In this document: positions 1 through 64,000 of the stretch, piece after piece
How the letters are laid out: each line of letters begins with the position of its first letter
Position numbering within the stretch: position 1 is the stretch's first letter
Origin: Kondoa subrosea
Lineage: Eukaryota
Length of the DNA: 64,000 nucleotides
NCBI GenBank assembly: GCA_039545335.1
Contig: BCIN01000001.1
Span: forward strand, 674,208-738,207
Direction: 5' to 3'
Position numbers and translations under genes: made by a program
Notes under the pieces: generated by a model
Databases searched by the model: none
What the model saw: the letters and a program-made list of their open reading frames with translations, nothing else
What the model was told of the DNA's origin: nothing

Positions 1-23
1 AGCAAAAAGAATGGGCTCGATTG

Positions 24-176
24 TGCGTCAAAGGGGATTCGAACCCCTGCCACCGAAGTGACTGCGAACCTCAGACGAGGAAGTTTCATCAACTTGAATG
101 CAGCGCTGATCGAATTTTGAGCTTTTTTCATGCTGAGGAGTGAAGAAAGTACCCTTAACCGCTCGGCCATCGACGC
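24..176 (-). tRNA. tRNA-Leu(CAA) with two introns (47-nt GT-AG intron in the D-stem; 25-nt canonical 37/38 intron)
   Basis: Minus strand: GCGTCGA-TG-GCC-GAGCGGTTAA-GG|intron 152-106|C-G-CTGCA-TT-CAA-G|intron 92-68|T-CGCAG-T-CACTTCGGTG-GC-AGGGG-TTCGAAT-CCCCT-TTGACGC-A. The acceptor stem pairs 7/7 (one G-U), the T-arm is perfect, the variable arm is long (Leu type), the mature length is 81 nt, and a T5 terminator lies at 4-8. There is an A31-C39 mismatch. Confidence 0.9.
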
Positions 177-865
177 AATTTGAAGTAAGATGAGAGCTCA
201 GGCACACACTGCACCTCCCATGCCGTTTGAGCTGACAGTGTAGAGCACTTTGAGTGAAATTGCGCCAAAAACAATCGAGAATCATGTTCATCGTTCATCG
301 CGAAACCTAATCGGAACCAAAGAGATACGATGGCGTGTAGAGAGAGAGAAAGACAGGGTGTTGTGCTTGATAGATGTGAAGAAAGCATTGTTTTATGTTG
401 ATTTTCCGAGACAGAAGTTGTCTTGTCCACTTCACGATTCGTGATGAATGTCAGAGAAGAGTCCAATTAGTATGAGTAGTACAGCTGGTAGTATTGGCAA
501 TGGACTTACCAGAATATTTGTGTGCTTGTGTTGTGCCATCGCGACTTGTCGAGGTGTTCGTTAACAAAAGAAAGAGAACAGATGATATGCGAAACACAGA
601 GCCAGCAGAGTACAAGAAGCGAGAGCAGAAGTAGAAAAAGAGACACAGAAGGCATAGACACAAACCGAGGTGAGAAATTTGGGATGCCTTAGTCACCAAA
701 TACCAGTCGCGATGACGGCACATGCGACAGAGTAGAGCATATCAAAGAAAGAGAATCGCAGAGGAAAAAAAGCAAAGGACCAAATTCAGAATGATATGCG
801 TCAGCAGAACCGCACTGAATCACTCAGCCTTACCCAGGTCACCCGCTCGTATACCAGAAGCCATC

Positions 866-1887
<1,022 letters not shown>

Positions 1888-2470
1888 GTTCGTCGCGGTG
1901 GAACAAAAGCAAGAAAAAGACGGACTTTACGTGCATGCGATACAAGTCTCTACACTTTCAGTCCTTGATCATCGACTGCCTTTGAAGTGCTGGAGTGTCT
2001 TTCTCTACTATAGTTGTGATACCTTTCATGGACAGGATTGCCCAAACAACGCTTACATCCGCTGCCTCTACCTTCCTCCCTTGTCCTACACTTGAACTAA
2101 ACCTTCTGGCGCGTAGTATGAGCAGTGGGCGAGAATACGAGAGGCAAGAATGAAACAAGAAGGAAGCTGGAAGAGTATCACTGCGGGATTCAACTATCGA
2201 ATGTTACTATTGAGTGTTAAGACTCGCTGACATAGAGGCATGCAAAGATTGCTCCATGACAGAAAAAGGTGTCCGCAATGTCCGTGATGTTCCGCGCAAA
2301 GGCTCCAATAGCAAGTTTCAGCAAGTTTCTAAGAAGAAGAAAAGACAACTAGAACCAAGGGATCAAAGGAAGGCATACTAAGTGTCACAGGAAAAGAATC
2401 AAAGGAAAGCCGAGCGATGGACGTTACTCGCCGTTCCGTGTATTGATAGATCTGAGCTAGCAAAACGAAA

Positions 2471-5400
2471 TTAGGTTAATGATTGCAGGTTGACTTCCGA
2501 TGACCTAGGTGAGTCAGGTAGCGGCTGCGATACCGCTGCGCCGAACATTGACTTGAGACTTTGTTCGTTCTTCAGGTTCCGAATGCGTTCAGCTTCTTCA
2601 GCACCGCCTGCGTATGCTTTTGAGCTCAATGAACATGTAATCGTGAGTAAGCACATACCTGTCTTCTTTAGCTTCTTATGTTCAACGAAGCCACCCAGCT
2701 CTGCCGCAAACTCATTGTTCGCTTTAGATTCCGACACTTGTCGGTCGCGAGCTTTCTCCGCTAATGCGATAGCTTTCATCCGTTTCTGTGGATCGACTGC
2801 TAAGCTCTTGACTTCTCCCATGACGGTGCTTAATCCACCATGACTGGAATCAGGATCCGGCGGAATATATTCTCGTAGGCCGAGACGTTTTGGACCGCTT
2901 CCGCCTAAAGAGACAGATTGCTTTTTGACCAGCTCATCGATATTCTCAAACATATTTGCCATCTCTTTGTGATCTTCAGCAAGTTCTTCAAGCAATTCTT
3001 CTTGGTGTTTAAGGAAATGTTGTTCTTCCACAATCTGCCTTAGTTCTTCTGACCAAGTCTTCTTCCACGTAGGTTTGACCGTGTTGACATACGATTGAAC
3101 TTTCTCCAAATCATTTCGAGTGATTTCAATACTCTTCTTGATTTCGGCCAATTTGCTTGCCGAAGGTCGAACACGACGAACAGTCACATCGTCTCTCATT
3201 CCTTCCACAGCATCCATGAGACTTTCTATAGCAGTAAGCAAATCTTGAGATTGACCATCCAATTTGCCTTTGCCTGCATCGATGAAAGCACGAGAGCCAG
3301 AGACTTTGGTAGCTGCGAGCGTCCGTACTCGTTCACATTGGCTCCGAAGTGTAGAGAGAACAGTCTTGTGTTCGTTGCCATAATCCGAATAGACCTGCCG
3401 AAGTACAGCAAGATCTCGCCGTAGACTTTGTACTTCTTCATAATAGTTCTTAAAGCTGGTTTTGGAAGGTGTGAGAGCTGAAGTAGAGGAAGATGGCGCA
3501 GAAATGTTGGCAACTTGGGCGGGAGGAGATTTGTGTTGTTGAGAGCCTAATGGAGGGGACGTCATATTGGCGAAAGGAGTTCCGAAAGCAACAGGAGCTG
3601 GTATGGAAGCTCTTCGTATAGATTGAGCGAAAGATGACTTGAGATCTTTGATGTCTTGCGAGACATTGAGGAAACCGGCGTTAATTTGCTGCTTGACTTG
3701 ATCAAAGACTGACAAACGGTATTCAGCCAAATTCAGAGTGCGAAGAGTTGAAAAAGTCACCTTCAACATTCAAACACAGTAATATACCTTCTTTGATCTC
3801 ATCCATATCTTCCAACTCGTACGATATACCGGTGGTAGGATCACGGATATAAATAGCAGGGAAATCTTCCAGATGCGAATGACTCCCAAACTTGTCGGTA
3901 AAGAGTACTCTGAGCCCAGCTTCGTCCACATCCGGTTCCAAAGTAACTTTCTTCGTCCGATTACCCAATTGCAGGAAGATGGAAATCGGTTTCTTTTCCC
4001 TTTCCTCTTCTGCTTCTTCTTGAGCCGATCGCTTTTGAATCAGATCATCCACTATAGCAACAGCTCCTTCTTGACCGTCTTCATCTCCTCCTGCGGCTCT
4101 CTCTTTGCCTTTATCGAGATCAGGTAAAACTTGAGTGTCCAATCCTTCCAAATGCCTATTCCAACTCTCGCTCAAACTCTTCTTCTCCTCTAATGGAGGT
4201 TCAGGAACGGTACTTAATCTTCTCCCTCCTCCAGAAGTACTACTCGCCAACATTCTAGGTACTGGCGGAGGTGGAACAGGTGGTGCACGAGGACTTCTTC
4301 CTCTTCCAGGACTATCACGATCATCTCTCAAAGAGAAGATCTTGCTTCCTGCAGGTGAAGCAGTAGCAGAATTAGAAGAAGAAGATGAAGCGCCCATTTT
4401 ATCAAAAGTGTATTTGGAAAACCTTTTGCTTGCTCTTCGCATAAGGTTATCAGAGTTCTTGAGGTTATCAAACGCTTTCTCAGGGACAGCAGAAGGTAAG
4501 AGATTGTTGGGCATTGAAGGAGTACCATCGAATTTCAAGGTAGGTAAAGCTGGAACAGGGTAAGTGGAAGCTGACGGTGTTGTTGGTCGAGAATGTTGCG
4601 ACTCGGGTAAAGAAGGTCTACGACTCATGTTTGGTCCTGATGGTAAAGGCGGAGGTTTCTCTCTCGCATAAACACCAGAATGAGCTGCATCTGGCGTAGG
4701 TGGTCGACCGGAAGAAGGACCATGAGCTCGTCTGAGGTCTTGTGATGAAGTTGGTGATGGTAAGGAGCGAGTTGAGGAGACAGAAGGCTGACGATTATGT
4801 ACGACAGCTGTATTGCTGTTCTGAGATTGAGTGGACGACCGTTGCGAAGAAGGTATTGGAGGTCGATTTGGTACACCAGGATTATTTGCTGTGGTAGGCG
4901 AAGGTGTTCCAGAGCGCATTTGACTGAGCGAAGGAGGAGGTGCATTCTGCCTGCGATCAAGTATTTCCTTGTACAGGGCTTGTTTAGCCTTAAGACCTTG
5001 CAGTAGATTCACTATGATAGTCTTGATTGCAGGCAAAAATTGTTGTAGAGTAGCTTCAGATGCAGATTCTGCTGAAAGACAGTTCTCCAGACAGCCTCGC
5101 AGATCATCCGGAACAGTAAGCAGATCTCTGTATCGACTTGTCAGTACAAGATATATAGCTCAAGTCAACAAGCTGACTCCATAGAGATATTCTCCCTCGC
5201 AAATGTCGCACAAGCAGCATTAAAGTCGTTACCCAATTTGACATAAATATCTGAGATTTGATCATCAGTTGTGCGACCTTGACTCCAAGCGGTCAGTCCT
5301 TCCAGTAGATTCTTTGTAGATACCAATAGCCGAGTCACGACCTTACGTGCAAGATCAGTACCGAGTATTCGCATGACGCTTGAAACTTACAGTATCAATT

Positions 5401-5552
5401 CCAGTCGAGAAATGTCTGGAAGGAGGACCAGTCGGTCTGCCATTGACTTGCTGAGAAGGTCTGCGGGGTCGTGAAGAGTTGGAAGAGTCTCGCTGAGATC
5501 CACCATGCGAACTTGTAGCGCTTGATGGTCTATCCCCGCCGGTTCCTTGCAT
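2471..5552 (-). CDS. BUD6: Bud6/Aip3 actin-interacting polarity protein (spliced)
   Basis: N-terminal VVTRLLVSTKNLLEGLTAWS; LFLQLG...LRVLFTDKF...FPAIYIRDP..GISYELED; coiled-coil EVQSLRRDLAVLRQ and KPTWKKTWSEEL, all typical of the AIP3 domain. Confidence 0.88.
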
Positions 5553-5980
5553 ATCCGAGTGAAGAGCTGTAGCCTAGAAGACCTTCGCGATACCAGCGCT
5601 GCCAGACGAGCGTTTACAATATAGGCTCGAGCACCTAATGCAGGCTTGATATTGACACGAACAGGTTGCTAAGCTTGAGTGAATCAGATTGCTCAGGCGT
5701 GACCCGCGCGTAATATAGAGCCGCTCTTGCTGGCTGGACGACCCGAAACAGACTTGGATCAGCGAACTGTTTGAGACGAAAATTCACCTTGTTGGTTTTC
5801 TGCATCCTACCATCCTTGAAGCGCCTTCTTCGACAGCCTGCCTATCTGTCGCTGCTCTATACAAGTGTGTCTGTCAGCAAAGACAGCAAAATCTACGGTC
5901 TTTGCCTCGAAATTATCGATTTCCCATTCTATACCTCTCTATACCTCTGTCTGGCTTCTACTGCTCTGTAACGGCCTCGT

Positions 5981-8900
5981 ATGGACTTGTACGATGAGTT
6001 CGGAAACTACCTAGGTGGAGATGATTCAGAAGACTCTGGGGGAGAAGATGCGCATGAGCAGACAAATGGTTATGCTGCCGCTCCAGCTTCGACAGCCGCA
6101 CCTCTAGATGGCTATGATGATCAGGATACGACTATGGGAGATGCTCAAGCGGATCAAGGACCTATTTCAAATGCCGTGATATTGCATGAAGATAAACGAT
6201 ATTACCCTCATGCTTCTGAAGTGTATGGGGATGATGTAGAAGCGCTTGTTCAAGAAGAAGATATGCAACCTCTAACAGAACCTATCATTGCACCTGTCAA
6301 AAAGCTTTCGTTCAGGGTAGTTGAGAACGGCAAGAAGGAAGTTAAGCAGAGATTCGATAACCAATTCTTGCTCGATCTATCCTCGCACCCGGAAAGTGTA
6401 AGGAATGTTGCTGTAGTCGGACATCTGCACCATGGGAAAACAGCTTTGATGGATATGTTGGTCTATGAAACACATCAAATGGATTGGATGCCAGAAAAGC
6501 AGGTGAGGAGAAGTCACGATCATAATCGATTTGTAGTTCTGATGGTTAGATGTGCTTTGCTCACAGCTTCGATACACCGACTCACACATCTTAGCGCAAC
6601 AACGAGGCATTTCACTCAAAGCTTCACCTATGAGTTTCGTACTGCAAAATACAAAAGGCAAATCTTTCCTCCTCAACATGATCGACACACCAGGGCATGT
6701 CAACTTCCAGGTCAGCTATCTCTTTGAGTCGGAGTCGGAAGGTCAAGCTAATGTAGAATGAGCAGGACGAAGTAGCAAGTGCACTTCGATTAGCTGATGG
6801 AGCTGTTCTGGTAGTAGATGCAGTGGAAGGCGTTCGTTGAGCTTGACTCCTTCGGTTTGTGGCTGATTGTGCCTCGATTGATTGAACAGGTACTAGCCAA
6901 TACAGAATACATCATCCGCCATATCCTCGCTCAACACCTGCCGATAACGCTCGTATTGAACAAAGTCGATCGCTTGATCCTTGAACTCCGACTACCTCCC
7001 GGCGATGCATACTATAAGCTGAAACAAACAATAGAAGAAGTGAATACTGTTATAAGCGGAATTGATCCAGATCCAAAGTTACGAGTCTCACCCGAGTTAG
7101 GCAACGTCACTTTCGCCAGTACTTCTATGGGATGGGCTTTCACTTTGAAAAGTTTCGCTAAAATGTATCAAGATACTTACGGTGAGGAAAGCGGATCCGG
7201 GCTATGAGATTTGTTCTCATCCGTTGGGTCACATCTTCTTACAGGTCCCGTTGATCTTGATGGCTTTGCTCTACGATTATGGGGCAACATTTATTTCAAT
7301 CAGACTACCCGGAAATTCAGCAAGCATGAATCTATCGATGGTGATTCGAAACGGGGTTTCCTGCATTTCATCCTGGAGCCTCTATACAAGCTCTATGCAG
7401 CTGTAAGTCGCACTTACCGGTCTTGAGATATATCTGATCACTGATTTCTTTGACATGCAGGTTCTCAGCCAAGACAGTGCAACTCTAAAAAAGACTTTGC
7501 ACTCGCTTGGCATCTTCCTGAAACCAGCAATGTACAAAATGGATGTCCGACCACTTTTGAAACTAGTTCTCAGTCAATTTTTCGGTCCTCCGGCTGGATT
7601 AGTGGATATGATCACTCAACATGTTCCAAATCCAGTAGAAGCAGCTCCTCACAAGATCGCTACTACTTACTTTGGACCTCTTACTTCCAACGTTGCGAAA
7701 GCCATGATTACTTGCGATCCGGAAGGACCACTCATGATTCAAGTGACGAAACTTTTCCCTTCAGAAGATGCGCAGGAATTCCATGCTTTTGGACGAGTCA
7801 TGTCTGGAACTGTCAAATCGGGTCAGAAAGTAAAAGTACTTGGTGAAGGCTTCAGTATGGAAGATGAGGAAGACATGGTCATTGCTACAGTTGAGAAAGT
7901 ATGGATCAACGAGTCAAGGTTCGTGAGACTTATATCCTTCAGCATGCGCTGATGTCGATCATGCATCACGAACAGATATCTTATCGAAACAGATGGTATA
8001 CCAGCAGGCAATTTTGTGACACTTTCAGGTGTAGACAACTCGATTACCAAAAGCGCCACCATTGTGGATGTTTCTATTCAAGAGGACTTGCACATCTTCA
8101 ATCCTATCAAACATATCTCTCAATCCGTTCTCAAGATCGCAGTCGAACCTGTCAACCCATCAGAATTACCTAAAATGCTGGACGGTCTAAGAAAGATTAA
8201 CAAGACCTACCCATTAGTCGAAACTCGAGTAGAAGAAAGTGGCGAGCACGTCATTATTGGTACTGGAGAACTTTACCTTGATTGCGTGATGCATGATCTG
8301 AGAAGAATGTTTGCCGAAATCGAAATCAAAGTTTCGGATCCGGTCGTCAGGTTTTGTGAGACTGTTGTGGAAACGAGTGCATTGAAATGCTACGCTGAAA
8401 CACCGAACAAGAAGTCAGTGCCAGGTGTCTTTCGCTGTTTATATAGCTTATCATCTTCTACTTTGACAGAAACAAGATCACCATGATTGCTGAACCGCTC
8501 GAAAAGGGAATAGCAGACGATATCGAAAAGGGAAGAGTATCGATGAAGATGTCTACCAAGCAAATAGGCAAGCATTTCGAAGAACGCTTCCAATGGGATT
8601 TACTCGCTTCTCGGTCGATATGGGCTTTCGGTCCGGAAGAACAAGGGACAAACATCCTTATGGACGATACTTTACCTTCAGAAGTTGACAAGAAGTTGCT
8701 TGGTTCAGTGAAAGATTTCGTCAAGCAAGGTTTCCAATGGGCGACTCGTGAAGGACCACTTTGCGATGAACGTGAGTCATTCATCTCCGAGTGTATGCTC
8801 AAGTTTTAAGAAAAGTTATCTAGCGATACGAAACGTCAAGTTCCGCATTCTCGATTCCGTCTTAGCACCTGAAGCGATTTTCCGAGGAGGAGGACAAATC

Positions 8901-9558
8901 ATCCCGACAGCTCGAAGAGTTTGCTACTCTTCAATGTTGATGGCCACACCTCGACTTATGGAACCAGTTTACTACGTCGAAGTTCAAGCACCAGCAGAAT
9001 GTGTCGCAGCAGTATATGAAGTACTCGCAAGGAGAAGAGGTCACGTCACGAAAGATATTCCTAAACCTGGTTCTCCTCTCTATACTGTTCAAGCTTACAT
9101 TCCTGTTATCGACGCCAACGGTTTCGAGACGGATTTGAGAACGCACACGCAAGGTCAAGCCTTTTGTATGCAGATCTTTGAGTGAGCTTTTCCTCTCCTG
9201 CTAGGTCAATGCCTAAATTGATTGATTGTTGTTCAGTCACTGGTCGATCGTACCTGGTGATCCAGCAGACAAAACTATTCAGCTGAGACCGCTTGAACCT
9301 GCATCAGCGACTGCACTTGCGCGAGATCTGTGCTTGAAGACTAGACGGCGGAAAGGTTTACCTGGTTTGTCAAAACCGTCCTAAAATTGTAGCACAAATT
9401 GATGATGTTTCTACAGATGACATTGGTATTGGCAAGTATATGGAACCAGAAGCACTAAGTATGTTCCTTTTCTTCGCATGCCTTGTCATCCATGTTCAAT
9501 GTTGTCTTTTTTGTACATAGTTGCTTTGGCGAGTTCAGATTTGGAAAACCTGCTTTGA
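5981..9558 (+). CDS. SNU114: U5 snRNP 116-kDa GTPase Snu114/EFTUD2 (spliced)
   Basis: [10 protein letters not shown] start, [20 protein letters not shown]-loop, [39 protein letters not shown]. Confidence 0.96.
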
Positions 9559-9789
9559 GCGGGAAAGACATGAGTGTGTATTGTTGAAATGATCAAAAGG
9601 ATGCAAGAGTCAATGCATTATGTGAATCATCACTAAGATCTGGTTATGGACTGAAGTGAAGAACTTCCCTTTGTCCTTCAATTTGCGAGGACACAGTTGC
9701 CACGTATAGCTCTCGCTCACAGACAGTGAAAGGAGCAGTAGCGCGTGGATCAGTGCTAGAAAATTTCCCATGACATTTAGGAAATTTCC

Positions 9790-11619
9790 ATGAGTGAATG
9801 GTCTGCACAACACAGCGAGGAGCACAGTATGATAGATCAAGTAGAAACCAACGGATCCAGCGCAGCTACTACCAAGCCAGTTGAAGAGACGTCAGCGCTA
9901 TCATCAGCAGCTGTTGACAAGTACAAGGCAGCTGCACTTAGTGTTGCTCAAACCTTGAAGGAACTTGTGCCACTGCTCAAGGATGGCGCCAATGTGCTTG
10001 AGTTGGTGAGTACTATCGACTCTGCATGCGTCTCAGTCTCATGTTTTGTTGCTATATCCAGTGCAAGCAAGGTGATGCAAAGGTGAGCTATGATCAGCCG
10101 CGGGCTCGCCTGCTGATGACTTTCTTATGTTTCACAGCTAACAGAAGAGACTGGCAAAGTGTACAATCTCAAAGGAGCCAAAGCAGTTCAGAAAGGTTAG
10201 TCTTCCATTTCCCGCAAAATTCGCATGACACTCACTGATCTTGGGACAAATAAATCTACTATAGGAATTGCTTACCCAACAGCACTATCAGTCAATGCAA
10301 CTCTATGCCATTTCTCTCCTCTACCTTCCGATACTGAAGCTGCTGCTCTAACTCTCAAAACTGGAGATGTAGTCAAGATCGTTCTTGGTGCTCACATTGA
10401 TGGTTACGCTTCGTTGAGCGGTGAAACGTGCGTATTACTTACTTGTGCGAAATATTGGCTCGATTGACAGTAATGTACACAGAGTGGTCGTTGGCTCGGA
10501 TTCTTCTTCTCCAGTTACTGGCATCAAGGCAGATCTACTAGCGGCCGCTTACAACGCAGCCGAAGCTGGTATTCGTGGTGCGAGAGTCCGTAAGAGTCTT
10601 ACTACAGACGTCTGTATGCTGAAAGAAGTATAGGTTGGCGGAAAGAACTGGGAAGTAACAGAAAATGTTGCCAAAGTGCTCAAGGAATACGAAGGCATCA
10701 AGGGTGTCGAAGGTCTCTTCTCCAACCAGGTCAGTGAAAGCGCATGACTGCTGAACTTGCAGCTGAATTCAGCAAGTACTCTGACAGCATCTACAACACG
10801 ATATCCAAGCTAAGAAGACGATCAGTGCTTTCCCTTCATCTGAGCAGCGCAAAGATGGTAGCAACGCATATGTCATTGAAGAAGGCGATGTCTATCATTT
10901 GGATGTGATTGTTACAAGCGGCAGCAATGCTTCGGTGCGTCTGTCATCTCATGTTCTGCTGTTTCACAGCTCAAAACAAGATCGCGCCGCACAGCCCAAG
11001 CAAAGTCCTCATTCCACAACAATCTTTTCCAAAGCAGGAACAGGAAAATATTCACTCGTGAGATTCATGTTTAAGGAATCTGAGTATTATCTCATTACTT
11101 TCGTCCATGTACTCACAGAAAATGAAAGCATCTCGAAATACTTATGCCGAAATCACCGCTAAAGCTGGACAATTCCCTTTCACTCTGCGTATGCTCGAAC
11201 AAGAGACTAAGGCGAGGTTGGGTGTACAAGAATGCGTGCAGCACGGTCAGTCGAAGTCTTTGCTATTTCAGTCATGCCGCTGATGTGCGAATATTCTGCG
11301 GCTGACAGGTCTTCTCAAGCCATACGAACCTCAGTAAGCTCAATTTCCATTCTATTCCTTGTATAAAGCTAAGACTTTGGGCAGAACACTCGGAGGGGAT
11401 TCTATCTCAGCTCAAGTTCTCGTCACTTTCGCAGTTACCAAATCGGGCATCACCAAATTCTCTCATGCTCCAGTTTTCTATTCCTCTGAAACGGTCAAAC
11501 CGGAACATGAGATCAAAGATGAGGAAACCAAAGCACTTTTGGCAAAGAATTTGAAAATTACTAAGAAGAAGACTAAGAAGCCCAAAGAAGCTGGAGGAGA
11601 GGCGGAAACGAAAGCATAA
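9790..11619 (+). CDS. PA2G4/Ebp1/Cdb4-like curved-DNA-binding protein (M24 fold); start uncertain (9790 or 9829)
   Basis: DKYKAA, GIAYPTALSVN, GDVVKIVLGAHIDGY, FPFTLR, Lys-rich C-terminus. Confidence 0.82.
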
Positions 11620-12340
11620 AGGAAAATATATATTTCACAAAAAAAAGAAATATAGTATTGCAATTTAGCAAACCTTGATCAATGAATCGAGCAACAAACG
11701 TAACAGACAGCAGTCGCAATAACCATCGAGCTGATAGAGATACTGAACACATTACGTTGCATGTAGCAGAAGAAATTTTGAGTACACATTATAGAGCCCT
11801 TGCAGCTGACTTTTGCAATGTTGCAATCTATCTGTTCGCACACATGAGAGCAGATTGTTTGCTGAAGCTGGACCTGTCACAAGCAATACGCAAAAGTCAG
11901 CTCTTTTGTCCTGAGAAATGGGTACGTAAGTAAGAGGAACAAAGAGAGAGTGTGTATCTTCAAGATTTTCAGTATGTGTATAAATTGGTTCCTCATGAAT
12001 CCGAGGACTCTGATAGGAAAGACTAATCGATTTTTATGTGTTTATATCATTAGATAAGGGGAAAAGAGGTGGGAAGCAGAGGTCATATAGTGCATAGAAG
12101 ACTAACCAGTTGACGAAGCTGTACACACCCGATGGATGGAACGCGACATGAATCCAAAATTGCTGGCGTAGGCAAGAGCGAGACAAAGCCTGGAATTGCT
12201 CGTGATAGATGCAGGAAAGACAGAAGAGGAACTAGCAGCACAGTAATACGAAGACAGACCTCGAGATGGTGCAGGACAACATTTTTCGCGAAGACAGTTC
12301 GAAGCAGAGAGCGGCTTATTCCGGTCGTACCTATACCGCC

Positions 12341-13103
12341 ATGTTACGACAAGCTGCATTGAGGCCAGCGAGGCAGGTCGTAGGCCGTAGATTCGCCAGC
12401 ACCGAAGGAACCAAGCAAACTATTGATTCAGCTGCCTCAAAGACCAAATCTGCGACTGATCAGGCAGCCAACAAACTGAAATCAGCTGTGGACAGCTCTA
12501 AACCTATCGCAGAGAACGCTGCTTCTACTTCTCAGCAAGTTGTTGCTTCAAACGAAACTCTTTCAAGTGCAGCAGACAAGGCGAAGGTTTACGCTGATCA
12601 AGCCCAGCAATATGCTACTAAAGCTTTTGATGCTGTTGGAGGCAGAGTTGGTGGAGCTCTAGGAGGTGAGAAGCTTGCGCAATGCATCATTAAGAAGGTC
12701 ATTCAGATCTGATGATTTGGCAATGTGTTTCACAGCATACAAGGAACCTATCTTTTACAACGCTGCCGTAGCTAGGGAAATAGCAAAACAAGTCTATGTA
12801 GCCGAAAGACTCGCACCACCTAAAAGTCTAGGAGAATTCACTTCAGCATGGCAAACCATGTACAACAGAGCAAGCGATTTTGGTTTCTGGCGTAAAGCGT
12901 ACGAATCAGGGGAATGGAAGAGGTATGCTATCTACGCGGTAGAGGCTTACGGTATCTTCAAGATTGGCGAAATGATTGGAAGGCGCTCGATGGTCAGTGT
13001 AACATCTGCATGTTTCGTTCCCGAGACTAAGGTTTCTGCTCAGGTTGGATACAAGCTTACACCTTCTAACAAACTTGATCAGCATCTTCAGCATCACGAT
13101 TAA
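12341..13103 (+). CDS. ATP20: Mitochondrial ATP synthase subunit g
   Basis: Presequence MLRQAALRPARQVVGRRFAST; YNAAVAREIAKQVYVAERLAPP; EAYGIFKIGEMIGRR. Confidence 0.9.
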
Positions 13104-13604
13104 AGAAAGAGCGGACGAGAGGGCTACGAGTTGAGCAAAGGAGGACTCGAAATAGTCAAAATAATCAAGAGAACAAACGTCCTCGTCATATTATTGTGTA
13201 AAGAAAACTTGTCTGCATCTTTCACTGATCGGACCGATTAAAACTTTGTGGCATATGTGTCATCGCAGTTCAGCTCGTCTTCTTTTAATTAGGTAGTACT
13301 GTGCGTGGCTGAAGCCTTGGATTTGGCCGATGCTGATGTTCATGCTCATTTACAGCTTCATCTTCTTACTCTCTCGCAACTCTCACTGCCTTCTGTGTTT
13401 GAGTTCTGTGCTTGTTTCTGTCTTTCTTTGCAATCATCGGGTCCTTTCGCGGTTTGGGAGACTGTGAACTTAATCCGTCTTGAACAAGTGATCTATGGGG
13501 ACATGCTGTCATGGCCTTGTCCGTTTTCCTATATGCCTCAAGAATGTCTCTTCTTTCCCCTTTTTCCCCTTTGTTGATGGTTTTCACCCGCTTACGCTAC
13601 TTAC

Positions 13605-15840
13605 GTGGACTCGTACAAACCGATGGCATCTTCTGTTGTCCCATCTTTCTCGTCCAGTCGATGTATTCTCTCCTTATTCAAGCAACAACGCAACATGGCT
13701 GACTCCAGCATTCACACTCATTTAACAATCCCACCTTCCGACCTGAATTCGAGCTTCGGTGGACTCACTTCTATCTCTCGCTCTCCGCTCAATGAAACCG
13801 CGGAGATCAACAGTTCAAGTGCACCTTCACATTTGCTCTCTCAGCTACCGTCGGCATCCTCGACAGGACTGGCCAGCAATATCGATAAACGTTTTCAAGC
13901 TGTTCAGCTTTGCTCAGAAGAGAGTCTCTTATCACTAGAACAAGAACGATCTTATCGCCGATCCTCTTTGAACGAAAAACAATCAAACACAGAACTCTCA
14001 TCAATAATTCAACCCACTACAGCTTTTACGTACAATACTGGCTATGAAGATCTATCAACAAGGAATTCTTTTCGCTCCGAAACTTCTACAAGTGATTCTT
14101 TACCTTCTTATCATTTTCCTTCTAGAAGTCCGCGGTATTTTGATGAGAAAGCTATACCAGCTGGTAAACGCAGACACTGGAGAAGATGGATGTGGTTGGC
14201 TATACTACTCCTGATATGCGGTATCGCAGGAATAGTGATCATCGTTTTGAAAGTTGGTCCATCGAAGGTATCCTCTGCTCATTCATCGCCCAGCAAAGAT
14301 GAAGATATACAAACTACTACTTTAATCGTCACTGGCACAAATGAACAAGGTCAGGTTGCTACGAGTATGCAAGTCAGGACTATCACAAGTTTGGCTAGTA
14401 CAGCTGCTCCTACTCGAATATCAGCATCAAAGATTGGCTCATCGCCAACAGCTGCAACTACATCTTCTTCCAAGTCAACCGCTAGTACCTCACAGGATGA
14501 TTACAAGCCTTTCTATGGGTTGGTCAGTCAGCAAACAACCAAACAGGTCAGAGGCTGACTCTCTGGTTTGTAAGGCCTATCAACCGTAAGACTCTAGATA
14601 CGATTACTCTCTATCTCTTCTAAAATGTTCAACAGGCGAAGAGAAAAGGACTGCGATGCGTCTCCTTCGAATCAGACTGTCCAGAACGAGATCAAGGCTA
14701 TTGCGAACTGTAGATCCATTGATATTTGCTATATGCTTCAGCTGATATATTGTGCGTCCCTACAGTGACTACTCGTATCCGGCTCGTCAACAGCCCTTGC
14801 GATCACAAGACGCCGGTTGCCAATCTCGGTCTAGTAATTCAAGCGATCGCCGCACTTGGCTTGTAAGTTCCTGTATATACTAGTGACCTCCTAGTTGACA
14901 ATAGTTCTCTTAGGCAAGAACAGCTTGAAATCTGGTATACCGTAGCAACGGATGCGAATGGAGCTCAGTACGATGATGCAACTTATCAAAACAATAAAGG
15001 CCTTGTCGTGAGCTCTCATATCATGCTTACAAGATAAGAGCTCAAATAAAACTCAGTCATACTATCTCAAAGTACGGCTTGTAAAGTTCAACACAGTAAA
15101 GCTCAATGTTTTGTAGAACTATCCAAACTCTATCGCACGTCTGATCGCTTCGCCGTACGCTTTGTCAGCAGACTCCAGCGTCAAGGATCAAGTCATTACT
15201 ACTATCAAAGACTTACAAGCGACTTTCGGACTACCTGTGTCAGTGAGAAGCCTCTTTGCAGGAGCCGTGACTGAAGCGTTATACAGTGGGAATCTCGATA
15301 ACGATCAAGGACTGAACGTAAGTCATTCGAAATTCGATTCAGGTCATACTCTCATACCTATTTTAGGATGATGTTGCTAGAGCTGGAGATTTCTACATGT
15401 CCGCACCCGGTGCCTTGCTAGATCTTCAATCTGCTCCTCCAACTTCCACATCATTCATCAGCAGTCTAAAGAACCAAGTGCAAGCCAAAGTACCTTCAGC
15501 GAAAGATTTCTTCATCGGAGAATTAGGGTGAGCTTCGACATGTCTCGCATACCTCACGTTTTTACCATCGATTATGTTTAGCTGGCCTACTTCTTCGACT
15601 GACGGAAACTCTACCCAAGCATCCCCTGCAAATGCTCAGACATTCATCAACAATATGCTGTGTCCTACTCAGAATCTGAAAGTCTTTGTGAGTCTTTCTT
15701 CTGCCGTTCTACAATTCACACGCTCACTAAACATTCAGTGGTATTCCGCTTTCGATGAACCTCGCGTAGACTATATCTCGCCGGTGCAACCATACTATGG
15801 CATAATCGGCAAGAGCTTCGATTTCCCTCAATGCGGATGA
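13605..15840 (+). CDS. Type II membrane protein with a C-terminal glycoside hydrolase family 17-like domain; start uncertain
   Basis: Ser-rich cytosolic N-terminus, single TM (WMWLAILLLICGIAGIVIIVL), Ser/Thr stalk, then many small exons with TRIRL, IGELGWPT and WYSAFDEP motifs. Confidence 0.6.
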
Positions 15841-16003
15841 AAAAGAAGAGTCTCGTAGGTGTACAATGCAATGGAATATCATGTTGAAAGTATATACAAC
15901 GAAAGTGTGCGAGACAGAAGCACCAAGGTTACTAAGCTTTGATATACCATGAAAAAGAAATGAATGCACAGCATAATGTTGGAGTGTTGGACTTCTCGGT
16001 GGT

Positions 16004-18229
16004 TCAGTCCAACTCAACTACATTGGAACGACAGTCACAACGGTAAGCAAGACAAGAGCTAAGAACTTACTAGGTTTCGATTGACTACCCAAGCCTTTCT
16101 TGAATTTGGGTAAGGCGACTTCCTTGCCTTTTCCCTTGTCTTTCTTCGGACTGCAAGTTTCTTGACATTCAACATCAAAGTATATCAAGTTTGCGACTAC
16201 CCACCTGCCACTGCCTGATGCAACCGGAGGTTGACCGTAGTACGATCGAACACGATTCTGCTCAGCTCTCTTTCGCACGATCTCTTCCTCGTCCGTATCG
16301 GACTCGTCCTGTGCCTTCTTTCTCTTCTTTGCTGAAGAGCTAGCAGAAGGTGATTTTGATTTCGAAGGACCGGCTGAAGATGAGGTCTTGTTCTTCTTGC
16401 TACCGTTACCGCCAGAGTCTTTCAGCAGATCCAGAGCATTCACTTTAGGGGCGCTAGACTTCTTGCTACTCGTGTCAGGTTCATCCCTAGATTTCGAAGT
16501 TGAAGCAGTCTTGCTTGATTTCCCCTTTGACCCTTTCAGATCAGCAAGCATTTCTTCCTTTTCATCATGCAAGATCTTCTTCTCTGATGAGCCCATGGGT
16601 TCAGATTCTGAATCACTAGCCAATTCATCCACTTCTTCGTCTCCAGTAGATGACACAATGTCATTGAGGTCATCCTAAGCAAATGTATGCGTGAGATCGC
16701 TCAGATCATCTTATAGAGTAGTATCAAACCTCTGCCCATTCCTGCCAAAAGTCGTTTCAGAACTTTTGCGCAAAGTAACGGGCACAAAGTTTCAAAAAAT
16801 ATAAAAGCTCACCTCAAGATCATCAGCCCAGGCTTCTAATTGAGCAAGCTGCTTCGCTTCGTTCTCATTCTCTTCATAGTCATCGTCTTCTGGCTCGTCG
16901 CTATCTTCAGCTTTTGCGTTGGATTGCTTTGCTTCTTTTTTCGCAGCTTGAAGCCGTTTTTCAGCAGCTTCTGCTCTTGCTTCTTTAGCGCTCTTTGAGT
17001 TTGCTCTCTTACGGTAGGTTGAATCTTCAGGATCATGAGATAAAACATTGCCTTCGCCGACTTCTGTGAAAGCTGAAGCTGATTTGACCCGCTGACCGGC
17101 TTTTGGACCTTTACGGAGATTCTTGACTGCGCCACCAGCCGAGCCTTGAAAACCAACAACAAATTTAAGCGATGATCTTTGATACAAAGCAATGCAACAC
17201 ACCTGGTTTCACCACTTGAAACAATTTCTGACGTCTGTGAGTTCTACGATAGACTCCTTTCTTCTTTTTCTTGTTCGCACCACCACAAAGAGTTTCGGGC
17301 AAGCCTCTATCTCAGACAGATAAGGTCTGATATAGCGAAAAACGAAACTTATACGGACCGCGTTTCTTGATCAGTCAAAGCGTTTGCCATTAGGCCACTT
17401 TGCATAATTCTACCGGCGGACCAAAACCCATCTCCAAAGTAGCCTTTGGCTTGTAAAGCTTTGCATTCGTTTCGCAGAGTCGTGTTGAGTTTCTGAAATC
17501 CAGCAAGGTCTGCGACGCTCCTTCAGCCCTCGATATAGCAGGTCAATGGAGTAGCATACGATTCATGCTGTATATGAACCAAGACGTCAAGCTCGAAATA
17601 GAGCTATAACGCAACGACCACGTACTGCATAATATGAGCCAGCTCATGTGCCACTGCCGCAGCACATTTAATCCAGCTCCCAGTGCTTCTGGGTATAAAA
17701 ACTTACTAACGTAGCAAAGAAATGCCATAGGTTGACTGCCAAATAAGTCTCAACCTCAGCTGTTCATATCTGCAGCAGTGATCAATAAGAGCTCACAATT
17801 CGCCATTCTTTCTGCGTAGAACAATTTCCACTACCTCACCAGCGCTATATCATACTTTTAGTCAGCTCAATCTTCTTCAATTCTGCTTATAACATGTACT
17901 CACTTCCAGTTTCGGCCAGCGAACTCTGGATTCCAAGCTGCTTCTTCTAAAGAATTGACCTGCAATTTATGGTTATCGCAAATAGGTTTGAACTGAGCAG
18001 CCAGAGCCCTTAAGATCTTGAGCGCTTCATCTGAATCATCGTAATCCTTTAAGACCGCTGGATTTCAAGTACTTTAGGCAAGCAAAGAGGACTTGTTGGA
18101 GGTTGACGCACAGATGAAAGTGATCCGCGGATTAGGGCTGTAGGGCATTAGGCTTGATCATTAGTAGAAGACAGATGCTATAGGCGCTCACTCTGCCTCC
18201 TTCGCGTTGATCTTCTTGTGCATGGGCAT
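16004..18229 (-). CDS. WLM-domain (Wss1-like) zinc metalloprotease; 3' end approximate
   Basis: Spliced reading gives NPNPRITFI, WNPEFAGRNW, HELAHI (HExxH), GYFGDGFWSAG and AEAAEKRL, followed by a low-complexity tail. Confidence 0.75.
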
Positions 18230-18339
18230 CTTGCAAACGTCTGCTGGAGCAAGAAGAGTCCCTGCGAGCAGTCGAGCAAGACCAAGCTTCCGTTTCAGCG
18301 AGATTATTACGCTGTTGACACGAAACAGCCAAATTAGAA

Positions 18340-18818
18340 ATGGAAGAAGGAGATCTAGGCAATCCACCAGCAGCAGAAGCAGAAGAACAAGAGCAGCCTA
18401 ACGAGGAGACGGTTGCTTTGAAACAGGCTGCGATCAAGTAAGCACACAGAGAGATGACCGTATCAAGTCAACACAGCACTGACTTCAAAACCTAGGGATA
18501 TTCTCACGCTGCAAGATGGTCTGAAAGGTAAGTAGCTGTCTACAATCCATCTGATGTAAGCTGAAGTCGCGAATTAGCTTTACTGGAGAAAGTGGACTCG
18601 ACAGATGCTGAATGCACGAAATTGAATTGTGAGTTATCTTTCGCGTGCTCCTGATGTAACCCGCTGATACCTTGCGTCAGCGCATAACGAGACTATGTCG
18701 CTTTACATTGACAATCTGACGCGAAACAAGTTTGTCTCTCTTCACCTCTTCATCAGTCTTCGGGCATCTCACATTTACGCTACTCATCAGGCTACTTTTC
18801 GCCGGCAGTCCGCGATAG
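18340..18818 (+). CDS. Short coiled-coil protein, SCOC/Slo1-like (not in the ORF track; five small exons)
   Basis: Manual splicing at GT-AG sites gives MEEGDLG...LKQAAIKDILTLQDGLKALLEKVDSTDAECTKLNSHNETMSLYIDNLTRNKLLFAGSPR*. Confidence 0.7.
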
Positions 18819-19057
18819 TCATTAAATGAACGGAGTCAAAAGAGAAACAACATTTCTATATACTGCATTGTAAATTCCACTTTTGTAAAAATAAAAGCAC
18901 AACCCAATTGGTTATCCCATTGTAAAAGACAAACCCGCACAAACTTGCTTTGACATACCCCTTCGTTACTTGGTGCTACAAAATAGTACCCGAATCAGAT
19001 GGAAAGAGACTTCTCTGAAGATCTCTCAGTCGCTTCTCTCTCGGGACATCGCTGCTT

Positions 19058-22000
19058 CTATTGCATAGGCTGTTGCTGCTGTGGAAGCGCACTTAGCGTG
19101 AACAGACTGTTCTGTTGATACTGTCCAGGTTCAGATGGGAAAGCTTGAGCCTGAACCTGCTGCTGCTGCTGATTTTGCATTTGTGCTTGAGTGCTCTGAA
19201 TTTGATGAGCTTGCAAGAGTTGATTTTGCAAATTCTGCTGTTGCTGTTGCTGCATTTGTTCTTGTTGCGAAACGACTGGAGTTTGCATTAGTGCTTGTTG
19301 ATCCTGTTGCATGAAATTCTGCTGTAAAGCGAAATTAACTTGCGCTTCCTGTTGTTTAGCTTGCAGAGCTTCTTGTTGCAATTGGAACTGATTCTGGGCT
19401 TGTTGCATAAGTTGAAGTTGTCTTTGTTCATTGACTAGCCGCTGTTCATTTGCTTGTTGCAGCTGAATTTGCTCGTTGTGCAAGCGCTGAGCATTTTGCA
19501 AGTGTTCATCTTGTGGTGTACTAGACTCTGAGCGTGCTAGTTCAGTTGCTCGACGTCGTAGCTCATTGACGTAGGCCACATCTTGTGAGGTACTGAAATC
19601 AAGACGTTCGTGCAAGAATCGGTAGACTGTTTCTAGAGCTTGTTCCAGGGCACTGACGGAGACGCCCTCTTGTGTCTGATTGGACATGCTGTAAGCTGGA
19701 GTGGAAGGGACAGGCGCGGGAGGAGGTGGCATGGAAGAGGTCGCAGGTAGAGAGGAGTAGATCGAGGCACTTTGGGAATCTGAACCATACATATCCATCT
19801 CTGGCGGTTGAGGTGTCTTCGCGAAACGCTCTATTGGTTGATTGAAGCTCGCAGCAAAAGCAGACGCGAAAGGAGGATTGGACTCTTCGTAAAGCGCAAT
19901 GGATGGACTAGCCATCGACAAGCCAGATAGACCGGAAAAGAAAAGGGTGTTGGGAGTGTTCGGCTCAATCCCGAGTGATGGACTGTAGATGGACGAAGCT
20001 CGTGAGTGAGAGCGACTGGGAGTGGAGTAGATGCTATCAGCGTGGTCAGTGTCGAAAGGAGAGGGTTGTTGAGCGCTTGAAACGGAGCTGGTGGAATTTG
20101 CGCGGAATCGATGTGTTGTGCCGAAAGAAGGACCGCTCGGTGGTCGACTTTGTTCAAAGCCGCTATCCAGCACACTGTCGGTCGACAAAGCTGGACTGGG
20201 AAGAGGTAAGGGTAAGAGTTCACTTGGTGGAGCTAGAGATGCTGCAGAATAAGAAGCTGCAGAGTAAGGCGCAATCCAGCCATGCTTGATTCCGGCTCGA
20301 GCTTTGAATTTTGTGAGCCATGAATCACTGCACTTGAACTGGTCAGTTGTGAGACCGCAGGAAACAGCTACTCTTTTGGCCTCTTTGCGTAGACTCGGAT
20401 CATCGATAGGTTTACCTCCAATGTTGAGGTTGCGAGCCCACGCGATCAATGGTGCTTCGATTTGAGGAAAGCGAGAACTAGCTCGTTGAGGTTTGGGTCG
20501 AGGTCCTTTAACAACGGGTGCTGCAGGTTGAGGAAGAGAAAGTGCTAGAGGTGGTGGTGAAGGACGACGCAGAGCGGGCAAGAGAGGTGTGGGAAGCAGA
20601 GCAAAAGCGTTTGGCACTTCCTCGCCTGGTTCGGGTATGGCGAGCCATTTTTCTCTGTCTTTTAGAGTTTTGGAAATAGTCGTTCGCTCCACTCCGCTGC
20701 ACAATCTGTTAATTAAGAAATAGGCTGCTGACAAAACCGCTCACAAAAGAGCACCAACGTGTTCTTGATTTTCGTTAGGATTGTCTCGAGTGTATTCACA
20801 AATCCGTTTTCGATCCAGTTGACTCAGCTTTGCGCCTCTTCTAATACTCGCGGGATTCGAAGGGGAGGTAGTGTGAGATTGAGAAGGACTAGTCCGGCTT
20901 CGTGAGCTTTTAAGCAGAGACCCCACAGCCGAACCGATGGAAGATCGCAAAGTGTGATGACGAGACTGCTGACCCGACACCGGGGCAGGAATAGTTGCTA
21001 TCGAAGCTACTGGACTTGATGAAGCTGAAGGCATTGGCGAATGAAAGTGAGCAGGAAAAGCTGCTGTGATTGGTGAAATTGAGGTTTCGCTTGAGAAAGC
21101 ACTTGTTGCGACAGCAGATGTTGGAGGAGATTCGATCCACGAAGAAGGGCTGGAAGGAGTGGATACACCTGATTTATTGCGCAGACTATTTGAAGATCGT
21201 GATTTGTTTAAGCCAGATCTGGTCGGATATTTCTGCGTATTTACCGAAATACTGGAAACGGAAGAGTGCGGCATAGATGGAGATGATTGAGCACTTCTGA
21301 TCTGAGGTATGGTCGAGCCGCCGTTTTGCCCACCAGCGGGAAAAGAGGATGTGTAATCTTCAGCGAAATGTAACAGCTGATTTTGACTCTGCGACCTGGA
21401 CTCTGCTCGAAGATGAGCTGAAGTGGAAGCAAAGGAGCTGGCGGAGCCAGTTGAAGTTGTATTGCTTGACTGCCCTGAATCGGAGCGATTTTCATCCAGC
21501 AACCCCCGATCACCAGAGAACCGTATACCAGAGAAGGTTGTAGGACCTTGATGCATAGATGTGTTAATAGGATGTTGCTCAGACCAGTTTGGGCGAGTTT
21601 TGACCTGAGGCAGATTGACATATAGGGAACTGGTCTGAACAGGATAAAGAGAAGGGCGATTCTATCAGTCACTACATAAGACGCTAGGATAGACTCTGAA
21701 GAGTGACTTTTAACCTACCTGTTCTAGCTTTGGACGTCCCTTGCGACTGCCGATGCCCTTGGCTCGATTTGCTTCAACCTGTTGAGGGATATTATGCGCT
21801 GCTAGAATATCCTCTAAGCGCTCCATGCTTGCTGAAGGATAACTGGTCTGTTGCAGAGGTTGCATAGTCTGATCTGAGAAAATGCTCGAAGATTGCTGAG
21901 ATCCGCCAGACCCGCTGGCCATAGGTGTGTTCAGACCGGCAGAAGGCAAAGAAAACTGATTCAATGTCTGCGTGCTGCTATCGTCCATTTGAGAGGCATC

Positions 22001-22081
22001 TTGCGGGTTGAGCCAGGCCTGGTCTTCAGATTGTCCGAATTTGGAAGCAGCTTGATGATGGGATTGCGCATGAAAGGACAT
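19058..22081 (-). CDS. CENP-B/Tc5-type tandem HTH DNA-binding protein with Ser-rich and Gln-rich regions, no DDE domain seen
   Basis: LSQLDRKRICEY...GVERTTISKTLK (HTH1) and FPQIEAPLIAW...FKCSDSWLTKFKARAGI (HTH_Tnp_Tc5-like); introns present; polyQ C-terminus. Confidence 0.8.
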
Positions 22082-22681
22082 GCTACAGCCATATCAGAGG
22101 ATGCACTTGAGCGATAGGCTGAAAGAGCGGTCACCCACACAAAGCGAAACCATTGACCAATGGGCTCTCCAACAGCGCGCAAATTAAATTAAGCCTAAGC
22201 TAAGTTCTGGCGAACAGACTACAGGCGCTCCTTCTTCTGCTCTTTGACGGTTTCTTTGCCCTGATAGACAGTATAGGACACAATGTAACAGCACGGTGTA
22301 AAGCTGTTGCGAAGGTTTCTTCTCTTCAAATGAGATTTTCCGCAGTACAGGCTGTGTACAGGCTAAAGCGAAGTGACGACGCTGTCTCCTTGACGACGGT
22401 CGACTTAATTGGTTGCTTGCTCAGCACATCTTTGAGTGTATACCGTGGACTTGAACTAACGAACTAGATTTAGACGGGGATTTTGTCCGCGAGATAAATT
22501 TCTGTCTCTGTAGTACCTGATCGCCGCTGTGATACATGTGTTATCAGAAAAGCTATAGTACATCATCCCAGACCCAGTCATCTAGTCCGTAAAGTTGTCA
22601 TCTTTGCCATACCGCATTTATAGTTCACCGTTGATTTCATGTGCATGGTCAATCGCCGCTTCCAGATCCCGACTATCACTG

Positions 22682-24241
22682 TCATTCCTTCTTGAAAAAG
22701 CTGTCGAGCGCCTCATTCTTTGCTGCCTTAGCAAGACTGGCATCCCCTTTGATCATCACTTTGCGTTTCTTACCTGGACTCGTAGTCGAGGTGTCTTCTG
22801 CTTTGATAGAAGAGGGTGAAAGCGGCAGAGGAGCATTCGTCTCTTCATTCCCAACCTCTTTCGCGTCAACTTGTGTCGGTGTGATCTCTCTTGTAGCGGA
22901 TGGTGAAGAACTGCGTTTGCGCTTTGCAGAAGTTGATGTTGCAGGCGCTGCCTCCAGCTTGGCCGGCTCTTCTTTCTTAACACCCTCTTCCTTTTTGGGA
23001 GTCTCCTTCTTTGCTGGAGATTTGGCTGGAGATTTACCAAAGAAAGAAGCGATACCGCCTTTTCGTTCGCTTAATGGTCTGACAAACTCATTTGAGTTAT
23101 TCTTCACGTTGCCTACTTCATTAGGAACTGGGTAACATTCAAGTCTCCCTTCGTAAGGTTTCATTAGTGCTGAGAGAGTGGAAGGAAAGCCTTCTTGCGA
23201 AACATCGAGCCATTTCGCAATATCTTGAGGGTTGTCAAGAATTACTGGCATTCGCTGTGCACACATTGTCATCAGTGATCTTCTGCAACAGCTAGCTTAT
23301 ACTCACATCATGGAGGAAACTTAGTTGCTTATTCACATCTGTTGTAATGATCGTGAATGTATGCAATGGCAGCTCCTCATCCTCAAAGCTAGGCTGTATT
23401 TCAGCCTTGTAATATATTTTTTAGTCAAGGAAAGCATACTGAACAGAATCCCATAGACCTGACCGGATGATCAGTATGGCTTCAAATTGTACAGCAATCT
23501 CCTTACCAGCTAGAGGCATCAAGCGTCCATTCTTTAGTTTCGTGAAATGAGGTAGCTTAGAGTTGCCCTTCTTGAGCCATTCATAGAAGCTTGAAATGCG
23601 AGATTCCAGAAGGAAAGATAGTGACAGTATAAGTGGACTAACCCTTCGACAAAGATCACGCAGCGCTTCTTCCCCTTGATGGAGTTCCACATGCCTGATC
23701 CGCTATTGATAGTGTCATCGCGAGCGTTGATCGTCTTGAGCTGACTGCTATATTCTGGCTTTGTCTTGTAGAAATGCGGAATAAGGCCCCAAACTACATA
23801 GATCCTATCCTGAGCGCTGTGGAGTGCTGCTCAAATAAGAGCGCTTACCCATGCTTTCCAATTGAGGTTTAGCTAGAGAGCCTTCGTATTCCTCGAGCTG
23901 TCTCAACACAGGAACTCTCGTACGTGGTGCTACATTGTAATTCTTGATTCGATAACCATGCTGACGTTCACCCAGCTGCTTGGAAGTGCTAGATGACGGT
24001 GTCGACGTTTCTGTCTCTTCTCGCTCTGGTGCCAGATTGGAATCGTCCCAGCCGTTCGTTTCAGGTGCATAATGCTGGCGAACCTTTGGGAGAAGTACGT
24101 TTGAGTGATCGCTTTCATGATAAAGCCTGGACCGACTTCTTCGAGCAATTCATCGGCGCTGCGGAAATCTAGCTTGAGCTTGCTTGAGTGCTCGGGGAGC
24201 AAAGCTACCTACTTCAGACTGAGAGCGAAGCGGCCGCACAT
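22682..24241 (-). CDS. SRAP-domain abasic-site protein (HMCES/YedK family)
   Basis: Starts MCGRFA (catalytic Cys2); YNVAPR, WGLIP, TINARDD, FYEW, HDRMPVIL, YPVPNEVGNV. Confidence 0.9.
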
Positions 24242-24370
24242 ACTGGAACACTCGGACAACGAAGTACACGAAGATACTAGATAGAGGTCGCGATATGCGA
24301 AGAAAAACAATCAATGACGATGATATTTGCAGATGAAGATATACAGTGTAATACAAAGCGGTATACAAGG

Positions 24371-27679
<3,309 letters not shown>

Positions 27680-27779
27680 TTCTTCGAGCTAAGACGATGA
27701 CGGTTTGCGAAAGAGCTCTCTTCATTCAAAACGATCTCTTGTCGTTGACTCTGGCTGTTTGGCCTTATCGCTGCGTCAT

Positions 27780-29095
27780 ATGTCTGTGGCCAATGGTAGT
27801 CGTGTCAAAGTGAGTGTTGTCCAGTGTGGCTCCTCATTTGGAGATGTGTCCAAGGTTTGCGATGCATTAATCAGCATGATTGTTATCGCTCAGGTCTGTC
27901 TACAAAGTGTCTAGATCGTCTCGATCAATACGTACACGAAGTCGCTTCCCAAGGATCTAAGCTTGCTGTGTTTCCCGAAGCCTAGTCTGTTGCTTTGTCT
28001 ACCTTCTTCCACGCTTGCAGCTCTGAGCAATCCTTTCCTTCATATTCGTCTTATCAGTCTCGGAGGCTATCCCAAAAACTCAACTTTCGGTTGCTCTGTA
28101 GGAGCTCGAGAAGCGAAAGGCAGAGATGAATACCTCAATTATCATCGAGGAGCGATCTCACTTTCCCCAATTGGCGCTACACCTGAACTTGATCGCCTCG
28201 TAGCTATAAGTAAAGAAACAGGCGTCTTTCTCGTTGTGGGTGTCATTGAGCAAGATGGAGGCAGTCTGTTCTGTACTGCTGTTTTCATTCATCCAAATAA
28301 GGGTTTTGTTGGCAAACATCGCAAGCTTATGCCTAGTATGGTATACAATAAAACTTCCTGTGCCATTATCTAAGTTCTGTCTAGCTGCTGCGGAACGACT
28401 GATATGGTCCTTCGGTGACGAATCGACAATTTCAGCTATCGAATCTGACATTCTGCCTGGAGTTTCAACTAAAGCGACTGCAACTATATGCTGGTAGGTC
28501 ATTCCACACCTATTTCACTGGTTTACTCACACAATCTCCAGGGAGAACTACTCGCCTCTGCTTCGACAACATTACTACAACCAGGGTACAGCTTTGTATT
28601 GCGTGCCAACAGTAGATGCTCGTCCTACCTTTGTGAGCCTTTTCATATCGCTTTCGTAGATTGCTAGCTGAAGAGAAGTAGGAAATCACGATGAGACATA
28701 TCGCTGTTGAAGGCAGATGCTTTGTGCTTTCCGCTTGTCAATATGCAACAAAAAGCCATTACCCAAAGGATCATGCTGCTCAAGCAATGGACGGAGATGA
28801 AGTTATTGGCGGAGGAAGTATTATCGTGTCTGTGAGTGCCCTCGATTTCATCGCTTAACGCTTGCTAAAATGCTCTATAGCCACTCGGTGAGGTTCTTGC
28901 TGGACCTCTGCGGGGCAAAGAAGGCAAGCTTATCGTTTGTTGCGATAAACTGGTGCTGATCTATGTATTCAAGGCGTGCTTACTGCGGAGATCGATCTTG
29001 ACGATATACTTCGAGGCAACCTTGACCTAGATGTTGCTGCACCCGGTCATTATAGCTTATCTCACATCTTCCAGAGCGGTCTCAAGGGTCATTGA
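27780..29095 (+). CDS. Nitrilase (carbon-nitrogen hydrolase), multi-exon
   Basis: Catalytic-triad motifs FPE, KHRKLMP and ICWENY are recovered across exons; HIAVEGRCFVLSACQ. One intron (28924-28973) is GC-AG. Confidence 0.88.
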
Positions 29096-29193
29096 AGCTG
29101 TACTATAGATATGTAGTGATTCTTTGAATACAGCTGCTTTGTAATATCTAACTCGAAGTGCGTCCCATCTACACTCGTGCCGACAATGCGTCA

Positions 29194-30311
29194 TTATCAC
29201 ATAGCATGTCAATCTTCAGCTATGCTAGGAACAGGGCGATTCATCAGTTTCCTCACATGCTCGCGCCCATTGAAGCCAATTCGGGGACCCTGTCCAATCC
29301 AGTCGTCGCAGCACATTGACAGCAGACCATCGTGTCTTCCTTTAGAGCTTTTCGGCTGACCATCTGAACAAGAAAAATCGCTGAGGCAATGCAAGATCGT
29401 GATTATAAGTACAACTTACGATCGCTTGCTTCGCCCGGCAAGTCGATACCGATTTTATGAAAACGCAACGTTTGCGAATAGCGGACGATACCCTCAAAAT
29501 GCATGCCCATTCTCAAACCACAATGTTCGGAAGCGATATTAAGTGCTGTATCATAACAGCAGTTGTTGAACGCGGCGGTTATAGGGATACTGAGGTTACT
29601 GACTGTTATACCTGATAGTACATCAGTAATCTGCTGTGAATGTAACAAAGCAGTGACATACATGTAGCAGCACCTTCGAAAGCCGAGGCAGCCCTCATTT
29701 GGGCTACCCAAGGCATACTGGAGTAGGAGTCCGATAGCATGTGTTGCAACATGAGTTCTCTGGTACTCTATTCGTTGTCAGCCCGGTTGGAAGCGCCATG
29801 TTGAGAGAAACTTCTACTTTTGAAGACGAGAACCGGGCCAATCTCGATTTTCAAATCTCTGGCATCAAGGAATCCGGTCATGCCGGCAATTCGCTTACTA
29901 CCAGAAATTGAGAGATCGTAGATCACATATAGTATATTACTCGGTTCCGCTCGACTAGTTTCGATCAAGGTAAGAAAGTGGGTCAGCGATCGCAACGGCC
30001 ATAGGTGAAGTATTTGAAGAGATCTTCATTCTCTGGCAGACAAAAAGTATCGTAAAGATCTATGGCGTGTAGCGATGGCTATTGAAAAGTTCAGTCAGCC
30101 GTCTGCAAAACTGTATCGGCCTTGTCACACTGACTATCAAGGGCTCCAATACGATCGCATCAGCCATCGAGACATCAGACTGAAGCGTCGAGCGGCGCAG
30201 ATTTCGGACTGGTATAGTACAATTTAGATCGTATGCGGAAACGGGCGTATCAATCTGATAGTCTTGCTCGAGAAGCGAGGGTGGAGCAGAGTATTGATTC
30301 AAGTAGGTCAT
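29194..30311 (-). CDS. GNAT (RimJ/RimL-like) acetyltransferase; boundaries approximate
   Basis: AIVLEPL, LFKYFTYGP, IAGMTGFL..EIGPVL, THVATHAIGLL, LGFRRC, MGMHFEGIVR. Confidence 0.7.
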
Positions 30312-30848
30312 GGCTTCGCGTAAGAGCAAAGCAGAGCAAGAGACCAGAAAAGAATCAAGGCAGCAGTCCAGTCACGCACAGCACAAAAGACCCGTTCACA
30401 GAATCCACAGCATTAGAGGCATCTTAAACGCAGATGTATTGGCACAGCTCAGCACTGGGAGCTTATTATAACCCCATAGAAGGGCTGATCTATTCGCTGA
30501 GGAAAACGATGAGCAACGCGTGCTTACTTGAGTCGCTGTGCTTGTAGGACTTGGTTGACTCGTGCGACATGGTAGTATCCGCGCAAGAGCTTCAAGACGC
30601 GCCCTGCAGGCTGCTATTTTACTTGCGCCAATCTCAGAAATGCCAGTCACTCTCTTGACCTGCAACAGTGATCTTTTCTCTTGAAGAAATCGCGCGCACG
30701 CAATGCTGCACCCGCATTCATTTCCAGACCTGTTCCGGTCTTTAGCTTTGCATGATTTATTGACTAATTTCGAAATGAACCTGGCTCCTTTTCCCCTTTG
30801 CTTGCTCGTTTCCTCTTCCCATTTCTTCATATATCGCGTCGTACTATC

Positions 30849-33248
30849 ATGGAATCTTTGCCCATGCAGCCTGCATCTGTTTCATATGATGGCTATTTCT
30901 CCTCGCCCAAAAAGCAGCCCTTCAAGACGCCTTCACCTCCTTTGGGTTCCTGGCCATCTCCTGCGTCTCCTGCTTTGACAACAGCTACTTCTTCGCCTTC
31001 AATATGTGGCAGTCCAGCAATGACGCGAAGCGACTCAGCTCACAGCATTCTTGTCATGTGGGATGGAGGCAAATTGAAGGCGCGGGAACCTGAGTCCTTG
31101 GATAATGCTACAGAAGCGATAGGATTAGGCTTTGAGAGCCCTTGCAGTAATCCAGAGATCCCAGATGATGTGAGCATACTTGGAAGCATGTCAAACAGAG
31201 GTCAGTCGAAATGAGAATAGTTTCTTCAAGACACTGACAATGGCGCATACAGGCTCTCCGGAAGTAGAACGTACGGATAGACTGTCGAATCTACCTACTT
31301 ATTCACCATTCATGCATCGCAATCGATTTTCATCTTCTGGCTTTTCCGGAACTACTTCTGGCTCTCTTTCCGATAGCTCAAGCACAACTCTAGTCAGTCC
31401 TAAAGACAGCATACAATGGAATACAGATTCAGACAAGACCATAACTCTTCTACCTCAACCGAAATCAAGGATCAATTCTGCGCGGCAATCACTAGACGAC
31501 GCAGCATCGATCTTCACAGTCTCTGCTTACTGTGATCCAGAAATGACTTCGCCTCATACATCAGACACAGCTCATCATCGCATATCTAGTTCAAGTACGG
31601 ATAGCTCTCGGCTTCTTTTAGGCCTCGAAAGAGCAAGGCAATTGCAACGCAGCAGAGCATCGACCATGGAAAGCATCTCTCGCTCTCGACCAGTCTCACC
31701 AGCAGTCTTACCTCCTGCGTCCTTATCAGACCGCCAGAACAAGCTTTTCGACCCTTCTTACAATCCTGTTGCACCCGAATCCAAAACTTTGCCCTTACGG
31801 GCGCACAAGTCTTTTGAAGCATCAACCAAGACAAGCGCTAGAGCATGCAAAGGCACTCCACCACCTCTTCCAACCAAAGAAGGGGATCTTTTTGGTTTGC
31901 AAAACGGTTCACCTTCAGCCAAACAAGCCGCTTACCAAATGTTCCACGAAGATTATGATGAGCCAGAAGCCTATAACGAATCGGATGCACCACCTACTAT
32001 TGCACTAGTGATTGATCAAGAAGGTTTCCGAGAAGTAGAAGCTACTCTTTCTTTTCATCGCTTCAATTTGGATACTCAATTGTTCGAATATTTGGTCAAT
32101 GAGAAAACTCCTTTACCTTACAATTGGTCTAAAATGCAAAGCGATCCGGTCTTAAGGAAACTTATGGTTCCATTGTATGGTGAAAAGGATTTCTTGACTA
32201 GACAAGCGAGTTTGAGTTTGAAGGATAACGGGATTTGGGAAGTTCATGGGAAAGAAGGGAGGAATGGAGCTTGGAAGTTTACCTATCAAGTTGAAGATCG
32301 ATTGAGTTTGGTTGGCAAAGCAAAATCAGGAGAGAAGAATATCGTCCCTTTGCGATTCACTTGTTCGCCCGAAGTATTAGATTCTTCTAGACGGGTAAGC
32401 TTATATCTTCTATCAAATAGATAGCTGACTGAGAGTCGAAACAGGTCAATGTCTTTCGCAAACTGGGCAAAACCTTGACTCCCAAAATCAGTGCTTCGCG
32501 ACTCAATTCTCGATACTTCGGAGATGAGCAAGTACCTCCCGTGCCCTCAATCTGCAGGAGCCATCAGACCTCTCTTTCTTCGCGCACTTCAAGCGAATCC
32601 GGTAGTCTTCTCTCAAGACACTCTCAACCTTGCACTCCAGCTACAACAGCTTCGGACCACTCTGGTGAATTATCAAGACAGCAAAAGTATTTCTACAATC
32701 ATATGCTACAGACTTCGCCTGTCCTCCGTCAAGAAGGCTTACGACCCTCAACAGCCCGACAAGCAACTCCGACTCGACCTGTTCTTTCAGCCAATTCTTA
32801 CTTGGCTCGACCCTCAACGGGTGTAGCAGATCTTATGATGGCACCTCCATCACTTCGCTCTCCAGCTATGCGACCAGCTACAGCCGATCCAATCTTGCAT
32901 GCTTCAAATGCAGTTTACCTTCAAACACCTCTCACACCAATGTCAAGACCTCCTTCAAGACAAAGAGCCTTATCCAGACCTTCTACACCAAATTTCACTC
33001 CTCGAAGTGCATCTTCAATGAGTACGCCAAGAAAAGAACAAATTCCCATGACTCCGCCTAGAAGTTCGAGTTTGAACAACAATAATATGACGAATGAAGC
33101 AACACCTAGAACAACCAAAAGACCTGGAACTGCAGAAAGTACTTTGGGAAGATCTAGAGCTGGCTCTACTGGTCAAAGAGTACGACACAAAAGTATATCT
33201 AGGTTGTTGCCTTTTGATAGTCTCAACTTCACTTCTAGTAGTACATAG
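30849..33248 (+). CDS. Hypothetical Ser/Pro-rich protein with a central ~130-aa globular segment
   Basis: Three long ORFs joined by GT-AG introns; ordered segment LVIDQEGFREV...PLRFTCSPEVL; family not recognised. Confidence 0.6.
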
Positions 33249-33453
33249 AGAGGAGTTTTCTTGTTGTTGTTTGGTTATTTATTTCTGTTGTACATAGCTT
33301 CTATACTGTATGTGATTACTGCATTCCAGATCAGCAGAGACATTCTCGAGTTCGGAATTCTCATCCCCTTGACCTGTGACTATCAACTTCCGAATATATC
33401 CTCTCTCTGCCTTATTCTATACCTGTACTACCTCTAATATAGAACAGCACAGG

Positions 33454-34980
33454 ATGGCTATAGTCAAACAAGCTAAGAAGACGGATCCTACAACGAAACT
33501 CAAGAAATTGCAAGCTAAAGGCAAATTGAGTAAGAATGCAAAGAAAAAAGCTTCAAAGTTGAAGCGCAAGGCTTTACAAATGAGTTGTACGCTGTCCCTG
33601 TCTTAGTATTGATGTAGCGAGGCTGATTACTTATGGGTTTGCGATAGATTGCTGGTATTGTCGGTTTGGATGCTTTCTGCGTGTGCTTGAGCTCATGTGA
33701 ACGCTTCCGTCTGACAGGCGAAAGAGAATTCGAAGACGACAAAGGTGCGCTACCTTCTCAGATGAGATTATGGAAATCTTAAATGAGTGTGTGCTGCACA
33801 GTTCTACTATCTCATCAGAAAGCCAAACATTTCAAATGCCCTCATTGTCCGCGTCGACTCAATACAGCAGGTGGTCTAGCAGTGCATATTGATCAAGTAC
33901 ACAAGCTTGGTACGGATAGGATCGAAAACGCTATTCCTGGTAGAGACACCTTTGATGTGGAAATCTATGGAAGTCAGTAGATCTAGCAGTTGAGTATTTT
34001 GTACACTTCTAAGCTGACGAACCGACAGTGGAAGGTATTCCACCTCATGATTTGGCGGAATGGAAAAAGAGGAAAGAAATTGAAGCTGGAATCAGTGCCG
34101 GAGCACAAGAAGCTGCTGCTCATGCAGTAAAGAACAAGATTGACATGACTGTGATTCCGCAAGATGAATTAAGGAAGAAGTTGGCTGCACATAAAGACTT
34201 GATGGAAGGCAAGATCGCACCTTCAGCTATTCTAGGAGGAGGTCCACCGCCGCCTGGCCTTGTTCCATCTCCTTTCTCAATGCCTGGCATGATGTCTGGG
34301 TCAGTCGATCTGTCGATTATTTGGGTCTGCTTCTTAGACTGATGCAATGCTCAAACAGACCACCTGCTTTCCCTGGTCTGCCAGCACTTCCAGGCTTGGG
34401 TCCTCCACCTCCAGGTCTACCAATGCCGTGAGTTGAGGTCAATCATGCTCTATCCTCGAGCTGACGGTATTGGCTTTATATTCACAGACCGCCTGGATTC
34501 CCTCTCTCTTTACCTCCTGGTATGCCTCTGCCACCCCCAGGCATGCTTCCACCGCTTCCAGGTCTTCCACCTTTCGGATCAGCGCCAGCTCCCGCTCCAG
34601 GTCTTATTCCGGGCAATCTTCCACCACCTCCTCCCTTTGCTGGAATGATGCCTCCTCTTCCTTCTGCTCTACCTTCTTCTATGCCACCTATGCCAGCTGC
34701 ACCAAATGCAAATGCGCATGGGGATATGCCAGTACCGGATTCTTCTTCAATGTTGAAAGCGGATCAGAAGTTGTTGTATGCTGATAACGATACAAGTCCG
34801 GTCAGCGTGAATACTATGGCGCTTCAGATTAGTACTGATGCTATAGTCTTCGTTGGTGACAGGAGGAAAAGAGAGCGAAACAACCTCGTTATGTAGTAAA
34901 GAATGACATGAACGAAGCAGAAATGAGCGCAGATGGACCTGTAGGGGAAGTTAAAGGTAGACCAAAAGCATCTGATTTGA
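33454..34980 (+). CDS. ZNF207/BuGZ-like C2H2 zinc-finger protein with a Pro-rich tail
   Basis: [41 protein letters not shown] assembled from micro-exons; LLYADNDTSPEEKRA C-terminus. Confidence 0.85.
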
Positions 34981-35048
34981 TCTAAATGTACATCATATGT
35001 ATAACATTGCATGAAGTTTTCCTCTTCTCTCCCTCTATATTTCTGTGA

Positions 35049-35621
35049 TTATTGTTCTTCTAATGACCAGTCTCCTGATTTCCCGCCTGATTTGCTGATG
35101 ACTTTTACATTGGTGATACACATTTCTGTCCCACTGATAGCTTTGAGCATATCCCAAACAGTTAAACAAGCTACTTGCACAGCAGTGAGCGCTTCCATTT
35201 CTACACCCGTTGAACCTTCCGTTTCCGCTGTTGCTTTCACTTTTATACTGTTTTCTTCCAGTTTGAGATCCACAGAGACATGTGAAAGAAACAAAGGATG
35301 ACAAAGAGGGATAAGGCTAGAAGTTTGTTTAGCTCCCATGATACCAGCTAATTGAGCTACAGTCAGCACGTCTCCTTTCTTGTTCTCGCCTGATTGCAAG
35401 AGTTGTACAGCGGTAGTGTTGATTTGTATGGTCCCTATGGCTGTAGCTTGACGTAAAGTAGCTGGTTTGCTCGAGACGGAAACCATCTTGGGTTTACCGG
35501 TTGCGGAATCGAAATGCGTCAGTTTCGCTTGACGAGATGTCGAGCTCGTAGAGAATAGTCGAGCTTGATTCTTTTGTATCAAGAAAGGCGCATATAGTGT
35601 TTTGGGTCGAGTTGACCATTT
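35049..35621 (-). CDS. moaC: MoaC/MOCS1B domain (cPMP synthase); no own in-frame ATG upstream of the conserved domain
   Basis: LTHFD, KKGDVLTVAQLAGIMGAKQTSSLIPLCHP, TGVEMEALTAV, KSGGKSG. Confidence 0.93.
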   Translation of the reverse strand, partial: KWSTRPKTLYAPFLIQKNQARLFSTSSTSRQAKLTHFDSATGKPKMVSVSSKPATLRQATAIGTIQINTTAVQLLQSGENKKGDVLTVAQLAGIMGAKQTSSLIPLCHPLFLSHVSVDLKLEENSIKVKATAETEGSTGVEMEALTAVQVACLTVWDMLKAISGTEMCITNVKVISKSGGKSGDWSLEEQ

Positions 35622-35685
35622 CTGATAAGCATTCACTTAGCAAATTAAAGAAGAGTCAGAACGAAATACTCACTTCAAACAAGCT

Positions 35686-37343
35686 TCACCCACCAATATG
35701 TACCATAGGAGCATTCTTAGCAGCAGCCAGAAGTTCAAGATCTGAAAGCACAATAAGCAATGAAGAAATCCGACAACCGGATTCTAGAAGCTAGCGCTCA
35801 CTGGATTTCCCATCATGAGCAAATTTCTTTCCCTTGATAGCTAAGGAGATCTGATGCAGAATTTCTGAATCGGCAGAACCGTTCCGCAATAGTGGTCGAA
35901 GTGAAAGTTTAGCTGCACCAAACAGGCAGACCTGTACAACAGCCATATTAAAGATGAGAAGATTCTCAAACTTTCATCAGGTGCTGTACCTTGAAACGAC
36001 CATCAGCTGCCAATCGTAATCTTGAACAGCCAGCGCAGAAATGTTCCGTCATGCTAGAAATGAATCTGTTCTATACATCAGCAAAGCGTTTCATGGGCTG
36101 TTTGTTTGACTCACCCGATATTCCCTTGCCAATCAGGTGCTTTGTACGTCTTTGCAGTATCTGAGATCACAGAAGGCAGAGGAGCCAAATCCGGTTGCAA
36201 TGCTTGAATTCTTTCGAGCAAATCTTTAGTAGGTACAAGCTTTGCCGTTGCCCACGAGTTATCTGTCGAGCACGGATACAATCAGCTGATGTACAGCTGA
36301 TGGATTGTCGGTACCGACCATCGAAAGGCATGTACTCGATGAATCTTATCCCGACTCTAGATCGACGAGCTAGATCCATGAAGCCTGGTAATTCTTCATC
36401 ATTGACTCCTTTGATCATGACTACATTGAGCTTGACAGAAGATAAATGTTTGCCTCTTTCCGCTTTTGAATTCGGAGGATGTAAGAGAGAAATAGCTTTA
36501 TGTAACGAATTGAGCACTGCTGAATGACCTGTTCGGTACAGACCCACCAATCAGACTATGCTGAGAGTTTGAGATCTAGTCGTACCTCTTCGCCTGGTCA
36601 TCAACTCGAACTTGAATTCGTCGAGGGTGTCCAAACTGAGGTTTATGTTTGTCAAACCCGCTTGCACTAGACTAGGAAGTTTGCGATGTAATGCTAATCC
36701 ATTTGTAGTCATTCCCAGAGAAGTTATAGAGGGCATCTGCGTCAATTGAGCTGTCCATACAAGCAAATCCTAATCAAAAAGAGCTTGATAGGCTGTTGTC
36801 CCGACGGACCTATTATAGACTGTAGATCTGTCCGAATGGTCGGTTCTCCTCCTGTAAGTCGGATCTTGCTTATCCCATTTAAAGCAAAGAGTTTTGCGAC
36901 TGTGATCTTGGGGCTCGTACATTGTACAACAAAGCGAAGCAGCAAATCTCACCTCTAATGATCTCTTCCGTCGAAAGCATGTTCTCTTTCGGACTCAGCG
37001 GAACTCCATCAGCAGGCATACAATAAGTACCTTTCGCCTCAATTTCAGCATTCGCCCAATCAAAGTATCGCGATCATGGATACTCACAACGCAGATTGCA
37101 TTTCTCTGTTAGTGAGATGCGCAGATAATCATGACCTCGACCAAAGGAATCCGTCAGAAAAGGTGAAACCACCGTTCCATTCCTAGCATCTATCCGTTTA
37201 ATCTGATTACGAGCTTGATATTGCTTCTCTTCTATTGCTACAGCTTGTTGTGAGAGTGAGATAGTAGAGCTACACAGGGACCGATGCAGGACGGGAGAGA
37301 TTTTGTTATGCTGCTTGATAAGCGTTCGTGAGGGAAGCGACAT
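35686..37343 (-). CDS. moaA: MoaA/MOCS1A radical-SAM GTP 3',8-cyclase
   Basis: [53 protein letters not shown]-terminal PMVHIGG* with the stop at 35688-35686. Confidence 0.93.
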
Positions 37344-37496
37344 CCGTCTTGAGTTTAGCGGGACACGGATGAACGCGAACCAATCACTCGTGGGTATCAA
37401 AGTCAGTAGCAGGCTGTTATATGTTCGCTGTACCAGGAAAACACACTAGGCTATTTATCGTGATTATGTGAGACTGGGTCATTCCAGATCAGCGTC

Positions 37497-38876
37497 ATGG
37501 CCGTGGGAGATACTTTAGTAAGCATTTCAGCCCTCGTATCACCCGCTTTATAAGAGGCTAAGACGAACAGCGCGCAGGTCACGGCAGGCCATGAAGGACA
37601 TTTAACGAAAACAGAAGAGGCCAAGCTCGAGAACATGATGGAGCAGCTGGAAGGCCACCCTGTTTTCACTCCTCCTCCTAAGAACTTCTCTCGAAACTAT
37701 GTGCTGCGTTTCCTTCGCGCAAGGCAGTTCAAAGTCGATGCCGCTATGACCATGCTTGTGATTTCTTCTTCGATCTCTTCTTCCTGTCTCTTGTTTCTTA
37801 AGTACATATGTTGTCAGGTAGAATCACAGAAATGGAGAGAATCCTTTGGAGCGGAAGACGTCTATCAGAATTTCAAGTTTGGGGAGGAAGAAGGCCAAAT
37901 CATAAATCAGATGTATCCTCAGTACTTTCATAAGGTCGATAATCTTGGGAGACCGCTATATGTGATTACCCTTATCCATTTTCTGAAGGCAGTCGTGCTG
38001 ATCTGTGGTTTCCACTAGATCATGCGATGTATACTCTGCATCCTTCTGCTTAGCCTATAGAGCTGATACTACTGCAGGTGGTGTGAGCGATGTCAATGCG
38101 CTATACCAACATACAACAGCAGATCAATTGACCAAGAACTTTGTCGCGACTATCGAAAGGGTCATACGGGTAAGCTTTTACAAATCTATTCTTATCATGT
38201 TTGACATCGCTCTAGGACAAATACCCTGCTTGTGCTAAAGCGAAAGGAGATGACCTGATTGACTCGACTTTCATCGTGATGGATATGTCCGCGACTGGAC
38301 TGACGCAGTTTTGGGCTTTGCGAGAACCGTTGAAGAAGTATGACTAGCTACTGTTATCGGCCGTGTCGATGTCGCTGACTACTTGGTATAGTATCATCGA
38401 TTTCTCACAAAATTACTTTCCCGAAACTACTGGTCAGTTTGTGCATCGTTTCAGCTACGTGAAGAAGCTTAAGTATCATGGACTGAACAGGACGGATCAT
38501 GTATATTCAAACTTGTTCCATACTTCCGGTCTTGTCTGATAAGTATCTGGCGACAGTATTATCAACGCGCCTTGGGTTTTTACATCGATTTGGAAGATAG
38601 CGAAAACTTGGTTGTCAGAGGTCGGTCGCGTATCTTCAATTTCGCTGTAGGTGCGATTTTCAGAATGTGGAACAACAGGAAACGATCTCGAAAATCTCCA
38701 TACATGGAGCAGACTATCTCGATACTTTAACGCAATTGGTACCGGTCGAGAATATACCTCGGGATATTGGCGGGAAATGCACGGAATGCGTTGACTGTAA
38801 GACGAGCGATGTGGGGCCTTGGAATGTTGACGGCGCAAAGAAACAGCACGAGGCTGAACAGACGGTTCAGGCGTAA
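37497..38876 (+). CDS. Sec14/CRAL-TRIO lipid-binding protein
   Basis: VLRFLRARQF, YPQYFHKVDNLGRPLY, QNYFPET, IINAPWVF, NIPRDIGGKC, SDVGPW. Confidence 0.85.
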
Positions 38877-39022
38877 TCGGAAAGAGGATGAATGTTTGAA
38901 GTACATTAGCATTGGATGCATTGCATAGCATAACATACCCAATCGAGCGTGTTTACTGTTTCGACATGTCTTGACTTCGACTGCTCAACTTTGTCTCTTG
39001 CCGTGTTTTTCTTACCTAGACA

Positions 39023-40187
39023 ATGAGGACGATTGTAGCGACAGGTGATGTTTCCCCTTCTGTTCAATTCCCATTCCTTAATTCGTCCATGTAGGAGCTC
39101 ACTCTGGTCTTGTACTTTCCGTTTCTTCTGCTTTACTTTCGTATCTTCTCATACTTTCCATTTCAGGGCTTCGAAGCTCTGAAGCATTTCTTCTCCTTGC
39201 AAAGTTCTTCTCAAGCTCGTCTTTATCTAGGCTGCAGACAGCCAGAGCTCGCTACCCCGCGAATCGAGGCAGAAGCTTCGACAGCACATGAGTTCCGCTG
39301 TATACCTCTTGATCTGCGTTCGTCAACATCGGTCAAGACTTTCGCTACTACAGTAACGAACTCGCTGTCCTCGCAAATCGATATTCTTTTGCTCAGTGCT
39401 GGAATCATCAAGAATAGTCGCCCATTCGAAAGCAAAGGTCAGTATGGCGAGGATTTCATAGTCAACTCGTTATGTGAGTAGTTACATATCAAGCCTAGCC
39501 AGACTGATGATGTCTCCAGCTCAACAATATCTCGTTCAGCTTCTTCGGCCGCATCTATCGCCTCAAGCTAGAATCGTCTTTGTTGCTTCAGCATTGCACG
39601 CTAGAGTAAAGGACTTGAGTAGGTTGCTTTGATTCACCTGGAACGTTCTTGCTGATCTTCGTTGGCAGATCAGCTGGATGCTATTCTCAAAGGCGAAATC
39701 GAATACGATGCAATGCAAAGTTACAGTGCAAGCAAGTTTGTACAAATGCTCGGAGCTCAACAGCTACATCAAAAATTGGAAGGCTGTCAACAATCCGTGG
39801 TAGCAGTCTCTCCAGGTCTGTTCGCCTATGTTTGCGAGGTCTGAGGCTGATGGCAAGAGCTAGGCTTTGTCCCTCAGACACAACTGAACAGAGAGCTATC
39901 GCTTATCAAAAGGATAGGGATGAGTTATGTCATGCCTTGGCTGCCCTTCACGACGAGCCCGGTGGACGGTATATTCAAAGACCTTTCGGTCTGCCGACTC
40001 TGACCATTTCCTAATAGGCGGACGAGCAATCTATCGTGCTATGATTGAGGATCTGCCTACCAGAGATTCAGCCCAAGATGTCCTTTACCTAAATCCGAAG
40101 GATGAGATAGTCGCACCTCACACGTTGACAAAAGATGCACAACTGCAACGGAAGTACTGCCCTGGTATGTGCTATACTGACAAATAG
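39023..40187 (+). CDS. Short-chain dehydrogenase/reductase
   Basis: MRTIVATG...G N-terminus across micro-exons, PLDLRS, IDILLLSAG, RIVFVAS, YSASK (YxxxK), VSPG. Confidence 0.75.
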
Positions 40188-40285
40188 AATCCACATGCTT
40201 ATGTAAAGCAGAAAATCACAAGGAATTGTTGGACATATGGAATGCTTCAATTTGTACTTGATGTTGTAATGATATTGTACATTGC

Positions 40286-41466
40286 TCATTGAGAGCAGAA
40301 GTCCACAAGCAATTGCTGAAATTCCTTAGGCTTTTCTGAATGCACCCAGTGCCCAGCTCCTTGTACAACTTCCAGCTGCATTTGCGGGAAATAGCCTCTT
40401 GTTAGACCTTCGTTCTTATGATTGATGTACTTGCTCTTCTCTCCCTTGATGAACAATGCAGGCTTTTCAAATGTCCGCTCTTCAGGATCATAGGGGAACG
40501 TCCCAATTTCATCTAGACCTTCTTCTAGATTTTCAAGCGATATCCTCCAATGCAATGCGGGTCGTTCGTCGGTCTTGACAAGATTTGTGAGCAGCCATTG
40601 TCGTATTCCAAAGTCCTGTACGATGCCAACGAGTCTGAACTTCGATATCGAAGAAGGAATTCATAAGCACGTACAGCTTCTACTTCTTTGAGTACATTCT
40701 CAGCGTCTTTCCGAGTCTTTATTTCTCCCGCTTCTACACCAGCTTGAACTTTCTTCATCGCTTGCAAGTATTTAGCAAAGTCGGGACTGATTTTTCCTCG
40801 ACTAGGTGCAATATCCACAACGATCAGCTTGGAAAGTAGATGACCATGTTGCGGGCTCAATGCGAGTGACACTGGCTATCGCAATCAGCCGACTTGACCA
40901 TCAAAGAAGAAATACTAGGAGGCTAACTTGCTACTTTGCCTCCCCTGATTGCTTCATCAGCTCTCTCTCAGTATTAGAGAAGAGTGTACCAGCTTACAAA
41001 GAGTGTCCAAGAAGGATAACATCCTTGAGATTACTCTCTGTAATGAACCGAGCTACATCGTTTGCTAGAGCGGTGAAAGTAGCTGGACGTGCGTGCGGCG
41101 AAGCTCCATGATTGCGCAGATCCTACTTCATGTAAGCATACAGAGATTATCAGGTAGAAATAGAGCGCGTACGAGGGCATAGATGTCCCTGTTTATGCGT
41201 GGACTAAGTGCTTTAGCTATCGACCTGAAATTCTGTTTGCTTCCACTGCCAAAGGAGAACAGAGGTAATAAATAAGCAGTGCGAACCAGATCTAAGGGAG
41301 AACAGACTTGCTAGAGTCCGTGTAAGAAAATCAATGGTCCAGCTTGATTCTGTGGGGAGGCAGTAGGAAAGGATTCAGAAGCCAGCAATACGCTCTCTTG
41401 CGTTGTAGAAGGAGTAGTACTGATTGAGCGGAGAACACTTTGCAGTCTAGGTAAAGCGCGAGCCAT
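40286..41466 (-). CDS. ABHD11/YbfF-like alpha/beta hydrolase, probably mitochondrial
   Basis: Presequence-like N-terminus, LIFLHGL, DLRNHG, GHSLGGKVA (spliced), LIVVDIAP, AGHWVHSEKP. Confidence 0.87.
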
Positions 41467-41554
41467 TGCTGCAAGATCAAAGTATTGGAAGAACATCATG
41501 TGTCATTGCATGGGCTTATATGTACATCTAGACAGATATGTATCAAGTGTCCTT

Positions 41555-43055
41555 CTAGGAAATGCCCCAGTGTAGTTTTGCAAAGTCTGACGCCGCTTTG
41601 TATTCTTCGCGCTTCGAAGCGAGCTCATCGGGTTTGAGCCAACTATCTGGCATCTGCAGCAGAAGTACAGTGTTAGCTAAAGACGCAGCCATGGGTAGTT
41701 CCGCTTGCCTGTGTATAGCCATGCTTGAAGTTTACTCTGCAGAATATTTCAGAGGACGATGATGAATCGATAATGCCGCACTCACGATCTAACAACCACA
41801 TCATCTGCCCTACTAGAATCATGAATATGTTTGACCCCTTTTTTCGAGCTGAGCTGTCATCTTAATCGCGCGGCTGGAATAGACTCACAAGCCTGGCTTT
41901 GTTCCGCCAAGGTATCAATCTCAGTCAGGATCAACAGGCTCTTTGCATTCTTGTGCAGATATTTAGCAGCATTCGCCAAACCAGGCGAAGCTCTCAACTG
42001 AGCACACTCGTTTCGAGGTAAATAGGTAGGAGTGAGCGTATCGGTGATCGAAAGCTTCTTGAAGATGGATTTCGACTGTGGGTAATTTGCAGGCCTGGAT
42101 CGTTGAGATGGAAGAAGCCTTGCGTCAAAAGAAGGATAGAAGAGAAGGAGTGGAATTGGATGAGGAAAGTCGGTTGGGATGATTGATGGCCAGTCGGGTA
42201 GCGAGATAGCTGAGTTCAGGGCGAGGTTTCCGCCGGAAGAGAAACCAGCTACTCCAATCTTGGTTTGATCGACCGAGACCCGCTTTTGTTTCTTGCTGTA
42301 AACGCAGTTCAGCAGATCCTTTGATTCGGCTGAGTTAGGGTCCAGCATCGCTTTCAAGCAGTCTTCCATGCTATTTACTATTGTGAGAGCATAACACACA
42401 GTAACAAGGGAAAACTTGCTCTTCGATAGCTGCTGGAAAGGTATATGTAGGTCCGAGACGGTAGTCCACGTTCAACACGAGCGCGCCGGTAGTCTTTGAC
42501 ATCATGCTACAGAAAGGACTATCTTCCAGTGGTGATCCGAGGACAAATCCGCCGCCATCTGATATACACGTTATCTAGCTTGGAATCGACATGGAACAAT
42601 ATCAAACATACGAAAGGACAGCACTGTACCAAAACTCATCTCGTTACTCCTTGATAGGAATTATTGATCTGAAGCACGTACGCAAAGGCATCACAGCACC
42701 ATCCTGTACATCGTCCGGTACCGTCAAGAGCATTGAGATCGTTCGACCTTTCTCCCTAGACTGCATCTTGTATCTGAAAGGAATAGGAGGATCGCAAGTA
42801 ACCTTCAAGGCCAGATCGGGTACCATTCTCGGAGCTTGGACGAGGGAAGATTTCCAGAGCACATCGCTAACAAAACATGCAGAATGAGATCGAATCCTGT
42901 TGACGACAGGAAGCAGTAAATCACAAAGGCATCTTGTACCATGATGTGCGTTTGGACACAGGTCTGGGATCAGCCCGATATTCTTCATCCGCTGCCTGGG
43001 ATTGAGCTTCAGTTTCAACGGTGGGCGTCGAAGTCCTGTCTAGAGGGCCAGGCAT
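41555..43055 (-). CDS. HSL-family (Abhydrolase_3) esterase/lipase
   Basis: GGGFVLG, VDYRLGP...FPAAIE, AGFSSGGNLA nucleophile motif, EIDTLA. Confidence 0.78.
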
Positions 43056-43306
43056 ATTCAAAGGTATCTTAGCAATACAAGGTATAGTGTAAGCTCCGAG
43101 CTATCAGTGGGTATGCTCGATGTCCGAAGGTGGGTGTTCAGAAGCAACAAGTTGCAATGACGATTGAGATTCGCGCGAGATCCTGAGGAGGTATTGATGC
43201 AACATATGCAGACTACTATGCATAACGAAACAGATGCTAACAGACTATATGCTAACTGAACATGAAAAGATGTCAAAACGGAAATTGAGATGCCAAAGTG
43301 CTGAAA

Positions 43307-45338
43307 TCAAATCTTGCCCAAAAGTGTTGTTCGGGCTTTTGAAAGGTCTTGCTTCGAGACCAAGATGTTTGCTGTAGCGAATGTAGAGCAATAAAGAAGA
43401 TTGATACCATGGGTTGTTAGGATATCTGTAAGATGGTTGACTATTCCCGTTTTGTCTTTTGAATCAAGTATCAGCAAGACAATGACAGACACCTATGGTC
43501 ACGTACCCAATCCAAAAGTTGATAGATCCAGCTGAAGGCATTTCAACAACCTCCGACTTCCATCACAACTGGGCGTGTCAAACGCTTCTTCTTCCTCCTC
43601 TTCTTTCTCCTCGTCCAAGCCTTCTCGTCTTATCGAACTGTCTCTTCGCCTTCTTCTCCCTCTGGTTCCATTTCTTGGACCACTGCCGCTCCCATATTCA
43701 TCACCTTCTTCCCCAATCCAAGGTGAATCCAGTCCTCCTTCACCAGCAGCAAAGACCGAATTCCCTTCATCGTTGGGAAACAACTTTCTCAACAACCTTA
43801 CGTCCGCTAATAGAGAACATCCTTCCAAAGTAGCAGTGAAGGAGACAAAAGGTGTTGGATGATCAGCCATACTCGTTGAAGGGGATCGTTCAATTTCTTG
43901 GGTACTGGTTTCATCTTGTTTGGATTCCGCAAAAGTCCGAGGTTTGCGTCGAGGCTGAGAAGAAGAAGGATGGGAAGAGGTATTGCGGTTCCTGCTTGAA
44001 TAGCCTGAGATCGATAGAGGTGAAAGTTCAGTCGAATTGGCCAGTTCTGATTCTGCAACAGAAGGAGAGTAGAGTGGGATTTGATCTAGGCCGTTTTCAT
44101 CGACTAGAGATGGACTCGGAGGCAAGATATCGTCTGAGTAGAAGAAAGCTTGCACCAATTTTTCTCGCCAGGAGGATTCGTATTCAGAATTCAAGCCGAC
44201 GCAGACCAACTCATCTGACAAGACACACAGCTTGGAAGCTAAGTCCAGTGTAGGAAGACTGTTTGCTTCGGCTGTAGGTGAGTTGCTTGACATCAGATCA
44301 TCGAATGATCGTGGAACATTTTCCAATGGAGATGAAACAGGATCATGTTCGAAGAAAATGGGGTCGATAGACTGCTCTTGCGGTAAAGGTGTATCATTGG
44401 CGAAATTTGGCGAGGTCAAAGTAAGAGATGAGAGAAGTTTGGTCGACCGAGAGACAGAAGACTGCCTTGAATTTCTGCCGGATTGCGATCCAGAAGGGCT
44501 GGAGTGTCTTGGACTTCCTTCCATACCATTCACGGAGTCTCTCAGCAATGATGAGCCTGTCTTGTAAGCATTGGAAGCCGAAGTAATCGAATCAAGAGAC
44601 GAATAGTGAGCTTGACTGCCGCTGGACCATGCTCGTACTCTTTCAGACGAGGATATAGAGGAGGTATCCGACAGATTGTCCAAGCCTTCTTCGGCTGTAG
44701 GCTGAAACGAGAAACCTGACTGTTGCTGCAGGATGTGGATGACTTGCTCCAAACGGTGTTCTTTCAGCAGGATAAAGTCGCTAATACTGTACATACTACG
44801 TCAGCCTTGCAGATATACTGATGCGTGAGGGACTAACTAGGTTGAGCAGTACAGAATGGAGATTCCTTCAGCTGCTAGAGGTTGCGCTAGCTCTTTGACT
44901 CTGTTTCCGCTGCTTTCATAGTCTGCATCTCCGGTTTGCTCCCTGATTGATCATTCAGCAGAGTTGCAAACTTAAATAGCTAAAACTCACACTTGCAAAA
45001 CACACCACAGCTCTTCCGAAATCTCAACTCCTTCAAGTAATGGTGATCTTGGCTCGGCATCCAGTATAGGGCCAAAGATCTTATCTAGGAAGTCACCTTG
45101 GGCGAATATCCTGTGTGAAGCGAGAATCAGATGAGCTGATAGGACTTATGGAAATGACTCACGATAGCTCAATATCGTTCAAAGTAATGGAGAAGAAAGG
45201 ATCTTGATGTGATCTGAACAGCAGCAAACGGAGGATCGCATGCATATGCAGATTGATGCTGCAGCGAGGAATCTTGAGAAGTCGCAAAGTGCCAAGAATA
45301 GTGATGGAAACAGCTGGAGAGCTAGATGACATAGCCAT
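43307..45338 (-). CDS. CASTOR/GATS-like ACT-domain protein with a long Ser-rich insert
   Basis: FFSITLNDIELS, LAQPLAAEGISILYCST..SDFILL, FVSFTATLEGCSLL, LKCLQLDL, GINLLYCSTFATANILV. Confidence 0.75.
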
Positions 45339-47190
45339 AGCTGGCTGTCTTGTGCGAGGAACCAGCCTCACGGGATCTTTTCGAGGTGACCGCTAGGCGA
45401 TAAGCTGTAGCGGACAATTTTTGCTCAAGATGTCGGGAACGCGATAAGCAGTAATGACTCTCGCGAAGGTAAAAGATTGGGGAAGAGAGAGTAAAGATTT
45501 TTTCATTATCACTCAGCCCTACGTTAGACTGTGGGCTGAATTGCGTTAATCTCATTTATGGTAATGATCTTCCAACCTTTGATCAAGCGGAAGAAAGTAG
45601 CTAATATTAACCTAATGATCGTGCATCAGACTTTTCTCAGTAGACTAGAAGAGCAGCCTTTCCGCTCCTACAGTGCTACGAGGTAATGAGCTTTAGTCTA
45701 CACATAAATAGAAAGTAGAGAAAGCTCACAAAAGATGAAAGCATTACCATAGAGGCAAATATCTGTCCATACAGAGGGCTACGAATCAGCACAAAGCCGA
45801 CACAGTCCCGCCCGACGGACCTGATCGATTTCTTGACTTCCGCTGTTATGAGGGAGAGTTGCATCAGTCTATTTGAGGCTGCCGAGTACTGCCAATGTCC
45901 AGACTTGTATATCAGCTTGATCTGATATATCGAATGTACCACTGACATGAGCAATGAGAAGTTTTGAGCAGTCTAGTGTTTGTATCAAAGTCTAACTTTC
46001 TTTTTGGCTTGCATGATCCTGTCAGTGGCACAGGTTGAAAAATCAGCAATTATACTGATTCTCTATTCTCTCACACCGACCTTATATTACTTTGCAGATC
46101 TCAACCCTCTCACTTGTCTCTTCGAGCATGAATGATGTACCCGATACGCTAACTAACAGACCAATCAGGCTTGTCGCTCGATCGCAGCACCTAGGCTGAA
46201 GGATTCCAGTCATCAGAATCGGTGCCACCAATTACTGCGATAGGAGAGCAAGGATAGCGAGATCTGTCAAGCTGCGCAAAATCTTATTAGCTAAACATCT
46301 AGCAACCAAAGCCTACTGACCAATATTATCTCTGCCGCATGTTGATACGACTGCAATCGACAGGTAAATACGAGGGATGTGCAGCGATGAGATGAAAAAG
46401 CCTTGGGCTTTTTGGCAAAGGAAAAGCGTTTTGATGATGATGACACTCGAATGCCTGTCGTCGAATCGTCTTACAATATCAGCTCAGAAGCTGATTGCCA
46501 AGGCAATTTGCTGACCTAGAGATGCTCATACGGTCTGAAGCAGAACAAGTCGCACACGACCGCACTAAGATGACATCACATGATACTGATTGACCGTCAT
46601 TTGCAACTTGAAGCATCAGCGTGATTCTGATAAGTTTCAGGTACCACTGACCATCACATGAAGAGATGAGATACCCTGCTAAGATATTCTGGTCCAATGC
46701 ACAAACTCAGTAGCTTTGTCGGTCATGAATAAGAACGAATAATCAGTCATAGCAGACTAATTATTCGCCCTTTCTCTGACCTCGTTACCAAGTGATATGT
46801 ATCTAAATCAAATCAGCTCCAGTTGTCGCCATCGATCGCTTCATATCGGGAAAGGAACCGTCTAAACTGTTAGGCTTGGACAAATTCAAGTCTGATAACA
46901 TGCATCTAGTGATCAGAAGGATGAGGAACAAGTAATGGCCTGTCAGTCGAAATCAAAAGCTAAGCTAGAGATATAGCTAGTCAGAAGAAATCACTGACCT
47001 GCCCAACCCGACTGCAAAATGATCACAGAATGAATGAACGAGCGGAAGGGCAGAGAAAAGCTGCTGAAGAGCAATAAAACCAAATACAGCACAAGCCGAA
47101 GTCAATATAGTACATTCATACAATCCTCTGCTTCATCCAAAATCAGTTCCTCTGTCTCATGACAGCTTCAGTACCCACCTATGATTACAT

Positions 47191-47817
47191 TCACTGTTGA
47201 GATATGACCTGCATGCCCTCAGCTGGTGGTTGGTGCATAGCCTGTTGCTGCCCACTTTGCAATTGCGGCAATTCGACCACTGCACTTTGACTTTCCGCTG
47301 CTACTTCTTGTTGTTGCAGTTGCGGTGCATTGGAGGATGGTAATGCTGGAGCATCAAGACCTCTTTCACTAGCTAATCGTTCATAGAGAATACTGTACCA
47401 ATGCACAATCAGCTTTCGACACATCCAATTGAGAAGTGAGGGAACGGACGATCGTTCTAAACGTAATCGTTGAATGTTCTTCTTGGCTTGTAAGATCTTG
47501 ACTAAGATCTTCAAATTATCCTGCGCGTTCACAAGCGTTCATTAACACATTCGACAATAGTGGAGAGAAGGGAGTTGACGCACATCTTCCAGAGTTGCGG
47601 TCTTCTCTTTTAATGCATGATATTTAGCAGTATACCTAGCCTCGTCTTCATGCCTTCTTTCAGCTTGACAATCTTGGGAATCTCAGTGGATGAATGGACG
47701 AACCTGTTTGTGATGCTATGGGAGGTCCTTGGGCTTTCGCCGCTGCTTTGCTGTAGCTTATAATGAGCCTTTATTCTACAGATGGCAGAGCAGTACAGCT
47801 CACGTCGGCGGCGCCAT
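47191..47817 (-). CDS. Small coiled-coil protein resembling INO80E/TFPT-type INO80 subunits
   Basis: ATG at 47817 followed by a GTGAG intron; KYHALKEK...AKKNIQRLRLERS-ILYERL after splicing. Confidence 0.55.
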
Positions 47818-47872
47818 GGTGTTTCGTGAAAGAAATCTATATTTTCATCTTTCTCTCTTTCTCTCTTCAACC

Positions 47873-48960
47873 ATGTCTAAATCTACAAACAGTACCATGA
47901 TGAAGAAGAAAGAGAAGAGGAAATCTGTTCGAATCAACTCACAACCAGAAGTAGAACCTACGATTGGGAAATCTTTGGATGAAGAATTGGCAAGTTTGAA
48001 AAGTAAAAAAGAAACTGTTCTTTTACCTGAGAAGTCACCTTTGAAACCATCTTTGAAATCATCCGCATCCACGTCTACGAGTAAGAGTAAAGCCAAAGGG
48101 GATAGAGGGGCAGAGGTTGAGGAGGTTGAAGATATTTTAGCTGGATTTGACGATGATGAAGCAAGTGATGAGGGTGAAGACAGTTCAGAAGGTGAAGAAT
48201 CGGAAGAGCAGGAAGTTGAGATCAAGATGGATGATTTACCGCCCGTGAAAAGTTCAAATCCACCTTCTACATCAAAGAAAGCTGTTCGTCTTGTATCCCT
48301 CATTGGACATTCTCATTCAATACTCATGACCCTTTCACATGACAGGCTAAAACTGGAGTCATCTATCTAGGTCGACTACCAAAAGGTTTCGAAGAAGCAG
48401 GCTTGGAAAAATACTTATCTCAATTCGGTACAATCAATCGCTTGCGTTTATCTAGAAACAAGAAGAACGGCTCTTCCAAACATTTCTGTTTTGTTGAATT
48501 CACCCATCGTTCGGTCGCGGAAATTGTTGTGGAAACAATGAACAATTATTTATTGGCTGGTCATTTGTTGCAATGCGAATTATTGGATGAAAGTAGAGTG
48601 CATCCTAAAATGTGGGTTGGTGCTGGAAAGAAGTTTAGAGTGCAACCCAAAGGAAGAAAAGAGAGGATAAAGCATAACGAGGTCAGTACTCTCTTCGCTG
48701 CCTCGTCTATGTTGAGCTGAAAGATGATGTTAATCAAATAGGAAAAGACTGATGCTCAGAAAGAAACGATTGTCAAAAGATTGATTGAACGTGAATCGGC
48801 AAAAAGAAAGAAGCTCGACGATCTTGGGATAGAGTATGATTTCCCTGGTTACAAAGGTCAAGAGAAGCCAAAGGAACTTGAAGCCGTTGCTGCTCCTGAT
48901 CCTGAAGAACCGAAAGCCAAGAAACAGAAGAAGAAGGCTAGGAAGAGTGCACCGGTGTAA
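47873..48960 (+). CDS. NOP15: Nop15/NIFK nucleolar RRM protein
   Basis: GVIYLGRLPKGFEE, SQFG..RLRLSRNKKNGSSKHFCFVEF, VVETMNNYLL, LGIEYDFPG. Confidence 0.9.
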
Positions 48961-49074
48961 TTTTATGCATGCTTTGTCTGCTCTTTCTGTTTCGCTCAAA
49001 TCCATTGAGCTACTTCTATTCCTTCCTCTTCATATCTTCCCCTTCCTTTGTATCTTCCTCTTGACTGGAATACT

Positions 49075-49365
49075 TGTTATTTAGCGGTATCGATTCTTGT
49101 CCATTGTCCGAGTGCCTCTTCCGGTCTTGTCACTCTGTGGACCTTTGCATCAATGATCATCTTATATCCCTACGTGCTTCTGATGAACTTGTGGAATACG
49201 AATGCTGACGGATCGTGGATGATTATGCGCCCGATGAAACGAGATGAAAAGATGAAACGAGATTCTCGATTGGCTTCGCAGTCAGCTACAGCCGACAACT
49301 ACGGTACAAGAGTAACCCCTCGCCCCCCGATCACCGCGCCCTATCCGAGACGTTGGACTGTGACA
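49075..49365. mobile_element. Probable solo LTR (291 bp)
   Basis: Begins TGTTA and ends TGACA (TG...CA, imperfect terminal inverted repeat). Flanks AATACT (49069-49074) and AATGCT (49366-49371) match 5/6. Contains a TATA-like GATATAAG on the minus strand and short internal GATGAAACGAGAT repeats. Confidence 0.45.
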
Positions 49366-49370
49366 AATGC

Positions 49371-49396
49371 TTTTTTTTTTTTTTTTTTTTTTTTTT
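49371..49396. repeat. T26 homopolymer
   Basis: 26 consecutive T between the putative LTR and the first 71-bp repeat. Confidence 0.95.
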
Positions 49397-49406
49397 GGGG
49401 ATTTAT

Positions 49407-49477
49407 TTTGCTTGTAGGTAGTACAGAACTTGTATGCTAGCTTATTCATAGAACGACCATTGCAAACGAAATTCAGC
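49407..49477 (+). repeat. 71-bp direct repeat, copy 1
   Basis: TTTGCTTGTAGG...GAAATTCAGC, identical to 51299-51369. Confidence 0.95.
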
Positions 49478-51298
49478 TCAAAACCGCTCAAAAGGATTCT
49501 CACACATTGCCAACTCAATTTGGACTTGGCAAGTCTGGTGGTGTTGAACCTATTCTTCGCTACATCGAGCGTGCTATTGAGGATTCACTTACGAGTATCA
49601 AGCACTCAATTATGATCGAACTTGATCTGAAGAACGCCTTTAATCAAATTTGCCGCAAACACATGGCTGAAGCAGTGGCCAAGTATGCACCTGAATTACT
49701 TCCAATGGCGACATGGGCATACAATAATGAATCTGATCTGTTCTTCTGCTTGGAAGATGGGACTGTTGAAATTATCAAGTCACGTCAAGGTGTGCGTCAA
49801 GGTGATACACTTGGCAACCTGCTCTTCTCGATTGCATATCGACCAGTGTTGGAAGATCTTGTTCGAAGGCTCAATGAAGGAGAAACGAATCAGTTCAATC
49901 TTGCTCAAGTTTTGGCTTATCTCGATGATACGAAAGCCTTTGTAGACCGCTCACGTCTTGAGGAAGTCAAAGCTATCTTTGAAGATCACCGTCATCGAGG
50001 CATCATTCTCAACCTCAAACCTCACAAGACTCGTGAAAATGGTCTTTCTCCTCAAGCTGAGATTGAAATACTTGGTAGCTACATTGGACCTTATCCTGAA
50101 CGCTTTCTTCGCGAGAAAGTCATCGGTGAAGCTCTACACCTCTTCAAGCTAGATCAACTTGAAGCCCATCATGCTCTCCTTCTCCTTCGCCTTAGTCTTC
50201 AACACCGCCTGCGTTATCTTCTTCGCACTCTTCCACCTACCCCTGCAGTACTTGAAGTTTGGGCTGAAATGGACACGAACATCTTACGAGCTGTCGCCAA
50301 ATTGCGAGGTGAACAGATACGAATTCAACCGCATGATGCTCGACTCCTCTCCTTTCCGATCAGTTATGGTGGACTTGGCTTCTTGTCTCTTAAGGAAGGT
50401 GCTGAACATGGAAGAGCAGCAATGATTGAGAAGATGGATTACTTGATCAATGACTTTGCTCCAGATGTCAATTATTCAGAACCATCAGAATTCAAGAGTC
50501 AAAGAGAGCGATGTCATGAAATGCACAAAGAGAATCGGACCAAGCTCTTACCTCAACTCAGCTCATCTGAGCTCGTTCAATATGTCGACAACCACTCCTC
50601 AATCTCTTCACAGTGTCTTCATGCCATCCCAAACAACTCTTACAAAACGCTGTCGAAGAGAGAAATTGCAGTTGGTTTGACACACCGAACGCTCATACGA
50701 GGTCACAACGACGTCTGCAAGTACTGCTGCCGTCCAAATNTCATTGGACATGATGAAGTCTGTGCTCAACGNCAGAATATGCGAATCTTCCGCCANGAGA
50801 AGGCAAAGATTACGATCAAGTACCACGTCGAAACGATAGAGGGCACAACAGTCAAACCTGAACCTTCTATTCCTGGTCGAAGAGATCGAACTGATCTNCG
50901 CATTCGCATAGCTGGACCTGGCTCGTTCCGTCAAGAAGTTGGGGACTACGATATCAAGTTCACTTCTGTTCATTCGCAACGCTTTCCTCCTGCTCCAACC
51001 ACTCAAGATCCTGACCTCTTTGCTTCAACTGAAAAACGAATTTCACATTACCTGTCTGGAATTGAAGCGGAGAAGAATCGTCACTACTGCAGTCTCGTCA
51101 AGAATCCTTTCCACCCTATCATATTCACCTCATCTGGAACTCCTTCACCTAACTCAAAAGATGTCCTTGCTCATTGGCAAGATCTCATGGATCCGTATGT
51201 ATACAAGTCATTAATTCTCGATCTCTCTATCAATTTGTTACGCGCTCGGTCTCGTTGTTTTGTTCTCTGAAGTAAAAAGGGAAAGCTGAAGTAGACAA
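49478..51298 (+). mobile_element. 5'-truncated non-LTR retrotransposon, CRE clade (Cnl1/MoTeR/SLACS-like): RT + CCHC + restriction-like endonuclease
   Basis: Intronless ORF to 51270 with QFGLG, LDLKNAFN, GVRQGDTLG, AYLDD, ILGSYIG, GGLG, Cx2Cx7Hx3C, RH/xE, RTD...DIK...EAEKNRHY and FHPIIFTSSG. It begins inside the RT domain with no ATG. Four N calls lie within it. Confidence 0.9.
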
Positions 51299-51369
51299 TT
51301 TGCTTGTAGGTAGTACAGAACTTGTATGCTAGCTTATTCATAGAACGACCATTGCAAACGAAATTCAGC
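51299..51369 (+). repeat. 71-bp direct repeat, copy 2
   Basis: Identical to 49407-49477. Confidence 0.95.
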
Positions 51370-51479
51370 ACGCGCCCTCTAGGAGGACTCGCACAGTAGA
51401 GTGCTATTGTGAGAAAATGCCTTACAAAGTTTTGTTGGTATTTCAATAACATAAATGAGCCTACAAAGCTTACGTAATC

Positions 51480-51616
51480 ACTGTAATAGTCTAGTAGTTG
51501 TATGCAAAACCTTCTCGCTTCTTCGAATTCTGCTTATATCTGTGTCAATTTAGAGGATATGCCTTTCCCATTTGCGTGGCCTGGGCATGACCTGGGTTCA
51601 AGTCCCAGTTACAGTA
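51480..51616 (+). tRNA. tRNA-Gly(CCC)-like gene with two introns (54-nt GT-AG intron in the D-loop; 11-nt 37/38 intron); atypical, possibly degenerate
   Basis: ACTGTAA-TA-GTCT-AGTAGTT|51500-51553|A-GGAT-A-TGCCT-TT-CCC-A|51571-51581|T-GGGCA-TGAC-CTGGG-TTCAAGT-CCCAG-TTACAGT-A. Acceptor 7/7, perfect T-arm, 72-nt mature length, TTTT at 51624. It lacks the D-loop GG and has A1-U72. Confidence 0.75.
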
Positions 51617-51789
51617 TCTCTACTTTTGCTCGAGAGTTAAACGTCGAAGCCTTGCTATTTTTTTGATCAAAGTAATGTGGTATTCTTTCTCAGTACGGAT
51701 AATACTGCCCAGGACTGTGCATCTCGTTCCCCCCATACGCAGGGGGAACAGGTTGGAATACAGGCAAACTGCTCGAAATCAGCCAATAC

Positions 51790-52640
51790 AAAATAAAAGG
51801 AATGCAGCTCACCTTTGAACTCTATGATGCCTGTTGTAATACTTTGCCGAGAGTACGACATAAGTCAACCCAGTCATGATGACAGTCGCTCCCAATCTGA
51901 TGAATAGATCAGCTCGAAGCAGAGTAAAATCACAGAAACAATACTGACGCGATACTAGGAACTCGAGTGCCTTGAGGACCCCATTCGATAGTCAGATTAC
52001 TTGCGCCGCTGACAACGAAAAGGATGCCTCGATCAAACATAGCTGTTCTTGTTGCCCAGACACATTTCAGGCAAATGAAGCGAGTAAATTCAGGCGCTTG
52101 AACCACGAGTGAGCTGAAGTTTCGAGGAAGGAGACAAAAAAGGTGACTTACCAGCTATGAATAAGCCTACAATAATGAATATGGTACCGATGATAGCTTG
52201 TAAAGCATCAGGCTTAGTTGTAGTAGCTGGATCCTTGAAAACGAAAGCAGATGCGAATCGAGCTACATTGCAGAATCAGCTGTCGACCCTCCAAAAGGAG
52301 ATTAGACTGACCAGCTCCGAGGATAACAAAGATGACGGCCATCAGCAGATCGACCCATCTTCCTTTCTCGACCGCAGATTCACCAACCTCAGTGATTACG
52401 GAAGGACTGGGCCTGGGTCGAGCGCTTCTCGGAGTAGGCGGCAAGTAATCACGATAGGACTTATTGTCGGTGACGGAAGATGCAGAGTAGAAGGAACGGT
52501 CATCGTATAGTGGAAGAGATCGTTCGGAACGCAACCTCCGTCCAGCATGAGCTTTCTCTGGTCTATCATGTCTTGTGCCAGTGGAAGCAGAGTACAAAGT
52601 ATAGCGTTCAGGATTGTCTGGAGAACGCATTGATTGAGAA
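51790..52640 (-). CDS. Hypothetical small membrane protein; boundaries uncertain
   Basis: ORF 52214-52717 has a hydrophobic WVDLLMAVIFVILGAG segment, followed by splice-like signals and further hydrophobic exons. Confidence 0.35.
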
Positions 52641-52829
52641 CAGATACAAGTCAAGAAACCGACACAAGAAGGAAAACATATGAACAAAGGGAAACAAGAC
52701 AGCACTTGACCGTCCAAATGAGCATGAGACTATGAACATCAAGAGTCCGTATTTGAATGAGAAGATATGACTAGCTATTGAACAAAAATCAGTATATGAG
52801 AATGAAAGAACTACAAAAAGTAGCATCTT

Positions 52830-55031
52830 CTACTGTTGAAGAAGCTGCTCCCAGACATCTCTACGCTTTTGAGGGCAGCCTGAACCAGTCTTCTTGCCAG
52901 AGAGACTGCGAGCAAAGCGCATAAAATGACGAGCTTCATCATGTTCATGTCCATGTTCATGGCCGTGATGAGGTCCGCCTTCGTGATGGTGAGGTGGAGG
53001 ATGAGCGAAAGGAGGTCGAATGATGCTGCCAATAACCTGTTGTCGCAAGATCAGGACTCTCTTACCAAAAACAAGGGAGAAGAACACACATGAACAGCCG
53101 CCTTGTATGCTACTGCATCGCTAACAGCTACATGCACGCGAGAACCAGGTACTTCGCTCTCTTGTCCAACCCACAGCTCACGTCTTACTGGTCCTCTGCC
53201 GAATCGACGTGATTCGTAGATATCGAGTGGAAGAGAAGTATCGTTGAACAAAGTCTTGAGCATCAAATGGCGGACTTTGATTTCTCCATCTCCAGGCCAC
53301 ATCTTATCGAATGGACGACGAAGACCAGCTTCTACCATTTCATCAATCGATTCGAAATCCCTCTCTGGCATGTTTTTGACATCTTCTTCGCCAATGAATT
53401 GGGTCTTGCTCTTGTCGCTGATAAAGTCAGAGAAGACCACTACCTCTGGAACGACATGATAGGCCAAGACTGCCTTGAGAACATGACGACCGAAAGGCGA
53501 AAAGAGGAAGGCATTAATCTTAGGTCCGAGTTTGCTATTGGTAGATGAGCAGCATACACAGCAGTCGCAGAGATAGACTTACAAGAAGGCCTGTGAGGAA
53601 AGAAGATTCACCTATCAGCGCATGTTCAAGGATGTATTGCCTCACTCACGCGATTAGATGGTGCAAAGACAGTAAACTCCTTGACCATAGGATGATCATG
53701 TTCTTTAACCAATTCGGTCAAGAGCTCAGTCACAAGGGGTGCGACTTCATCTTCATGACCTTGTCTAACCCAAGGTGAAAGAACTTCGTCAAGTTGAACT
53801 TTTTGCAGACCGCTGTCGCAACAACTTTGCTGTCAGCTTGTAAAAAGCTAGAAGATAAGGGCTACGAACGAAGTCAAGGTACTGAAGATGAATGGTACGA
53901 CAAAGAGATCTTCCAAGGGTGTGAGCGGAGGCAAAAGTGGTGCGCTCAAAAGATGTATGTAGCCGTTCTTGGCCTTGATAGTTGGACCACGAGCTACCGG
54001 TAATAATCAATGTCCGCTAATGTATATTGGGCATATCACTTACTGCGAGAGAAGAAGTTGAAAGTCAAATGCTTGTAGGGGAATAGATGAGGTTCAGATC
54101 GAATGCGAACGTCAGCCAAAGAAGAAGCGATAGTAGCGTTGTTGACCAAGTCGGCTGCAGCATAGGCTCCGCTGTCGACCAAATGGTAGCGTAGGATCAA
54201 AGTACTAAAGTCGCTTTTATTTAGCTGTCAGAGATAGATTGTACAGAAGAGCATACACAATTTTGAGGAACTTCTCTTTGCGTTCAGCTCTTTTATCATC
54301 GTCTTCATCAGTGTTGTCAAGAAGAGCTGATAACATGTGAGGTGAAGTCATAGGGTGACGTTTTGTTTCAGCAGCCAAAGCGTGCTCGCCGTCTTCCAAG
54401 TGATGTGGTGGTCCATCATGCTCGTGTCCTGAACCTCTGTGATCATGATCTGGGCCATGCTCGTGATCGTGATGAGGTGGTCCATGATGAGGTGGCTCGT
54501 GATGAGGCGGCCCTCGATGAGAAGGAGGAGTCAAAGATTCATCATCAGGAGCCAAGAGAGTGACGTGAGCGTTTTCATCAGCGATCGAATCTTTGAAAGG
54601 TGATTCGTTGCTAATGTTGACAAACTGCGCAAATATTCGGAACGTGAGAATCGATCTTCCGCATTCAAAGATGACAACTTACAAATGCCAACTTCTTTAA
54701 TGGTGGATACTTAGGTGGACCATCTCTTGGATCATGAGGTGGAGAGTGCAAGCTTCCATTGAGAATTTGAGCGATCTGACAAAGCGAATCAGCATTTTGG
54801 CCAACACACAATATGCTTACCTACAGTCAAATCAGTCATGTCAATCTCTTTAGGACCATGACCGAGAGGGAAACCCTTTCTCCAGCGAGGTAGAGAAAGT
54901 AGATCGTCAGCATCTTCGCCGACAAGCTTTCGAGCAGGTGCTGGTGCTTCTTTGTCTTTTGAGAAAGTGAGCTGTGTTGGCCAGGCCGATACCAGCCCAA
55001 GAGAGGCAAGAAGTACTAAAGAAGCCTTCAT
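52830..55031 (-). CDS. Secreted fasciclin (FAS1)-like protein with His/Pro-rich inserts
   Basis: Signal peptide MKASLVLLASLGLVSA; TLLAPDDESL (FAS1 H1-like), LRYHLV/MAYHVVP, DAVAYKAAVHV (H2-like); His-rich tracts. Confidence 0.65.
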
Positions 55032-55371
55032 GGTTTCTGTGCAATAGACGACAATGAGTTTCGATGATTATATACTCGGCCGGATAACTGGGAATTGCGC
55101 AGCAAGGGAGTCGCGGCAAAGAGATGATTGGGTTGCACGTTACGCCAACGAAGAGCGCATTACGCTGCACAGCAACGGCAAAAGGGCAAAGGGAAGAGCA
55201 GTGTATCGATGTCATGCTGACTTGCTATTCATTGTCGATGCGACATGGTATATCAACACGGCGCCATCGAGCTCGGTATACATAGTCAGAGATCGTGAGT
55301 CTACTCACATCCAGATAGCTAGTTCGGGAGATCGCTGATCCAGTCCAACATGCGTTCATGATTATTTCAGC

Positions 55372-55515
55372 ATGCTCTTTCTTTCCCGAACGGTCGCCCC
55401 CGGGACCTGAGCAATGGATTCTCGTGGACCATCAGACAGGATCAGCAAGGGGGAGTGACATAACGCTGCTCTACTTTCGGGTTCTGTTTTTACTGTATCT
55501 CTATTTGGCACAAAG
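55372..55515 (+). ncRNA. Candidate box H/ACA RNA inside a putative intron (55295-55542) of a non-coding host
   Basis: Hairpin closed by 55373-55381/55449-55457, box H ACATAA at 55458-55463, second hairpin closed by GCTG/TGGC, ACA at 55510-55512 plus 3 nt. GTGAGT donor upstream and TTCCAG acceptor downstream. Confidence 0.5.
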
Positions 55516-56228
55516 CTTGCAGCTATTGCGCGCGATTTCCAGCTTGTCGACAGATTACTGCTGTTCGAACTCGCTTTGATTGATGGTTGCAACTATCAAA
55601 TGAGCGGATGAAGAACATGATTTAACCAGCGAGAAATTAAAATGGCAAGAGTACAGTTCATGCTGCATAGAGAAATCGATCTAGTTTAGCGAACACGGAG
55701 TGGTTCAGCCGCGGGAAGAAAGCGATGTGCCTTGTGGTGTTTGAAAGGGCGAAGAAACGTTAGAAATAGAAATGTAGATCTCGTCTGTCGAAACGTTTGT
55801 ACAGCAATGGGAGAATTGTATTTCGCTTGAGCTCAAGCTTGCATCATACTGCGTCCACTACGAATTCGTACCTGGAGTGTGTATTGATTAGTACAAAGAT
55901 TGAACAGAAACGAGTAGTCCGGCACTTCGGGCAGGAGAGAGAAGAAGAAGAGAGAACAGGACACCTGGGAGAGGACAGAGATGGGTCTTTACGGTCATTG
56001 AGACCAACTGTAGATCAGGTGTTGAAGAGCAAGAAATATCAACGTTATGATCTCAACGAAATTCAGAGACAATGTTATATTCGAGAAGAGTGTGATGCTG
56101 CATTACTACAGAAGTATACTCAGCCGATACATGAGCAGATTAGAAAGAACTCACAATAGTATACATAGCTATAGACAGATGACGAGAACACATGCGGTTT
56201 ACAGGTTGTACAGAACAAGTTTGCTTTG

Positions 56229-56711
56229 TTACCGGACGACTTTCTCGAGGAGATCCTTCGCTTCGTTGATTCTATGGCAAGCGATTAATGATGCAACAGG
56301 TGCGAAAGGCTGATGACCTACTTCGATGCCATGTAAGGTGAACCACCTCGATCTGGGTGGTTTGCCAGCATAATCTTTCTATGCGCATCTTTCACTCTCT
56401 TCGGTGTAAGTTGTGAGTCTCTGAGCATTACAAGTCAGCAACCCGCTAAGATCGGCATAGCCAGAAAAAAAAGCTGACCTCAGACCCAAGATCTGACTGG
56501 CTTCCCTTTTGTCCATCTTTCCTTGAAATCCACCAACATCCCAATGACCGCCTAGCGCACCACTTGGTCCTGAACCTGGCGTTACTTTGCCTGCAATCAT
56601 AGCTTGCCATGGGGGAAGTACTTTGCCGCTTCTCGCTGCTTGCCTGAGTGAAGTTCTGACGAATATGGCTGCTGAGGCTGCTGCTATTCCACCAACGATG
56701 AGACCGGCCAT
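56229..56711 (-). CDS. PAM18: Mitochondrial import motor J-protein Pam18/Tim14
   Basis: [47 protein letters not shown]. Confidence 0.93.
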
Positions 56712-57138
56712 GTTATGTAAAGGATTGGTCGACGTTTGTAGGGAGAGGATTTATACTTAGCCAAAATTTCATAGACTTTCGTTCTCAACGCTGAACTTCC
56801 CGCTTGTTCTGTTGCCATCAACACGAAACTGCTACAGGCAAGCCAGGACTACGCTGGTCTGCCGTCAGCCTACAGAGCTTGCCCGCCAACCTGTCTCTCA
56901 GTCACGGCTTCCAAGGCACGCACGCTCCTGCGCACAAAACACAAGAAATATAAACAAGCGATCGCTATTCAATTGTCAAAAGGTGTCTTGCGCCGCTGAC
57001 TGGCGAGCTGACTAGCTACACATCTATCTGACTCACCCTGCGCGCCCTCGGCTGGCCTCTAGGTCATTGCAATTCCAACTAAACGTTCTTTTTTCAGCCT
57101 TCTCCTCTGCATTACTTCTTGCTCGACGCACTTGCATC

Positions 57139-58731
57139 ATGGACACTCTCTCACCTTTCTCTCATCAGCACGATCCAAACGTAGCGCTATACTCAACGGA
57201 CCCATCTTCAGATCATATGTTGTCCTCAAGTAATCAATGGCTCACTTCAGGCTTGGATACCTCTCAATCAGACTACAACGCCATGTCAGCTTACGCTGCA
57301 CACAATTCATCTCAACAACCTCGACATTTACCTGCTTACATTTCTGGTTCTGAATTACATGGTTCACCTTCTTCTTCTTCTACTTCCTCCTCACTCATCA
57401 CAGCTTCTTTACCAATGCTTAACTCGCCCGTCAAACGATCAAGAGAAGAAGATCATCAATCTCTACTGCATTCAAACGGTATCAATCCAAGTGAAGTAGA
57501 TTTCGGTGGGAATTATACTTATCTCGATTCTGCTTCTGCTCAATCATCAACTTATCCACCAACAACAACTAGTAGGACTTCTTCTTCCAATTCAAATGGA
57601 GGTGGAGGAATACATAATAATGGTAGTCTAAGTGAAGATGAAGGTGATTTCTTTGGTACTGCTGGGGATTTCAATGAAACGGATGCTGGTCCAATGGAAG
57701 AAGGTGAACAAGTTTTAAGACTCAATACTACTGCTTCTTCTTCTACCAATCCTTCTTCAATTATATCACCTCCTTCTATCTCATCATCTTCTTCTTCTAA
57801 AGCAAAGAAAAGGACCGTTAGTACGACGATGAAAGCGGAAATGAATAAAGCAGAACAGAAATTGTTGGCTGAAGCAAGTCCGGACGAAGATGGGAAAGCT
57901 AGTGGAAGGAAAAAGATTCAGATCGAATTCATTCAGGATAAAAGTAGGAGGCATATTACCTTTTCAAAGCGGAAAGCTGGGATTATGAAGAAGGTCAGTT
58001 GGACGGACTTCCTACTTCAGTGTCGAGAGCTGATGGAAAGTTTCCATATCTGACAGGCTTATGAGTTGTCGACCTTGACTGGAACTCAAGTACTGCTTCT
58101 TGTTGTGTCTGAAACGGGAACTGTTTTCAGTGAGTAGCGGAAGGGCTTGTGCAAACTGATTTGCTTAGAACTCTTTGTCTGTTCACAGCCTATACTACAA
58201 GCAAGTTAGAACCTCTGGTATCGGAAGAAGCAGGGAAAGCGCTCATTAGGCAGTGTCTCGTAAGCCTGGCCTGGACTTTATGCTTCTTCCACTTACACAT
58301 ATTTTTCGCGCGCAGGAAACGCCCGATGCCGATGCCTCATCTCAACGAGAACCAAAGCATGGAGGTCACGTAGCACTGAAAACGAATGGGAAAAACAACA
58401 ACAATGCCAGTGCTAGTGCATCAGCAGCAACGATAGCTAAAAGACCTTCCGCTGGGAATTTGCGAGCGAGAAGATCAGCTGCAAATCTTCGAAACAATGC
58501 TCAACAACAACAGCAACAGCAACAACCGCCGGCGATGCCTTCTTTAGCGCAACAACAGATAGCTATGGATCAGCAGAATGAGCAACATCGGATGCAGAGT
58601 ACGTTTTTCGTTTTTTTCCGATAGATATATATCTGACGCGGTTTGCAATAGTGCAACAACAAGATTATTATTATGCTCACCAAGCGCATCACAATGGATA
58701 TCAGAATAGTGGCGAATATGTTCGATCGTGA
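57139..58731 (+). CDS. MCM1: SRF-type MADS-box transcription factor (Mcm1)
   Basis: GRKKIQIEFIQDKSRRHITFSKRKAGIMKK-AYELSTLTGTQVLLLVVSETG; Gln-rich tail. Confidence 0.93.
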
Positions 58732-58895
58732 TGAAGAAGGAAGAAGGGATTGTCGGAGGTCTGTTGTGATGGATGGCGGTTCTCTCTATCGTGTGCTCAG
58801 GTTGTACATTTATTTACATATTCATAGTCTTTGCGCAGTGTTTGTAATTTCCTCATTTTCTTGTTTCTTGATCTACTACCAACTATTACAAAGCA

Positions 58896-60031
58896 ATGTT
58901 GGATCTTTGCATTACGTGTTCTTCGGATCCTTACACTAGTAGCAAATCAGAAAAGAGCGAGAAACCTACTCTGCCTTTCACTACCCCTTGCTGCTCTCGG
59001 TCCATTTGTGCAACTTGCTTGTCGAGAAATCCTCGGCTTAGGGATTATTGCGTGCTTTGCTCAAGAGCGATTGAAGCTACTTCAGCTTCTGGATCTACCA
59101 CACCTAGCAATAGAGAGCAACAATTCGTGATTGGCGATTCTGACGATGACGATGATTTGGAGGCTCAAGAGGAGTTGCCTGCTTATGATGCTGTAAACAA
59201 CGAAGGAAAGATAGTGATTGTGTCTGATGAGAAAGGGGAGAAAGAGAGGGAAAGCGGCTTGACTGCTATTCATTACATTCAACCTTCGGATACTTTGCAA
59301 GGCATTGCTTTGAGTTATAATTTGCAGGTGAGTCAGGCTGACTGTCGTGCTGCTCCGAATGCAGCTTATGGTCGCGCCTTTGTCACAGCCTCGGCTACTG
59401 GTACAGCAGAATAAGCTACCTTCTGCTATCTTATCTACTCAACCTTCTCTACTTCACACTCGAACTTTCTTGGTCTTGCCTCGTAAGCTGCTTCGCTCTG
59501 ATGTATATCCATGCTAGATGTGTATGGTTGCTTACAGCCGGCTGCAAACCTTCTGTTTCGCCTGTACCAATTCGAGATGAAGCAGAAGAACGTCGTCGAT
59601 TGCTCGTTCGCAACTTTCAGATGAAAACCAAATGTACAGACCCAAAGGTAGGCGTTAATGCGTTCACGTAGTAGTTCTCTACTTATTACTATCGGTGTGT
59701 CGACAGGTGGCCAATTTTTACATCAACCAAGTCTACGAAACTCGAGCGAAAGAAGCCGAATGCATTCGTGCTAACCGAGTAGCGAGAGGTCAAGCTGTAT
59801 TGGATGAGACTGAGCTCGTTCGAGGCGGAGAATTAGAAGAGTGGGTCGGGAAGAAGTGTCTTCAGCATAAGGCTGATATATTCTTTTTCCCCCTCCCACA
59901 GTGCCACCGAAGCGTACGATACTGACTTACAATGGGAGGCTAAAGAAAGCAACAAGAAGGGCAAGTTCACAGCCCACTTTCGCGGCATGTCAGAACTCAA
60001 CAGTGAGAACCTTCGGCGCAGACTGTTATAG
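58896..60031 (+). CDS. Intracellular LysM-domain protein with an N-terminal Cys-rich (RING-like) motif
   Basis: CITC...TPCCSRSICATC...YCVLC; HYIQPSDTLQGIALSYNL (LysM); no signal peptide. Confidence 0.7.
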
Positions 60032-60115
60032 ATGTATATGAATGTTGTCTTTGTTTATGTAGTAGCATGCTTCTCTCTCTCATATAAAGTTTGTACTTCA
60101 TTTATTGCATTTGTA

Positions 60116-62618
60116 TCACTGTACAGTGTCATCTACTTGCATGTCCGCTCCTACTTTGGCAGCTTCCATGACTTCTGTCCTCCGAACCAATTCGCTATCT
60201 ACCGGAAGACTCTCGCTTGGCTTGACTGCCTCGCCGTCATCCACTGTATCGACCTTTTCCGTTTGAGTTGCGTTAGTAGAGTCTTTCTTCTTGCCTTGAT
60301 ATGATATAGCTTTACGTTGCGGACCCCAGTTCTCTTGTGGATTCTCTTGGAAACGAACGATCTTGACATCTTTGAGCATAGCAGCATCCGATTTTGGATG
60401 ATTAGAGAAATCAGCTGTCAACCTGTTTGTGAAACGTGCTGTACGATCAACTTTCACACTGATTGTGCAAGCAAGCCCACAAACGTTGCTTCTTTGGCCA
60501 GCATCACACGAGCAGGTGAACCTTCCTTCACATTAGCCATTTTCACTGGTCTACCGTCTGCGATGTAACTGCGTATGATATCGTGCAAAACTGATCGAGG
60601 CGCATCAGTCTTGATACCTCCTGCTAGAGCATGAGTCGCTGAAGCTGAATAGCCGGCATTGAGAATAGCGTTACTGTTCGTTGCCGCTGTGTTTAGTCCT
60701 CGGCAAAAGAGAGCCGAAAAGAAGGACTAACACCATGACTTTTTGCGATGGTGCTTGAGAATGCAGGTTGCCCGCTACTTTCGATTGCGTGAAGTAGAAA
60801 GGAGCAGTCAATTCCTATGTGCCAAGACATTCGGGCATGAGCTCTTTTATCAAGCAACATGTGATTGATTGAACACACCGCTTGAGCAATAGCGCACATG
60901 CCTAATATCCTCGTTTGAGTCTTGTACATCGCATCACCACTTTTGACATGTTCAATCATTTTGCCAACGAAATCTCGATCATGCAAGGGACCACTGTAGA
61001 GCGGTCCTCCAAGATGAAAACTACTGCCACACTCTTCACATTTCTTATCCGCTGGCGGTCCAGAATTGGTATGGTAATTCAAGATGACTTGATCTTTCTT
61101 GGATGTCTTTTCGCTCATTCGACCGATCGGTTGCAAATGCGTATTTTGGCAGTAATGACAGATATAGACTGTTGAGGTATTTCTGAGAGTATTCTAATCA
61201 GTACGCAACATGACGTTGTAAAAGCAAAGGGGAACAAACGTCATGGCTTTTTTCACTTCAACCGGCGCTGTGTACACTCTGATGAACAGGCGAACATAGA
61301 AATCGATTGACAAGCAAAGTTGAGGTTTCTTCAGATCATTTCAGCTTGTACAGATCATATCTGATAAGGCTGCTTACGATGTGTCGGCCATAGCGAGCGG
61401 CTGAAGTCTGAATGGCATGCAGTACAAGCCGAAGAGCCTGTCAAAAGATTGTCAGCTAGAACTTCAAAGCAACAGCGACAGACATACTCCCTCATGCATG
61501 AATTCTGCCTTAAGAGGCGTCCCACCGTAATTCGAAAAGCTGTGCAATGGGATTGTTTGCAAAGCTTATAAAAGCATCGAAACAGCCCACGCACCATTTC
61601 TCTGGATAATTTGAGCCGGCCAGCACAGCCAAATCCGTACAAGTCACGCAAAGCAGTCCTGCACCGTCGATGAGCTGTGATAGCATTAATGAAATCATTC
61701 ACTAACCACCATCGTTGATACTCTGCACAGCAGCATCTATAAAAGGTGCAGCGGTTCCATAAGGATCCAAATCGACCACATCGAATCTCAAAGCATCCGT
61801 TCGATGATTGTACATGACTGTTGAACAATCTCCTTCGTTGACTCTGATTTTGGATGGTATTGTACCAGCAGGGAGTGGTTTAGATTCGGCTGATCCATCT
61901 GTCAGATCGTTCAAGGCTATATTCTCTTTCATGCTTGTTATTGCTGAGCGAGACAAATCGTTTGCAAGCACCCATCTGTAGGTGGAACGAAACCTTGAGC
62001 TCAAACATGGCACCATTTAATTATATACCTACCGTAGAAGTGGCAGCTCCAATGCGTACCGAATAGATCGCAGACCTGATGCAGCGAGAGCTTCGAAGCA
62101 TGTAAATTTGTAAGGATCCGGTCTTCTTGGTTGCGATGGCGCTTCCTCGACAGTCTGTGAGTCAGTGAGCATTAAATACACTAATGAAGTGAATCAAAGG
62201 ATCAGCTTACCTCAACTGCGGCATCTTCCGGTTGCTGCATCACTCCAACAGCTTGACCATCTTCACCCTTCCTTCGCTTGCCGCTTCTGCCAGTACCGTT
62301 CAGACCTTTTGCAGCCCTTCTCGCCTGTTTCTTTTCCCATGCATCTGCTTTCTCTTTGGCAAATATTTCAGACCAAGTCCTAATAGCGACAATTGATAGA
62401 TCTCTGTTGAATTCTTGCACAGGATTCAAGAAGACATTCTTAGGTCCAGTACTACTAGTACTTGTACTTCCAGCATCAGCAGCAGCATCAACAGGAGGAG
62501 CTTTGTTTGAGGTAGATGCAACTGGAACATAGATTTTTGCTGCTCCTTCGCTGTGAATGGCCATTTCGGTAGACATGCTTCTAAGTATTATACGCCTTAT
62601 GCTAGGCTTCAAGAGCAT
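60116..62618 (-). CDS. TRM1: tRNA (guanine26-N2)-dimethyltransferase
   Basis: VFLNPVQEFNRDLSI, FEALAASGLRSIRYALE, FDVVDLDPYGTAAPFIDAAVQ, FQENPQENWGP. Confidence 0.95.
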
Positions 62619-62761
62619 GCACTGCTAGCAGGATTATCTCGATCAAGGTATAATCCGACGTTTGATTCCAAGCAATAATAGTAGCAATGCCAGCTTGACC
62701 TGTCACGTCCAGCCCGATACACAGATTCGTTGTTTCTTCTGTTCTAGGGTAGTCTACAACA

Positions 62762-64000
62762 ATGACTGCTCCTTCTTCCGCTGAGCTCGAGCGACAACCT
62801 CTGCTGCTGCCTGTCAAAGCAATTTCTACAACTCCCTTACCTAAACTCCAACTCTCTATACTACTTTACATGCGCTTAGCTGAACCGATAGCCTTTCATG
62901 TTATGTAGCTTTTTATCTTCTCTTCTTCAAAATCTTCTTCGTCTAAAGAGCTCTCTCGTCAGATTTCCTTTTATCAATCAAATGATCGAAGATCTAGGCA
63001 TCGCTGAGCCTGAAAACGTTGGTTACTACTCAGGCTTCATCGAATCCAGTTTCGCGCTAGCACAATTCGTTTCCAGTATGCTGCTTCGCAATGAACTTCC
63101 ACTAGCTTAGGGCTGATATAATATGTTAGTACTGCAATGGGGAAGACTCAGTGATAGGATAGGTAGAAGACCTGTTCTGTTGACTGGACTACTAGGTGTC
63201 TTCTTCTCCGTCTTTTCGTTTGGCTTTGCAAGATCTTTGTGGGCTATGATCGCAGCTAGATGTTTGGCTGGATTCCTGAGTACGTCCTTTCACTGTTCAG
63301 AACAGAACTGAACTCATGAGACTCTAGATGGAAATGCTGGTCAGCTGACGATGCTAAGCTTATTGTTCAACTTTTTAGCTAATAACAGAGCAGGCGTAAT
63401 CAAATCTGCTTTCGGAGAAATTACAGATGCAACAAATGAAGGCTACGCTTTCGCTATCTTACCTCTCACATGGGCAATCGGCTCTGCCATCGGATTATTT
63501 CTTGGTGGAAATTTAGCCCACGCTGCAAGACGTTTTCCCGATCTATTTGGCCAAAGCTCTATCATTCAAGCATATCCTTACATGTTGCCATGCTTCGTAT
63601 CATCGTTGTTTCCACTTTCAGCAGCTATACTAGGTTATTTTTTCCTAAAAGAAGTTGGTCTTCTCATTCCATTGCGTACCAACGAGAGCTAATCTTATTG
63701 CCAGACATTGCAATTGCAGAAGCAAAAGCAACCCGATTCGACACTGGAATCAGCTCCGCTTCTACCTTCCGAATCTGAAGTGCCTCCAACTCTACTTTCA
63801 CTTGTCAAACATCGAAAGATTCTAGCTGTTCTCCTCAATTACTCGATACTTGCACTCTTCACGATGGCTTTAGCAACAATCATTCCTCTTTTCTCCTATA
63901 CACCTAAACAACATGGTGGATTAGGTATGCCGAGAATGCACCTTTAGCGGTGCAATGCATTCACTCATTTGGATGATTTCAGGTTTCGATCCTAGTGAGA
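62762..64000 (+). CDS. MFS transporter (DHA/tetracycline-resistance-like), runs off the window end
   Basis: TPLPKLQL, FPFINQMI, VGYYSGFIES, WGRLSDRIGRRPVLL (MFS motif A), EITDATN, YPYMLPC. Confidence 0.9.

Follow-up and report, generated by a model that had tools for sequence, protein, structure and literature searches.

Two tRNA genes of a basidiomycete and related metagenomic loci carry putative spliceosomal introns in the D arm

Introduction

Near one end of a 64-kb stretch of fungal DNA (hereafter the window, by which we mean the whole of the stretch that was analyzed) lies a tRNA-Leu(CAA) gene that is interrupted in the anticodon loop and, in addition, in the D arm, where a 47-nt insert begins with GT and ends with AG. 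The locus raises the question of whether the D-arm insert is an intron of a working gene and, if so, which machinery takes it out of the transcript: the spliceosome, whose substrates it resembles, or the enzymes of tRNA splicing.

Canonical eukaryotic tRNA introns lie between positions 37 and 38 and are removed by the tRNA-splicing endonuclease (TSEN) and tRNA ligase; non-canonical introns with a bulge-helix-bulge (BHB) motif occur in nucleomorph tRNA genes. Such BHB introns are also described for the tRNA genes of archaea and Cyanidioschyzon merolae (PMC3978253). For fungi, the account given in a 2023 review is that the heterotetrameric endonuclease removes introns at 37/38 only, with the folded tRNA body acting as the ruler (PMC10485636). 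One of its subunits, Sen54, is believed to make contact with the D arm (PMC3978253).

Spliceosomal introns of non-coding genes are likewise known from fungi. In Schizosaccharomyces pombe and other fungi, the U6 snRNA genes, which Pol III transcribes, carry mRNA-type introns (Tani and Ohshima 1989, 1991; Canzler 2016, cited in PMC5855946), in the basidiomycete yeast Rhodotorula hasegawae spliceosomal introns interrupt the genes for U1, U2 and U5 snRNA (Takahashi 1993, 1996, cited in PMC5855946), and they are also present in rRNA genes of ascomycetes (Bhattacharya 2000, cited in PMC5855946). Where a 2018 review of U6 enumerates the non-coding hosts of such introns, it names U6, U2, U5, U1 and rRNA genes, and tRNA genes are not among them (PMC5855946). 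The passages on introns in a 2025 paper (PMC12530127) and in the 2023 review (PMC10485636) treat tRNA introns and spliceosomal introns as separate worlds, the former assigned to the endonuclease and the latter to Pol II transcripts together with a few snRNA and rRNA genes.

A preliminary description of the tRNA-Leu gene had proposed that its D-arm insert is spliceosomal and had known of no described case. Our search of full-text literature outside subscription journals, which did not extend to wordings such as 'mRNA-like', came to the same result: no account of tRNA genes interrupted by spliceosomal introns turned up, and the only phrase match was to 'non-spliceosomal tRNA introns'.

Results

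A tRNA-Leu gene with two intervening sequences

The tRNA-Leu(CAA) gene occupies positions 24..176 on the minus strand, with the discriminator A at position 24, and consists of three exons separated by two intervening sequences. The Rfam tRNA model RF00005 aligns to 24–176 (−) over its full length (model positions 1–71) with a score of 31.8 bits, against a gathering score of 29. Exon 1 (153..176; 24 nt, tRNA positions 1–24), delineated by direct reading and by the Rfam alignment, comprises the 5′ strand of the acceptor stem, an A-box-like stretch, a D-loop of the Leu/Ser type, and G23 and G24. It is followed by the 47-nt GT-AG insert (106..152), which falls between G24 and C25 in the 3′ strand of the D-stem. 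The insert starts with GTACTT, terminates in GCTCAAAATTCGATCAG (the last four bases being TCAG), and carries GCTCAAA as a branch-like motif 12 nt before the 3′ end. Exon 2 (93..105; 13 nt) runs from C25 to G37 and contains the anticodon CAA. The second intervening sequence, identified by direct reading and by ARAGORN, is a canonical intron of 25 nt at 37/38 (68..92) whose ends are not GT-AG; the ARAGORN version of it is 27 nt long, with the register shifted by one. Exon 3 (24..67; 44 nt, positions 38–73) contributes a long variable arm, a T arm with the B box at 35–45, and the 3′ strand of the acceptor stem. The five segments sum to the length of the gene (24+47+13+25+44 = 153). In a scan for T-arm and acceptor pairs, the gene scored 7/7 in the acceptor stem and 5/5 in the T-stem. 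A run of five T residues at 4..8 (−), 16 nt past the discriminator, resembles a Pol III terminator.

No tRNA was called anywhere when the raw window was submitted to ARAGORN. Once 152–106 was removed in silico, the program reported a class-II tRNA with an anticodon-loop intron, so that the restoration of the tRNA by excision of the insert, as proposed in the preliminary description, is borne out, along with the division of the gene into a 25-nt 37/38 intron and a 47-nt D-arm insert. The caveat that the junction can slide by one G is also real, and a single register yields GT-AG. Two ARAGORN labels were rejected. For the raw Leu locus, the program offered a tRNA-Arg(TCT) with a 66-nt intron at 35/36, which splits the anticodon and leaves a Leu/Ser-type D-loop and a long variable arm that are unlike those of tRNA-Arg. 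The label SeC(TCA), assigned after removal of the insert, is wrong because the register is displaced by one base and position 26 is dropped; with G26 retained, the anticodon is CAA.

Two features of the Leu gene depart from the ideal: G is missing at +5 of the 5′ splice site, GTACTT, and A31 and C39 are mismatched at the base of the anticodon stem, so that this copy could be decaying.

A second interrupted gene, tRNA-Gly, in the same window

The preliminary description had suggested looking for further tRNA genes with GT-AG inserts in the D arm, and one such gene was found within the window. Scans for B-box-like sites and for pairs of T arm and acceptor stem pointed to a tRNA-Gly(CCC)-like gene at 51480..51616 (+), again with three exons and two intervening sequences. 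Whole-window Rfam analysis with default filters and ARAGORN both missed it, and RF00005 matches it with 36.0 bits when the filters are relaxed or the region is searched alone. The Rfam alignment places an insertion of 57 nt in the D-loop and one of 14 nt in the anticodon loop; the former is independent of any assumption about GT-AG ends.

The GT-AG insert of the Gly gene is 54 nt long (51500..51553, +) and is located in the D-loop at about position 20/21. It begins with GTATGC, in which the G at +5 is present, ends with TTAG, and has a branch-like motif, GCTTATA, 17 nt before the 3′ end. When 51500–51553 is removed, ARAGORN returns a tRNA-Gly(CCC) cloverleaf with a perfect 7-bp acceptor stem and a canonical 37/38 intron of 11 nt (51571..51581, +). 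The acceptor stem is unusual in being AT-rich and in having an A1-U72 pair. A terminator-like run of four T residues (51624..51627, +) lies 8 nt past the discriminator.

With relaxed filters, Rfam finds exactly two tRNA genes in the 64 kb, the Leu gene and the Gly gene, and both have a GT-AG insert in the D arm in addition to a canonical intron; the scan for T arms and acceptor stems is, for its part, blind to genes interrupted in the T-loop or the acceptor stem. Each of the two genes has a full cloverleaf, intact A and B boxes and a T-run terminator, the exceptions being the A31/C39 mismatch of the former and the A1-U72, AT-rich acceptor stem of the latter.

Open reading frames at 47714–51270 (+), with an RRM (48343–48717) and a reverse transcriptase domain (49441–51270), look like a non-LTR retroelement. 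They end ~210 nt upstream of the tRNA-Gly gene and share its orientation. In other organisms, some retroelements are known to target Pol III genes, and the retroelement-like neighbor may accordingly be a sign that tRNA-Gly is an active Pol III locus.

The inserts resemble mRNA introns of neighboring genes

The protein-coding genes of the window include those for Bud6/Aip3, thymidylate synthase, Snu114/EFTUD2, an XPB-like helicase, MoaC and Trm1. The best named relatives belong to the Agaricomycotina: Mycena and Calocera in the case of Bud6, at ~40% identity, and Tulasnella and Ceratobasidium in that of the N-terminus of EFTUD2, at 57%. Judged by these matches, the window DNA comes from a basidiomycete for which the collection searched contains no close sequenced relative. 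Trm1, the tRNA methyltransferase that forms m2,2G26, is encoded at 60119–62624 (−), and its target G26 is one base from the insertion site in tRNA-Leu; no link between the two is implied. A 560-aa open frame at 19058–20740 (−) with a Tc5 transposase DNA-binding domain is probably the remnant of a DNA transposon.

For comparison with the inserts, homologous proteins were aligned to the window with tblastn and introns were read from the gaps, which gave 11 mRNA introns with clear ends in Bud6 and EFTUD2; a twelfth intron, in Bud6 near 3787–3709, has an ambiguous 5′ end and was omitted from the set. The 11 introns are 49–64 nt long, and the D-arm inserts measure 47 nt (Leu) and 54 nt (Gly). All 11 end in AG, 10 contain the motif CTNAH 13–24 nt from the 3′ end, and 9 have G at +5. 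The motif of the Leu insert, GCTCAA, recurs in two of them and that of the Gly insert, GCTTAT, in one. Thus, a 51-nt intron of Bud6/Aip3 (2608..2658, −), defined by tblastn with homologs, has GCTCAAA 13 nt before its CAG end, and a 52-nt intron of Snu114/EFTUD2 (8772..8823, +) has the branch motif GCTCAAG. An initial ab initio list of intron candidates was too noisy and partly circular and was set aside except for its length peak at 45–59 nt, which is indicative only, the candidates having been picked by a motif-based score.

The likeness of the Leu insert to the introns of neighboring genes, as claimed at the outset, thus holds for length, branch motif and AG acceptor, and is weaker at the 5′ splice site, where G at +5 is missing. 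Among all 47-nt segments of the window, 0.37% begin with GT and end with AG. When a segment must also have a pyrimidine at −3 and CTNAH 8–25 nt before its end, the fraction drops to 0.03% (0.03–0.05% over both insert lengths), and these chance figures are overstated because the segments counted include real introns.

Within the 64-kb window, no further copy of either insert was found, and the Rfam intron families had no match there. At 44–58 nt, the inserts are too small for the catalytic core of a group I or group II intron, which requires a few hundred nucleotides or more. In their ends, in the exact restoration of the host upon removal, in the combination of a branch motif with a YAG end and in their length, both window inserts are like U2-type GT-AG introns.

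Interrupted tRNA genes in metagenomes

Metagenomes were scanned with a pattern consisting of a Leu/Ser D-loop, AAGG, GT, 28–58 free bases, AG, CG and a loose anticodon-loop frame. The scan returned 27 loci, where a rough estimate predicts ~20 by chance. Ten of the 27 are class-II tRNA genes (L003, L004, L013, L015, L017, L018, L021, L023, L024 and L027), two of which, L004 and L017, appear identical across the ~200 nt compared. The GT and AG of the D-arm inserts were imposed by the pattern, so that the counts cover GT-AG inserts only. Since both dinucleotides are forced in all 27 loci, the 17 non-tRNA loci serve as an internal control for the positions that are not forced. At these positions, the two groups differ: G at +5 is present in 10/10 tRNA loci and 3/17 non-tRNA loci, the motif CTRAY 6–30 nt from the end of the insert in 9/10 and 1/17, and a pyrimidine at −3 in 9/10 and 6/17. 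The identical pattern run against 596 Gb of prokaryotic genomes gave 12 matches, none of which had the layout of a Leu/Ser tRNA or the CTRAY motif; a loose T-loop-like match and G at +5 were each seen once.

ARAGORN called eight of the ten loci as Leu or Ser tRNA once the D insert alone was removed. Rfam supported five of the 12 loci submitted to it (the ten together with L006 and L010), at E values of up to 0.01.

The most heavily interrupted gene, L003, has five inserts of 52–58 nt, at 8/9, at 24/25, in the variable arm, in the 5′ strand of the T-stem and after position 60. Each of the five contains CTRAY 10–11 nt before a YAG end, and comparison by eye revealed no obvious mutual similarity beyond the splice signals. 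Their removal leaves a perfect tRNA-Leu cloverleaf with a canonical intron of 12–13 nt. L024, a tRNA-Leu(TAG) gene, has two inserts, one in the D arm and one in the variable arm, and their removal likewise yields a perfect cloverleaf in which a 24-nt canonical intron is retained. For six extra inserts in L003 and L024, GT and AG were not forced by the pattern.

The open reading frame adjoining the tRNA gene of L024 (L024:2–445, −) encodes a homolog of Sen54, the tRNA-splicing endonuclease subunit; it was the sole Pfam match among 38 flanking open reading frames of the metagenomic loci. The proximity of Sen54 to a doubly interrupted tRNA gene is probably a coincidence. The best named relatives of this frame, at ~60%, are from Leotiomycetes, which places the D-arm feature in an ascomycete as well.

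Conservation argues against decaying gene copies

If the interrupted genes were dead or dying copies hit by an insertion, for example by an introner-like element, the insert would never be removed and intact copies elsewhere would supply the tRNA. The weak 5′ splice site and the A31/C39 mismatch of the Leu gene and the atypical acceptor stem of the Gly gene fit such decay, and the survey covers a 64-kb window, so that intact paralogs may exist elsewhere in the genome. Another possible example is L013, where the 5′ half of a gene resembling tRNA-Leu(CAG) contains a well-formed GT-AG insert in the D arm (L013:614–669, −) and is followed by T7 runs, and where no recognizable T arm or 3′ half was found within the 600-nt flank; this locus represents either a dead copy or a gene that contains further, long inserts.

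The behavior of the genes as a group is, however, different. The insert is found in both tRNA genes detected in the window, the exons without it form full cloverleaves, and even the gene with five inserts still yields a perfect one. L018 and L027, which come from different samples, have near-identical tRNA exons and flanks that cannot be aligned. Their D-arm introns are equal in length and identical at 31/46 positions, to be compared with 26/47 to 34/52 for unrelated intron pairs, and the 5′ GT, the branch motif and the acceptor are kept. Thus, divergence between orthologs affects flanks and intron bodies, and the exons are retained. Between L015 and L021, there is one compensatory change in the anticodon stem, from C-G to T-A. 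Terminators, too, are kept: a run of at least four T residues is present at +2 to +29 past the discriminator in 10/10 resolved genes, against a background of 11–17% per 40 nt. Taken together, the constancy of the exons, the compensatory change and the T-runs are the behavior expected of functional tRNA genes with Pol III termination. Introner-like elements are typified by many near-identical copies in a genome, and the lack of another copy of either insert in the 64-kb window may also speak against an insertion of this type. We therefore consider decay unlikely for these loci.

The transcribing polymerase

The same terminators bear on the identity of the polymerase. The recruitment of the spliceosome is normally coupled to Pol II, and functional, spliceosome-spliced tRNA genes might therefore be transcribed by Pol II, alone or within longer transcripts, with the tRNA released after splicing. 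Some of the metagenomic inserts would be easier to accommodate in this way. Of the five in L003, that at 8/9 shifts the A box to ~52 nt downstream of the mature 5′ end, an awkward arrangement for A-box-directed initiation by Pol III, and that after position 60 disturbs the end of the B box; furthermore, the insert of L023 contains a run of five T residues. On the other hand, T-runs directly past the discriminator in every resolved gene, well above background, speak against Pol II, both window genes have intact A and B boxes, and the U6 RNA of S. pombe provides a precedent for a spliced Pol III transcript (PMC5855946). Transcription of these genes by Pol II thus appears quite improbable.

T-runs inside the inserts do not help to decide the matter. 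It had been pointed out that the Leu insert has no T-run that would stop Pol III, and its longest T-run is indeed three residues, which is statistically uninformative: runs of at least four T residues occur in 4/16 inserts, where 5.5 are expected, and a test for depletion was not significant. The idea that the inserts avoid Pol III terminators is therefore unsupported.

No sign of bulge-helix-bulge motifs

Removal of the D-arm inserts by proteins only, either by the tRNA-splicing endonuclease at a non-canonical site or by another endonuclease and a ligase, is very unlikely: non-canonical tRNA introns, those of the D arm included, exist in archaea and Cyanidioschyzon (PMC3978253), yet none of 16 inserts scored at all cut offsets had BHB-like pairing above that of shuffled controls (by a custom score run without a positive control), the window inserts are at 24/25 and about 20/21 instead of 37/38, the fungal heterotetrameric TSEN is reported, in the review's account, to act at 37/38 only (PMC10485636), and such a reaction would have no use for the conserved G at +5, for a CTRAY branch placed at a fixed distance or for the YAG end. 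The BHB test had been put forward with the original proposal, and its outcome agrees with spliceosomal removal.

Discussion

We consider it probable, from the sequence features described above, that both window genes are real and that each combines an ordinary 37/38 intron with a short spliceosomal intron of the U2 (GT-AG) type in the D arm, the latter being spliced from a Pol III pre-tRNA. The anatomy of the genes, the match to local mRNA introns, the similar loci of other fungi and the absence of BHB motifs were observed; from them, we infer the polymerase and every RNA-level step of the following pathway. Pol III would transcribe the gene, whose A and B boxes flank the insert on its upstream and downstream sides, respectively, and which is followed by the T-run. 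In the transcript, the D-arm insert is expected to block formation of the D-stem and the tRNA core, and the spliceosome would remove it first, presumably using the 5′ GU, the CUNAH branch 12–17 nt from the end and the YAG. The tRNA body could then fold, after which the tRNA-splicing endonuclease and the ligase would excise the 37/38 intron, and end processing would come last. An order in which the spliceosome acts first is the most likely one, since the fungal endonuclease is described as cutting only at 37/38 with the folded body as its ruler, and since Sen54 is thought to touch the D arm.

With somewhat less confidence, we favor the broader view that spliceosomal introns are a regular, conserved feature of nuclear tRNA genes in basidiomycetes and ascomycetes, with up to five per gene and at least six positions (8/9, the D-loop, 24/25, the variable arm, the T-stem and after position 60). 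The window genes represent the basidiomycetes in this view, and the Leotiomycetes-like locus L024 represents the ascomycetes.

The closest known parallel, U6, shares with the interrupted tRNA genes a short GT-AG intron, internal promoter elements of the A/B type for Pol III, a T-run terminator and a structured fungal non-coding RNA as the host. The cases differ in that the host here is a tRNA, an endonuclease-type intron occurs within the same transcript, and a gene can have up to five GT-AG inserts, as L003 does. The origin proposed for U6 introns, by reverse splicing into a neighbor at the active site, is not directly applicable to a tRNA because a tRNA is not part of the spliceosome. The introns of Rhodotorula hasegawae snRNA genes and ascomycete rRNA genes are also of the spliceosomal type and interrupt fungal non-coding RNAs, some of which are not Pol II transcripts; unlike these, the present host is a tRNA, which falls outside the hosts enumerated in the review (PMC5855946).

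Compared with the known classes of tRNA introns, the D-arm inserts share some features with each and differ in others. Like canonical 37/38 introns, of which both window genes possess one (25 nt and 11 nt), they need to be excised for a tRNA to form. They differ in their D-arm position, their GT-AG ends and branch motif, and the BHB motif that was not found, and they disrupt the very domain described as the ruler of TSEN (PMC10485636). The BHB introns of archaea, Cyanidioschyzon and nucleomorphs resemble them in that several can occur in one gene, at positions in the D arm, variable arm, T arm and acceptor, and in being missed by standard finders. In the signals, the relation is reversed: those introns have a BHB fold and no GT-AG or branch signals, and the inserts described here have GT-AG and branch signals and no detected BHB fold.

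The tRNA genes would widen the range of non-coding and Pol III genes known to host spliceosomal introns. As ARAGORN detected neither of the two window genes and Rfam with default filters only one, genes of this kind are probably absent from fungal annotations and hence from analyses of codon usage and tRNA supply. If the broader view is correct, current catalogs of fungal tRNA genes, in which introns are allowed only at 37/38, would be systematically incomplete, and the inserts would constitute a fourth kind of tRNA intron.

Should the signals of the inserts be a true guide to their splicing, a single pre-tRNA would depend on both splicing machineries, in a fixed order, and the Pol III transcripts handled by the spliceosome would extend well past U6. 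Introns would then have been gained, and long kept, in genes without a reading frame or coupling to Pol II, which bears on how introns spread. Our analysis thus suggests that the machinery of mRNA splicing also contributes to the making of tRNA and, should the feature prove as regular as the broader view proposes, that the fungal spliceosome would routinely handle Pol III pre-tRNAs ahead of the tRNA endonuclease.

Follow-up and report, generated by a model that had tools for sequence, protein, structure and literature searches.

Background

Long target-site duplications are known from SLACS, CRE1, CRE2 and CZAR, elements that insert in spliced-leader genes. For Cnl1 of Cryptococcus, nested self-insertion in tandem orientation has been reported, and the cited parts of one study describe non-telomeric Cnl1 insertions of 25 bp to full length, with target-site duplications that are either absent or 1-12 bp long (bioRxiv 10.1101/2021.08.11.455996). 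The nuclease motif of the CRE clade is given, in the section of PMC12857005 relied on here, as C[x1-3]C[x7-8]H[x3-4]C[x9-10]RHD/N.x19-33.E.x9-21.R/KPD.x12-14.D/E. Among the tRNA-associated non-LTR elements TRE5, TRE3, NLTR-A and NLTR-B, the insertion distances upstream of the tRNA gene span 31-98 bp for TRE5 and 39-64 bp for NLTR-B (PMC5006619), and in the cited parts of PMC5006619 and PMC5911963 a restriction-like nuclease is reported for none of them.

The locus described in this paper is an ordinary dead copy of a telomere-type retrotransposon in a basidiomycete yeast. It lies within a stretch of 64 kb, the whole of which was analysed and is called the window below.

Organization of the locus

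As seen in Table 1, the element-derived part of the locus (49478-51298, 1821 nt) stands between two copies of a 71-nt direct repeat that are 100% identical. When 49300-51700 was compared with the window by blastn, this repeat was the only other match; it is also the one long direct repeat found at the locus, which bears on the question of LTRs. An earlier note on this DNA had recognized these outlines, namely a perfect 71-bp flanking repeat, a 1.82-kb element truncated at its 5' end inside the reverse transcriptase (RT), the front of which is indeed absent, and a distance of only 28 nt from the stop codon to the second repeat, with no poly(A) tail or other A-run. It had also placed the four Ns of the window inside the element, and they occur there and nowhere else (50740, 50772, 50796 and 50898); just 2 of the 4 alter the translation. 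In the flanks, 48960-49406 and 51418-51700, no similarity to related loci or family proteins was found.

Table 1. Features of the locus, in coordinates of the window
Feature	Position	Strand	Evidence
AAATGC, left half of candidate 6-bp target-site duplication around the whole block	49365-49370	.	Same hexamer at 51415-51420
T26 run at the distal block end, 10 nt before copy 1	49371-49396	.	Homopolymer scan
GGGGATTTAT, 10-nt orphan between T26 and copy 1	49397-49406	.	Sequence
Copy 1 of the 71 nt, assigned as 3' UTR fragment joined straight to truncated RT	49407-49477	+	Identity with 51299-51369; homology to post-stop region of L001
5'-truncated ORF including stop codon	49478-51270	+	Frame, Pfam, alignment, profile, fold
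CCHC	50716-50763	+	Regex match, alignment
Restriction-like endonuclease core	50791-51075	+	Regex match, alignment
Stop codon	51268-51270	+	Frame
First 28 nt of assigned 3' UTR	51271-51298	+	Aligns with start of L001 post-stop region; 3 subfamily differences
Copy 2 of the 71 nt, assigned to its normal place within the 3' UTR	51299-51369	+	51298/51299 bridged by variant contigs; block conserved in L001
Further 48 nt of assigned 3' UTR, ending about 17 nt before family 3' end	51370-51417	+	Contig depth, continuation of other copies
AAATGC, right half of the candidate duplication; its AAA overlaps the UTR (microhomology)	51415-51420	.	Sequence, simulation
tRNA-Gly(CCC) gene, oriented as the element	51480-51616	+	Rfam RF00005; ARAGORN after insert removal

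The reading frame and its relatives

The stop-to-stop frame 49441-51270 on the plus strand encodes 609 aa with no internal stops. Pfam places RVT_1 at residues 26-199 (about 49516-50037, E 6e-9), and residues 426-485 match the pattern C426-x2-C-x7-H-x3-C-x9-R(H/Q)E-x20-E-x8-RTD, in which residue 452 is H or Q owing to an N. C426, C429, R451, E474, D485, D504 and K545 are invariant in an alignment of 14 sequences. R2 proteins were the best matches in a PDB profile search (E 4e-30), with the CCHC/nuclease part aligned (domain i-E 0.014), and Foldseek with an AlphaFold model of the ORF (pLDDT 85.6) returned R2 proteins as all of its top 7 matches, over 701-721 aligned columns at 14-16% identity. 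The element is a non-LTR retrotransposon with an RT, a CCHC motif and a restriction-like endonuclease, that is, of R2-type architecture. The RT, CCHC and PD-(D/E)xK parts named in the earlier note are upheld by the RVT_1 match, the pattern, the invariant residues and the R2 fold; the Protein Atlas gave no more than 'hypothetical protein, RVT_1'. The precomputed domains of 15 relatives comprise PF00078 alone in 13 and none in 2, and the window copy itself lacks the N-terminus. Other domains among relatives are PF00075 in P0059 and PF17919/PF17917 in P0064, and the AP endonuclease domain PF03372 appears just in the two weakest matches of the family protein search.

With full-length relatives at 938-1038 aa, the window copy has lost roughly 360-450 aa from its front. 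To judge from its reading frame, the copy is incapable of autonomous movement, because the N-terminal zinc-finger region, the front of the RT and a start codon at the front of the frame are all absent. The open frame, the perfect repeat and the Ns, which fit collapsed near-identical copies, give the locus a young look, in agreement with the recent insertion proposed earlier.

Identity of the 71-nt repeat

Read contigs from two runs, X1 and X2, cover 50899-52200. Both runs are from one sample, possibly the assembly's own, and the contigs are simplified, gaps in their coverage proving nothing. The duplication represented by copy 1 and the left junction (T26, copy 1, RT) are known from the assembly. 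Other copies of the element in the same organism are present in these contigs, as the earlier note had supposed in speaking of a multi-copy family. A 1456-nt variant contig (X1 record 1) takes in ORF sequence, the 28 nt and the 71 nt and reaches 51392; it has 12 differences, none of them beyond 51291, and 3 of the subfamily differences fall in the 28 nt and 0 in 51299-51392. The boundary 51298/51299 is bridged by X2 record 11 as well. No contig spans 51369/51370 with 31 letters or more to each side, the variant contig stopping 23 nt beyond it, and no joint or empty-site form occurred in the read contigs of 50899-52200 from this one sample.

Relative to the single-copy flank, word depth, a measure that is not copy number, is about 6.5-fold in the contig for 51363-51417 and about 5.8-fold in a contig that goes past 51417 into GGCAGGAGAATCTTCAGCCCC... 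Beyond this position the other copies continue with GGCAGGAGAATCTTCAG..., most of them reading GGCAGGAGAATCTTC (a 15-mer), and the own-organism copies at about 5.8 times flank depth have at least 143 nt in common, starting GGCAGGAGAATCTTCAGCCCCAGTCAC. Unique flank begins at 51418 in the window copy (the unique flank contig itself starts at 51388), and in both runs contigs of 17-18 kb contain this right junction between UTR and unique DNA.

The metagenome relative L001 has 67-70% DNA identity to the window element. Its post-stop region aligns across the boundary between the 28 nt and the 71 nt, CTTGTA..TAGCTT..TCATAGA..CCA.TGCAA is conserved between it and the 71 nt, and GGCAGGAGAATCTTC occurs in it 158 nt after the stop codon. 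The motif GC[AG][GC][CG]AGAAT has 11 matches on both strands of 570 kb of related loci, 6 of them at 136-168 nt beyond the ORF match. In L004, L005 and L006 just 2 nt separate the motif from the CCCCCTAA repeats that come after it, indicating that the motif marks the 3' end of the family.

By sequence comparison, the 71 nt are identified as belonging to the interior of the 3' UTR of the element and not as duplicated host DNA, because copies of the same organism run through them, L001 shares homology and the 15-mer, and the terminal motif lies downstream. The 3' UTR is reconstructed as about 165 nt, consisting of 28, 71 and 48 nt and then, in other copies, GGCAGGAGAATCTTCAG; the window copy is without the last 17 nt or so. 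The proposal of a 71-bp target-site duplication is thus not supported in view of the variant copies, the L001 homology and the terminal motif; the alternative offered beside it, of a 3' UTR with copy 1 as a tiny tandem piece, was essentially right except that the UTR is at least 48 nt longer. No UTR fragment stands upstream of the element in L001, suggesting that the duplication is peculiar to the window locus. Folding of the 147-nt UTR was no better than that of shuffled sequences (z 0.59).

Ends of the inserted block

A bracket such as the two AAATGC hexamers, with 0-4 nt of slack, has a chance probability of about 0.0013 in simulation, which would rise to about 0.004 when the three left boundaries considered are allowed for. 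Apart from T26, the 64 kb contain no A/T run that reaches 9, and the related loci (285 kb) contain none that reaches 10. The minus-strand reading of T26 is A26 after ...AAAATAAATCCCC, with an AATAAA-like word 5 nt before it. The orphan GGGGATTTAT is absent before copy 2, and no blastn match covers it in 48 related loci; an Rfam search of 48950-49500 found nothing upstream of T26. Conceivably GGGGATTTAT or CCCCAGTCAC might be a 10-nt telomere unit of the organism. The T26 run might be a record of reverse transcription from antisense transposon RNA.

Neighbouring tRNA genes

The tRNA gene that the earlier note had seen 110 bp after the second repeat is found at that distance, 62 nt after the end of the element. 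The RF00005 match (36 bits, E 5e-6) appeared solely in a small-range search, and the gene was missed by ARAGORN on the intact sequence and by the whole-window Rfam scan. After a 54-nt GT..AG insert (51500-51553) had been removed by script, ARAGORN called tRNA-Gly(CCC) with an 11-nt anticodon-loop intron. L001 lies 80 nt upstream of a tRNA-Asp(GTC) gene of the same orientation, which was likewise called only after an insert had been removed by script. Hence both loci (2/2) of the sublineage formed by the window element and P0001 are tRNA-proximal. ARAGORN called no tRNA in the 48 related loci, L001 included, and Rfam at gathering threshold found none in 17 related loci. The T-arm-like motifs of L027, L034 and L035 do not belong to tRNAs, and those in L017, L019 and L020 are within the RT-coding match and most likely represent codons for the conserved GGVEP motif. 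The sequence TTACAAA..TTTGTTG is common to the tRNA-upstream flanks of the window and L001, a likeness too weak to be of use since 42 of 2000 shuffles scored as high. The search for a target-site duplication in L001 gave four shared 6-mers, about the chance expectation.

A literature search found no report of Cnl1-type elements at tRNA genes. The idea that a Cnl1-like sublineage with a restriction-like nuclease prefers to insert 60-80 nt ahead of tRNA genes, with the 3' end towards the gene, is considered unlikely at present. Such a preference could come from contact with the Pol III machinery or from priming on DNA ends arising at tRNA genes. If internal copies do gather upstream of tRNA genes, chromosome-end retrotransposons would be linked with targeting of Pol III genes or with breakage there. 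The idea of a non-telomeric, possibly new, tRNA-proximal target, put forward in the earlier note, has gained one independent replicate in L001.

Telomere-bound relatives

Telomere-type repeats follow the 3' UTR in 9 of the 16 relatives inspected (L002, L003, L004, L005, L006, L007, L012, L016 and L030). Head-to-tail arrays are seen in L002, L003, L004 and L007; the L002 and L004 contigs wrap around onto themselves, the unit lengths being 3359 and 3395 nt, and in L007 two tandem copies are separated by a short telomere tract. As far as such arrangements tell, the family behaves like Cnl1/MoTeR, in that most relatives are arrayed head to tail and have telomere C-strand repeats at their 3' ends. 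The window copy is internal, with unique DNA on both flanks, and insertion into spliced-leader genes or telomere repeats is not observed for it. The telomere habit that the earlier note gave for Cnl1 and MoTeR is found in relatives (9/16 loci) but not in the window copy. Identity between the window ORF and L003 and L004, two loci associated with CCCCCTAA, is just 30-33%, and in a tree whose rows are unnamed relatives only the window ORF belongs to a separate, well-supported 6-row clade together with P0001, P0002, P0003, P0004 and P0020.

Origin of the block

The locus is probably a dead, 5'-truncated internal copy in which the 71 nt are the element's own UTR, the block having been retroposed and bracketed by AAATGC. 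The upstream copy of the 71 nt would be a piece of UTR that became joined to the 5' end of the truncated copy. This could have come about by reverse transcription of a younger copy into an older, short one of the same orientation, a nested self-insertion in which target-site duplication and the element's own UTR become indistinguishable, or through a template switch by the RT. From about 49371 to 51417 the block as a whole has the look of retroposed material, set within the candidate 6-bp AAATGC duplication; if it arrived as a single block with this duplication, the empty site would read ...GACAAATGCCTTACAAAG... The preferred route, at about even odds, is sense-strand target-primed reverse transcription that began on the side of the tRNA gene. 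Pairing would be between the nicked target end ...GCATTT-3' and the UTR AAA(A) at 51414-51417, in which case synthesis would have started about 17 nt inside the RNA 3' end. The position of T26, which forms the very left end of the block and follows the left AAATGC directly, speaks against this explanation, and T26 with GGGGATTTAT at the far end is left unexplained by sense-strand priming.

The same content could also be of opposite-strand origin, which is judged unlikely. An antisense polyadenylated RNA of a piece of a nested array would have been primed from top-strand ...AAATGC, so that the top strand would read T26, GGGGATTTAT, the 71 nt and the sense-oriented element in that order; the stop at 51417 would reflect an RNA truncated at its 5' end, the source locus would already have contained the 71-nt duplication, and antisense transcripts would end at ...AAAUAAAUCCCC. 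It can be seen that A26 directly abuts the left AAATGC, that an AATAAA-like word stands just before this tail, that the end away from the tail is truncated and without the family terminal motif, and that no such run recurs in the 64 kb or in the 285 kb of relatives; such a tail, together with the loss of the 3' terminal motif, is what classically identifies a poly(A) retrocopy made from the minus strand. However, this origin requires an antisense poly(A) RNA and a source locus with GGGGATTTAT before the 71 nt, neither of which has been observed, and the priming end ...ATGC has no T for pairing with poly(A). L001, sense-oriented upstream of its tRNA gene with a complete UTR end and no T-run, is a better fit to sense-strand priming.

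Two further explanations concern the repeat itself. The one favoured in the earlier note, by which the element ends at 51298 and the 71 nt are a true target-site duplication in a specific repeated target, is now highly improbable. That target might be, for example, a minus-strand poly(A) retroposon upstream of tRNA genes, common to all copies, whose tail and target-site duplication would be T26 and AAATGC. The repeat is perfect, SLACS has a 49-bp duplication, and the end of the subfamily differences at 51291, with 0 in the next 94 nt, would alone fit a boundary of element and target at 51298. Yet the terminal motif, which directly precedes the telomere repeats in relatives, lies downstream of the 71 nt and so puts them inside the element; a UTR of just 28 nt would compare with roughly 140-500 nt from ORF to telomere repeat or terminal motif in relatives; the left flank of L001 holds no target remnant; and Cnl1 duplications, in the cited parts of the published account, do not exceed 12 bp. 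The X1 variant contig is also unbroken through the 71 nt where a similarly abundant second context should have broken it, a weak argument as the contigs are simplified. Improbable too, in slightly lesser degree, is an assembly artefact in the duplication or in the placement of the element, with a repeat consensus looped through the shared 71 nt, a real short UTR fragment upstream of the tRNA gene and Ns derived from the looped consensus. All four Ns are inside the element, and the element body is inseparable from sister copies across the identical 71+48 nt; copy-1 contexts occur in 0/6 X1 records, an absence that is no evidence given the 50899-52200 covered by the records. Against an artefact, long contigs of both runs carry the right junction, the exact element version of the window is present in X2 at about 1.1-1.7 times flank depth, and a 71-nt repeat is short enough for ordinary reads to span. 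The corrective value of the preferred reading is that a perfect long flanking repeat of a site-specific non-LTR element can be its own UTR and not a target duplication.

Comparison with known systems

R2 (9dou, 9nl3, 8gh6, 8ibw) provides the best profile and fold match over RT, linker, CCHC and nuclease, and presumably also the mode of target-primed reverse transcription with the 3' UTR as handle, but the target of R2 is 28S rDNA and sequence identity is as low as stated above. SLACS, CRE1, CRE2 and CZAR have a similar nuclease motif, and the source auto-name of the insect relative P0051 is 'SLACS 132 kDa protein'; however, they insert in spliced-leader genes, and a long duplication is unsupported in the window. 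Compared to the CRE-clade motif, C-x2-C-x7-H-x3-C-x9-R(H/Q)E-x20-E of the window fits, whereas its third residue is E and not D/N (P0001 has RHD), the spacing from E474 to RTD is x8 and not x9-21, and RTD replaces R/KPD. The invariant acid D504 follows D485 at x18, with E499 at x13.

The dictyostelid TRE5-A and NLTR-B resemble the present element in insertion upstream of a tRNA gene, at 62 nt in the window and 80 nt in L001, distances within the TRE5 range and close to that of NLTR-B in the cited part of PMC5006619. They differ in being L1-like or RNase H-bearing with an AP endonuclease, the nuclease of the window element being restriction-like, and in having dozens of documented tRNA-linked copies compared to two loci here.

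MoTeR (Magnaporthe) and FoTeR (Fusarium) have telomere-associated arrays and, in the portion of PMC12857005 cited, a nuclease motif laid out much as that of the window element, C-x2-C-x6/7-H-x3-C-x9-RH(D/E)-x20-E...R-x-D. Both occur in ascomycetes and carry variant telomere repeats on the 5' side, whereas the 5' side of the window copy is T26, GGGGATTTAT and the UTR fragment.

The likeness to Cnl1, drawn from its published description, extends to a single long ORF with RT and C-terminal nuclease, to units of 3.36-3.48 kb in the relatives of the window element (3.4-3.49 kb in Cnl1), to head-to-tail arrays and 3' ends on telomere C-strand repeats including CCCCCTAA in those relatives, and to the 5' truncation of most copies. 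The window copy differs in its internal, tRNA-adjacent position. At this one locus, the 71-nt UTR fragment on a 5'-truncated copy fits nested tandem self-insertion, and the 6-bp AAATGC bracket is within the 1-12 bp reported.

Structure and coding capacity of the element

The element is a new Cnl1-like, telomere-associated non-LTR retrotransposon with a restriction-like nuclease. The two 71-nt repeats on either side of it are identical, as the earlier note had reported, and the 64-kb window contains no further match to the 71 nt or to the element beyond the second copy of the repeat. The four Ns noticed in the element are the only ones in the window, and two do not alter the translation. The frame between the repeats contains an RVT_1 domain and a C-terminal string, C-x2-C-x7-H-x3-C-x9-R(H/Q)E-x20-E-x8-RTD, whose key residues do not vary when 13 relatives are aligned with it. 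Because the relatives have 938-1038 aa, including an N-terminal Cys/His region, the window copy is without roughly the first 360-450 residues. The 5' truncation inside the RT that had been proposed is real, since RT homology in L001, a related metagenome locus, extends about 200 nt farther upstream.

Features of the element locus in the window and of related metagenome loci (L handles)
Feature	Position	Strand	Details
tRNA-Arg(TCT)	window 23-176	-	66-nt intron; Rfam 31.8 bits
AAATGC, left			followed by T26
T26	window 49371-49396		followed by GGGGATTTAT
71-nt UTR fragment (copy 1)	window 49407-49477		followed by RT
Stop-to-stop frame	window 49441-51270		609 codons; RT preserved from about residue 370-450; stop codon, then 28 nt
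71-nt repeat (copy 2)	window 51299-51369		followed by 48 nt
AAATGC, right			overlaps last AAA; followed by 62 nt of unique DNA, then tRNA gene
tRNA-Gly(CCC)	window 51480-51616	+	Rfam 36 bits, small-range search
Insert in tRNA-Gly D-loop	window 51500-51553		54 nt, GT..AG, starting GTATGC
tRNA-Asp(GTC)	L001:1958-2110	+	insert in T-arm/acceptor region
Insert in tRNA-Asp	L001:2030-2082		53 nt, GTAAGT..CAG
3'-terminal UTR word	L004:2675; L005:3489; L006:3481; L001:1864; L017:7420 / L019:7792		

With the family profile, the best solved relatives were R2 retrotransposon proteins (E 4e-30), and a weaker third stretch of the match aligned the CCHC and nuclease residues. The AlphaFold model of the 609 aa was confident (pLDDT 85.6, pTM 0.82). 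Its seven best Foldseek matches were all R2 proteins, over 701-721 aligned columns, and LINE-1 ORF2p aligned over only 389-494 columns. Therefore, the original reading of the protein as RT + CCHC + PD-(D/E)xK holds. Putative membership of the CRE clade rests on three indirect points: the nuclease motif layout as quoted in PMC12857005, one insect relative auto-named 'SLACS', and the behaviour of the relatives. A quick IQ-TREE analysis (LG+G4, 50 rows, 576 columns) was based on 75 candidates, from which 25 with <380 aligned residues were removed, the related proteins P0059, P0061, and P0064 having been removed earlier. The window element was paired with protein P0001 (support 100) within a 6-row clade that also held P0002, P0003, P0004, and P0020 (support 100). 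Telomere-adjacent loci were spread over four other branches, the root of this tree being a long-branch guess only.

The 71-nt repeat and the 3' UTR

Logan contigs from two runs (X1 and X2) of one sample of the same organism, possibly the assembly's own, were compared over 50899-52200. Single-copy flank contigs, with word depths of 144.7 (X1) and 54.9 (X2), begin at 51388; allowing for a 30-nt overlap, this puts the first unique base at 51418. A 1456-nt contig represents a variant element whose 12 differences end at 51291; from there it runs difference-free through the 71 nt as far as 51392; X2 record 11 also spans 51298/51299. The depths of this contig (500.6), of a contig covering 51363-51417 (940), and of one extending 143 nt beyond 51417 and starting GGCAGGAGAATCTTCAGCCCCAGTCACCGA (842) are read only as several copies, since contig depth does not equal copy number.

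Scanning metagenomes with an alignment of the family yielded 48 loci. Among them, L001 is 67-70% identical in DNA to the window element and belongs to the same family as P0001. Downstream of its stop codon, L001 can be aligned both to the window's 28 nt and to the 71-nt core (CTTGTA..TAGCTT..TCATAGA..CCA.TGCAA). The 15-mer GGCAGGAGAATCTTC starts 158 nt past the stop codon in L001, and the same 15-mer continues other copies in the window's organism, 148 nt past the stop. The motif GC[AG][GC][CG]AGAAT has 11 matches in 570 kb of related loci on both strands, 6 of which sit 136-168 nt after the ORF match, and in L004, L005, and L006 it is followed by two bases and then CCCCCTAA repeats. This position and these repeats indicate that the motif is a marker of the family's 3' end. 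The motif is absent from the window. The 71 nt lies well inside the element's 3' end, and the window copy stops about 17 nt short.

A 71-bp target-site duplication is therefore rejected, as same-organism copies and L001 both place the 71 nt within the 3' UTR. The long duplication at a new site-specific target suggested in the earlier note is unsupported; its fallback, a 3' UTR, was essentially right, with the 3'-terminal motif downstream of the 71 nt. The sole observation pointing to a duplication, the end of subfamily differences at 51291, is put down to a conserved UTR core, because the same part is conserved in L001.

The 3'-terminal UTR word GCAG(C/G)AGAAT (GCGCGAGAAT in L017/L019), 136-168 nt past the ORF match, is kept across lineages only 30-45% identical in protein, and in L004-L006 it stands directly before telomere repeats. 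It may be a handle for priming or RT binding.

Relatives at telomeres

The 3' regions of 16 relatives were inspected, and telomere C-strand-type repeats were found right behind the UTR in 9. These were (CCCTAA)3 in L002 and L012, (CCCTAAA)2-3 in L016 and L030, and CCCCCTAA-type tracts in L003, L004, L005, L006, and L007; a strict telomere regex over all 48 loci recovered just 3 of the 9. The contigs of L009, L013, and L020 end too early to show such repeats, and L008, L017/L019 (one locus, two sightings), and L028 have none within 420 nt. One family abutting three telomere repeat types implies that it tracks hosts with different telomerase templates. The contigs of L002 and L004 wrap on themselves, with units of 3359 and 3395 nt, and the UTR end and telomere tract of L003 recur at 3476-nt spacing. 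In L007, a full copy is followed by a short telomere tract and a 5'-truncated copy.

The order in L007:6643-7800 is a full copy, a UTR of about 200 nt, a short telomere-like tract, a truncated copy of another subfamily, UTR, telomere-like tract, and once more a similar start, making up a small array in which subfamilies are mixed.

Origin of the inserted block

With 0-4 nt of slack, the AAATGC pair would arise by chance with a probability of about 0.0013, perhaps 0.004 once the choice among three left boundaries is counted. Given this bracket, everything from about 49371 to 51417 appears to have been inserted. A UTR fragment on a truncated body is the product that would be expected of nested self-insertion, which is reported for Cnl1, or of template switching; were the target itself a UTR copy, its duplication could not be distinguished in sequence from the UTR of the element. 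Sense-strand priming from the tRNA side, in which the ...GCATTT-3' end would pair with AAA(A) inside the UTR, is preferred because L001 is oriented likewise, its UTR end lying toward its tRNA gene.

T26 is left unexplained by this route. No other A/T homopolymer in the window reaches 9 nt, and 285 kb of relatives contain no A/T run of 10 or more. Lying at the far end of the block, T26 adjoins the left AAATGC without a gap and, when read on the minus strand, is preceded by AAAATAAATCCCC, the signature of a retrocopy. Thus a minus-strand poly(A) retrocopy, although judged rather unlikely, is kept as a serious rival to sense-strand priming. An assembly artefact is considered quite improbable and is retained because the left junction falls outside the read-compared stretch.

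Proximity to tRNA genes and comparison with known elements

The downstream tRNA gene mentioned in the earlier note exists. Neither ARAGORN nor the whole-window Rfam scan called it, owing to the D-loop insert; once this was removed by script, ARAGORN called tRNA-Gly(CCC) with an 11-nt anticodon-loop intron. The window's tRNA-Arg(TCT) is found by ARAGORN only with the intron option. The L001 element ends 80 nt upstream of tRNA-Asp(GTC) in the same orientation. This gene, which also has a 10-nt canonical intron, was found only after removal of its GT..AG insert, indicating that mRNA-type tRNA-gene inserts also occur in the organism carrying the sister element.

The upstream gene and tRNA of L001 differ from those of the window; therefore, the two insertions are independent. 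The probability that a random point has a tRNA gene of the same strand starting no more than 100 nt downstream is about 0.0016, an estimate resting on 2 tRNA genes in the 64-kb window. An independent tRNA-proximal replicate at about this level is notable, but L001 is one replicate only, and enumerating GT..AG removals is itself a search. The proximity would be accounted for equally well by active targeting, by breakage at tRNA genes, or by the survival of copies in safe sites, and internal copies of other lineages, e.g. L017/L019 and L028, have no tRNA nearby. The two loose ends are T26 and this recurrence beside tRNA genes.

The element-tRNA spacers (window 51421-51440 and L001:1889-1908) have TTACAAA.T.TTTGTTG.TA in common, the tRNA genes differing. 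As high a score was obtained in 42 of 2000 shuffles, and the likeness may be chance.

In the parts of PMC5006619 and PMC5911963 drawn on here, the non-LTR elements that target tRNA genes are all dictyostelid (TRE5, TRE3, NLTR-A, and NLTR-B), and none of them is described there as carrying a restriction-like nuclease. A literature search pairing Cnl1 with tRNA found nothing relevant. Cnl1, in the portions of its descriptions used, measures 3.4-3.49 kb and forms subtelomeric arrays of mostly 5'-truncated copies; excerpts of bioRxiv 10.1101/2021.08.11.455996 describe internal insertions, seen occasionally, that range from 25 bp to full length and have either no duplication or one of 1-12 bp. The unit size, head-to-tail wrapping, telomere adjacency, and truncated copies of the relatives match these descriptions of Cnl1.

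Follow-up and report, generated by a model that had tools for sequence, protein, structure and literature searches.

A tRNA-Gly(CCC) gene in a basidiomycete-like fungus with a GT...AG insert in its D-loop: a possible spliceosome-type intron

Reviews separate the splicing of tRNAs by endonuclease from the removal by the spliceosome of GT...AG introns in Pol II transcripts (PMC10275265, PMC13149111). Spliceosomal introns are known in the genes of the U6, U2, U5 and U1 snRNAs and of rRNA, with those of U6 described in Schizosaccharomyces pombe and in basidiomycetous yeasts (Tani & Ohshima 1989, 1991; Takahashi 1993, 1996; Canzler 2016; Bhattacharya 2000, all as cited in PMC5855946), and the same source relays the proposal that the introns of snRNA genes arose by reverse splicing followed by reverse transcription. 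Non-canonical introns of eukaryotic tRNA genes have been reported from nucleomorphs, from Cyanidioschyzon merolae and from Chondrus crispus (PMC4090602, PMC3978253, 10.1101/2021.12.21.473619). In Chondrus, nuclear tRNA genes are described with introns in the D-loop, at 20/21, and in the T-loop, at 58/59; the D-loop introns were confirmed by RT-PCR, and the genes that hold them, a part of which have a canonical intron as well, had been classed as pseudogenes by tRNAscan-SE (PlantRNA 2.0 preprint, 10.1101/2021.12.21.473619). In the nucleomorph of Guillardia theta, a tRNA gene can hold as many as three introns, with sites in both the D arm and the T arm (Kawach 2005, cited in PMC4090602, PMC3978253). 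Our search of the open-access literature and bioRxiv found no report of GT...AG or spliceosomal introns in tRNA genes. In archaea, tRNA introns with a bulge-helix-bulge (BHB) motif reportedly occur at 20/21, 22/23, 25/26 and other positions (Marck & Grosjean 2003; Sugahara 2007–2009).

The locus described here is a tRNA-Gly(CCC) gene with a 54-nt insert in its D-loop, located in a 64-kb stretch of DNA that was analyzed as a whole (the window). It resembles the U6 genes, as these are presented in PMC5855946, in that a short GT...AG intron would lie inside the gene of a small, structured, non-coding RNA made by Pol III from internal promoter elements, and in that the hosts are fungi, including basidiomycetes. 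It differs from them in that the host RNA is a tRNA and not a component of the spliceosome, so that the "proximity to the active site" argument is inapplicable, and in that the Gly insert has weak signals and its splicing is putative. The red-algal genes share with it a nuclear tRNA gene with a D-loop insert at 20/21, sometimes accompanied by one at 37/38, that standard finders miss or call a pseudogene. However, the introns of C. merolae (Soma 2007/2013) form a BHB for the endonuclease, which is absent here, the lineage differs, and the portions of the red-algal accounts used here mention neither GT...AG ends nor branch motifs. The nucleomorph introns are likewise D- and T-arm inserts of eukaryotic tRNAs that are excised in vivo, many of them without a clear BHB, but they measure 3–24 nt, far under the size of spliceosomal introns, they belong to a reduced endosymbiont nucleus, and a GT...AG rule is not mentioned for them in the sections on which we draw. 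The archaeal genes are similar in that one tRNA gene can hold several introns, the D arm included, whereas their introns are defined by the BHB and the archaeal endonuclease, neither of which applies to the Gly insert.

In terms of gene anatomy, the stretch at 51480–51616 (plus strand) matches the Rfam tRNA model RF00005 with 36.0 bits against a gathering threshold of 29, and the alignment covers the model completely (positions 1–71), with 57 unaligned bases in the D-loop and 14 in the anticodon loop. The initial annotation had divided this stretch into exons and two inserts, and direct inspection of the sequence confirms the exons, the inserts and their ends, with GT at 51500–51501 and AG at 51552–51553 bounding the D-loop insert (Table 1). 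Its statement that a 72-nt cloverleaf remains once both inserts are removed was borne out as well: with the 54 nt deleted in a script, ARAGORN returns tRNA-Gly(ccc) with an 11-nt canonical intron and a mature length of 72 nt. By its site, 37/38, the 11-nt insert qualifies as a tRNA intron of the ordinary type. All 21 of the 21 stem pairs are kept, as are the T-loop, U33 and the canonical intron; the form of the anticodon loop is normal, and the discriminator, the last base of exon 3, is A. The near-invariant positions of tRNAs comprise U8, A14, G18, G19, U33, T54-Psi55-C56 and A58, and all of these are present in the Gly gene with the exception of position 18, which is A; this base constitutes one mismatch to the A box and weakens it. 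The acceptor stem, AT-rich and opening with A1-U72, is atypical of a cytosolic tRNA-Gly.

Table 1. Coordinates of features in the window, with the three metagenomic tRNA genes for comparison
Feature	Positions	Strand	Description
Retroelement fragment, multi-copy	49407–51417	+	Right edge about 62 nt upstream of the Gly gene
R2-like reverse-transcriptase ORF	49441–51270	+	Pfam RVT_1
Perfect 71-nt direct repeats	49407–49477 and 51299–51369		Flank the reverse-transcriptase ORF
ATAAAT, TATA-like	51451–51456	+	−29 to −24 of the tRNA 5' end; putative role
Gly gene, exon 1	51480–51499	+	20 nt; acceptor 5' strand, U8, D-stem 5' strand, D-loop to 20a; from Rfam, sequence and ARAGORN
Gly gene, A-box region	51487–51498	+	Within exon 1
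Gly gene, D-loop insert	51500–51553	+	54 nt, between 20a and 21; GTATGC start, TTTAG end
Gly gene, exon 2	51554–51570	+	17 nt; A21, D-stem 3' strand, anticodon-stem 5' strand, loop to A37
Gly gene, anticodon CCC	51567–51569	+	In exon 2
Gly gene, canonical intron	51571–51581	+	11 nt at 37/38, ends not GT...AG; ARAGORN i(38,11), Rfam 14-nt insertion
Gly gene, exon 3	51582–51616	+	35 nt; position 38, anticodon-stem 3' strand, 4-nt variable loop, T arm, acceptor 3' strand
Gly gene, B box	51595–51605	+	T arm, exon 3
T4	51624–51627	+	+8 from the Gly gene; terminator-like
T7	51658–51664	+	+42 from the Gly gene; terminator-like
Leu-CAA-like class II tRNA candidate	24–176	−	Rfam 31.8 bits; also an insert at the canonical position
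Leu-like gene, D-arm insert	152–106	−	47 nt, between positions 24 and 25; GTAC start, CAG end
L008, Leu(AAG)			D-arm insert 71 nt, GTATGT start, CTAAC, CAG end; no canonical intron
L053, Leu(AAG)			D-arm insert 129 nt, GTAAGA start, CTGAC, CAG end; canonical intron 42 nt
L071, Ser(AGA)			D-arm insert 52 nt, GTAAGC start, CTAAC, CAG end; canonical intron 30 nt

The tRNA content of the window is small and is largely hidden from standard tools. ARAGORN finds no tRNA in the unmodified 64-kb sequence, and an Rfam scan with default filters reports only the Leu-like gene and misses the Gly gene. Rfam at E ≤ 1 and a separate acceptor/T-arm/A-box scan, in which the gene length was allowed to reach about 420 nt, agree on exactly two tRNA candidates in the 64 kb. 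Both carry a GT...AG insert in the D arm, which upholds the two-of-two claim of the initial annotation on two independent scans, and its placement of both inserts directly 3' of the A box, at distinct sites (24/25 in the Leu-like gene, 20a/21 in the Gly gene), is also correct. In the Leu-like gene the insert junction is fixed by the D-stem and admits only two equivalent descriptions, one of which is GT...AG; with the junction so fixed, just 2 of the 256 possible combinations of ends would be suitable. The Leu-like gene has a flaw of its own, an A31-C39 mismatch, and after deletion of the insert ARAGORN names it "SeC(tca)".

We tentatively read the Gly locus, from its sequence, as a working Pol III tRNA gene with a spliceosomal-type intron, and would give this reading slightly less than an even chance. 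As to transcription, splicing and the machinery responsible, we infer that Pol III would transcribe a single-copy nuclear tRNA-Gly(CCC) gene from its internal A and B boxes, and that the two inserts of the precursor would differ in kind. That of 11 nt would be cut out by the tRNA splicing endonuclease and the exons sealed by tRNA ligase. The 54-nt D-loop insert would most probably be a GT...AG intron of the mRNA type, which the spliceosome would remove on the model of the fission-yeast U6 snRNA intron, which likewise lies in a Pol III transcript. The folded precursor would present its acceptor, anticodon and T arms already formed and the intron exposed as an open loop; in the computed centroid fold these three arms are formed, the D region is open, and the insert is unstructured or weakly structured.

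Whether the ends of the Gly insert exceed chance depends on how the insert is bounded. Deletion of exactly 51500–51553 leaves an ordinary 8-nt D-loop, and under the strict rule that removal must restore such a loop the junctions are fixed, since the flanking bases permit no sliding; they exceed chance under this rule, as only 481 of the 127,564 54-mers of the window (0.38%) start with GT and end with AG. They do not when the boundaries are free, since 9,583 of 20,000 random inserts (48%) permit some GT...AG deletion that leaves a D-loop of 7–11 nt. At the Gly gene itself, alternative GT...AG deletions of 56, 57 and 59 nt are also accepted by ARAGORN. The frequency found with free boundaries favors a different account, in which the locus is a decaying tRNA pseudogene disrupted by 54 nt of unique inserted DNA, GT and AG at its ends are a coincidence that is easily met with in a flexible D-loop, and the RNA, if made, is never repaired. 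We consider this account unlikely, although it is the most serious of the alternatives.

Comparison with the mRNA introns of the window bears on the same question. Thirteen introns were mapped by tblastn with homologues (two in AIP3, four in XPB and seven in Snu114). They are 50–64 nt long and mostly end in CAG; the 5' splice sites are variable (GTRAGY alongside GTCAGC, GTTCGT and GTATTA), and a CTRA branch motif is found in 11 of the 13, with CTTAT and CTCAA identified by eye in the other two. On a matrix built from these introns, for which the leave-one-out scores run from −3.2 to 12.2 around a median of 8.2, the Gly insert scores 1.5 (5' site GTATGC, 0.0 bits; branch, 2.6; 3' site, −1.1). 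This value lies under those of 12 of the 13 real introns and is reached by 25.5% of 10,408 random GT...AG segments, so that by its matrix score the insert is indistinguishable from such segments, as would be expected of a pseudogene. The Gly insert contains no CTRAY branch site, for which a distance of about 10–30 nt from the 3' end would be expected, and no CTRA; its best candidate is GCTTATA, 17 nt from the 3' end. The CTTAT in this candidate (TGCTTAT context) finds a possible parallel among the local introns only at 8414–8469, where the motif lies 19 nt from the end; the matrix chose other motifs in some introns, that one included. The Leu-like insert scores 4.0, above 2 of the 13 introns and matched by 11.5% of the 10,408 random segments, and its length falls just under the local range.

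The description in the initial annotation of a near-consensus donor and a branch-like motif in the Gly insert was therefore overstated. The broader likeness to mRNA introns that it drew is retained for the GT and AG ends and for the length of 54 nt, which is within the local range, and is lost for the internal signals, which are weak. Beyond its ends and length, the Gly insert lacks convincing splice signals.

Further observations can be accommodated by decay of the gene. A18 and the AT-rich acceptor stem with A1-U72 depart from the norm, and loss of tRNA-Gly(CCC) would be tolerable, since GGG codons can be read by tRNA-Gly(UCC). In addition, insertions in the D or T arm of eukaryotic tRNA genes are usually taken to mark pseudogenes, according to Yoshihisa 2014 (PMC4090602). 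Decay is harder to reconcile with the preservation of every stem pair together with the T-loop, U33 and the canonical intron, with the presence of GT...AG inserts in the D arms of both tRNA candidates of the window, and with the finding, from two DNA runs, that the 54-nt insert is not a repeat.

Independent cases from metagenomes also weigh against decay. An exact scan of metagenome contigs for the 3' half of the Gly gene gave 0 matches. A scan of the same kind of material for class II tRNA genes, in which a conserved 5' exon and D-arm followed by GT was specified and nothing else was imposed, matched at least 118 loci, and three of the 118 matches listed (L008, L053 and L071) close into full class II tRNAs when the insert is deleted. 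Their inserts lie at 24/25, the site used in the Leu-like gene of the window, and the terminal CAG of each directly precedes a D-stem base. Scored with the matrix from the window's introns, which is foreign to these hosts, L053 falls in the top 0.9%, L071 in the top 1.2% and L008 in the top 6.8% of random GT...AG segments. Rfam recovers L071 (30.3 bits) and no other among 10 loci scanned, because its model is defeated by long inserts. L071 comes from a soil source and adjoins a gene for aspartate aminotransferase, for which Pezizomycotina supply the best named relatives (59–63% identity); the contig of L008 is AT-rich, and that of L053 is GC-rich and marine. Strongly intron-like inserts occur in otherwise perfect class II tRNA genes of three unrelated organisms.

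The remaining matches listed yielded no further closures. The other 115 of the 118 listed loci consist of protein-coding DNA, of repeats derived from tRNAs or of tRNA-like DNA of an ordinary kind; among them an ARAGORN call at L112 proved spurious, and L021, L026 and L082 are intron-like after the D-arm, with no closure into a tRNA achieved. As controls, the class II pattern with GTAWG gave two matches in prokaryote genomes, both coding, and the class II pattern gave three in viral contigs, all coding.

On the sequence evidence, the assignment of L008, L053 and L071 to a putative class of GT...AG, spliceosome-type D-arm introns is well supported, and that of the Leu-like gene is reasonably supported. 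The Gly insert fits this class by its ends, size and placement and by the absence of a BHB and of T runs, and does not fit it by its internal signals; the spliceosomal reading at the Gly locus is only partly supported. The outside cases, as class II tRNAs with the insert at 24/25, also differ from the Gly locus in site and in tRNA. Together with these clearer cases in three unrelated eukaryotes, the Gly insert suggests that the machinery of mRNA splicing may have a part in the production of some tRNAs.

The distribution of T runs provides a signature of the polymerase. No run of four or more T (T4+) occurs across the 137 nt of the Gly gene, and the first terminator-like run follows closely downstream, a pattern that weighs against a pseudogene. 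The same holds for all five genes with D-arm inserts (Gly, Leu-like, L008, L053 and L071), which contain no T4+ run in 855 nt and are followed by one 4–29 nt downstream in 5 of 5 cases. Within the five inserts (353 nt) there are nine A4+ runs and no T4+ run, whereas the 13 mRNA introns (714 nt) contain three T4+ runs and one A4+ run. This strand-specific avoidance of terminators argues for transcription of the inserts by Pol III within the pre-tRNA. Since the inserts all lie 3' of the A box, only the spacing between the A and B boxes is lengthened.

A third account accepts the Gly insert as a real, ectopic tRNA intron and assigns its removal to an activity other than the spliceosome, either an endonuclease and ligase or something else, with GT and AG being incidental. 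We regard this as improbable, and more so than decay. It gains weight from the PlantRNA 2.0 report, as 20/21 is the very site of the RT-PCR-validated introns of Chondrus (10.1101/2021.12.21.473619), and 20/21 is in addition given as a junction or intron site in C. merolae and in archaea (PMC3978253, PMC4090602). Many ectopic introns of nucleomorphs are, by the same accounts, spliced without a defined BHB, and the weak spliceosomal signals of the Gly insert are compatible with such a route. The structure of the junction speaks against it. An endonuclease-type intron lies at 37/38, as the 11-nt insert does, or is flanked by a BHB of two 3-nt bulges separated by 4 bp; the 54-nt insert lies at 20a/21, and its junctions offer 2 of the 4 central pairs and flanking helices of 0 and 1 bp, and an exhaustive scan of cut sites near the junction produced only wrong products or flanking helices of 1 bp. 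A BHB is absent from all five D-arm inserts. Moreover, the fungal endonuclease measures the mature domain to reach 37/38 (described in PMC4090602). The ends of the inserts point the same way: GT...AG is found in 5 of 5 D-arm inserts (GT having been imposed in three) and in 0 of 4 inserts at the canonical position of the same genes, and full branch sites are present in the three outside cases. As a separate matter, an Ire1/HAC1-type loop motif at the Gly insert was considered and rejected by eye, as the bases at the cuts misfit that motif.

The reading of the Gly insert as a spliceosomal intron extends, with the other cases, to a more general proposition that we hold to be evenly balanced: spliceosomal introns would have colonized Pol III tRNA genes in several distant eukaryotes, always just 3' of the A box and shaped to be free of Pol III terminators, the spliceosome would be obligatory for tRNA maturation in these organisms, and a hidden set of genes would escape tRNAscan-SE, ARAGORN and default Rfam. 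The hosts, with the same even chance, would be the basidiomycete-like fungus of the window, a fungus from soil that is closest to Pezizomycotina, and two further eukaryotes, one AT-rich and the other GC-rich and marine. If this is true, a spliceosome-dependent tRNA gene joins two pathways that textbooks and reviews keep apart, and the precedent of U6 is extended to the most abundant products of Pol III. Such genes would provide a natural test of how the spliceosome recognizes introns in Pol III transcripts, and they would account for tRNA genes that appear to be "missing" or "pseudo" in poorly sampled fungi and protists. The proposition also bears on intron gain, for which one route consists of reverse splicing into abundant RNAs, with reverse transcription as the next step. 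In practical terms, tRNA finders need an option that tolerates D-arm inserts in eukaryotic genes.

The protein-coding genes of the window are those of a basidiomycete-like fungus to which no named species is close, as judged from sequence similarity: the AIP3/Bud6 ORF has at most about 41% identity to named proteins of Agaricomycetes and Dacrymycetes, and the Snu114 piece has up to 70% identity to proteins of Tremellales. Upstream of the Gly gene lies a retroelement whose reverse-transcriptase ORF has, among reverse transcriptases of solved structure, its best relatives in R2 retrotransposon proteins, the match being weak. Contigs of the only two public runs that contain this DNA, both DNA runs from one sample that is probably its source, were compared with 51200–51900. 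The DNA to the left of about 51417 is repeated, with a depth of 500–2000, whereas the tRNA region is at unique depth (144.7 and 54.9) and is crossed by contigs with no joints, no loose ends and no second contig. Neither an intron-less DNA copy nor a paralogue of the Gly gene was found in the two runs at a likeness of 80% or more. The Gly gene is single copy and lies outside the repeat, and the locus is therefore not a SINE head. The notion that the gene is a tRNA-like module of its neighbor, either a tRNA-like 3' structure or a SINE-type head, draws on the reverse-transcriptase ORF and repeated DNA lying directly upstream, within 62–210 nt and on the same strand, but has very little probability given the repeat edge at about 51417, the unique depth of the tRNA region, the complete cloverleaf, and a Leu-like gene with a like insert beside which no retroelement ORF occurs among the neighboring ORFs scanned.

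The adjacency of a reverse-transcriptase element and the Gly gene is an association only. Retroelements of other organisms are known to target active Pol III genes, and the position of this element, with its edge about 62 nt from the 5' end of the Gly gene, fits this behavior.

Among the matches listed to a class II tRNA 5' exon followed by GT, three tRNA genes on metagenome contigs from different eukaryotes (L008, L053, and L071) carry an insert at the D-arm site 24/25. The inserts open with GTATGT, GTAAGA, and GTAAGC, respectively, and each contains a CTAAC/CTGAC branch-type motif and ends in CAG, so that, judged by sequence, each has a complete set of spliceosomal-type signals. Two of the three genes additionally have an ordinary intron at the canonical position 37/38.

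Coordinates of the features discussed (L loci, positions within the metagenome locus; all others, positions within the window)
Feature	Position	Strand	Description
L008	pattern match at 2001-2020	minus strand of locus	Leu(AAG), 71-nt insert at 24/25
L053	pattern match at 2001-2020		Leu(AAG), 129-nt insert at 24/25
L071	1456-1618		Ser(AGA), 52-nt insert at 24/25
Two of the Snu114 mRNA introns	8414-8469 and 8772-8823	+	
Reverse-transcriptase element	49407-51417		RVT_1 ORF, weakly R2-like, between the direct repeats
Direct repeats	49407-49477 and 51299-51369		71 nt, perfect, either side of the reverse-transcriptase ORF
TRM1	60116-62624	-	tRNA N2,N2-dimethylguanosine-26 methyltransferase; multi-exon, ordinary gene

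What looks like a further D-arm intron occurs in L021, L026, and L082, in which the same class II 5' exon is followed in turn by GTGCGT, a CTGAC motif, AAAACAG, and CG. A tRNA 3' half was sought at these three loci and was not found; their downstream part contains a T6 run. Also among the matches listed is a near-identical tRNA-Ser-like family (L020, L025, L030, L047, L057, L058, and L084), which fits the search pattern without any insert and probably represents tRNA-derived repeats; several of its members come from coral-associated metagenome contigs.

In the window itself, the CTRAY branch motif is missing from two of the Snu114 introns (coordinates above); read by eye, these have CTTAT and CTCAA instead, pentamers identical to the best branch candidates of the Gly and Leu tRNA inserts. 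Both the anticodon (CAA or UCA) and the function of the second tRNA, at 24-176 (-), are uncertain, because the Leu-CAA reading requires an A31-C39 mismatch and because, once the 47-nt insert is removed, the ARAGORN register shifts to 'SeC(tca)' with a 27-nt intron. The TRM1 gene is of interest solely because its product acts on tRNA beside the D arm.

Upstream of the Gly tRNA lies a reverse-transcriptase element that may be of a non-LTR type targeting Pol III genes. Source reads indicate that multi-copy DNA reaches to ~51417, which places its right edge ~62 nt 5' of the tRNA. Four single N bases fall in the reverse-transcriptase ORF, at 50740, 50772, 50796, and 50898. Within residues ~136-209 of this ORF (window 49441-50739 (+)), a stretch of ~40-50 residues resembles designer pentatricopeptide-repeat proteins in the PDB, with E values down to 3e-11, whereas the match of the reverse-transcriptase part to R2 proteins is weaker (E = 3e-4).
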